In this document: positions 1 through 22,408 of the stretch, one piece after another | Layout: each line of letters opens with the position of its first letter | How positions within the stretch are numbered: position 1 is the first letter of the stretch | Origin: Candidatus Wukongarchaeum yapensis | GTDB taxonomy: Archaea > Asgardarchaeota > Wukongarchaeia > Wukongarchaeales > Wukongarchaeaceae | Assembly (NCBI GenBank): GCA_016840425.1 | Contig: JAEOSI010000011.1 | Location: 1-22,408 of the forward strand | Reading direction: 5' to 3' | Length of the DNA stretch: 22,408 nt | Position numbers and translations under genes: made by a program | The notes under the pieces: generated by a model | The model's database searches: none | The model's input: only the letters and a program-made list of their open reading frames with translations | What the model was told of the DNA's origin: nothing

Positions 1-1
1 C

Positions 2-85
2 GATAAAAGCGAAGTAGAGAAACTGAAAGAAAAATATGATACGATATTGAATCATATCCAGAGGCTAACACAATTACTTTATTAG
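2..85 (+). CDS. 3' end of an upstream CDS (partial, ...DKSEVEKLKEKYDTILNHIQRLTQLLY*)
   Basis: Frame is open from the window edge to TAG at 83-85 and reads as a coiled-coil-like peptide. It is too short to assign a function. Confidence 0.45.
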   Translation, partial: DKSEVEKLKEKYDTILNHIQRLTQLLY

Positions 86-137
86 GAGAATTTATAAGAA
101 AACTATTAAACAGATAATTTTAATCAAGCTAATCGAT

Positions 138-171
138 CTCATTTTTAATCCAAACTCATTTTTAATCCAAA
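138..171. repeat. Perfect 17-bp tandem duplication (CTCATTTTTAATCCAAA x2) upstream of the AAA ATPase
   Basis: 138-154 is identical to 155-171. Confidence 0.9.
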
Positions 172-244
172 AAATCTACAAAAACACTACATAGTAAAAA
201 CAACTAAAAACAAAATTAATCATATCTGGAACCAACCCGGAAAT

Positions 245-363
245 CTTCCTTGGAGGATATGAGAAAAACGATTCAGCAAAATGACGATACGAAGCAGTTA
301 GAGCTTCCTTGGAGGATATGAGAAAAACGATTCAGCAAAATGACGATACGAAGCAGTTAGAGC
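245..363 (+). repeat. Perfect 59-bp tandem duplication spanning the SD site and start codon of the AAA ATPase
   Basis: 245-303 equals 304-362 (CTTCCTTGGAGGATATGAGAAAAACG...GCAGTTAGAG). Confidence 0.95.
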
Positions 364-1901
364 GGGATCTGACTAACGCTATCAAAGCCAGATACCCGCT
401 AATCTGGTTAAAAACCACAGAGGAAAGAAGAGTTCTAGAAATTATTACAAATGTAGTCGCAAAAAGGAATCGTAAAGCTTACGTTTATGACATAGTAAGA
501 CTATGGACATCGATCTCCGAGTGGACTACCAGTACTACTCAACGCCAAGAATTCAACAAAGATCTAAGAGGTGAATCGTTGGAAGAAGCCTTAGATTCGG
601 TTTTGGAAAACAGGGATTCTGAATCAATCTTCATTTTCCCAGACTTCCATGTTATAAATACCTATCAATCTCCAATTGTGTTTGTTAGGCGCTTAAAATA
701 TATGTCCGAACGGCTTCGAGCTGGCAGGGCCTCTGTGATTTTCATCTCTCATTCGTTAGAACTTCCCCAAGAGTTGCGAGACATTGTTCATACAATGGAG
801 GCCAAACCTCCAGGATTAAGGGAACTTATCGGCGAAATTACGCGGGTTGCAAGTGAAGTAGAAGTGTCAGATTCAGAGATGGATGCTACTGCTCGAGCGG
901 CACTGGGGCTCTCGTTAAATCAGGCGAGTCGTTTATTTTCAATGGCGATAATTGCAAGCCCAAAAGACCCCTCTAAATGGGTGCTGATCGTGACCCAAGG
1001 GAAGCGCGATATTGTCCGAGGTTCTGGGGCAATGGAGTTCTTTTCTCCCCAAGAATGTCCTACTGATCTAGGTGGACTGAAAATCTTAAAAGAATGGCTG
1101 GAACGTAGAAAACAAGCTTTTACGAAGGAGGCTGAAGAATATGGTCTTCCTTTGCCTGGAGGAGTAGCCCTCATCGGCATTCCAGGAACTGGAAAATCCC
1201 TAGCGGCAAAATTTATTGCTGGCTCTTGGGGTCTACCCCTTCTCCGACTGGATCTTGGGGCTGTCTTTGGAAGTTTGGCAGGGCAGTCTGAAGAAAATAT
1301 TCGAAGGGCGCTTCAAATGGCAGAAGCAATTGCTCCTTGCGTTCTTTGGATCGATGAGATTGAGAAGGGAGTGCAAACGGAAGGCTTGGATGCTGGTACT
1401 TCTGCAAGAGTTTTTGCCTCTTTACTCACTTGGATGCAAGAGAAACTTCGTCCTGTATTTGTTGTAGCAACTGCTAATGACGTCGAAAAGATTCCTCCAG
1501 AACTCCTTAGAAAGGGACGTTTTGACGAAGTGTTCTTCCTCGATCTGCCTATAGAGAAAGAACGGATAGAGATCTTTGAAGTGCACCTTAGAAGAGTTAG
1601 AAGAGATCCCGAGAAATTTGATATCAAGAAGCTTGTAAGGGCGTCTGAGAAATTTGTCGGAGCAGAGATCGAGCAGGTTGTTCGAGAGGCTCTTTACAAA
1701 GCGTTCAACGAAGGAAAACGAGAACCAACAACAGAGGATATTCTTGACGCCTTGAAGAGAACGGTTCCGCTAAGTGAAGCCAAGAAAGAAGTGATCGAAA
1801 GACTGCAATTGTGGCTTAAGAATAGACAAGCTATTTCCGCTTCCGAGGAGGAGCCTAAAGAGGTCGAAATGATAGGCATTCCACGTCTTGAGAAGGATTA
1901 A
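318..1901 (+). CDS. AAA+ ATPase, Ycf46/SpoVK-like
   Basis: Walker A GIPGTGKS, Walker B LWIDEIEK, sensor-1/SRH ATAND..IPPELLRKGRFDE. The N-terminal degenerate AAA-like domain (RYPLIWLKTTEERR) is typical of the Ycf46 family. ATG at 318 follows GGAGG; the track's TTG at 309 is in the same frame. Confidence 0.85.
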   Translation: MRKTIQQNDDTKQLERDLTNAIKARYPLIWLKTTEERRVLEIITNVVAKRNRKAYVYDIVRLWTSISEWTTSTTQRQEFNKDLRGESLEEALDSVLENRDSESIFIFPDFHVINTYQSPIVFVRRLKYMSERLRAGRASVIFISHSLELPQELRDIVHTMEAKPPGLRELIGEITRVASEVEVSDSEMDATARAALGLSLNQASRLFSMAIIASPKDPSKWVLIVTQGKRDIVRGSGAMEFFSPQECPTDLGGLKILKEWLERRKQAFTKEAEEYGLPLPGGVALIGIPGTGKSLAAKFIAGSWGLPLLRLDLGAVFGSLAGQSEENIRRALQMAEAIAPCVLWIDEIEKGVQTEGLDAGTSARVFASLLTWMQEKLRPVFVVATANDVEKIPPELLRKGRFDEVFFLDLPIEKERIEIFEVHLRRVRRDPEKFDIKKLVRASEKFVGAEIEQVVREALYKAFNEGKREPTTEDILDALKRTVPLSEAKKEVIERLQLWLKNRQAISASEEEPKEVEMIGIPRLEKD

Positions 1902-1930
1902 TAAGTTTCTAGTAGGGAGGCAGAAGATGC

Positions 1931-2407
1931 TTGTCTGAAGATAGAAATAATGTTTCGAAAAAGGATGAGAGAGTCTTCTTTAACACTTATGCGCGTCTAC
2001 CTTCAGAAGATCAAAATAAGCAATTTTTTGCTCTCTTTCGTAAATGGGCAGAAAACCCTGTTTATGGTCTCCCAAAACTGCTAGAAATAATAGCTTCTCA
2101 CGAGGGGGAGAAAGTTATCAAGTTATGGAATGAGGAGAAAAACCAAACCGAAATAGCGCGAAAACTAGGAGTAAGTCAACCAGCAATAAGATATATCCTA
2201 GAAAAAAACGCAGACAAACTTGAAAGAACGCTCTACGGTATGGAAAAAGCAAAACTACTAAGCATAAACATATTACCAAAATTAGAGAACCTACTAGGAG
2301 ATTTGAAAAAACAATTTTATGAAACGTCCTCTAGAAAGGTTAAAAAAGAGTTTATTAGCGATTTAGAAAACATTATCGCGGGACTAAAAAACGGTTTAAA
2401 ACAATAA
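1931..2407 (+). CDS. Helix-turn-helix domain protein with a C-terminal coiled coil
   Basis: QTEIARKLGVSQPAIRYILEK matches an HTH pattern. GGGAGG lies at 1915-1920 before TTG. Confidence 0.7.
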   Translation: MSEDRNNVSKKDERVFFNTYARLPSEDQNKQFFALFRKWAENPVYGLPKLLEIIASHEGEKVIKLWNEEKNQTEIARKLGVSQPAIRYILEKNADKLERTLYGMEKAKLLSINILPKLENLLGDLKKQFYETSSRKVKKEFISDLENIIAGLKNGLKQ

Positions 2408-2784
2408 TCTACTCCTTTTTCTATTAATTTTTGTAGGGGAAAAAAGATCGTGATAAAAAGCTTAACTTTCCTTCTTTACATCCATTATTTTATCTATTTG
2501 AACACTCAGCACTTCGCCATCGCTTCTTATTTTTTCTAAAAGATTCCTCTGTTCAAGTGTTAGTTCTTTGGAAAGTTTGCTTTCAAATAAACTTTATAAA
2601 GTGCATTAGCATCAACAAATTTTAAACATTAAAATAGAAGGTATGAAGTGAAAACCATTAATCTATGCGCTTTGTCCCCTTTTATTCTTACCAATTCTCA
2701 TAACGGTTCCACTCCAACAAAACAAAGTTCAAGCAACCCCGGTAGACGACGACACGCTGCCTGTAAGAACAAGGAGGGAAAAAC

Positions 2785-3039
2785 ACGATAAAACGTGTAA
2801 TCGGCGGAATCATGATGTTATTCGGCGGAATCATGCTGTTCTGGGGGCTGCTATTTGCTTCCCTCATGGAAGACCTAATCGGCGGAATCATGATGTTATT
2901 CGGCGAAATCATGCCGTTCTGGGGACTGCTATTTGATTCCCTCATGGAAAACCCTCTGGCATACATCATTTTCTGGACAGTTATATTCGGTGTTGGTGTG
3001 TGGTTATGGGAAACAAGCAAACCAGAAAAGGGAAGGTAA
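2785..3039 (+). CDS. Small integral membrane protein with an internal duplication (start uncertain: ACG 2785 after SD, or ATG 2812)
   Basis: Hydrophobic Gly/Met/Leu-rich helices. GGAGG at 2773-2777 is 7 nt before the in-frame ACG. Confidence 0.55.
2798..2953. repeat. 78-bp tandem duplication (5 mismatches) with a nested 21-bp repeat
   Basis: 2798-2875 versus 2876-2953. Each unit begins with two 21-bp copies of (A/T)TCGGCG(G/A)AATCATG... Confidence 0.9.
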
Positions 3040-3041
3040 AA

Positions 3042-3170
3042 ATGCAGACAGGAACCTTAAGAGAAGGGTATGAAAGAGGGGATCAATTCTGCCCAAATTG
3101 CGGCAGAAGAATCGGCGTAGATGATCGTTTCTGCCCAAATTGCGGTAAACAAATAAAAGGGATATCCTAG
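3042..3170 (+). CDS. 42-aa double zinc-ribbon protein (not in ORF track)
   Basis: Hand translation gives [42 protein letters not shown], with two CPNCG knuckles 14 aa apart. The 17-mer TTCTGCCCAAATTGCGG occurs at 3087 and 3129. Confidence 0.75.
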
Positions 3171-3311
3171 ACCAAACCCCCTATTAAACCACTTTCTAAT
3201 TTTTTATTTAAATATGGCTTAGAAAATAAGTTCGTATGAAAAATAAAACGTTCTAAAAAATAAAAAGTTGGAAAGTTATCGACAAACAACGGCTTAAAAC
3301 CGAGAGAAAGG

Positions 3312-3600
3312 TCACCAACTCTTAGGTTTTTTAAAAACACGGTATTCGGCAATTTCTCCAACTTTTTTACCCCTTGAAAAATCAGATTTTGCAACTTTTG
3401 TAACCTCGGTAACATTATTTACAATTTGTGTTACTCTCTCCCTTGTTATTTCCGCGATTCCAAGCTCTTTCAAGCGGTCTACTATTTCTTGTTGCTTCCA
3501 CCCCAACAAGTCCAGCCTATAAATCAAAGCGTTACGCGAAATCTCATAACTATTCTTAATACCGTGTCGCCAACTTTACGACAGTTCTCTACACTATAAC
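3312..3600 (-). pseudogene. HTH-containing gene fragment, resembling the middle of archaeal ParB-like/DNA-methylase fusion proteins
   Basis: SRNALIYRLDLLGWKQQEIVDRLKELGIAEITRERVTQIV is HTH-like. The frame continues upstream only to a TAA at 3576-3578, with a second HTH-like piece (V*RTVV) in another frame. The family assignment is from memory and unverified. Confidence 0.45.
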
Positions 3601-3644
3601 GCGACAAAACCGCTAAAAACAAACCACTTTTATTTCAAAAATGA

Positions 3645-3866
3645 AACATTCCTAGTAGGCTCGTTATGTTTGAAAGAGCATTAACACTAACCTTTATGTA
3701 TTTAAAGGTACCCGAAGCAGTACCTATGATATTTGTAGCGAAATCCATCATAAGGTTTGATTATTCAAAGGAAAGATACCTCGCAGAATACTACTTAGCA
3801 GGAACTTTAGGTAGTATAACTTTTGCAGTAATTGTCGGCATTATCATAAATTACATCGTAGCTTAG
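3645..3866 (+). pseudogene. C-terminal fragment of a DUF3307-like membrane protein
   Basis: FERALTLTF...AKSIIRF.....YLAEYYLAGTLGS matches the conserved C-terminal motif I recall for DUF3307-type proteins (ER.L...AKS..RF...AEY.L.GT..S). The N-terminal part is absent, with an in-frame TGA at 3642. Confidence 0.55.
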
Positions 3867-3879
3867 GAGAGTATTTTTC

Positions 3880-4404
3880 GTGTTGGAGTTTAAAAGAGGG
3901 TTGTTTATTGGTAGGTTTCAACCGGTTCATTTTGGCCATATGCACGCTATAAAGTCAACTTTATCCTTTGTTGAAGAGTTAGTTATTATTATAGGAAGTG
4001 CTCAATTTAGTTATACCGTAGATAATCCGTTTACTGCGGGAGAGCGTGTGGAGATGATAAAATTAGCTGCTTTTGAGGAGGGGATCTCTTGTGACCGTTT
4101 GTTTGTTATTCCGATTAGTGATGTTCAAAGTCATAGCTTATGGGTTTCCCATGTTAAATCACGTTCTCCTTCTTTTGAGGTCGTATTTACTGGAAATTCT
4201 TTTGTAAAGCTTCTTTTTGAAGATGGAGGGTTTGAAGTAAGAAATATCACGTTATGGAAGCGGGAGAAATTTAATGCTACTGAAATTCGGAAAAAAATGA
4301 TAGGTGGAGGAAATTGGGAAGAGTTGGTGCCAAAATCTGTTGCAGATTTTATTAAAAAAATCGATGGCGTTAGAAGGGTTAAAATAAGGGTTTCCAATGA
4401 CTAG
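3880..4404 (+). CDS. nadM: Nicotinamide-nucleotide adenylyltransferase (archaeal NMNAT)
   Basis: FIGRFQPVHFGH (HxGH), IGSAQ.S....NPFTAGER and a SATEIR-like NATEIRKKM motif. GTG start after AGGAG. Confidence 0.95.
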   Translation: MLEFKRGLFIGRFQPVHFGHMHAIKSTLSFVEELVIIIGSAQFSYTVDNPFTAGERVEMIKLAAFEEGISCDRLFVIPISDVQSHSLWVSHVKSRSPSFEVVFTGNSFVKLLFEDGGFEVRNITLWKREKFNATEIRKKMIGGGNWEELVPKSVADFIKKIDGVRRVKIRVSND

Positions 4405-4418
4405 AAAAAATGATAGGT

Positions 4419-5900
4419 TTAGTCTTTTTGGATTAAAAATTCGCAGTAAGGGTCGCCTGTTCCGTGGCATTTGGTTTCTGTTACTAGGGTAGTATCTATA
4501 TTTGTTAAGATTTCTAGCCTGCCTGCCATGTAGCCTGCTTGGAAGTCGCAGAAAGTTTTTCCGAGTCCCGGTACCCCCGTGGCATATGCACAGTCATGTA
4601 TTTTTATGGTGGCTTCTTCTTCGGAAAGTTCGATTATTTCACAGAATGCGTGTGCTCTGGATATGTGCATTATTGGGTGGGTTAAATAGTCGTGGAGAAC
4701 AAGGATTCCTGTTTCGAAGTCTAGTGGTTTTTCTATGTTTCTTTTTTTCATGCTTTTTCTAAGAATTTCTTTTCCAGGACCAAAATTTCCAAGTTCTCTT
4801 CCAGCTGAATAAAGTATGCTTCCACAGAATTCGTCCATGATTTTTGCAGAAGTTATTGGTTGTTGTAAAAATCCCATGTAGACATAATCACCTATAGTTG
4901 GGCGTTGCACATTTTTCATTAGAACAGAAGCATTAAAATGGTCAGCAACTGTTTTTATAAGGAGTCTGAAAAGGTCTCGTCGTTCAGGGATTGGGGGAGA
5001 TGGTTCATATTTTTTGTTTTCTGCTTCATCGCTGATATCGATTGTAAATTCACAGTATTCATGCCCTGTGCCCCAACATGCGTTTTCTTCTACGAAAGTT
5101 ATTTTTCCGAGGAGCGCTTGCGTGATACCTGCTATTTCTCCGGCTATGAAAGGACATAAATGTTCGCCTATATCAGGGGCTCCGACAGAGGTAGCTAGAC
5201 CATATATTCTTATTTTCGCTGTTTCATCCTCAATAGAGATTATTTCAGTGGTTTCAGCTATAAAAAGAGGAAAGGGAGAATCAGAAGAGTATATTTTCTG
5301 GAAGCCTTTAATTATCTCTTTAAAACGGTCACTTAGGCTCAGTTTTTCGTATATTTGTGAGTTAGCCGTTGTCAGGAGGCTGTGACCTGCGCCAAATAGG
5401 CCTAAATCTTTTCCGAGGATATACATGAACTGTTCTGCTAAAGGATCTAAGGCCAAAATAGAAAGTATGTTTTGTTGTAGGAGGCCGATGTGACAATAAT
5501 CGCCTATGTTTGGCCGTATTATTTGTTCTTGATTCATTGAATCTAATGTGTTTTGGGTGAGAATAAGCAAGTTTTCTTTGTGAATTTCTCTTAATTTTTC
5601 CCGCTCAATAACAGTTTCAAAAAGTTTTGTTTGCAGTTTTTCTGCTATTGTAATTTCATCAATTAGTTCGCTCGTTATTTTCTCATCGTTGATTAAGAGC
5701 GTGGGAAGCCGTCTAATATCATATTTTTCTACAAGCTCACGTTCTTCATCTACATCAATCTTATTATAATGAGTACTAATCCCAAATCCAGGCCCCAAGA
5801 ATTTCCTAATTATACGATCTACTGAAACACATGGCCCACATGTAGGACTAGTGAAAAGAATCACCCTCACAGGAGGCATCATAGAAAAATCTTTAGACAT
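4419..5900 (-). CDS. Thioredoxin-fold domain fused to two V4R (4-vinyl reductase) domains
   Basis: N-terminal FTSPTCGPC, a KIDVD motif and RRLPTLLIND (cis-Pro). Two V4R repeats (RPxIGDY...LQQ; C.F.AG..AG...E..C.GTG..YCEF). Confidence 0.85.
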   Translation of the reverse strand: MSKDFSMMPPVRVILFTSPTCGPCVSVDRIIRKFLGPGFGISTHYNKIDVDEERELVEKYDIRRLPTLLINDEKITSELIDEITIAEKLQTKLFETVIEREKLREIHKENLLILTQNTLDSMNQEQIIRPNIGDYCHIGLLQQNILSILALDPLAEQFMYILGKDLGLFGAGHSLLTTANSQIYEKLSLSDRFKEIIKGFQKIYSSDSPFPLFIAETTEIISIEDETAKIRIYGLATSVGAPDIGEHLCPFIAGEIAGITQALLGKITFVEENACWGTGHEYCEFTIDISDEAENKKYEPSPPIPERRDLFRLLIKTVADHFNASVLMKNVQRPTIGDYVYMGFLQQPITSAKIMDEFCGSILYSAGRELGNFGPGKEILRKSMKKRNIEKPLDFETGILVLHDYLTHPIMHISRAHAFCEIIELSEEEATIKIHDCAYATGVPGLGKTFCDFQAGYMAGRLEILTNIDTTLVTETKCHGTGDPYCEFLIQKD

Positions 5901-5979
5901 CTTTACTCATCTTATAGTATTGTTATCATTTTAGATATATATTCCTCTTTCTCTACCAATAAAATCGAAAGAAAAATAA

Positions 5980-6087
5980 TGGGCGAGCCCGGATTCGAAC
6001 CGGGGACCTCCACTTTACGCGTTTTCAAACTTAGTATGCAAGATGTCTCGTAAGGGTGGCATCATAACCGAACTAGACTACTCGCCC
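5980..6087 (-). tRNA. tRNA-Val(UAC) with a 33-nt intron at non-canonical position 39/40 (intron 6014-6046)
   Basis: Acceptor stem GGGCGAG/CTCGCCC, anticodon TAC at 6052-6050, T-loop TTCGAAT. Removing 6014-6046 restores the CCACC/GGTGG stem. The BHB central helix is TACG/CGTA. Confidence 0.9.
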
Positions 6088-6166
6088 CTGTCATTAGTTT
6101 TTCCAATTTCTTAATTGATAAAAATATTATAAAACTTGTTTAGTTTTTAGTTTTTTTTAAATTTTT

Positions 6167-6760
6167 TTAATTATGTTTTTTTATTTTCTGTCCGATTAGG
6201 TCATCTTTTTCATCATTATTAAATAGTCCGAATTCTTTTAAAAAAATTAGTTGTTTTTCGACGATTTCTCTGCTGTTTTTTGTTTTTGAATAGGTTTCAA
6301 GGAAAACTTTATTTTGTGTTAGAAAATTTGGTCCCCATTTGAATATGGATAGAAGGTCTTTGGCTTGGTTTTTTGCCCCTAAAATGAAGAGTGTAGCAGC
6401 TATTGCTTCCGCAGTGCTTAGTTTGAAAGGTTTGCCGTAATTTATCGGATTAACCGCGATTAGGAAAGGTAGGGCTCTGCTTTCTTTTTTTAGAAAATTT
6501 AGAAGGATTTTACTTTCATTCCAGGAACAATCTATTCCAATTATCCCGCTTTTTAGGGCTCTTTCTTGATCCTCTGGTGAAAGGGCTTTTTCTGCAAAGG
6601 GATTTAATATGATTCCTTTTTTCGGGATGATTTTCTTTTTGGTTATAATTTTTGCTTTCTTATGTTTTACTAATTTTAGAGCAGTACATTTTTTGGGATC
6701 ACACTGGGAAATACGATAAATCAAAATTTTGTATTCCTCTAATTGCTGCTGCTTTTTCAG
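6167..6760 (-). CDS. tsr3: 16S/18S rRNA aminocarboxypropyltransferase Tsr3 (DUF367)
   Basis: CDPKKCTALKL, GIDCSW, RALPFLIAVNPINYGKPFKLSTAEA and FKWGPNF motifs. The start is uncertain: TTG 6724 in the track, or CTG 6760 after GGAGG. Confidence 0.92.
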   Translation of the reverse strand: MKKQQQLEEYKILIYRISQCDPKKCTALKLVKHKKAKIITKKKIIPKKGIILNPFAEKALSPEDQERALKSGIIGIDCSWNESKILLNFLKKESRALPFLIAVNPINYGKPFKLSTAEAIAATLFILGAKNQAKDLLSIFKWGPNFLTQNKVFLETYSKTKNSREIVEKQLIFLKEFGLFNNDEKDDLIGQKIKKHN

Positions 6761-6811
6761 AAGTTTTTGCCTCCCCTTGTCATTTATTAAAAAGTTAATT
6801 TAGGGGCTTTA

Positions 6812-7366
6812 TTATTTTTTTGAGAATATGTAGACACCGTCCATGAACACTCTGAAATCTTTTCTGAGTTTGCCTCGGAGCCTAGTGCATTGTTGGATGT
6901 TTGCAGCTGTTTGCGCCACATCTTCTTTATTTATTCCTTCGACTATTACATCGTCTCCTTCTACTCTAACTGTTGTTTTTTCTCCTTGAACTTTTGCTAT
7001 ACGAGGTGCGCGTTCACCGATATAGTTTTTAATTAGAACTTCTTTTCCTTTAGGTTCTACGGTAAGGGGGAAATGGCTGTATACTATTTTTAATCTGTAT
7101 TCAAATCCTTCTGTTACTCCTTTTACCATGTTTTTTATATGGGCAATATACGTGCCTACTCTTGCTTTCTCTTTTTTTCTAACAAGACCAGCTAAAACCG
7201 TTATTTTGTTATTCTCTTTTAAAATTTGGATCTGAGAGTCTGAAAAATCCCTTTGAACTTCGCCTCTTGGGCCGTTTACTATTACTTTTTGTCCCTCTAC
7301 TATGACTTCTATGTTTTCTGGTAGTTCTACTACTTGTTCTATCACTGCTATGCGCGGCATTTTCAA
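6812..7366 (-). CDS. rpl6: 50S ribosomal protein uL6
   Basis: V.VNGPRGEV.RDF, IKNMVKGVTEGFEYRLKIVYSHFP, NYIGER.PR and KDFRVFMDGVYI motifs. Confidence 0.97.
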   Translation of the reverse strand: MKMPRIAVIEQVVELPENIEVIVEGQKVIVNGPRGEVQRDFSDSQIQILKENNKITVLAGLVRKKEKARVGTYIAHIKNMVKGVTEGFEYRLKIVYSHFPLTVEPKGKEVLIKNYIGERAPRIAKVQGEKTTVRVEGDDVIVEGINKEDVAQTAANIQQCTRLRGKLRKDFRVFMDGVYIFSKK

Positions 7367-7417
7367 GCCCTCATAATTTATTTTTTTAATTTTTAAAGAT
7401 TTTAAAATTTACATGTG

Positions 7418-7810
7418 TTAATATACGTAAGCTAAGAGCATGCCTCCAATATCCTTTTCTTTGGCTTCTATATGGGTCAATATTCCTTGAGACGTACTTA
7501 CTATAAGAAAGCCAAAATTCCTTGCAGGTAACCATCTTTGTTCATACTTTTCAAAAACGTCTTTTTTTACGGGGAATCGAGGTTTTATTACCCCACATTT
7601 ATTTATCCTCCCCAAAAGTTGCACTTTAAAAACTCCTGCCCGTCCGTCATCAATAAATTCAAACTCGCCTATAATACCTTGTCTTTGAAAAACCCTTAAA
7701 ACTTCGGCTATTAACTTCGAAGCTGGACGAATGATAACTTCTTTTTTACCTACAACTTCATGATTGTAGATAGTGCTAAGCGCGTCAGCAAGCGGATCTA
7801 GTCTAGTCAT
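7418..7810 (-). CDS. rps8: 30S ribosomal protein uS8
   Basis: [14 protein letters not shown]-like [30 protein letters not shown] and LIVSTSQG motifs. The homologue-like start is ATG 7810. Confidence 0.97.
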
Positions 7811-7923
7811 TATTGAAGCCTCCAAAAATTAAATCGCTTTAAAATAAAATTAAGCCGAGTTCATAAATCTTTTCTTTTTCCAAAATTATTTAATTTCGCC
7901 ACAGCAATAAACTCTTATATTTT

Positions 7924-8290
7924 ATGGCTGGGTATCCAGAGTAGCCCCTCTTCTGTTCCGCGGGGCCTTTCGCCTGAAGGCGGCAGACATCCCGCTCAGC
8001 AACATTCAACTAAGCGCCTTACCCGGCCCTCATAGACATTCATTGGAGCCCTATTTAGGCTTGCTCCGCGGCGTTAGGCCGTTTCAACGCTCCTTCACGC
8101 TTCCTCAACGGTAAGAGACTAATAAGCGCCATATCATCGTCATTTGGCGTGAAGACGTCTCGTTTCTGCTCCTAGAGCCGGGTTCTCACCCGGTGACTTA
8201 CGCCACGCCACTTGCCTAGGGAGGAGGGAGCTTCCTCAAGACATGCAGATCGATACATGTCCCGAAAGTCACCCTTGGACTCCCAGCCAT
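7924..8290 (-). ncRNA. rnpB: RNase P RNA (archaeal, type A-like)
   Basis: Terminal P1 ATGGCTGGG/CCCAGCCAT; CR-I GAGGAAGCTCCCTC pairs with CR-V ACAGAAGAGGGGCTAC; GCAGAAAC and GAAACGGC conserved blocks; GGTAA in the L15 region; TATA-like TTAAAATATA about 21-30 nt upstream. Confidence 0.92.
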
Positions 8291-8448
8291 CAATTAATAT
8301 AAAGAAAGGGTATATTTTAATTTTTGCCCTTTTTCAGTTTGTAATGATAGGCTTACCCCCACATACTTAATCCCCCCCTGAATTTAGGGGGTTTTATATT
8401 AGCGTTTTTATAAAAAGGTTTTTTAAAATACTTTTAGTTATTTTTTAG

Positions 8449-8505
8449 ACGGATAAAAACAAAGGAGATTTTATTTATATGGACAAAACAAAGGAGATTT
8501 TATTT
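8449..8505 (+). repeat. Imperfect 29-bp-period duplication of the start of the following ORF (21-bp identical core)
   Basis: AAAACAAAGGAGATTTTATTT occurs at 8456-8476 and 8485-8505. Confidence 0.85.
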
Positions 8506-9114
8506 GATGAGAAGATAAAGGCATGCTTTAAAGATGTTTTAAACATCTCTGATGATTTAATTATAACTTTTAGAGAAGAGATTGATAGGGACAGACAGAA
8601 AAAAGTAGAAGATATTGTAAAAAAGGTTATGTTTTCACCTCATTTGGATCTAAAAATGAATTGGGAAAAAAAAGGGTTAGTTATAGGGGATATAGAACGA
8701 GTAATTAAGAAGGGGAGAGAGAAGTTAGACAGTGAAAGTAAAAAGGAGCTTTTTCGATTTTTTCAAAAAATAAATGAAACCGTTAAAATTGATAAAATAA
8801 AGGTAAAAGTTACTGTTTCTGATGAATGGATAGAGGAATGGATAAATAGTGGGGGAAAAACCTATAGTGAAGCAAAAATTAAGCTTGGACATAAGGAAAG
8901 CCCCTTAAAAGAATCAATTCAAGAATTTTTAAGAAAATGGAGCCTAGAAAAAGAAATAATAGCACCAGAAATAGCGGAAGAAAGAATAATAGAAATTAAA
9001 AAAGGAAAAGGTGACTTAGATAAAGAAAATTGGATAAATATAATAAAAAAACTTGGCAAAAAAACACCAATAAAAGAAATAACCATTGGAATAATCATAA
9101 ACGACGAGAATTAA
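8479..9114 (+). CDS. Hypothetical Lys/Glu/Ile-rich protein (211 aa)
   Basis: Long ORF with host-like purine-rich coding strand and AAGGAG upstream. No motif recognised. Confidence 0.7.
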   Translation: MDKTKEILFDEKIKACFKDVLNISDDLIITFREEIDRDRQKKVEDIVKKVMFSPHLDLKMNWEKKGLVIGDIERVIKKGREKLDSESKKELFRFFQKINETVKIDKIKVKVTVSDEWIEEWINSGGKTYSEAKIKLGHKESPLKESIQEFLRKWSLEKEIIAPEIAEERIIEIKKGKGDLDKENWINIIKKLGKKTPIKEITIGIIINDEN

Positions 9115-9136
9115 AAAAACTAAATTTTAGTTATAA

Positions 9137-9182
9137 AGGCCTCATAAACTTCGTGAAAACTTTAGCGGCTAAGATACTTAAG

Positions 9183-9190
<8 letters not shown>
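9137..9190 (-). other. 3' arm of the pre-23S processing stem with BHB
   Basis: Pairs with 12244-12298. Central helix CGCT (9167-9164), AAA bulge (9163-9161). Confidence 0.88.
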
Positions 9191-12243
<3,053 letters not shown>

Positions 12244-12252
<9 letters not shown>

Positions 12253-12298
12253 CTATAATAGTATCTCAGCTATCGCCGTTTTTTGGTTTATGAGGCCT
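12244..12298 (-). other. 5' arm of the pre-23S processing stem with BHB
   Basis: Complementary to 9137-9190. Central helix GGCG (12277-12274), ATA bulge (12273-12271). Confidence 0.88.
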
Positions 12299-12440
12299 AT
12301 GCATGATCTTCATCGCTTTAGGTCAAAATGATCGGTAAATTTGGTTTAGTTTTGGCCTAATTTGCTGGATCCTTCAACCAAGAGGTAGAATCCTCTTGAT
12401 TTGCATCGAGAGAAAATCTTTGCATTTTAGTGGTTTCTTA

Positions 12441-12455
12441 ATATTTTTTATAATT
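12441..12455 (-). promoter_or_regulatory. Candidate TATA box for the stand-alone 23S gene
   Basis: The minus strand reads AATTATAAAAAATAT about 150 nt upstream of the processing stem. The region is AT-rich, so this is weak evidence. Confidence 0.35.
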
Positions 12456-12712
12456 TAGTAGGTTGTAGGATTTTGTTTTTCCGCATTTTTATTGATCTCA
12501 TATCAGTATAATAAATCTTACGCTATTATATTCTTGTTTAGTTTTTAGGTTATTTTGGTGAGGTTTTTCTATAATCATGTCTATTTTTAAGGTTTTCGTT
12601 TTGTGAAGTTTGTAGGAAATTTCTAATCTTTTAATTTTCTAAAAGGAGGTATGTTGTAATGGTTTGAAAGAGGTAGGCGGTTAAATATGGTTTTAAGTAA
12701 TTTAAGTTTGAA

Positions 12713-14173
12713 TTGAAAGTTATTTTTAAAGGGGAAATGTTAAACATGTTTTTTAGAAGTATATTCCGGGGTAAGGATGTTTTTAGTGTGAAGAGTGGGA
12801 AAACGTCGGGAGATTGTGTTGTCTTTTTTGGGGAGAGGGTTAATTTATTTTTAGGGGTTTTGGAGATTAGTTGTAACAAGGAGAAGGGCATTTGGTCTTC
12901 TTTTAGAGAGGAGGGGCATATTAATCTGGAGGGAGAATTGTTTCCTTTGTTGAGTTCTTTTGTTAAAGACTGTTCTTTAGAGTTTAGGAGGGGAAAAGGT
13001 GTTCGAATTTTTATTTATGAACGTAAAAATTTGATAGGGGATTTAGAAGGAGATATAAGGGTTTTTGAAGAGACCTTTAAAAAAATAAAGGAAAAGATCG
13101 GGGAGAATTGGGGGGTTATGTTTGATGTTAAGGTTGTTGATCCTGAAGGTTTTTTGAGGGAGATCCAAGAAAGTATTCCTGAAGAGATAACAAGTTGGGA
13201 GAAGGATTCTGATAAAAGTTTATACATAAAAGCAAAAGATGGGGGATATTACATAGGATGTAGTTATTTTAATGAAAAGAGTTTTAGTGAGTCTTTTGCG
13301 GAAGAAATAGAAAGGATAATGGCTTTTAAGGGATTGGATCTAAGTTTTATATTGAATGTGGAGGGGAAACATTATTCTTCCTATTTATTTTTAAGATCTA
13401 GGAACTCTTTGAAATTTTTAATAAAAGATTTATGGGGGAAAAAAAGTAACGGTTTAGAGGTTATAAGTGGTTTTTTGGGAGTGAAGGGACTGCTTGAGAA
13501 TTTTGGCAGGATTATTTTAAGGCGGGGAATACCAAAGGGCAGAAAAAGATTTCTTAGCGAATTTTCGGGTTTAGAAGAACTTTTTAATAGTTGTATAATT
13601 AGGATCAATGATGAAAAAAATGATTTTTCAAGTATAAGAAATAAAGTGGAGGGAGAATGGTGTTTTTATTGTACCTATCCTGAAGGGGCTTGTAATAACG
13701 TTAAAAAATATGTTGAAGAAAAACTAGAAAAAATGGACGAAAAAAGGATAATGGAATCAATTGAAATGCTTAAAAAAGGAGAGGTTGAAAGATTTTGTAC
13801 ATTTATGAATATAAAGTTGCGAAGTTTACCTTGCTTTTTTAGGGCGATTATGAAATTTTTAAAAGAAAAAAAAACGCTGATAGATCAGGCGCAGGAATTG
13901 GAAAAAATTTTATCTCTCAATGTCGAGGAAGAGTGTAACTATTGCACCGTTCCCGAAAAAGAATGTAAATATGTGAAAAATTGGGTATATACGATCATTA
14001 AAAAAGCAAAAACTTCACTAATCGAAAAGATTAGGAGGGGATTTGAAAAAGACGAAGAAATAGGGTTAAAACTATTATTTAAAAATCTTAAGATACCCCA
14101 TGAATACTTGCCTTGCGCAAGAAGAACAATAAGATATATTCTCACACAAAATAAAAAGAAGTCACAAAATTAG
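12713..14173 (+). CDS. Hypothetical protein (486 aa) with two C-terminal CxxC-x6-C...LPC repeats (putative metal or Fe-S binding)
   Basis: C317/C320/C327/C374 and C408/C411/C418/C468. The N-terminal part is not recognised and the start is uncertain (TTG 12713, ATG 12737 or ATG 12746). Confidence 0.75.
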   Translation: MKVIFKGEMLNMFFRSIFRGKDVFSVKSGKTSGDCVVFFGERVNLFLGVLEISCNKEKGIWSSFREEGHINLEGELFPLLSSFVKDCSLEFRRGKGVRIFIYERKNLIGDLEGDIRVFEETFKKIKEKIGENWGVMFDVKVVDPEGFLREIQESIPEEITSWEKDSDKSLYIKAKDGGYYIGCSYFNEKSFSESFAEEIERIMAFKGLDLSFILNVEGKHYSSYLFLRSRNSLKFLIKDLWGKKSNGLEVISGFLGVKGLLENFGRIILRRGIPKGRKRFLSEFSGLEELFNSCIIRINDEKNDFSSIRNKVEGEWCFYCTYPEGACNNVKKYVEEKLEKMDEKRIMESIEMLKKGEVERFCTFMNIKLRSLPCFFRAIMKFLKEKKTLIDQAQELEKILSLNVEEECNYCTVPEKECKYVKNWVYTIIKKAKTSLIEKIRRGFEKDEEIGLKLLFKNLKIPHEYLPCARRTIRYILTQNKKKSQN

Positions 14174-14307
14174 AAAAAATAACCATTAGGTGAACTTTAA
14201 TAGCGAAAAAATTTATAAAAAATACCTTAGGATAAATAATTCTAATGGAAATATAGACAAATTTGCGAGGTTTAATTGAGGGAAAAAGGAAAAGATTGTT
14301 ACTATAT

Positions 14308-14407
14308 GGCCTGGATGGGGTAGTGGTATCCTGAGGGACTGTGGATCCCTTGACGCGGGATGGAACATAGGAAATGCTCCACGCGATTTCAATTCCCGCT
14401 CCGGGCC
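14308..14407 (+). tRNA. tRNA-His(GUG) with encoded G-1 and a 28-nt intron at 53/54 (14360-14387)
   Basis: 8-bp acceptor stem GGCCTGGA/TCCGGGCC, anticodon GTG at 14341-14343, stem AGGGA/TCCCT. Strict BHB: TTGA/TCAA, CGCG/CGCG, TGGA/TCCA. Confidence 0.93.
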
Positions 14408-14558
14408 TATACCAAATTAATTCAAGCGGAATCTCAGATCGTTTTAAAAAAATGTTGATTTTAGATTGTAAAAATACTAGAGTTCGATAAGAGTTTAAAA
14501 TATCTCAAAGAAATATAAAAGGTGAAAAATACTAGAAAAGTAATGCTAATCTTTAACG

Positions 14559-14565
14559 TTTAATA
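14559..14565 (+). promoter_or_regulatory. TATA box of tRNA-Glu
   Basis: TTTAATA ends 26 nt before G1 (14591). Confidence 0.5.
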
Positions 14566-14590
14566 CATACTTAATTCAAACGTTAATGTT

Positions 14591-14708
14591 GCCGCGGTAG
14601 TGTAGCCAGACGATTTCGGGTTAAGTCAAGCATAGGAGGCTCTCGACCTTCTGACGGGGGTTCGAAGCAAGAACTAACTAAAAAGCGAAAATCCCCCCCG
14701 CGGCACCA
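14591..14708 (+). tRNA. tRNA-Glu(CUC) with two non-canonical introns: 18/19 (14610-14624, 15 nt) and 59/60 (14667-14691, 25 nt); CCA encoded
   Basis: Acceptor stem GCCGCGG/CCGCGGC, anticodon stem GGAGG/CCTTC around CTCTCGA. BHB central helices AGCC/GGTT and TTCG/CGAA. Confidence 0.9.
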
Positions 14709-14877
14709 AACTTTATTCATTTCTAAGCATAAATCATGAAGAAATAACTAAATAATTTTGAACACTTATTATTCATCCTCGATTTACAGTCAAAGACGTA
14801 TTCCGATACAAGATAGGGGGGGATATAAATGTTTCAAAGTGATTTTATTATGAAAAAATATTGAAAGGGAAAAGAAA

Positions 14878-15051
14878 ATGTTTAAAAGAAAAATTAGAGG
14901 AAAAAGGGGTTCACCTCTTTTAGAGGAAGGTATACTATTAGGACTTTCACTTTTCATGTTTTTAATAATTGCTTCAATGGTTTTGGGTATTCTAGATTGG
15001 AGTTCAAACAATTTTGATGAAGCACTAGACGCCATTAGTGACCTTGACTAA
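14878..15051 (+). CDS. 57-aa Flp-like prepilin (class III signal peptide; not in ORF track)
   Basis: Hand translation gives MFKRKIRGKRG/SPLLEEGILLGLSLFMFLIIASMVLGILDWSSNNFDEALDAISDLD*. It has a basic leader, a Gly cleavage site, Glu at +5 and a 22-aa hydrophobic helix. SD-like GAAAGGGA lies upstream. Confidence 0.8.
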   Translation: MFKRKIRGKRGSPLLEEGILLGLSLFMFLIIASMVLGILDWSSNNFDEALDAISDLD

Positions 15052-15072
15052 TCGGATTAAGAGTTTAAAAAA

Positions 15073-15207
15073 TGGTGCGGGGGATGGGATTCGAACCCAC
15101 GCAGGTTTATGCGGTTTTATTACAACTCTACACCACAGGATTCGATCGCTAAACGATGTTTAACGTGCCTCAGTCCTGCTCCTTTGGCCTGGCTCGGACA
15201 CCCCCGC
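15073..15207 (-). tRNA. tRNA-Leu(GAG) with two introns: 26 nt in the anticodon loop (15142-15167 if 37/38) and 21 nt in the variable arm (15107-15127); CCA encoded
   Basis: Acceptor stem GCGGGGG/TCCCCCGC region, anticodon GAG at 15171-15169, stem CAGGA/TCCTG. Splicing restores the variable arm GGT-GTAG-ACC. T-loop TTCGAAT. Confidence 0.88.
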
Positions 15208-15645
15208 TGCTGGAAAACGCCCCCAGAAGCCTCTACGAGCCATTTTAGAGGGGTTGATCCTTTGAGGGTGCTTTCTTCAAATCGTAGACCTTTGAAGGTA
15301 GAAAATCCTTCATCGTTTATAAAGTCTACGACAGCGCATAGCAGCTGTTTGCGCCTACTGCTACGATTCTCACGTAGTTCTTCAGCGTTTTTGAGAGCCA
15401 AACATATTAGTAAATCTTCTTCTTTTTGAGTATTCCATAAAAGCCAAACTTTTTATCCCTAAGCTACAAAGAGTTAATAGAATTGTATTTTGGATAACGA
15501 TTTACACCATGACCTAAAAAACTTCCAAAAGCAGAATCCTCAAAAAGAACATTTACTAAAGCAATCTAGGGGCTTTATTTTATAGAAGAGAAAGTTTTTT
15601 GAAGAAGTTTCTTTTTTAGATAGTTTTACACTGGAGGTAAAAATT

Positions 15646-16362
15646 GTGGTTAAAATTAAGTTAATAGAAGAGGGCTCCTTAGAAAGATGCACGCTCATAA
15701 CAGGTTTTCACGGGTTGGGACAAGTTGGCTATATTGCTGTGCGGCATATCGTAAAAGTTCTTTCGCCTAAAAGAATAGGGGTTATACTTACGAAAAATTT
15801 ACCTCCGTTTATAACCGTTGAAAATGGGAAAATTATTCTTCCCTTTGAGGTTTATAAAAAGGATAAGTTCATCATAGTTTTACCACACATACAACCTTAC
15901 AGAAGAAACATGACCTCTTTTATGAAAGGTTTAGTTAAATGGGCAATTATGAGTAAAATAGAGCAAGCAGTTCTAATTGGAGGGGTTGATAACCAGTTAA
16001 AAAGATCGTTAGAAGAGGTCTGTTGCGTTTTAACCGAGACATTTAAGAACAATAAAGGAGACCTGAAGCTACCTTATTTGAATGATTGGCTTTTTGTAGC
16101 AGGTCCTCTAGCTTTAATGCTTGGATTTTCAGAGATTTACAAATTCCCAGCCGCAGCCATTTTAGCCTTTGCAGAAAGATACAGACCAGATCCAAAGGCG
16201 GCTGCCGCAGTTATAGAAACAATAAATAGGCTTTTTGGGCTTAAAGTAAATACTACAGAGCTAGTTGAGGAAGCTGAAAAAATAGAACAGGAAATAGAAA
16301 CGTCTTTAAAACAGTATAAGATACAAGAATTAGAAGAAGGGTCACGAGGGATGTATATTTAA
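15646..16362 (+). CDS. PAC2-family proteasome assembly chaperone
   Basis: LITGFHGLGQVGYIA, LIGG, AGPLALML and PDPKAAA motifs and a C-terminal MYI (HbYX-like) tail. GTG start after GGAGGT. Confidence 0.88.
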   Translation: MVKIKLIEEGSLERCTLITGFHGLGQVGYIAVRHIVKVLSPKRIGVILTKNLPPFITVENGKIILPFEVYKKDKFIIVLPHIQPYRRNMTSFMKGLVKWAIMSKIEQAVLIGGVDNQLKRSLEEVCCVLTETFKNNKGDLKLPYLNDWLFVAGPLALMLGFSEIYKFPAAAILAFAERYRPDPKAAAAVIETINRLFGLKVNTTELVEEAEKIEQEIETSLKQYKIQELEEGSRGMYI

Positions 16363-16793
16363 GTTTCTTCTTTTTTAGACATTTCAACAAAACGCTCAAA
16401 AGCCTGACGAATTCTATCCGCAGTTGGTCCTGTCCCTTCAACGCCTTGAGAAGTAACTTTCACCCGGCCAAGTACCGTTATTAATCCTGGATCCTCATAA
16501 AATTTAACTTCGCCTAAAGGAAACATTTTTTCAAGTTCTTGAGCTAAACCTTTGAGGTCAAAAGGTTTTTCGCTTAAAACTATTTCAGCTACTATTTTAC
16601 CACTAAGGACTACCCGTGGAAGCACATTCCCCTCATTATCTTTAGCATCGTCTAAACAAACGCTTAGGGAATCAGGGTGATAACCTTTTAAAAATCCTAA
16701 AAATGATTTGCCATTAACTGTTATAACTTTAACATATTTACCGAGCAAAAAAGCAAGTGCTTTATAAAACTCTCTCGCACGAACATTGGCCAT
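16359..16793 (-). CDS. Sm-like protein with C-terminal domain (SmAP3 type)
   Basis: N-terminal Sm fold (LLGKYVKVITVNGKSFLGFLKGY...SVCLDDA...VVLSGKIVAEI) plus a C-terminal extension (LAQELEKMFP..VKFYED.G.ITV...VKVT..GVEGTGP.ADRI). Confidence 0.8.
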   Translation of the reverse strand: MANVRAREFYKALAFLLGKYVKVITVNGKSFLGFLKGYHPDSLSVCLDDAKDNEGNVLPRVVLSGKIVAEIVLSEKPFDLKGLAQELEKMFPLGEVKFYEDPGLITVLGRVKVTSQGVEGTGPTADRIRQAFERFVEMSKKEET

Positions 16794-17013
16794 AGAAAAA
16801 CCCTACCATCCTTTAAAGGATTTTAATCATACACTTTCTATTCTTAACTTTTACTATTTAAAATAGTGTATATTTTCCTTAAAATTTTCTCAAAAACCTT
16901 AAAGACCATTCAAAAAAACTTTAAAAAGATTTTGAAAAAAAACGCTTGAAAAAGCTATATTGATGAAAAAACTCTGAAATCCGATATAAATCCAATTTTT
17001 TAATCTTGAAGTT

Positions 17014-17037
17014 GAAGAAGAAGAAGAAGAAGAAGAA
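17014..17037. repeat. (GAA)8 microsatellite in the divergent intergenic region
   Basis: Eight perfect GAA units followed by TAG. In that frame a TAA at 16987 is reached with no start codon in between. Confidence 0.9.
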
Positions 17038-17189
17038 TAGTTACGTTTATCTCCCTCATTGTAGGGTTATTGTTTCCTACATACGCGAAATATGTTCTAA
17101 TTTATTGAAAAAGAGAAGGATATAAAGAGGTTTATTATTTTTAAAAATTACTTTATTGGTTTTTTGCTTTTTGTTTAAATTGATGATTT

Positions 17190-18203
17190 ATGAGATCAAT
17201 ATACTTCAATCAAAATGTTTGTCCTGAGTGTTCAGGATTTCTAGTTACAACAGAGTATAATATTGTTTGTGTGGCGTGCGGTCTCGAAGTTTCTAGGATT
17301 ATAAGCGATCCTACATATTGTATAGAATCAGAAAACAGACAAGGAAACTATTATACATTTCCAGGAGCAAGAGCATATTTAGCCGATGGTTTAGGCACAG
17401 ATATAGACCGTTATAAAACAAATAGATTTAGAGATTTTCGAGGTCGAATTCTTTCAGAAAAAAAACAAAATAAGTTTAAAAGGTTAAGGATAATACATCA
17501 AAGAGTCGGAAGATTTGGTGAAAGAGAGAGAAATTTTCACGCTTTATGCTTGATAAACAGGATTTCTGCCCTTTTAAATCTTCCAAAAAACGTAAGAAAC
17601 AGGGCAGGATACTACTATAAAAAAATTTCAAAAATTATAAGAAAAAATGATAAAGAGAAAAAAAGAAGAAGAAATTCAGTAAAGATCGCGGCATTTTGTA
17701 TATTAGCAGCGGTTAAAGAAGACCCTAAAATAATACCTATTCGTTTAGTAGAGATCCTTAGATGTTTCAAAAAAGCAGGCTACAACATTAAGGGATCAGA
17801 TTTAACAGAATTGAGACTTTATCCAGAAATTACAAAAATTATAAAGATCAAAGCAAGAAAGAGCGAAGATTATATCGACAGGATCATCGATTCAACATTA
17901 GCTTCAAAAAAGGTGCAAAATCAGGTTGAAAAGAAAAAAATAGATACTTTGGAATATAAACAAGCACTTTTGAGCGTTTGTAAAAAGATTTTAGAAAAAA
18001 CACCAGCTCAAAAAAGGGGAGGAAGGGACCCCTATATAATGGCCGCAGCGGCTGTTTATGCAGCAGATAAATACATTTCTAAAATCCATCAAGCAGGAGC
18101 CATATTAACCCAAAGGCTTCTTGCTGAGATAACAGATGTTGCAGAATATAGTATAAGAGAACACTATCTAAAGGTGTTAAAAGCACATGTATACAAAAAA
18201 TGA
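17190..18203 (+). CDS. Divergent transcription factor B (TFB/TFIIB) paralogue
   Basis: Zn ribbon CPEC..CVAC. First cyclin fold (LINRISALLNLPKNVRNRAGYYYKKI). Second cyclin fold and HTH (GRDPYIMAAAAVY...LTQRLLAEITDVAEYSIREHY). Confidence 0.85.
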   Translation: MRSIYFNQNVCPECSGFLVTTEYNIVCVACGLEVSRIISDPTYCIESENRQGNYYTFPGARAYLADGLGTDIDRYKTNRFRDFRGRILSEKKQNKFKRLRIIHQRVGRFGERERNFHALCLINRISALLNLPKNVRNRAGYYYKKISKIIRKNDKEKKRRRNSVKIAAFCILAAVKEDPKIIPIRLVEILRCFKKAGYNIKGSDLTELRLYPEITKIIKIKARKSEDYIDRIIDSTLASKKVQNQVEKKKIDTLEYKQALLSVCKKILEKTPAQKRGGRDPYIMAAAAVYAADKYISKIHQAGAILTQRLLAEITDVAEYSIREHYLKVLKAHVYKK

Positions 18204-19797
18204 AACGGTAAAAATTGAAGAGAAAAGTTGTGAAGAGTTAATCATAGACGATTATAGAGTTGGAATTTTTTTCATAAAGATCTTTGATACTTATCCAGAG
18301 GCAACATATCAAGCAACGCCCTTAATATGTGAGGAAACTGCTAAAATAATGAAAAAAATCGCTAAAACAGTAGTTACAACCACTAAGCTACAGGATAGAA
18401 TATACAAATTAAATGAACTTCTCGAAATAATAAAAAAAGAAGCAACTATCTTATGGAAAAAATTAACTTATAAAAGACCATATATTTTTAGAGATGAGGA
18501 TTTAGAAGAAATATTGCTTCTAACCGCCTATCAAGTTATTGGTATGGCAGAGTTAACACCCCTACTTATGGACAGGTGGGTAAACGAGATATACCTGGAT
18601 AATCCTAAAACGCCGATATATATAGATCATTTAAAATGGGGGAGGTGCAAAACCAAGACATATTTAACAAGGGGGGAGATAGAGAAAATAGTGACAAGGA
18701 TAAGGATAGAGAACGATTTAGTGCTAAAATATACAAATCCTTCAATAAAAGGAGAGCTTGTCACAAAGAATTTTCATGCCCGTGTAACAATAGACGCCCC
18801 ACCTCTTGCCATTGATGGATTCCATATAGATATAAGAAAGTTAAGAAAAAAACCTTATACACTTCCAGAGTTAATAGCAAATAAAACATGTACATTAGAA
18901 GCTGCGGCATACATATATTACTGCCTTATTAATCGATGTAACATAACGGTTATAGGGGAACCGGGAGCTGGAAAAACGACAATGATAAACGCTTTAGATC
19001 TTTTAACCCCGCATATCTGGAGAAAAATAGTCATAGAAGACGCCATTGAAAGTATACCACAAACAGAGTATGGATTTCATCAACTACGTTTAAAATGTGG
19101 AAAACAAGATCTAGAGGAAAAAAATGGAAATGAGATCTATAATGAAAAGAGTAGAGAGATAGCAAAGCTTTTGCATCGCAGCCCTGACTGGGTATATCTT
19201 GGAGAAATATTATATCCAGAAGATGCAAGAGCTATGTTTCACGCTTTATCAGCAGGATTAAAAGGTCTTCAAACATGCCACGGAGAAACACCAGAAAACG
19301 TGATAATAAGATGGGTAATACACCATAAAATACCAGCCGTAGCCCTCCAACCTTTAGACTTAATTCTTCACATGAAAAAAATCGTTGAAAAAAGAGAAAT
19401 AAAAAGAAAACTTGTCCAAATATGCGAAATAAAAGACGTTATAGACATTAATAGGCAGGAGAATGGAGAAAAATTAGAGGAAAACGAAAAAACAGGGAGA
19501 AATCAAGAAAGAGGAGAAAAAATCATAGAACTACCAGATCAAAAAGTTGTTCTAGTAGACACTTTTCAATATTCTCCTAAAACAAACCAAGCAGAAAGAG
19601 TAATAAAAAATTTGTTCATGACACCCACTTTAGAAAAGATAAAAAGGTACAGTTATGTAAAAGAAGAAAGGTTTAAAGAAACGTTACAAAAGCTTGAAAA
19701 AACACTGAAAAACCTTACACTAACAAAAACATTTAACATAAAACAAGTGAAAAACAGCCTTCTAAACACAATCGGAGAAGGAAAAGAAATATCTTGA
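18187..19797 (+). CDS. Type II/IV secretion (TadA/CpaF/VirB11-like) ATPase
   Basis: Walker A GEPGAGKTT, Asp box IEDAIE, Walker B RSPDWVYLGEI, His-box-like QTCHG, and IDIRK and NEIYLD motifs. Confidence 0.92.
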   Translation: MYTKNETVKIEEKSCEELIIDDYRVGIFFIKIFDTYPEATYQATPLICEETAKIMKKIAKTVVTTTKLQDRIYKLNELLEIIKKEATILWKKLTYKRPYIFRDEDLEEILLLTAYQVIGMAELTPLLMDRWVNEIYLDNPKTPIYIDHLKWGRCKTKTYLTRGEIEKIVTRIRIENDLVLKYTNPSIKGELVTKNFHARVTIDAPPLAIDGFHIDIRKLRKKPYTLPELIANKTCTLEAAAYIYYCLINRCNITVIGEPGAGKTTMINALDLLTPHIWRKIVIEDAIESIPQTEYGFHQLRLKCGKQDLEEKNGNEIYNEKSREIAKLLHRSPDWVYLGEILYPEDARAMFHALSAGLKGLQTCHGETPENVIIRWVIHHKIPAVALQPLDLILHMKKIVEKREIKRKLVQICEIKDVIDINRQENGEKLEENEKTGRNQERGEKIIELPDQKVVLVDTFQYSPKTNQAERVIKNLFMTPTLEKIKRYSYVKEERFKETLQKLEKTLKNLTLTKTFNIKQVKNSLLNTIGEGKEIS

Positions 19798-19849
19798 TTG
19801 AAAGAAGGAGGGAAAAACCTCGACAACAAAAAATATAAACGGATTTTTT

Positions 19850-20695
19850 GTGAAAATTGCTAAATTATCATGCCGGAAAAATTCTTTAAGAGAACTTTTC
19901 AGCCATATAGTAAAAAAAAGATCAAAAACCAAGCTTTTAAAGAAAATATACGAACACTACGGAATAACACAGGAAGAAGTTTTAGGCGGTAGTATAATTA
20001 TTAGCCTCCTAGTAACAGCCACGATTTTTACAATAACAACCCTTACAAATATTTTTGATTTTTCACTAGGTATAAAAGTAATTATAAGCGTTTTAATCGG
20101 AAGCATCGTCTATTATTACTTCAATGAAAAGTTTATTAGAGACTATATAAAAAAATCACACCAGATAGAGATATACGCTGATCTAATTTTAGAAGAATTT
20201 ACTGCCATATTAACCGCTACAAATTCGATAACAGAAGCCATAACATACATAGCACAAGAAAACTATTCAGAAATTTCAAAAGCATTTAGAGAAATATTAA
20301 AACAGATAAATTACGGAAACCCACCCGAACTACTACTTTTAGAATATATCGAAAAAGGACAACCTTCCCAAACCCTAAGAGAAAACCTAACCACCATAAT
20401 ACAACTATACCAAACTAATAAAGAAGAAAAAACAGAAGAAACACTAAACCAATTATCAAAATACTATTCATGGAACGTCCAAAATAAATACATAGAAGAG
20501 ACCCAAAATCTAATGGCAAAAACCACTGCAACAATAACGTTCCTCACATTTTTCCCCATAACATACGCGATAATATCTATTTTAGGGGGGCATACTTCAG
20601 ATTTTTTTATCATAGCTCTCCCTTTTTTACAATTAACAATAGCAATGCTTGCCTATAAAAAAATCTTAACCAGCCAAATAGAACTAATAGAATAA
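19850..20695 (+). CDS. TadB/T2SS-F-like inner-membrane platform protein (N-terminal half)
   Basis: Two N-terminal TMs, a cytoplasmic T2SSF-like domain (NSITEAITYIA...ISKAFREILKQINYGNP) and two C-terminal TMs. Follows the ATPase gene. Confidence 0.78.
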   Translation: MKIAKLSCRKNSLRELFSHIVKKRSKTKLLKKIYEHYGITQEEVLGGSIIISLLVTATIFTITTLTNIFDFSLGIKVIISVLIGSIVYYYFNEKFIRDYIKKSHQIEIYADLILEEFTAILTATNSITEAITYIAQENYSEISKAFREILKQINYGNPPELLLLEYIEKGQPSQTLRENLTTIIQLYQTNKEEKTEETLNQLSKYYSWNVQNKYIEETQNLMAKTTATITFLTFFPITYAIISILGGHTSDFFIIALPFLQLTIAMLAYKKILTSQIELIE

Positions 20696-20783
20696 ACATT
20701 TAGACCGTTTAAAGGGGGTAAAACCATTTTATAAGCTCTTTAATAAAAAAGAAAAAACGTCGATAAACATATCGCAATATCTT

Positions 20784-21446
20784 ATGTTTTTAGGAACAGA
20801 GCTTGTAAAAGGAAAAAGCGTAGAACATGCACTATATGCAGCAATAAAAAAACACGGAGGAAAAAATAAGGAAATCCTCGAGAAAATAGCACAATATATC
20901 CAGTTAGGGATGCCTTTTGAAAGAATCATGGAAAAAACAATAAAAACAAAAGAAAAAGAAGAAGACGAAATAAACGGTCTAGACGAGAACACAAAAAAAG
21001 TATTAGAAATAACACAAAAAATAATAAAAAACAACCCAAAAAAAGCAGGAGAAACACTCATCCGCCTGTCGACAAAAATTGACGAAAATAAAAAACACAG
21101 AAAACGCCGAGAAACCATGATAAAAGCAGAAAAAACAAAAGCAACAATAACCATCTTCATAATCTTCGCAATCATGGGGCTCTTAGCAGGAATAACACCC
21201 CTCCTAACACTTGCCACAACCATAACAAAAACAAACCCACAAAACTACAGAACGATTGTAACCCAAACAGTAATCCAACAAAACCACATAACCACCCTAA
21301 CCCTCCTCATAACAACAATAATAACAGCACACTACACAGGAAAAATCACCATGACAGAAAAAACATGGAAAAACATACTCATCGGAACACTACTATTCCT
21401 AATAATATACCAAATAACAACCATAACAATAGCAAAAACACCCTAA
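20784..21446 (+). CDS. TadC/T2SS-F-like platform protein (the frame is open from 20691; possibly the C-terminal half of a fused gene)
   Basis: GKSVEHAL...ILEKIAQYIQLGMPFE T2SSF-like segment followed by three hydrophobic helices. Confidence 0.72.
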   Translation: MFLGTELVKGKSVEHALYAAIKKHGGKNKEILEKIAQYIQLGMPFERIMEKTIKTKEKEEDEINGLDENTKKVLEITQKIIKNNPKKAGETLIRLSTKIDENKKHRKRRETMIKAEKTKATITIFIIFAIMGLLAGITPLLTLATTITKTNPQNYRTIVTQTVIQQNHITTLTLLITTIITAHYTGKITMTEKTWKNILIGTLLFLIIYQITTITIAKTP

Positions 21447-21474
21447 AAAAGAAGAAAACAAGAGAGATTTATGA

Positions 21475-21579
21475 CGCCGGGGGTGGGATTCGAACCCACG
21501 CGACGCAAAGCGTCAGCAGGTAACCCGAAACCAAATCTATTACCTCAGAATAGGCATAAAATCAAGCACTCGAGCCTAC
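21475..21579 (-). tRNA. 5'-truncated tRNA-Ser(CGA) (positions 27-73 only) with a 47-nt intron at 37/38 (21522-21568)
   Basis: GTAGG-CTCGAG-[intron]-A-CCTGC, long variable arm GACGC/GCGTC, T-arm GTGGG-TTCGAAT-CCCAC, 3' acceptor strand CCCCGGC-G73. BHB helix CTCG/CGGG. No GCCGGGG or D-arm upstream. Confidence 0.8.
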
Positions 21580-21659
21580 AAACGAAGATATCACGCAAAA
21601 AAGCCGAAAAAACGCGTAGCGGATCTTTGCTTATACGTCCCTAAATAGTTGAGGAGATA

Positions 21660-22408
21660 CTACTCGATCCAAGACCTGTACTCCTTCGCCTGATCGTGTA
21701 ACCCCATCTTCTCACAAAGCTTCGCCCCCTCCTCGTAAAGCTCATTCGCCCTCTTCTGATCACCTAACTCCTCATAACACAACCCCGTGTTAATGAAGCA
21801 TTCGGATATACCACTTTTGTCCCCCAACTCCTCGAAGATCTTCAGAGCTCGCTGGAAGTACTCCAAAGCATCACCATAATCACCCTGATCATAAAAGATG
21901 GCGCCCATATTATTGAGGCAGAGGGACACACCACTCTTGTCCCCCAACTCCCCGAAGATCTTCAGAGCTCGCTGGAAGTGCTCTAAAGCCCTTTCATAAT
22001 CACCCTGATCATAAAAGATGAGGCCCATATTATTGAGGCAGAGGGATATGCCACTCTTGTCCTCCAACTCCTCAGCCATCTTCATAACTCTCTGAAAGTA
22101 CTCTAAAGCCCTTTCATAATCACCCTGATCATAAAAGATGAGGCCCATATTATTGAGGCAGAGGAATATGCCACCCTTGTCCCCCAACTCCCCGAAGATC
22201 TTCAGAGCTCGCTGGTAGTACTCCAAAGCATCCCCATAATCACCTTGAGCAGAGAAGGTGGCACTCATGCCGATGAGGGAGTTGGATATCCCGCCCTTGT
22301 CCCTCAACTCCTCGAAGATCTTCAGAGCTCGCTGGAAGTACTCCAAAGCATCACCATAATCACCCTGATCATAAAAGATGGCGCCCATATTATTGAGGCA
22401 GAGGGACA
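21660..22408 (-). CDS. Tetratricopeptide-repeat protein (40-aa repeats), 5'-incomplete
   Basis: Repeating unit NNMGLIFYDQGDYERALEYFQRALKIFEELGDKSGISLCL. The frame stays open to the window edge. Confidence 0.9.
   Translation of the reverse strand, partial: SLCLNNMGAIFYDQGDYGDALEYFQRALKIFEELRDKGGISNSLIGMSATFSAQGDYGDALEYYQRALKIFGELGDKGGIFLCLNNMGLIFYDQGDYERALEYFQRVMKMAEELEDKSGISLCLNNMGLIFYDQGDYERALEHFQRALKIFGELGDKSGVSLCLNNMGAIFYDQGDYGDALEYFQRALKIFEELGDKSGISECFINTGLCYEELGDQKRANELYEEGAKLCEKMGLHDQAKEYRSWIE
21781..22408. repeat. 120-bp tandem repeat array encoding the TPR units
   Basis: The units align at a 120-bp period. 21825-21928 is identical to 22305-22408, and 21981-22044 is identical to 22101-22164. 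Confidence 0.92.

What the first reader, a model, noticed from the sequence alone, without database searches (positions are those of the whole stretch)
5980..21579. Every tRNA locus in the window is intron-split: seven introns in five genes, at least five non-canonical
Val 39/40; His 53/54; Glu 18/19 and 59/60; Leu anticodon loop and variable arm; Ser 37/38. This density is known from Thermoproteales and a few other lineages with relaxed-specificity endonucleases. Here it occurs in a genome with Asgard-like features, where I am not aware of it being described. tRNA introns have been proposed to block integration by mobile elements, and one of these loci may itself be an att site. Standard pipelines would probably miss or call these tRNAs pseudogenes.
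Basis: partly seen in the sequence, partly recalled or inferred. Interest (0 to 1): 0.72.

Follow-up and report, generated by a model that had tools for sequence, protein, structure and literature searches.

The report
Intron-split tRNA genes, Asgard archaeon
Four tRNA genes and one truncated tRNA copy on this contig of an Asgard archaeon carry seven short, enzyme-spliced introns, mostly at unusual positions. The inserts are real, but heavy tRNA interruption is already published for Asgard archaea.

Summary
Removing them gives canonical tRNAs. At every boundary set by the cloverleaf, the 4-bp central helix of the bulge-helix-bulge (BHB) splicing motif is intact.

Two corrections:
- The 'Ser' locus is not a gene. 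It is a 5'-truncated copy (positions 27-73) of a full tRNA-Ser(CGA) gene that lies about 1 kb away, beyond a TPR gene.
- The Leu anticodon-loop insert is 26 nt, but its BHB accounts for only 21 nt.

The trait is genome-wide. 30 of 32 tRNA genes with defined ends are 92-151 nt long, and the genus mate and order mate show the same. The genome encodes a catalytic EndA alpha subunit with the broad-specificity loop, and RtcB.

The genome is an Asgard MAG, Heimdall/Hod-related by SecY. This scan had also already noted multi-intron tRNAs on other contigs of this genome.

No RNA evidence could be obtained. Verdict: a real, ordinary instance of a known kind, with two small unexplained details.

The parts
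5980..6087 (-). tRNA-Val(UAC) gene, 108 nt; the mature tRNA is 75 nt
   Evidence: Rfam RF00005 48.8 bits. ARAGORN -i calls Val(tac) with an intron after position 39. The spliced product is called Val(tac). The G001 orthologue is 93% identical.
6014..6046 (-). Val intron, 33 nt, between positions 39 and 40 (anticodon stem, non-canonical)
   Evidence: Central BHB helix UACG/CGUA 4/4, with weak flanks (h 0, h' 1). In G001 the inner helix is 6 bp. 5 of 33 intron bases differ, against one substitution and a 2-nt D-loop indel in the 75 exon bases.
14308..14407 (+). tRNA-His(GUG) gene with encoded G-1 (14308)
   Evidence: Rfam 42.1 bits. G-1 opposite C73 read from the sequence. The spliced product is called His(gtg).
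14360..14387 (+). His intron, 28 nt, between positions 53 and 54 (T stem/T loop junction)
   Evidence: Perfect hBHBh' motif (H 4, h 4, h' 4). It is the best of 3825 boundary pairs in the gene.
14591..14708 (+). tRNA-Glu(CUC) gene (to the discriminator at 14705) with encoded CCA (14706-14708)
   Evidence: Missed by Rfam and ARAGORN; read by hand. The spliced product is called Glu(ctc).
14610..14624 (+). Glu intron 1, 15 nt, between G18 and G19 (D loop)
   Evidence: H 4/4 (AGCC/GGUU), inner helix 2 bp with a tetraloop, no outer helix. Glu(UUC) carries a 31-nt intron at the same site with the same ends and a 5-bp inner helix, on C120 and in G001.
14667..14691 (+). Glu intron 2, 25 nt, between positions 59 and 60 (T loop)
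   Evidence: H 4, h 5, h' 1; only 2 of 4625 boundary pairs score as well. Glu(UUC) has a 43-nt intron at the same site.
15073..15207 (-). tRNA-Leu(GAG) gene (15076-15207) with encoded CCA (15073-15075)
   Evidence: Rfam 38.1 bits. The product after removing 26 + 21 nt is called Leu(gag), 85 nt. The other four Leu isoacceptors are on C268, C70, C89 and C189.
15142..15167 (-). Leu anticodon-loop insert, 26 nt, between G37 and A38. The canonical BHB covers only 15147-15167 (21 nt).
   Evidence: The 21-nt piece scores H 4, h 2, h' 3 (2 of 5425 pairs as good). The 26-nt boundary scores H 0. ARAGORN rejects the product that keeps the extra 5 nt. G001 has the same 5 nt.
15107..15127 (-). Leu variable-arm intron, 21 nt, directly after the GUAG loop of the variable arm
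   Evidence: H 4/4, with 1-bp flanks. The spliced arm matches the intron-free arms of Leu(UAG) and Leu(CAG). Leu(CAA) and Leu(UAA) carry an intron at the same site.
21475..21579 (-). 5'-truncated copy of tRNA-Ser(CGA) (positions 27-73), not a gene on its own
   Evidence: No acceptor 5' strand or D arm upstream. Matches positions 27-73 plus the trailer of the full gene at C137:19818-19946. Three other assemblies show the order full gene, TPR gene, truncated copy. G001 has the same layout.
21522..21568 (-). Intron of the truncated Ser copy, 47 nt, at the canonical position 37/38
   Evidence: H 4, h 5, h' 1. It is 79% identical to the 45-nt intron of the full gene, while the exon parts are identical apart from a 1-nt deletion private to this assembly.
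7930..8284 (-). RNase P RNA (context: the enzyme RNA that trims tRNA 5' leaders)
   Evidence: Rfam RF00373 184.6 bits.

Best explanation
These are ordinary, functional archaeal tRNA genes interrupted by bulge-helix-bulge (BHB) introns.

Proposed mechanism:
1. Each gene is transcribed as a precursor.
2. Each insert pairs with the neighbouring exon to form a 4-bp helix flanked by two 3-nt bulges.
3. The splicing endonuclease EndA cuts both bulges. Here it is most likely an (alpha-beta)2 heterotetramer whose catalytic alpha subunit carries the Crenarchaea-specific (L1) loop, which lets it accept relaxed motifs outside the anticodon loop.
4. RtcB, with archease, joins the exons.

Near-total interruption of tRNA genes is a trait of this whole genome and of its genus and order within the Asgard archaea. 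It is the phenomenon already published for other Asgard lineages.

The fifth locus is a truncated duplicate of a nearby tRNA-Ser gene, left by an old insertion or duplication event. It is not an independent gene.

Shown: the inserts, their positions, the restored cloverleaves, the BHB geometry, the enzyme genes and the conservation in relatives. Inferred: that splicing happens, which enzyme does it, and the exact 3' cut in tRNA-Leu.
For: 1. Removing the inserts gives canonical tRNAs with the expected anticodons.
2. 7 of 7 cloverleaf-defined boundaries have a complete central helix in the cutting register, against about 2% of arbitrary pairs. His, Glu 59/60, Leu (21 nt) and Ser rank first or near first among thousands of pairs in their genes.
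3. Between species, exons are conserved and introns diverge while the helices are kept: Val inner helix 6 bp in G001; Glu D-loop intron 15 versus 31 nt with the same ends; Ser central helix G:C to G:U.
4. No intron-free copy of any of the five is in the assembly, which is 92% complete. All five Leu isoacceptors are present once each, and all are interrupted.
5. Genome-wide, 23 of 25 Rfam tRNA hits with E <= 1e-5 (24 of 26 with E <= 0.01) and 30 of 32 genes with defined ends are 92-151 nt long, with a mean excess of 39 nt. G001 and G002 are similar.
6. EndA alpha (C113:735-1346) matches the A. pernix alpha subunit 3P1Z_B at E 1.7e-49. The Tyr-His-Lys catalytic residues are in place, and K58 aligns with the loop lysine K44.
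7. A second, non-catalytic paralogue is present in 26 of 30 relatives, including the genus mate.
8. RtcB is on C137, with archease next to it in sister assemblies.
9. The literature describes the same trait in Asgard.
Against:
- The beta subunit was not found in this assembly.
- The Val and Leu variable-arm introns have the central helix but almost no flanking helices in this genome.
- For the Leu anticodon insert, the canonical BHB would leave 5 extra bases, so either the 3' cut is non-canonical or the product is unusual.
- The BHB counts use my own simple scorer, not SPLITS or tRNAscan-SE.
Confidence: 0.86

Rival explanations
1. The interrupted loci are decaying pseudogenes, and functional intron-free copies lie elsewhere, perhaps in the unassembled 8% of the genome.
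For: The assembly is fragmented: 277 contigs, 92% complete. One locus (Ser) really is a truncated copy. The Leu insert does not fit a clean BHB.
Against: - The mature sequences find no full-length intron-free match in the assembly.
- Exons are conserved against G001 while introns diverge.
- 30 of 32 tRNA genes are interrupted, so nearly the whole set would have to be pseudogenes.
- Each Leu isoacceptor occurs once.
Confidence: 0.03
2. The inserts are assembly or binning artefacts (chimeric contigs, misjoins).
For: It is a metagenome-assembled genome of short contigs.
Against: - Three independent assemblies (one NCBI, one ENA and one JGI contig) match the stretch they share with window 14646-15260 exactly or with one base changed. 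Together these cover the Leu gene and the 3' part of Glu.
- A fourth assembly (JGI) covers Leu exactly.
- A different species (G001) has orthologous interrupted Val, Leu and Ser genes, and its Glu(UUC) gene carries introns at the same two sites as Glu(CUC) here.
Confidence: 0.01
3. The Ser fragment is the far end (attR-like) of a mobile element that integrated into tRNA-Ser(CGA). The window therefore holds a true att site.
For: - There is a direct repeat of tRNA positions 27-73 plus about 20 nt of trailer on both sides of a 1-kb insert.
- A second tRNA, Met(CAU) on C259, has a 101-nt direct repeat 749 bp apart, with a compensatory T-stem difference, as expected if one copy came from an incoming element.
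Against: - The insert holds only a TPR gene and no integrase or other mobility gene.
- The layout is the same in all sister assemblies and in a second species, so it is old and fixed.
- The repeat's exon parts have not decayed.
Confidence: 0.35
4. The truncated Ser copy is a maintained functional element, for example a processing signal at the 3' end of the TPR mRNA or a spare 3' exon block. It is not a relic.
For: - The exon-like parts are 59/59 identical in the full and truncated copies of both species.
- The intron is 74-81% identical and the trailer 69-75%.
- The BHB central helix is kept in all four copies, with a G:C to G:U change.
Against: - Gene conversion limited to the identical exon blocks would give the same pattern.
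- No 5' half or complementary leader exists elsewhere in the genome.
- A BHB that would join position 26 of the full gene to the fragment has a central helix but no flanking helices.
Confidence: 0.2

Closest known systems
Multi-intron tRNA genes of Asgard archaea (Atabeyarchaeia and Freyarchaeia, Valentin-Alvarado et al. 2024, PMC11291895; census of 90 Asgard genomes, bioRxiv 10.64898/2026.10.13.758758)
   Same: - Nearly every tRNA gene is interrupted.
- Introns are short, about 15-50 nt.
- Many sit at non-canonical positions: D arm, T arm, variable region, anticodon stem.
- Several occur per gene, with BHB motifs at the boundaries.
- D-arm introns are missed by software.
- EndA alpha and beta paralogues are present.
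   Different: - This genome belongs to another lineage, Heimdall/Hod-related by SecY, in a small GTDB class of its own. The preprint's text names Jordiarchaeia and Atabeyarchaeia as the heavy classes and says several Heimdallarchaeia carry fewer than one insert per gene.
- I could not check whether this assembly is in their panel.
- My rough load here is about 1.5 introns per gene (6 in 4 genes; mean excess 39 nt per gene), against 2.2 in their focal families.
Multi-intron tRNA genes of Thermoproteales (Sugahara et al. 2008, as cited in PMC11291895)
   Same: High intron density, non-canonical positions, relaxed BHB motifs, and an (alpha-beta)2 EndA with the Crenarchaea-specific loop.
   Different: A different phylum. 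According to the preprint, Thermoproteales introns form families that are shared between different tRNA types, while Asgard introns mostly do not. Here only the two Glu isoacceptors share intron ends.
Aeropyrum pernix (alpha-beta)2 splicing endonuclease, catalytic alpha subunit (PDB 3P1Z and 3AJV, chain B)
   Same: - The alignment is gap-free over 176 residues at E 1.7e-49.
- The catalytic Tyr, His and Lys are in place.
- The Crenarchaea-specific loop is present, with its lysine (K44 there, K58 here).
   Different: - The partner beta subunit is not in this assembly and is seen only in the genus mate and other relatives.
- There is a 26-residue acidic and basic N-terminal extension.
- No biochemistry has been done.
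Partial tRNA duplicates at the ends of elements integrated into tRNA genes (attL/attR)
   Same: The truncated Ser copy is a direct repeat of the 3' part of the tRNA gene plus its trailer, on the far side of an insert.
   Different: - There is no integrase in the 1-kb insert.
- The repeat is long, about 125 nt, and includes the intron.
- It is conserved across two species, with its exon parts undecayed.
Split tRNA genes of Nanoarchaeum equitans and Caldivirga maquilingensis
   Same: A free-standing 3' piece of a tRNA that begins inside the body of the molecule.
   Different: No separate 5' piece and no complementary leader or trailer were found. A complete gene for the same tRNA lies 1 kb away.

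Membership tests
Archaeal BHB (tRNA-type) introns | The insert interrupts an otherwise canonical tRNA, and removing it restores the cloverleaf | tested here: met
   ARAGORN in default mode calls Val(tac), His(gtg), Glu(ctc), Leu(gag) and Ser(cga) on the spliced sequences and calls none of them on the unspliced window.
Archaeal BHB (tRNA-type) introns | Both exon-intron boundaries lie in 3-nt bulges separated by a 4-bp helix, with at least one flanking helix | tested here: inconclusive
   The central helix is 4/4 at all seven cloverleaf-defined boundaries. A flanking helix of 2 bp or more is present for His, Glu 18/19, Glu 59/60, Leu (21-nt piece) and Ser. Val and the Leu variable-arm intron have only 1-bp flanks. 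The 3' boundary of the 26-nt Leu insert does not fit (H 0).
Archaeal BHB (tRNA-type) introns | The splicing endonuclease and the RtcB ligase are encoded in the genome | tested here: met
   PF01974 and PF02778 on C113. PF01139 RtcB on C137:14480-15787. Archease is beside RtcB in sister assemblies.
Archaeal BHB (tRNA-type) introns | The intron is removed from the RNA (spliced junction or circular intron observed) | not testable with these tools
(alpha-beta)2 EndA with the Crenarchaea-specific (L1) loop | Catalytic alpha subunit with the Tyr-His-Lys triad | tested here: met
   In the alignment to 3P1Z_B and to the His-to-Ala mutant 3AJV_B, the motif GPGIDH and the downstream RK align.
(alpha-beta)2 EndA with the Crenarchaea-specific (L1) loop | Loop insert in the N-terminal part of alpha with a conserved lysine | tested here: met
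   The loop region aligns gap-free with A. pernix, and K58 sits opposite K44. The match to the loop-less M. kandleri enzyme (5X89) begins only after the loop.
(alpha-beta)2 EndA with the Crenarchaea-specific (L1) loop | A separate structural beta subunit | tested here: inconclusive
   Not found in G000 by Pfam at E up to 10, nor by tblastn with the G001 paralogue. It is present in G001 and 25 other relatives of 30. The G001 paralogue is an EndA-family protein with no histidine in the stretch where alpha has its catalytic His, read by eye.
tRNA-gene att site of an integrated element | Direct repeat of the tRNA 3' part on both sides of the insert | tested here: met
   Positions 27-73 plus the trailer are repeated about 1.07 kb apart.
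tRNA-gene att site of an integrated element | An integrase or other mobility gene within the insert, and presence/absence variation among relatives | tested here: not met
   Only a TPR gene lies between the repeats. The layout is the same in three sister assemblies and in G001.
Split (trans-spliced) tRNA | A separately encoded 5' piece whose trailer pairs with the leader of the 3' piece | tested here: not met
   blastn-short of the fragment and its 60-nt upstream region against the genome finds only the full gene on C137 and unrelated T arms.

The most novel reading that the evidence does not exclude
The truncated, intron-bearing tRNA-Ser(CGA) copy behind the TPR gene is not a decaying relic but a maintained RNA element. 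Its exon-like parts are 59/59 identical to the functional gene in two species, while its intron and flanks have diverged by about a quarter, and it keeps a cuttable BHB. It could be processed by the tRNA-splicing and end-trimming enzymes to set the 3' end of the TPR transcript, or serve as a spare 3' exon block. A smaller oddity sits beside it: tRNA-Leu(GAG) needs a 3' cut 5 nt away from where its BHB predicts one.
Probability: 0.18. Interest if true: 0.55.

Novelty: new member of a known kind. Interest (0 to 1): 0.27.

Why it matters
[quoted passage not shown] It shows that simple tRNA finders miss most of them, so gene annotations and completeness checks for such genomes understate the tRNA set.

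It does not change the picture already published for Asgard archaea. Two details could be followed up with tRNA sequencing: a Leu intron whose motif and cloverleaf disagree by 5 nt, and a conserved truncated tRNA-Ser copy.

Tried and rejected
- ARAGORN on the multi-FASTA genome gave inconsistent calls (it lost the window's Val), so I ran it contig by contig.
- The search for related loci with the single SecY protein found nothing. An alignment was needed.
- Paper searches for the assembly accessions (JAEOSE, JAUQYV) found nothing.
- A search for a split-tRNA partner of the Ser fragment found none.
- A giant BHB joining position 26 of the full Ser gene to the fragment has a 4-bp central helix in both species but no flanking helix. 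I treat it as chance.
- Every other splice register for the Leu anticodon insert that gives a 7-nt GAG loop lacks the central helix. No Leu(GAG) orthologue outside the genus was found to settle this.
- The beta subunit of EndA was not found in this assembly.
- GC-rich islands outside known genes hold no further tRNA. The one at 2712-2929 is a small repeat-containing membrane ORF.
- Weak Rfam hits (mir-1422, SAM-II, snoRNAs, a plastid motif over the Ser T arm) are all far below threshold.
- I did not run a full genome census of intron numbers, because tRNAscan-SE and SPLITS were not available. The load is estimated from gene lengths only.

Full report
WHAT IS IN THE WINDOW

The window is a whole 22.4-kb contig (C123) of a 2.16-Mb metagenome-assembled genome in 277 contigs, 92% complete. 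It is archaeal. It carries a 23S rRNA (9181-12253, -), an RNase P RNA (7930-8284, -), ribosomal proteins L6 and S8, a Tsr3-like protein, PAC2, an Lsm-like protein, a TFIIB-like protein and a T2SSE/T2SSF pair.

ARAGORN in default mode finds no tRNA at all. Rfam's tRNA model finds three, 108, 99 and 132 nt long, each with a large unaligned insert.

CHECKING THE OBSERVATION

I read each locus and defined the exons from the cloverleaf, not from the splicing motif.

- Val(UAC), 5980-6087 (-): 33 nt between positions 39 and 40. ARAGORN with its intron option gives the same result.
- His(GUG), 14308-14407 (+), with an encoded G-1: 28 nt between positions 53 and 54.
- Glu(CUC), 14591-14705 (+), with an encoded CCA: 15 nt between G18 and G19, and 25 nt between positions 59 and 60. 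Both programs miss this gene.
- Leu(GAG), 15076-15207 (-), with an encoded CCA: 26 nt between G37 and A38, and 21 nt in the variable arm after its GUAG loop.
- The 'Ser' locus: 47 nt at position 37/38.

After these stretches are removed, ARAGORN in default mode calls Val(tac), His(gtg), Glu(ctc), Leu(gag) and, for the full copy on C137, Ser(cga).

I then scored every boundary for the bulge-helix-bulge (BHB) geometry: a 4-bp helix H, with both cuts after the second base of a 3-nt bulge, and outer and inner helices h and h'. All seven cloverleaf-defined boundaries have H = 4/4, whereas about 2% of arbitrary boundary pairs in the same genes do.

| Boundary | H / h / h' | Rank among pairs in the gene |
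|---|---|---|
| His 53/54 | 4 / 4 / 4 | best of 3825 |
| Glu 59/60 | 4 / 5 / 1 | 2 of 4625 as good |
| Ser 37/38 (fragment) | 4 / 5 / 1 | 4 of 4475 as good |
| Leu anticodon, first 21 nt | 4 / 2 / 3 | 2 of 5425 as good |
| Glu 18/19 | 4 / 0 / 2 | |
| Val 39/40 | 4 / 0 / 1 | |
| Leu variable arm | 4 / 1 / 1 | |

TWO CORRECTIONS

First, the Ser locus is not a gene. It starts exactly at tRNA position 27, and nothing upstream can form an acceptor stem or a D arm. It matches positions 27-73, the intron and about 20 nt of trailer of a complete tRNA-Ser(CGA) at C137:19818-19946.

The ends of C137 and C123 both run into a TPR-repeat gene with identical repeats. Three other assemblies of the same organism (ENA, JGI, NCBI GCA_030587555.2) bridge the gap. 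Their order is EF-1alpha, S10, a 169-aa ORF, full tRNA-Ser, TPR gene, truncated copy, T2SSF. The functional gene therefore lies about 1.07 kb beyond the window's end.

Second, the Leu anticodon insert does not fit. The four other Leu isoacceptors (C268, C70, C89, C189) show that the loop must read CUGAGGA, which requires removal of 26 nt. ARAGORN rejects the product that keeps the extra 5 nt. Yet the only canonical BHB cuts after 21 nt, and the 26-nt boundary has no central helix. An alternative fold puts the needed cut in a 3-nt bulge next to the anticodon stem, but without a proper central helix. The genus mate has the same 5 nt. I cannot say where the 3' cut falls.

ARE THESE REAL GENES?

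- The mature sequences have no intron-free copy in the assembly. The only full-length near match is the different isoacceptor Val(CAC).
- The Leu gene and the 3' part of Glu are identical, or differ by one base, in independent assemblies.
- In the genus mate G001, the Val orthologue differs at 5 of 33 intron bases, against one substitution and a 2-nt D-loop indel in the 75 exon bases, and its inner BHB helix is 6 bp long.
- The Leu orthologue (5' 85 nt, at a contig end) differs at three bases, all inside the 21-nt BHB intron.
- Glu(UUC), on C120 and in G001, carries introns at the same two sites as Glu(CUC), with the same intron ends but lengths of 31 and 43 nt. Its D-loop intron has a 5-bp inner helix where Glu(CUC) has 2 bp.

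This pattern of conserved exons, fast-evolving introns and preserved helices is what spliced introns show.

THE WHOLE GENOME

- 23 of 25 Rfam tRNA hits with E <= 1e-5 (24 of 26 with E <= 0.01) are longer than 90 nt.
- 30 of 32 genes whose ends I could define are 92-151 nt long, with a median of 114 and a mean excess of 39 nt. With the window's mean intron size of about 25 nt, that is roughly 1.5 introns per gene.
- Only Gly(UCC) and Val(CAC) are compact.
- G001 (same genus) and G002 (same order) look the same, and G002 has even longer inserts.
- Several other Asgard families in the sample have 35-41 Rfam tRNA hits each and supply most of the compact, top-scoring hits listed.

THE MACHINERY

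One EndA gene is present (C113:735-1346, 203 aa). Its best solved relative is the catalytic alpha subunit of the Aeropyrum pernix (alpha-beta)2 enzyme (3P1Z_B, E 1.7e-49). The alignment is gap-free through the Crenarchaea-specific loop. K58 lies opposite K44, the lysine that gives broad substrate range, and the catalytic residues align (PMC5829648).

A second, non-catalytic paralogue is present in 26 of 30 relatives, including G001, but not in this assembly. RtcB is on C137, with archease beside it in sister assemblies. The likely mechanism is the standard archaeal one. The steps that are shown and those that are inferred are listed under the best explanation.

WHO IS IT, AND IS THIS NEW?

- All the best named SecY relatives are Asgard MAGs.
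- A quick SecY tree puts the genome, on a long branch, in a clade of Heimdall- and Hod-labelled MAGs (SH-aLRT 98).
- In the coded GTDB kinship it has one genus mate and one order mate, and all other relatives sampled are only 'same phylum'.
- The same proteins occur in GCA_016840505.1 and GCA_030587555.2.
I could not verify that name.

Heavy tRNA interruption in Asgard is published:
- Valentin-Alvarado et al. 2024 found introns in 92-95% of tRNA genes of Atabeyarchaeia and Freyarchaeia, often at non-canonical positions and often multiple per gene.
- A 2026 preprint surveyed 90 Asgard genomes. It reports 2.2 inserts per gene in three focal families and 0.91 elsewhere, D-arm inserts missed by tRNAscan-SE, and BHB enrichment.
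- Kaneta et al. 2018 showed that Asgard archaea have the (alpha-beta)2 EndA with the L1 loop.

At most, this is a further lineage with a high load.

This scan had also already noted multi-intron tRNAs on other contigs of this genome. I re-checked one of them, Glu(UUC).

THE ATT-SITE IDEA

The Ser fragment has the look of an att repeat: a direct repeat of the 3' part of the tRNA across an insert. But the insert holds only the TPR gene, and the layout is identical in G001, so it is old.

Oddly, the exon-like parts are 59/59 identical in all four copies (full and truncated, in both species). The only exception is a 1-nt deletion private to this assembly. The intron is 74-81% identical and the trailer 69-75%. 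Either the fragment is under selection, or gene conversion keeps the identical blocks identical. I cannot separate these two explanations.

A second truncated copy exists for tRNA-Met(CAU) on C259: a 101-nt repeat, 749 bp apart.

VERDICT

This is an ordinary instance of a known kind, with two small unexplained details.

Noticed in passing
window 15208-15262 (-), directly upstream of tRNA-Leu(GAG): A conserved leader of about 50 nt contains a CCUCUA...UAGAGG hairpin and ends in GGCGTTTTCCAG, 2-4 nt before the tRNA start. It recurs in front of the Leu genes on C89, C189 and C268, and partly in front of tRNA-Ser on C137. No TnpB ORF lies in the 440-nt gap here.
   Followed up: partly
G000 C259:9611-9758 and 10414-10514 (locus L170:665-765 and 1414-1514): A second truncated tRNA copy: the 3' 101 nt of an interrupted tRNA-Met(CAU) gene are repeated 749 bp downstream at 96% identity. 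There is a compensatory U:A to C:G change in the T stem, and only a 63-aa ORF lies between the copies.
   Followed up: partly
window 21660-22408 (-) and C137:20034-20704: Contigs C123 and C137 are neighbours. The assembly broke inside a TPR-repeat gene whose length varies between assemblies (199, 255 and about 490 codons). RtcB and archease, the tRNA ligase and its activator, lie about 4-5 kb beyond the window's end.
   Followed up: yes
window 21475-21521 (-): The truncated Ser copy in this assembly has a 1-nt deletion in the variable-arm loop (CTTTGCG instead of CTTGTGCG). The deletion is absent from the sister assemblies and from G001.
   Followed up: partly
window 9181-12253 (-) and 7930-8284 (-): The 23S rRNA stands without a 16S or 5S gene on this contig. 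RNase P RNA (355 nt, with several insertions relative to the Rfam model) lies 900 bp downstream on the same strand.
   Followed up: no
window 14706-14708 (+) and 15073-15075 (-): Glu(CUC) and Leu(GAG) encode their 3' CCA. Val, His and Ser do not.
   Followed up: no
loci L033-L037 (SecY of relatives G007, G012, G017, G022, G027): In five Asgard relatives, SecY matches come in two or three pieces. In G007, G012, G017 and G027 the pieces lie inside one longer open frame (526-585 aa); in G022 they are spread over two contigs. This suggests in-frame insertions such as inteins.
   Followed up: no
window 2812-3039 (+): A small hydrophobic ORF (75 aa) is built from a tandem duplication ([20 protein letters not shown], twice) in a GC-rich island. 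It has no family match.
   Followed up: no

Follow-up and report, generated by a model that had tools for sequence, protein, structure and literature searches.

A putative minimal type IV filament module with a Flp-like mini-prepilin and a co-encoded TFB paralogue in Candidatus Wukongarchaeum yapensis

Introduction

Does an archaeon of the Asgard group encode, in a single locus, a pilin of the size of bacterial Flp together with the machine to assemble it and a transcription factor to express it? This question is raised by a stretch of 22,408 nucleotides from Candidatus Wukongarchaeum yapensis (contig JAEOSI010000011.1, positions 1 to 22,408; hereafter the window). A first-pass annotation, made from the sequence alone, proposed that a small ORF encodes a prepilin, that an operon headed by a TFB paralogue belongs to it, and that both form a minimal filament system possibly undescribed in this lineage. 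All ORFs named in that annotation were found where it had placed them.

A TFB-linked gene set is known from Pyrobaculum and Thermoproteus as subsystem 4D, which was published without a pilin (PMC4858521; PMC13705601) and for which a non-pilus, transcription-related or remnant role was favoured (Makarova, Koonin and Albers 2016, PMC4858521; PLoS Genet 2026, PMC13705601). In the latest survey in the literature searched, ordered type IV filament loci are rare in Asgard archaea and the TFIIB-linked 4D is a pilin-less remnant. The archaeal Epd system (system 1, Methanococcus maripaludis EpdE) is regarded as the origin of the bacterial Tad system (Denise et al. 2019, cited in PMC13705601). The major pilins of Flp/Tad and Epd systems form long filaments.

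Results

A conserved mini-prepilin gene

The small ORF (14878..15051, + strand; 57 aa) was assigned to a Flp/Epd-like mini-prepilin on the basis of its class III signal motif, its HMM homologues and its AlphaFold2 model. The leader MFKRKIRGKRG is followed by SPLLEEGILLGL, and the predicted cleavage at KRG/SPLLEEG, with Glu at +5, would leave a mature chain of 46 aa. The class III signal-peptide pattern is met by KRG/SPLLEEGILLGLSLFMFLIIASMVLGIL, comprising a basic leader, a small residue at -1 and a hydrophobic helix, with cleavage itself being inferred. An alignment of 29 diverse homologues revealed Glu+5 to be the only invariant column and the pattern [KR][GA]/[SGT] to be kept. The AlphaFold2 model (pLDDT 88) consists of one helix over residues 13-56, and the gene is present in the genome in a single copy.

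When the 57-aa ORF was used as a single query in a protein search, only four near-identical proteins were returned owing to a word-index limit, so that profile/HMM searches were needed. An HMM built from four copies matched in 54 related loci with E-values down to 7e-35, and the ORF is therefore not a chance frame; 164 clusters matched at E<=1e-3 in an exhaustive HMM search. Outer members of the family carry G/GSxxEYGL and give sub-threshold matches to PF04964 Flp_Fap (8e-6; 26 bits vs a cut-off of 32.2), and several homologues had been named automatically 'Flp pilus assembly pilin Flp' by JGI. None of the Pfam and NCBIfam models covers the window pilin or the 29 homologues, for which only three marginal Pilin_N matches were obtained; PF04964 gave no match to the window pilin or the 29 family members, and PF04021 none to the window pilin.

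Thus, the proposed class III signal peptide, Glu+5 and Flp-sized mature chain of the first-pass annotation held as far as sequence can tell. Its description of the ORF as unannotated held only in part, since identical or near-identical pilins are already deposited in public predicted-protein sets, albeit as 'hypothetical protein'. It had also named lack of conservation as a finding that would refute the proposal, and the ORF is strongly conserved. There is very little doubt that it is a real, highly conserved gene for a Flp-like mini-pilin; its cleavage and its assembly into filaments are inferred.

The TFB-ATPase-TadB/TadC operon

The first gene of the operon (17190..18203, + strand) encodes a divergent TFB/TFIIB paralogue of 337 aa (PF00382, 5e-6; NF001658, 7e-17 over the whole profile). 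Its NF001658 score of 61 bits is far below the cut-off of 384, which identifies it as a divergent paralogue and not a canonical TFB. Of the three TFBs in the genome it scores lowest, with 58 bits vs 481 and 346 bits for the two ordinary ones encoded elsewhere. The protein has a Zn ribbon (C11/C14/C27/C30, nearly invariant) and two cyclin folds, and its AF2 model matched TFIIB in PICs (7nvu_M, 1e-8) and P. woesei TFB (1ais_B, TMt 0.66-0.75). The paralogue is present in 64 of 86 related loci, and its HMM matched in 252 of 301 Asgard genomes. In the window, its stop overlaps the ATPase start by 17 nt; in Loki, Freya, Borr, Sif and some Heimdall loci it lies on the opposite strand or downstream. 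Complex prediction of TFB with the ATPase returned a score of 0.00, which is evidence neither way.

The second gene (18187..19797, + strand) encodes a T2SSE/VirB11-superfamily assembly ATPase of 536 aa (PF00437, 1.9e-12, 47 bits vs a cut-off of 24.9). Alignment with 17 homologues revealed G257/G262/K263/T264, E284-D285, E340 and H365 to be invariant, from which Walker A, Asp-box, Walker B and His-box motifs may be inferred. The nearest solved structures are afGspE (2OAP, 2e-22), CpaF (4e-14) and FlaI (2.5e-13), and the ATPase scores fall well short of all curated equivalog cut-offs, with 89 vs 550 bits for FlaI (NF058587) and 69.8 vs 373 bits for TadA (TIGR03819). In a maximum-likelihood tree, which was a quick one with many long branches, the family formed a clade of 43 rows with a support of 92, broadly grouped by lineage, and the TFB-linked Pyrobaculum-type ATPases formed their own long-branch clade with a support of 99. 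The family forms a polytomy with the 4D and the canonical pilus ATPases, so that a sister relation to 4D is neither supported nor rejected.

The ATPase gene is followed by two platform genes, each with one T2SSF domain: a TadB-like one (19850..20695, + strand; PF00482, 5e-7, 30.0 bits vs a cut-off of 25.2) and a TadC-like one (20784..21446, + strand; PF00482, 1.8e-4, 21.9 bits, below the same cut-off). By family HMM (1e-87), the latter is clearly a homologue of the second platform gene found in related loci, 80 in all. Platform homologues, 146 ORFs in all, follow the ATPase in 80 loci, where the genes often overlap by 4 nt and fused forms are confined to one distinct sub-clade. A single gene split by a +1 shift was considered for TadB and TadC and is ruled out, two genes being the rule of the family in these 80 loci.

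An A24 prepilin peptidase is encoded elsewhere in the genome (C118:10168-10524; PF01478, 29.3 bits vs a cut-off of 26.5) in a 266-aa ORF with a GPADSK motif. All four core parts of a type IV filament system were thus found, namely the ATPase, a split platform, a Flp-sized class III prepilin and, in trans, the A24 peptidase. Archaellum accessory, Ups/Ced and VirB4 genes were not found within the window. FlaH, FlaF/G and archaellins are absent from the window and from the conserved neighbourhood of related loci, and the surroundings of those loci contain no conserved minor pilins, adhesins or further pilus accessories.

For this part of the locus, the first-pass annotation was borne out in its claims that a TFB heads an ATPase and TadB/TadC-like operon about 3 kb downstream of the pilin on the same strand, that archaellum, Ups/Ced and VirB4 genes are not visible in the window, and that the prepilin peptidase must be encoded elsewhere. 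Nesting of the ATPase in a pilus clade with other pilins, which it had given as a refutation, was not seen in the quick tree.

Genes between pilin and operon

The pilin lies on the upstream side of the operon, at a distance of 3 kb, with a PAC2 and an Lsm gene in between. The PAC2-family gene (15646..16362, + strand; PF09754, 3e-36) encodes a proteasome-assembly-chaperone-like protein. Homologues lie close to the module in 20 loci, among them ones from Heimdall, Nezha, Methanomethylicia and Thermoprotei, which makes it a recurrent neighbour of the module without a demonstrated functional tie. The second gene (16359..16793, - strand; PF14894, 3e-15) encodes a SmAP3-type Lsm protein with an Sm domain and Lsm_C, which matched Pyrobaculum aerophilum SmAP3 (1M5Q) over its full length at 4e-17. 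Its divergent arrangement with TFB, Lsm(-)/TFB(+), is shared by 24 loci and the Pyrobaculum 4D locus. Rfam revealed three intron-bearing tRNA genes, among its placements being 14309-14407 and 15076-15207; ARAGORN reported no tRNA. The window showed neither an integrase gene nor any other gene of a mobile element.

Conserved synteny, distribution and expression

The link between pilin and operon, initially resting on proximity only, was the weakest step of the first-pass annotation and is now backed by conserved synteny across Asgard and TACK archaea. In 54 of the 86 loci fetched from both groups, a pilin homologue adjoins the ATPase family, usually just 3' of TadC on the same strand. With this support, the locus most probably comprises a real pilin gene and a TFB-ATPase-TadB/TadC operon that belong together. 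The pilin HMM matched in 262 of 301 Asgard genomes, in 83 of 90 high-quality genomes and in 71 of 76 genera; in Thermoproteota, matches were obtained in 71 of 401 genomes. The module is probably the local copy of an ancient gene set that is carried by most sampled Asgard genomes and is patchy in TACK. Its parts are a divergent TFB, a T2SSE ATPase, TadB-like and TadC-like platforms and a mini-prepilin of 57-85 aa, with a SmAP3-type Lsm gene in divergent orientation.

Contigs from RNA libraries lie on pilin, TFB, ATPase and TadC, and one of them matches 14853-15030 with zero mismatches; both are weak evidence of expression. Since the metatranscriptome contigs cover parts only, the gap at PAC2/Lsm and the end at 14853 cannot be read as an expression level or a start site.

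A putative G-rich promoter element

A putative pilin promoter (14816..14830, + strand) was located about 50 nt upstream of the ATG, with GGGGGGG in BRE position followed by the TATA box ATATAAAT. The pattern GGGGG[GA][GA][AT]TATAAA has a single site in the 2.16-Mb genome, which is this promoter. It is the local variant of TGTGGRGYTTAAATA, a motif preceding pilin genes in other lineages; 26 of 29 matches to the core motif in 1.22 Mb of loci precede pilin genes, and the G-rich 7-mer was found upstream of only 27 of 630 TTAAATA sites. For the Heimdall group L010/L04x, the motif finder locked on a tRNA T-arm instead of on the nearer site GTGGTGTTTTTAATA. A candidate operon promoter, AAGGATATAAAG (17116..17127, + strand), lies about 63 nt upstream of the TFB ATG and has GGATATAAA in common with the pilin promoter; it was read from the letters and remains an inference. 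The pilin gene would thus have its own conserved promoter, whose G-rich element in BRE position fits reading by the co-encoded TFB, for which there are no binding data.

Comparison with subsystem 4D

In the Pyrobaculum locus (L104), the order of genes is Rpo8-like, SmAP3, then TFB-like (157 aa), ATPase (342 aa) and membrane protein. As in 4D, the genes for a VirB11-family ATPase and a membrane protein are directly preceded in the window by one for a TFIIB/TFB homologue, and the order SmAP3(-)/TFB(+)-ATPase is common to the window and the Pyrobaculum genome, which adds Rpo8, a gene the window lacks. The shared SmAP3-TFB-ATPase-membrane-protein arrangement ties the module to the reduced 4D of Pyrobaculum. 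In contrast to 4D, the window TFB has 337 vs 157 aa, the ATPase 536 vs 342 aa, two T2SSF platform genes stand in place of one 178-aa membrane protein and, differing from 4D as published, there is a cognate mini-pilin with its own promoter. A mini-pilin-like ORF was found in the same Pyrobaculum genome, 600 kb from its 4D locus. We conclude that the window module is likely to be the full-size counterpart of the reduced 'pilin-less' 4D; synteny supports this kinship and the ATPase tree leaves it unresolved. A Pyrobaculum sRNA paper (PMC3388794) was set aside, as it is about tfb1 and tfb2 and not the short 4D paralogue.

Discussion

A proposed Tad/Epd-like machine with its own initiation factor

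The reading that we prefer, at a probability of roughly 0.6, takes the module for a minimal type IV filament machine, similar to Tad and Epd, that has an initiation factor of its own. It is inferred from sequence and builds on gene identities, conservation, synteny, the promoter motif and predicted folds, which are shown. The prepilin would insert into the membrane, where the single A24 aspartyl peptidase of the genome, acting in trans, would cut after the Gly of [KR]G/SPL.EE. The resulting single-helix subunits of 46 aa would be extracted by ATPase and platform and joined to a thin filament of Tad/Epd type, with Glu+5 in its usual role of subunit registration. The TFB paralogue would be a dedicated, sigma-like factor reading the G-rich replacement of the BRE before the pilin TATA box, and possibly the G-rich element before the operon, too. 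Cleavage, filament formation, recognition of the promoter by TFB and the role in adhesion, cell contact or DNA uptake are inferences; neither a filament nor pilin cleavage nor TFB-DNA binding has been observed for any family member. The minimal filament system of the first-pass annotation is in this sense supported, with filament and function still inferred.

As in bacterial Tad/Flp systems, the platform consists of two proteins with one domain each, the mature pilin has about 45-50 aa in a single helix without a globular domain, (predicted) cleavage occurs after Gly with Glu+5 followed by G-L-L/I, and outer family pilins carry G/xxxxEY and approach PF04964. Unlike in these systems, the window pilin has no PF04964 match and Glu instead of Tyr at +6, secretin, TadZ and pseudopilin genes are missing, and a TFB paralogue with a specialised archaeal promoter is present. 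The ATPase differs from TadA/CpaF in being closer to afGspE (2e-22) than to CpaF (4e-14) and in missing the TIGR03819 cut-off. With Epd, the module has in common an archaeal host, a tiny major pilin without a globular domain and two platform genes, which are frequent in Epd (PMC13705601). It is unlike Epd in that the pilin has Ser instead of Gln at +1 and no PF04021 class III signal match, no Epd accessory pilins were seen, no EppA-type peptidase was noticed (without an EppA-specific search), it occurs in other lineages, Asgard and TACK, and it differs in its linkage to TFB.

Sulfolobus TFB3 activates ups pili and ced genes after UV. The window paralogue would resemble it in serving specifically to express a type IV pilus system; however, TFB3 is truncated, acts with TFB1, is encoded outside the pilus operon and responds to UV, whereas the window paralogue is full length, belongs to the operon and has a conserved promoter element as its counterpart.

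Alternative explanations

The strongest rival is a filament-derived machine without an external pilus, which remains possible. The module would then drive a pseudopilus, piston or membrane element for secretion, DNA passage or the envelope, or, as suggested by Makarova et al. for 4D, take part in a process related to transcription. It may be held against the pilus reading that wide presence, a single copy and strong conservation are unusual for adhesion pilins; such single-copy occurrence in most sampled Asgard genomes would fit a housekeeping role. Further support comes from the Rpo8 and SmAP3 neighbours in Pyrobaculum and SmAP3 in the window, from the lack of conserved accessory pilins or adhesins in the neighbourhood, and from the published view of 4D (PMC4858521; PMC13705601). 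Against it, the core set is intact, including ATPase catalytic residues, invariant Glu+5 and a cleavable class III motif, and subunit size and shape match those of the Flp/Tad and Epd major pilins that build long filaments. In addition, the published argument on 4D was built on the absence of a pilin, a premise that no longer stands.

According to a second, unlikely rival, TFB is a partner or client of the ATPase, held at the membrane and released on filament activity, whereby surface sensing would be passed on to transcription. In its favour, TFB and ATPase are adjacent in most lineages, with the 17-nt overlap in the window, and their pairing survives from Asgard to Pyrobaculum even with both proteins truncated. 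However, gene adjacency is equally compatible with a plain regulator, the Loki, Freya, Borr and Sif loci and part of the Heimdall loci have TFB encoded downstream or in opposite orientation, and the conserved pilin promoter already supplies a conventional job for a TFB.

That the small ORF and the operon are mere neighbours, or part of a mobile island bounded by tRNA genes, is suggested by the PAC2 and Lsm genes separating them and by the tRNA genes at 14309-14407 and 15076-15207, but is very improbable and largely refuted by synteny. In distant lineages, too, pilin, PAC2 and Lsm are conserved with the module, either as parts of it or as neighbours. Moreover, the genome has only one copy of the pilin gene, most sampled genomes carry the module, the ATPase tree groups broadly by lineage and neither an integrase nor another mobile-element gene was seen in the window.

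Implications

Returning to the preferred filament machine, a bolder version would place it as a core-like gene set in Asgard archaea and in the ancestor that they share with TACK, with the co-encoded TFB reading the G-rich promoter of the Flp-like pilin and 4D being a degenerate remnant; we judge this version to be possible but less likely than not. Control at the RNA level by SmAP3, or feedback of filament activity to transcription, could be added to it only tentatively.

Parts of this picture are already known, as some homologues bear the name Flp pilin from JGI and 4D is published. No paper describing the full module was found in the literature searched, where it was either missed or called pilin-less; the suggestion that the system is undescribed in this lineage therefore held within that scope. 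About 85% of the Asgard genomes sampled have an ordered module that is complete except for the peptidase in trans and whose cognate pilin was apparently overlooked. The module may point to an archaeal origin of Flp-type pilins beyond the Epd system of methanogens. Promoter selection by the TFB paralogue is directly testable, with factor, 15-nt element and target gene all defined; if true, it would give archaea a counterpart of a sigma factor that serves a single surface organelle.

Gene Content of the Window and Its Genomic Setting

The source genome is a MAG of 2.16 Mb in 277 contigs with a completeness of 92%. ORF calling placed the 57-aa mini-pilin at 14878-15051 (+) and, supported by domain scans, a TFB-like ORF of 337 aa at 17190-18203 (+), the stop of which is overlapped by 17 nt by the ORF of a 536-aa T2SSE ATPase (18187-19797, +). 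Domain scans further revealed two T2SSF-domain ORFs as first (19850-20695, +) and second (20784-21446, +) platform gene. Two genes separate the mini-pilin from the operon: one of the PAC2 family (15646-16362, +) and one for an Lsm protein (16359-16793, -), which aligned over its full length with SmAP3 of Pyrobaculum aerophilum (PDB 1M5Q, 4e-17). Every ORF named in the first-pass annotation was found to be present in the window. In the genome as a whole, the mini-pilin is a single-copy gene, one A24 peptidase is encoded (contig C118), and there are three T2SSE ATPases, with the copy on contig C49 being adjoined by ordinary Pilin_N-type pilins.

The RNA genes of the window are an archaeal LSU rRNA, an RNase P RNA and tRNAs. 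The RNase P RNA (7930-8284, -) and the complete LSU rRNA (9181-12253, -) account for the GC-rich block at 9-12 kb. Three tRNA genes were identified with Rfam at 5980-6087 (-), 14309-14407 (+) and 15076-15207 (-); given their length of 99-132 nt, they are presumably intron-bearing, and none of the three was recovered by ARAGORN on the window. A tRNA-like sequence at 21475-21660, directly 3' of TadC, gave ORF translations with GIRTHA/GFEPTR, typical of a tRNA T-arm, and the depth of DNA and RNA contigs spikes there as well as at the tRNA at 15076-15207. An orphan ORF of 486 aa (12713-14173, +) contains repeated CxYCTxPExxC motifs and has a 489-aa counterpart in a close relative (locus L005); it was not matched by any Pfam or NCBIfam model.

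The Small ORF Encodes a Conserved Prepilin

The predicted mature mini-pilin comprises 46 aa; AlphaFold2, run with the family alignment, modelled it as a single unbroken helix (pLDDT 88). Across 29 diverse homologues, the predicted cut falls within the consensus [KR][GA]|[SGT][PQ][LI][LIV]E[EQ], where the Glu at +5 is the sole invariant column. The family is not covered by any Pfam or NCBIfam model, as scans of the window protein and its homologues showed. An exhaustive search with the mini-pilin HMM matched 164 clusters at 50% identity; those inspected were small proteins of ~44-150 aa, apart from a single protein of 1,655 aa that matched over 12 residues. Outer family members carry G|GSxxEYGL, which is the Flp motif, and were hit by PF04964 below threshold (8e-6, 26 bits vs a cut-off of 32.2). 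Public records mostly read 'hypothetical protein', with several homologues labelled 'Flp pilus assembly pilin Flp' by JGI and one NCBI record reading 'Flp family type IVb pilin'. Based on the sub-threshold PF04964 matches and the Flp motif of outer members, the single helix and the Glu at +5, the mini-pilin is likely a distant homologue of Flp/Epd-type pilins, and we infer that it would act as such a pilin outside the curated Flp family.

The first-pass annotation had linked pilin and operon by proximity only. This link held, as homologous pilin and operon were found co-located across Asgard and TACK loci. A small ORF of 68-71 aa with the same ...KG|SPL[IV]EEGILIGL core adjoins the ATPase in one genome each of Lokiarchaeia and Freyarchaeum, and a Heimdall genome has a copy of 64 aa ahead of TFB-ATPase-TadB-TadC. 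With an HMM built from four small ORFs, homologues were detected in 54 of 86 scanned loci (E down to 7e-35); an ATPase profile had served to fetch 80 loci. Lsm(-) followed by co-stranded TFB, ATPase, TadB, TadC and pilin is the order in Hermod, Odin, Baldr and Bathyarchaeia loci and, likewise, in Methanomethylicia, Culexmicrobium, Nitrososphaerota-labelled and Thermoprotei loci. When all ORFs of the neighbourhoods were clustered, the conserved set comprised the ATPase (86 loci), the platform proteins (146 ORFs in 80 loci), TFB (64), pilin (54), SmAP3 (24) and PAC2 (20). Neither minor pilins nor any other pilus accessories were conserved among the clustered ORFs of the 86 loci. We conclude that the small ORF is a real, conserved prepilin belonging with the TFB-ATPase-platform operon, its cleavage being inferred.

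The mini-pilin is shifted upstream of PAC2 and SmAP3 in the window lineage only (L005, L011 and the window). In L011, TadB and TadC are ~1.4 kb apart, and locus L006 yielded merely an ORF of 60 aa (3738-3920) that matches the TadB C-terminus.

Distribution across Archaea

Ordered T4F loci are described as rare in Asgard archaea in a 2026 PLoS Genet survey (PMC13705601). Among 301 Asgard genomes of at least 80% completeness (90 of high quality; 76 genera), the mini-pilin HMM matched 262 genomes, mostly in single copy, including 83 of the high-quality ones and 71 genera; the TFB paralogue (E<=1e-40) was found in 252 and in 81 of high quality. In Thermoproteota, 71 of 401 genomes contained the mini-pilin. 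ATPase homologues with 40-47% identity occur throughout Asgard lineages and in Bathyarchaeia, the closest named relative of the window ATPase being that of a 'Candidatus Hodarchaeota' MAG (91% identity). The source organism is accordingly assigned to the Asgard archaea.

Affinities of the ATPase

In a quick ML tree, the window ATPase fell into a 43-row family clade (support 92) distinct both from canonical pilus ATPases and from the 4D ATPases, which have long branches; how these three groups branch relative to each other was unresolved. Curated models did not assign the window ATPase to FlaI, TadA, BasE, TrbB or VirB11, and among solved structures A. fulgidus GspE is the closest to it.

A long-branch ATPase sub-clade (loci L076, L078, L079, L081, L087, L089 and L090; ATPase at ~7.2-9.5 kb) has no TFB or mini-pilin nearby and a fused platform gene of ~500 aa; in at least L089 and L090, a pilin-like ORF of ~140 aa (MTNLIEKSLLIGFGIF...) lies just 3' of the ATPase. 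This sub-clade appears to be a derived sister system. A Heimdall locus (L010) encodes a large DUF87/TrwB-type (HerA/VirB4-like) ATPase at 16474-17491 (-), ~7 kb from the module; no such gene is present in the window.

Relation to Subsystem 4D

Subsystem 4D of Pyrobaculum and Thermoproteus was described as pilin-less: an ATPase is combined with a membrane protein and a TFIIB homologue, Rpb8 lies nearby, and a non-pilus, transcription-related role was proposed for the subsystem (Makarova et al. 2016, PMC4858521); the 2026 survey gives the same account. In the 4D locus of a genome assigned to Pyrobaculum by its SmAP3 match to 1M5Q (1.1e-69, few substitutions), Rpo8-like and SmAP3 genes (+) are divergent from genes for a TFB-like protein (157 aa), an ATPase (342 aa) and a membrane protein (178 aa). 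Because the window family shares this order, Lsm(-)/TFB(+)-ATPase, the window module appears to be a full-size form of 4D. In that Pyrobaculum genome, a mini-pilin-like ORF, MKKRG|SVLVEEVLL..., lies 600 kb from the 4D locus.

The Pyrobaculum-type mini-pilin-like ORFs are solitary genes far from 4D (L097, 8329-8523, -; L098, 9013-9207, -), one of them with a weak PF16982 Flp1_like match (E 0.002).

A Putative Specialised Pilin Promoter and the TFB Paralogue

Most pilin start codons are preceded, at a distance of ~35-45 nt, by TGTGGRGYTTAAATA, even where the pilin lies directly 3' of TadC; in Loki, Freya and Jord loci the distance is greater. A search of 1.22 Mb of loci for the core pattern gave 29 occurrences, of which 26 precede pilin genes and two fall into a single Freyarchaeum genome, in the region where pilin and ATPase diverge. 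The G-rich 7-mer precedes only 27 of 630 TTAAATA sites, most sites having 0-2 G. The window lineage has GGGGGGG-ATATAAAT (14816-14830, without a second copy in the genome), whereas TGTGGRG-YTTAAATA is found in most other lineages; the candidate element of the operon is AAGGATATAAAG (17116-17127). Between Lsm and TFB, about nine GAA units form a (GAA)n run (17014-17040), which was skipped as a repeat in read mapping.

The co-encoded TFB paralogue consists of a Zn ribbon and two cyclin folds, with fold matches to TFIIB (1e-8) and P. woesei TFB (TMt up to 0.75). Since the G-rich element occupies the usual position of the BRE, the TFB contact, this true TFB-fold paralogue is co-encoded and two ordinary TFBs are present elsewhere in the genome, we infer that the paralogue serves as a sigma-like initiation factor dedicated to the pilin promoter, a role that is inferred and not demonstrated.

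One metatranscriptomic run contained a 178-nt contig identical to window 14853-15030, covering the pilin ORF, and further contigs on TFB, ATPase and TadC. Such RNA-library contigs lend weak support to possible expression and cannot prove transcription.

Overall Reading

No paper treating Asgard, Flp and pilin together was found in the literature searched. The main rival explanation, which remains possible, is a repurposed machine that forms no filament. The first-pass annotation was confirmed in its observation and supported in its reading as a pilus system. We favour, at a probability of roughly 0.6, the interpretation that the module is a minimal Tad/Epd-like T4F machine whose operon includes a TFB paralogue and whose pilin has a specialised promoter.

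Follow-up and report, generated by a model that had tools for sequence, protein, structure and literature searches.

A 3' piece of tRNA-Ser(CGA) beside a foreign TPR gene in an Asgard archaeon: the probable distal repeat of an old insertion

Split tRNA genes are found in Nanoarchaeum equitans and Caldivirga maquilingensis. The split tRNAs of these two archaea are discussed in a paper (PMC3293823) that is also one of two sources for the standard footprint of archaeal integration, namely a reconstituted tRNA gene accompanied by a direct repeat of its 3' part (PMC3293823, PMC8371274). A repeat that starts at the anticodon stem is classical (PMC8371274), and integration into intron-containing archaeal tRNA genes has also been published (PMC6563490, PMC3293823). 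In the Heimdall group of Asgard archaea, integration beside tRNA genes has been described (PMC8813620), and bacteria harbor so-called cis-mobilisable elements (CIMEs), stretches of att-flanked DNA that have no integrase of their own (PMC6323972, PMC5704250).

Here we analyse a piece of a tRNA-Ser(CGA) gene from an Asgard archaeon, for which the original prediction had offered two readings: a direct repeat that a tyrosine integrase had left behind, or the 3' half of a split tRNA. The window is the whole 22.4-kb contig C123 of a MAG (G000; 2.16 Mb in 277 contigs, 38% GC, 92% completeness), which we compared with a sister species (G001, contig L014), a third species (L017) and two more assemblies from the window's own species (L019 and L020). 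Set against the archaeal footprint, the Ser locus has a tRNA gene with a co-oriented repeat and foreign DNA, and it has no integrase. The feature belongs to a known kind, tRNA-targeted insertion with gene capture, and is ordinary in type.

The remnant and its complete counterpart

Read on the minus strand, nucleotides 21579 to 21475 form positions 27-73 of a tRNA-Ser(CGA) with a 47-nt intron at 37/38, the 5' part being missing upstream (Table 1). The claim that started this work, a tRNA-Ser(CGA) without its first 26 nt, is therefore borne out, and so is the claim that unrelated sequence replaces the 5' acceptor strand and D arm: the stretch 21659-21580, which comes directly after the TPR stop codon (21662-21660), resembles neither of them. 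Positions 27-73 had also been described as intact, which is not perfectly so in this strain: the variable loop is 1 nt shorter (TTTG) than in the full gene (TTGTG). The T arm reads GTGGG/TTCGAAT/CCCAC, and the 11 nucleotides at 21569-21579 are identical in all 11 copies that were compared.

A BHB motif had been predicted for the intron, and one can indeed be drawn by hand at 37/38, with a 4-bp central helix (C32-G, U33.G, C34-G and G35-C, formed with CGGG of the intron) and two 3-nt bulges (A36-G37-U and U-U-A38). It is of the relaxed kind, because the minimum-energy fold favours an extended 6-bp helix. Upstream of G27 lie two T6 tracts (21612-21607 and 21602-21597), and no TATA-like box was seen between these tracts and G27. 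T6 tracts are the usual archaeal termination signal, and, judging from their sequence and place, these two are probably the oligo-T terminator of the TPR gene.

Rfam, used with an E-value threshold, does not call the remnant, of which the T arm alone scores (14.6 bits). ARAGORN makes zero tRNA calls in the window and in the compared loci, whose tRNAs it misses because of their introns. The window also contains a gene for 23S rRNA that has no 16S gene next to it, one for RNase P RNA, and more tRNA genes interrupted by introns (together at 9181-12253, 7930-8284, 5980-6087 and 14309-14407); ARAGORN calls none of these additional tRNA genes either.

Table 1. Features around the tRNA-Ser(CGA) remnant, in window coordinates.
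Feature	Coordinates	Strand	Description
TPR_12-repeat gene, C-terminal 248 codons and stop	21660..22408	-	N-terminal part at C137:20088-20704
Right end of the insert	21580..21659	-	80 nt from the TPR stop codon to G27; two T6 tracts
Remnant, positions 27-37	21569..21579	-	Anticodon-stem 5' strand GTAGG, loop CT-CGA-G; anticodon CGA at 21572-21570
Remnant, intron at the canonical 37/38 site	21522..21568	-	47 nt; 79% identical to the homologous intron of the full gene, which has 45 nt
Remnant, positions 38-73	21475..21521	-	CCTGC anticodon-stem strand, long variable arm, T arm, acceptor CCCCGGC, discriminator G
Outer end of the repeat	21458..21474	-	About 15 nt past the tRNA, TCATAA.T.TCTCT, resembling the 3' flank of the full gene; from alignments in three species
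Host flank, 220-aa membrane protein	20784..21446	+	Convergent; heads a T2SSF/T2SSE/TFB-like cluster

The genome was searched for the predicted acceptor strand, as had been suggested, and this search located the full gene: an intact tRNA-Ser(CGA) at C137:19818-19946, with a homologous 45-nt intron and an Rfam tRNA score of 42.3 bits. The 105 nt of the remnant cover positions 26-129 of this gene with 90% identity (E = 1e-31), and so the resemblance is not due to chance. The TPR gene begins 141 nt past the full tRNA gene and runs off the end of C137. Within the genome, the TPR repeat DNA of this gene occurs on C137 and the window contig only, the ends of these two contigs share an exact 46-nt overlap, and joining them there gives an in-frame TPR protein of 439 aa. 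On the strength of these three observations, we take the two contigs to be adjacent.

Once the contigs are joined, the full gene and the remnant are co-oriented and separated by 1,541 nt. Homology between the copies begins exactly at G27 (21579) and stops about 15 nt past the tRNA, which makes a direct repeat of about 120 nt. In fact, the whole layout, from EF1A-S10 through the two tRNA-Ser copies and the TPR gene to the host genes, is borne on single contigs in L014 (G001), L017, L019 and L020. The order of the locus is RtcB, archease, EF-1alpha, S10, tRNA-Ser(CGA), TPR gene, tRNA-Ser(27-73) and a convergent cluster of secretion-ATPase type. Its first gene on the far side of the remnant, for the 220-aa membrane protein, is syntenic in all species, with DNA 94-96% identical. 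In this species, the genes at the other end of the locus, directly upstream of EF-1alpha-S10-tRNA-Ser (L019:441-2478), encode the tRNA ligase RtcB and its cofactor archease. A relative from the same order (G002) has a tRNA-Ser(CGA) with a different intron in a different neighbourhood and therefore gives no ancestral state.

The foreign insert and parallel cases in the genome

The DNA between the two copies is a 1.54-kb insert with, in all three species, a single gene, which codes for TPR_12 repeats. The orthologue of the joined protein is 440 aa long in G001, where it lies on one contig. GC3 of the gene is 62-64%; the 693 long ORFs of the genome have a mean GC3 of 35% (sd 5%), and not one of them is as high as the insert. 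By this composition the insert DNA is foreign in origin. Outside the clade, its nearest TPR relatives are bacterial TPR_12 signalling proteins with 35-45% identity. The near-identical 120-nt repeat units of the gene are what broke the assembly (window 21660-22408, C137:20088-20704). In L019 and L020 the protein has 255 aa as against 439-440 aa; since both assemblies are of the same species as the window, the number of TPR repeats either varies or is uncertain. We rejected the idea of a giant tRNA intron with the TPR gene inside it, as the proximal tRNA gene is already complete.

In none of the five assemblies is there an integrase or another hallmark of mobile elements between the repeats or beside them. 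The genome has three integrase-like genes, all of them PF00589 matches and found on C133, C192 and C189 only; a profile search of G000 with PF16795 gave zero matches. A donor element with a matching tRNA piece did not turn up, either in viral contigs (pattern scans) or among phage and plasmid records (blastn). The TPR cassette itself is present at this one locus and in this clade only. Thus, of the predicted integrase-made direct repeat, the part that stands is a full gene with a homologous intron to the right, in the same orientation and with foreign DNA between; the integrase is the part that does not. An att region that spans the intron had been thought unusual, and here published precedents (PMC6563490, PMC3293823) correct the prediction. 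The duplicated segment spans the tRNA intron, and so this gene served as a landing site despite the intron in its anticodon loop.

The same genome contains a second insert of this sort, again without an integrase. At C259:9611-10506 (L021:1112-2007) lies a tRNA-Met(CAT) gene interrupted at 31/32 and at 38/39 by introns. A 638-nt AT-rich insert (30% GC) comes next, and then a partial copy of the gene, which begins at intron 1 and has a compensatory change in the T stem. In G001, contig C119 has a single tRNA-Met gene whose 3' flank is the flank of the G000 partial copy, and this is the empty site. The tRNA-Met insertion is younger than the Ser case. The non-coding ends of the two inserts, TPR and tRNA-Met, have zero further copies in the genome. 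A 19-nt piece of tRNA-Cys abuts the tRNA-Met partial copy. Another fragment, at C150:1807-1848 (L022), is a decayed 3' part of tRNA-Cys(GCA), 86% identical and with a broken T stem and acceptor strand; its parent lies far away on C232, and the fragment is a probable integration scar that was not kept intact.

Some tRNA genes of this genome also have a shared 5' neighbour. A conserved module of 200-400 nt, in copies about 82% identical, stops precisely where at least 10 tRNA genes start, all of them with GC[CG]GGGG as their first letters; about 95 nt ahead of the tRNA the module carries a perfect TTTATAAA box. Copies are found in the window at 15209-15403 on the minus strand (upstream of the tRNA at 15076-15207), at C137:19418-19817 and on eight other contigs. 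The tRNA-Ser gene of the third species does not have it, and so the module arrived independently of the TPR insert.

Origin and conservation of the remnant

Among the three species, 20-26% of the aligned sites differ in the spacers that adjoin the remnant. The right end of the insert, 80 nt long, is 70-80% identical and therefore evolves about neutrally. The 58 exon nucleotides of the remnant, by comparison, show 0 substitutions in all three species pairs: their only changes are two 1-nt indels, and all substitutions between copies are confined to the intron, which in the remnant is 70-78% identical among the species when gaps are counted. With a neutral rate of about 0.24, 58 sites would all stay unchanged with a probability of about 1e-7 per pair, and so the exon parts of the remnant have been held constant. 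The remnant of the third species is short of one C in the acceptor strand.

What could hold them constant? The copies are mosaics. A 41-nt intron type with a TAC start is carried by the remnant in two species and by the full gene in the remaining one. The state of the variable loop (TTTG or TTGTG) tracks neither copy type nor species; in fact, the remnant has TTGTG in the two other assemblies of this species, as against TTTG in the window. A base of the central helix, C in both G000 copies and T in both G001 copies, likewise tracks neither. In the third species only 2 of the 105 positions distinguish the two copies, as compared with differences of 22-30% between the introns of different species. 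From these mosaic copies, and from the near-identical ones of the third species, we infer that short patches pass by gene conversion between the remnant and the working gene, which lie 1.5 kb apart. Conversion must spare intron differences, for in two species the copies differ at 11-14 intron sites and have clean exon blocks. Short patches make this possible, but the main rival, direct selection on the remnant, would explain the pattern equally well.

To account for the locus as a whole, we propose that the remnant is the distal direct repeat of an old insertion into tRNA-Ser(CGA), its exons kept identical through gene conversion, a reading to which we give a probability of about 0.7. Circular foreign DNA, carrying the TPR gene and a tRNA 3' part of its own, would have recombined with the tRNA-Ser(CGA) gene downstream of EF1A-S10 in a Campbell-type insertion, by means of a tyrosine integrase or of a single homologous crossover. 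As the insert has no integrase, the tyrosine-integrase route is a presumed one, and a single homologous crossover of a circular fragment would leave the identical footprint. The event would have rebuilt a complete tRNA gene on the proximal side, the working gene on C137, and left a promoter-less 3' piece on the distal side, the fragment in the window, which is most likely not expressed. It would be older than the divergence of three or more Hodarchaeota-like species, and any integrase would have been lost since.

The split tRNA reading takes the piece as a 3' half with a leader, to be joined to a separate 5' half through a BHB near 26/27. The exons and the intron splice motif are intact in this strain, as such a half would have them, and the 26/27 boundary is sharp and conserved. 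But a contiguous tRNA-Ser(CGA) with the same anticodon and acceptor lies 1.5 kb away; the 25-nt 5' part is found only in the full gene, both in G000 (92% complete, searched with up to 4 mismatches) and in G001 (87% complete, up to 3); and the reverse complement of the leader, searched by blastn-short, matches at most 16 nt in the genome, at an unrelated place. The leader is moreover conserved at only 70-80%, T6 tracts stand upstream of G27, and in the third species the acceptor strand is shortened. This half of the original prediction is thus very improbable. A 7-bp acceptor complement that lies 329 nt upstream of the T arm turned out to be the recurring GTTGGGG of the TPR repeats and not a 5' half. 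Hardly credible, in turn, is a mis-join at about 21580 that would have removed the 5' part, an artefact that the original prediction had named: the window is the whole contig of a fragmented MAG and its break falls inside the TPR repeats, but the identical junction recurs in five independent assemblies from three species (G000, G001/L014, L017, L019 and L020). An old tandem duplication of the complete tRNA-Ser(CGA), into which the TPR gene landed later at the cost of the second copy's promoter and its positions 1-26, would be compatible with a layout of full gene, insert, co-oriented 3' part and about 15 nt of common trailer. It is nevertheless improbable, for it needs two independent events and a deletion that ends exactly where the anticodon stem starts; the tRNA-Met case shows insert and duplicate arising together, and no relative with two complete copies was found.

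Selection could also keep the remnant, as the working recombination site of a single-gene cassette that has no integrase. The remnant and the matching part of the tRNA gene would then be the two ends of the cassette, comparable to a CIME or an integron cassette, which a recombinase encoded elsewhere could excise, exchange or re-insert. One contig matters here: L016 (Ga0209536_100206738), the single candidate for an empty Ser site, has the hybrid sequence expected of one, without the TPR insert, but is possibly collapsed or chimeric. Its first part (1-1317) is an unrelated segment of 44% GC with a DegV-like gene, the remainder (1318-2464) is the S10-tRNA-Ser region, and the two meet at an A-run within the end of EF-1alpha; the switch point of the repeat falls within a 38-nt identical stretch. 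It may come from a rearranged strain that has lost the cassette by excision, or else be an assembly that is chimeric and collapsed, and, given the unrelated left part and the switch within identical sequence, we set it aside as proof of excision. In favour of a maintained recombination site, the remnant exons have no substitution in three species amid neutral neighbouring DNA, and other parts of the genome do encode integrases. G000 has the tRNA-Met insert and G001 lacks it, the difference falling exactly at the repeat. L016, finally, resembles a third-species site that is empty or from which the cassette was excised, and its sequence switches within the repeat. Yet L016 is a doubtful contig, the TPR cassette sits at one locus in one clade only and is fixed in four assemblies of this species, and neither a circular form nor a second site is known. 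The tRNA-Cys fragment on C150, for its part, has decayed, and gene conversion accounts for the conservation without any function. We therefore regard such a working site as unlikely.

With this analysis the Asgard archaea lose a candidate split tRNA, whose origin is most likely an ordinary insertion of foreign DNA into a tRNA gene. Exchange between a silent copy and a working gene would moreover be a concrete path by which a tRNA intron can change while the exons stay untouched. More tentatively, and as a reading of low probability, we envision that 3' tRNA pieces, introns included, may serve Hodarchaeota-like Asgard archaea as recombination sites for single-gene cassettes without integrase, the silent copy acting as a donor that overwrites the intron and variable loop of the working gene, which is what seems to have taken place in the third species. 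If this were true, foreign genes such as the TPR gene would be captured and lost at tRNA remnants, and these remnants would be a route of tRNA intron change.

Comparison with known systems

The closest likeness is to the archaeal elements bounded by attL and attR, of the SSV1 and pNOB8 types (reviewed in PMC8371274; Thaumarchaeota survey, PMC6563490), which can leave captured genes behind when they decay. There, too, an intact tRNA gene and a co-oriented 3' copy bracket foreign DNA, the repeat runs from the anticodon stem past the 3' end, mismatches between the copies persist and intron-containing tRNA genes serve as targets. Unlike these elements, the Ser locus has no integrase or integrase fragment, and its insert measures a mere 1.5 kb and carries just one TPR gene. 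The repeat is also long, at about 120 nt, because it spans an intron of 41-47 nt, and the arrangement is old and fixed in three species.

A second likeness is to the tRNA-Thr of Caldiarchaeum subterraneum (Sugahara et al. 2012, PMC3293823), where a short insert (1.8 kb) also separates a reconstituted tRNA from a fragment and introns also lie in the recombining segment; the model proposed there is that copies of the mobile element and of the host exchange intron alleles. However, the Caldiarchaeum fragment is a 5' one, its insert codes for a recombinase and the variation is found within one population, whereas the Ser fragment is a 3' one, without a recombinase and fixed across species. The split tRNAs of N. 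equitans and C. maquilingensis share with our locus an isolated 3' tRNA piece after unrelated sequence, but here a contiguous gene exists, and there is no partner half and no complementary leader or trailer.

Like the CIMEs (PMC6323972, PMC5704250), the Ser locus has two att-like repeats at a tRNA gene and no recombination genes between them. CIMEs have been shown to be mobilised in trans, whereas the Ser cassette is seen at one site only and its mobility is putative. Finally, HeimV1 and the aloposons (Wu et al. 2022, PMC8813620) come from the same archaeal group and use tRNA genes as landing sites. They are large and encode integrases or giant genes; the Ser insert is a single-gene remnant.
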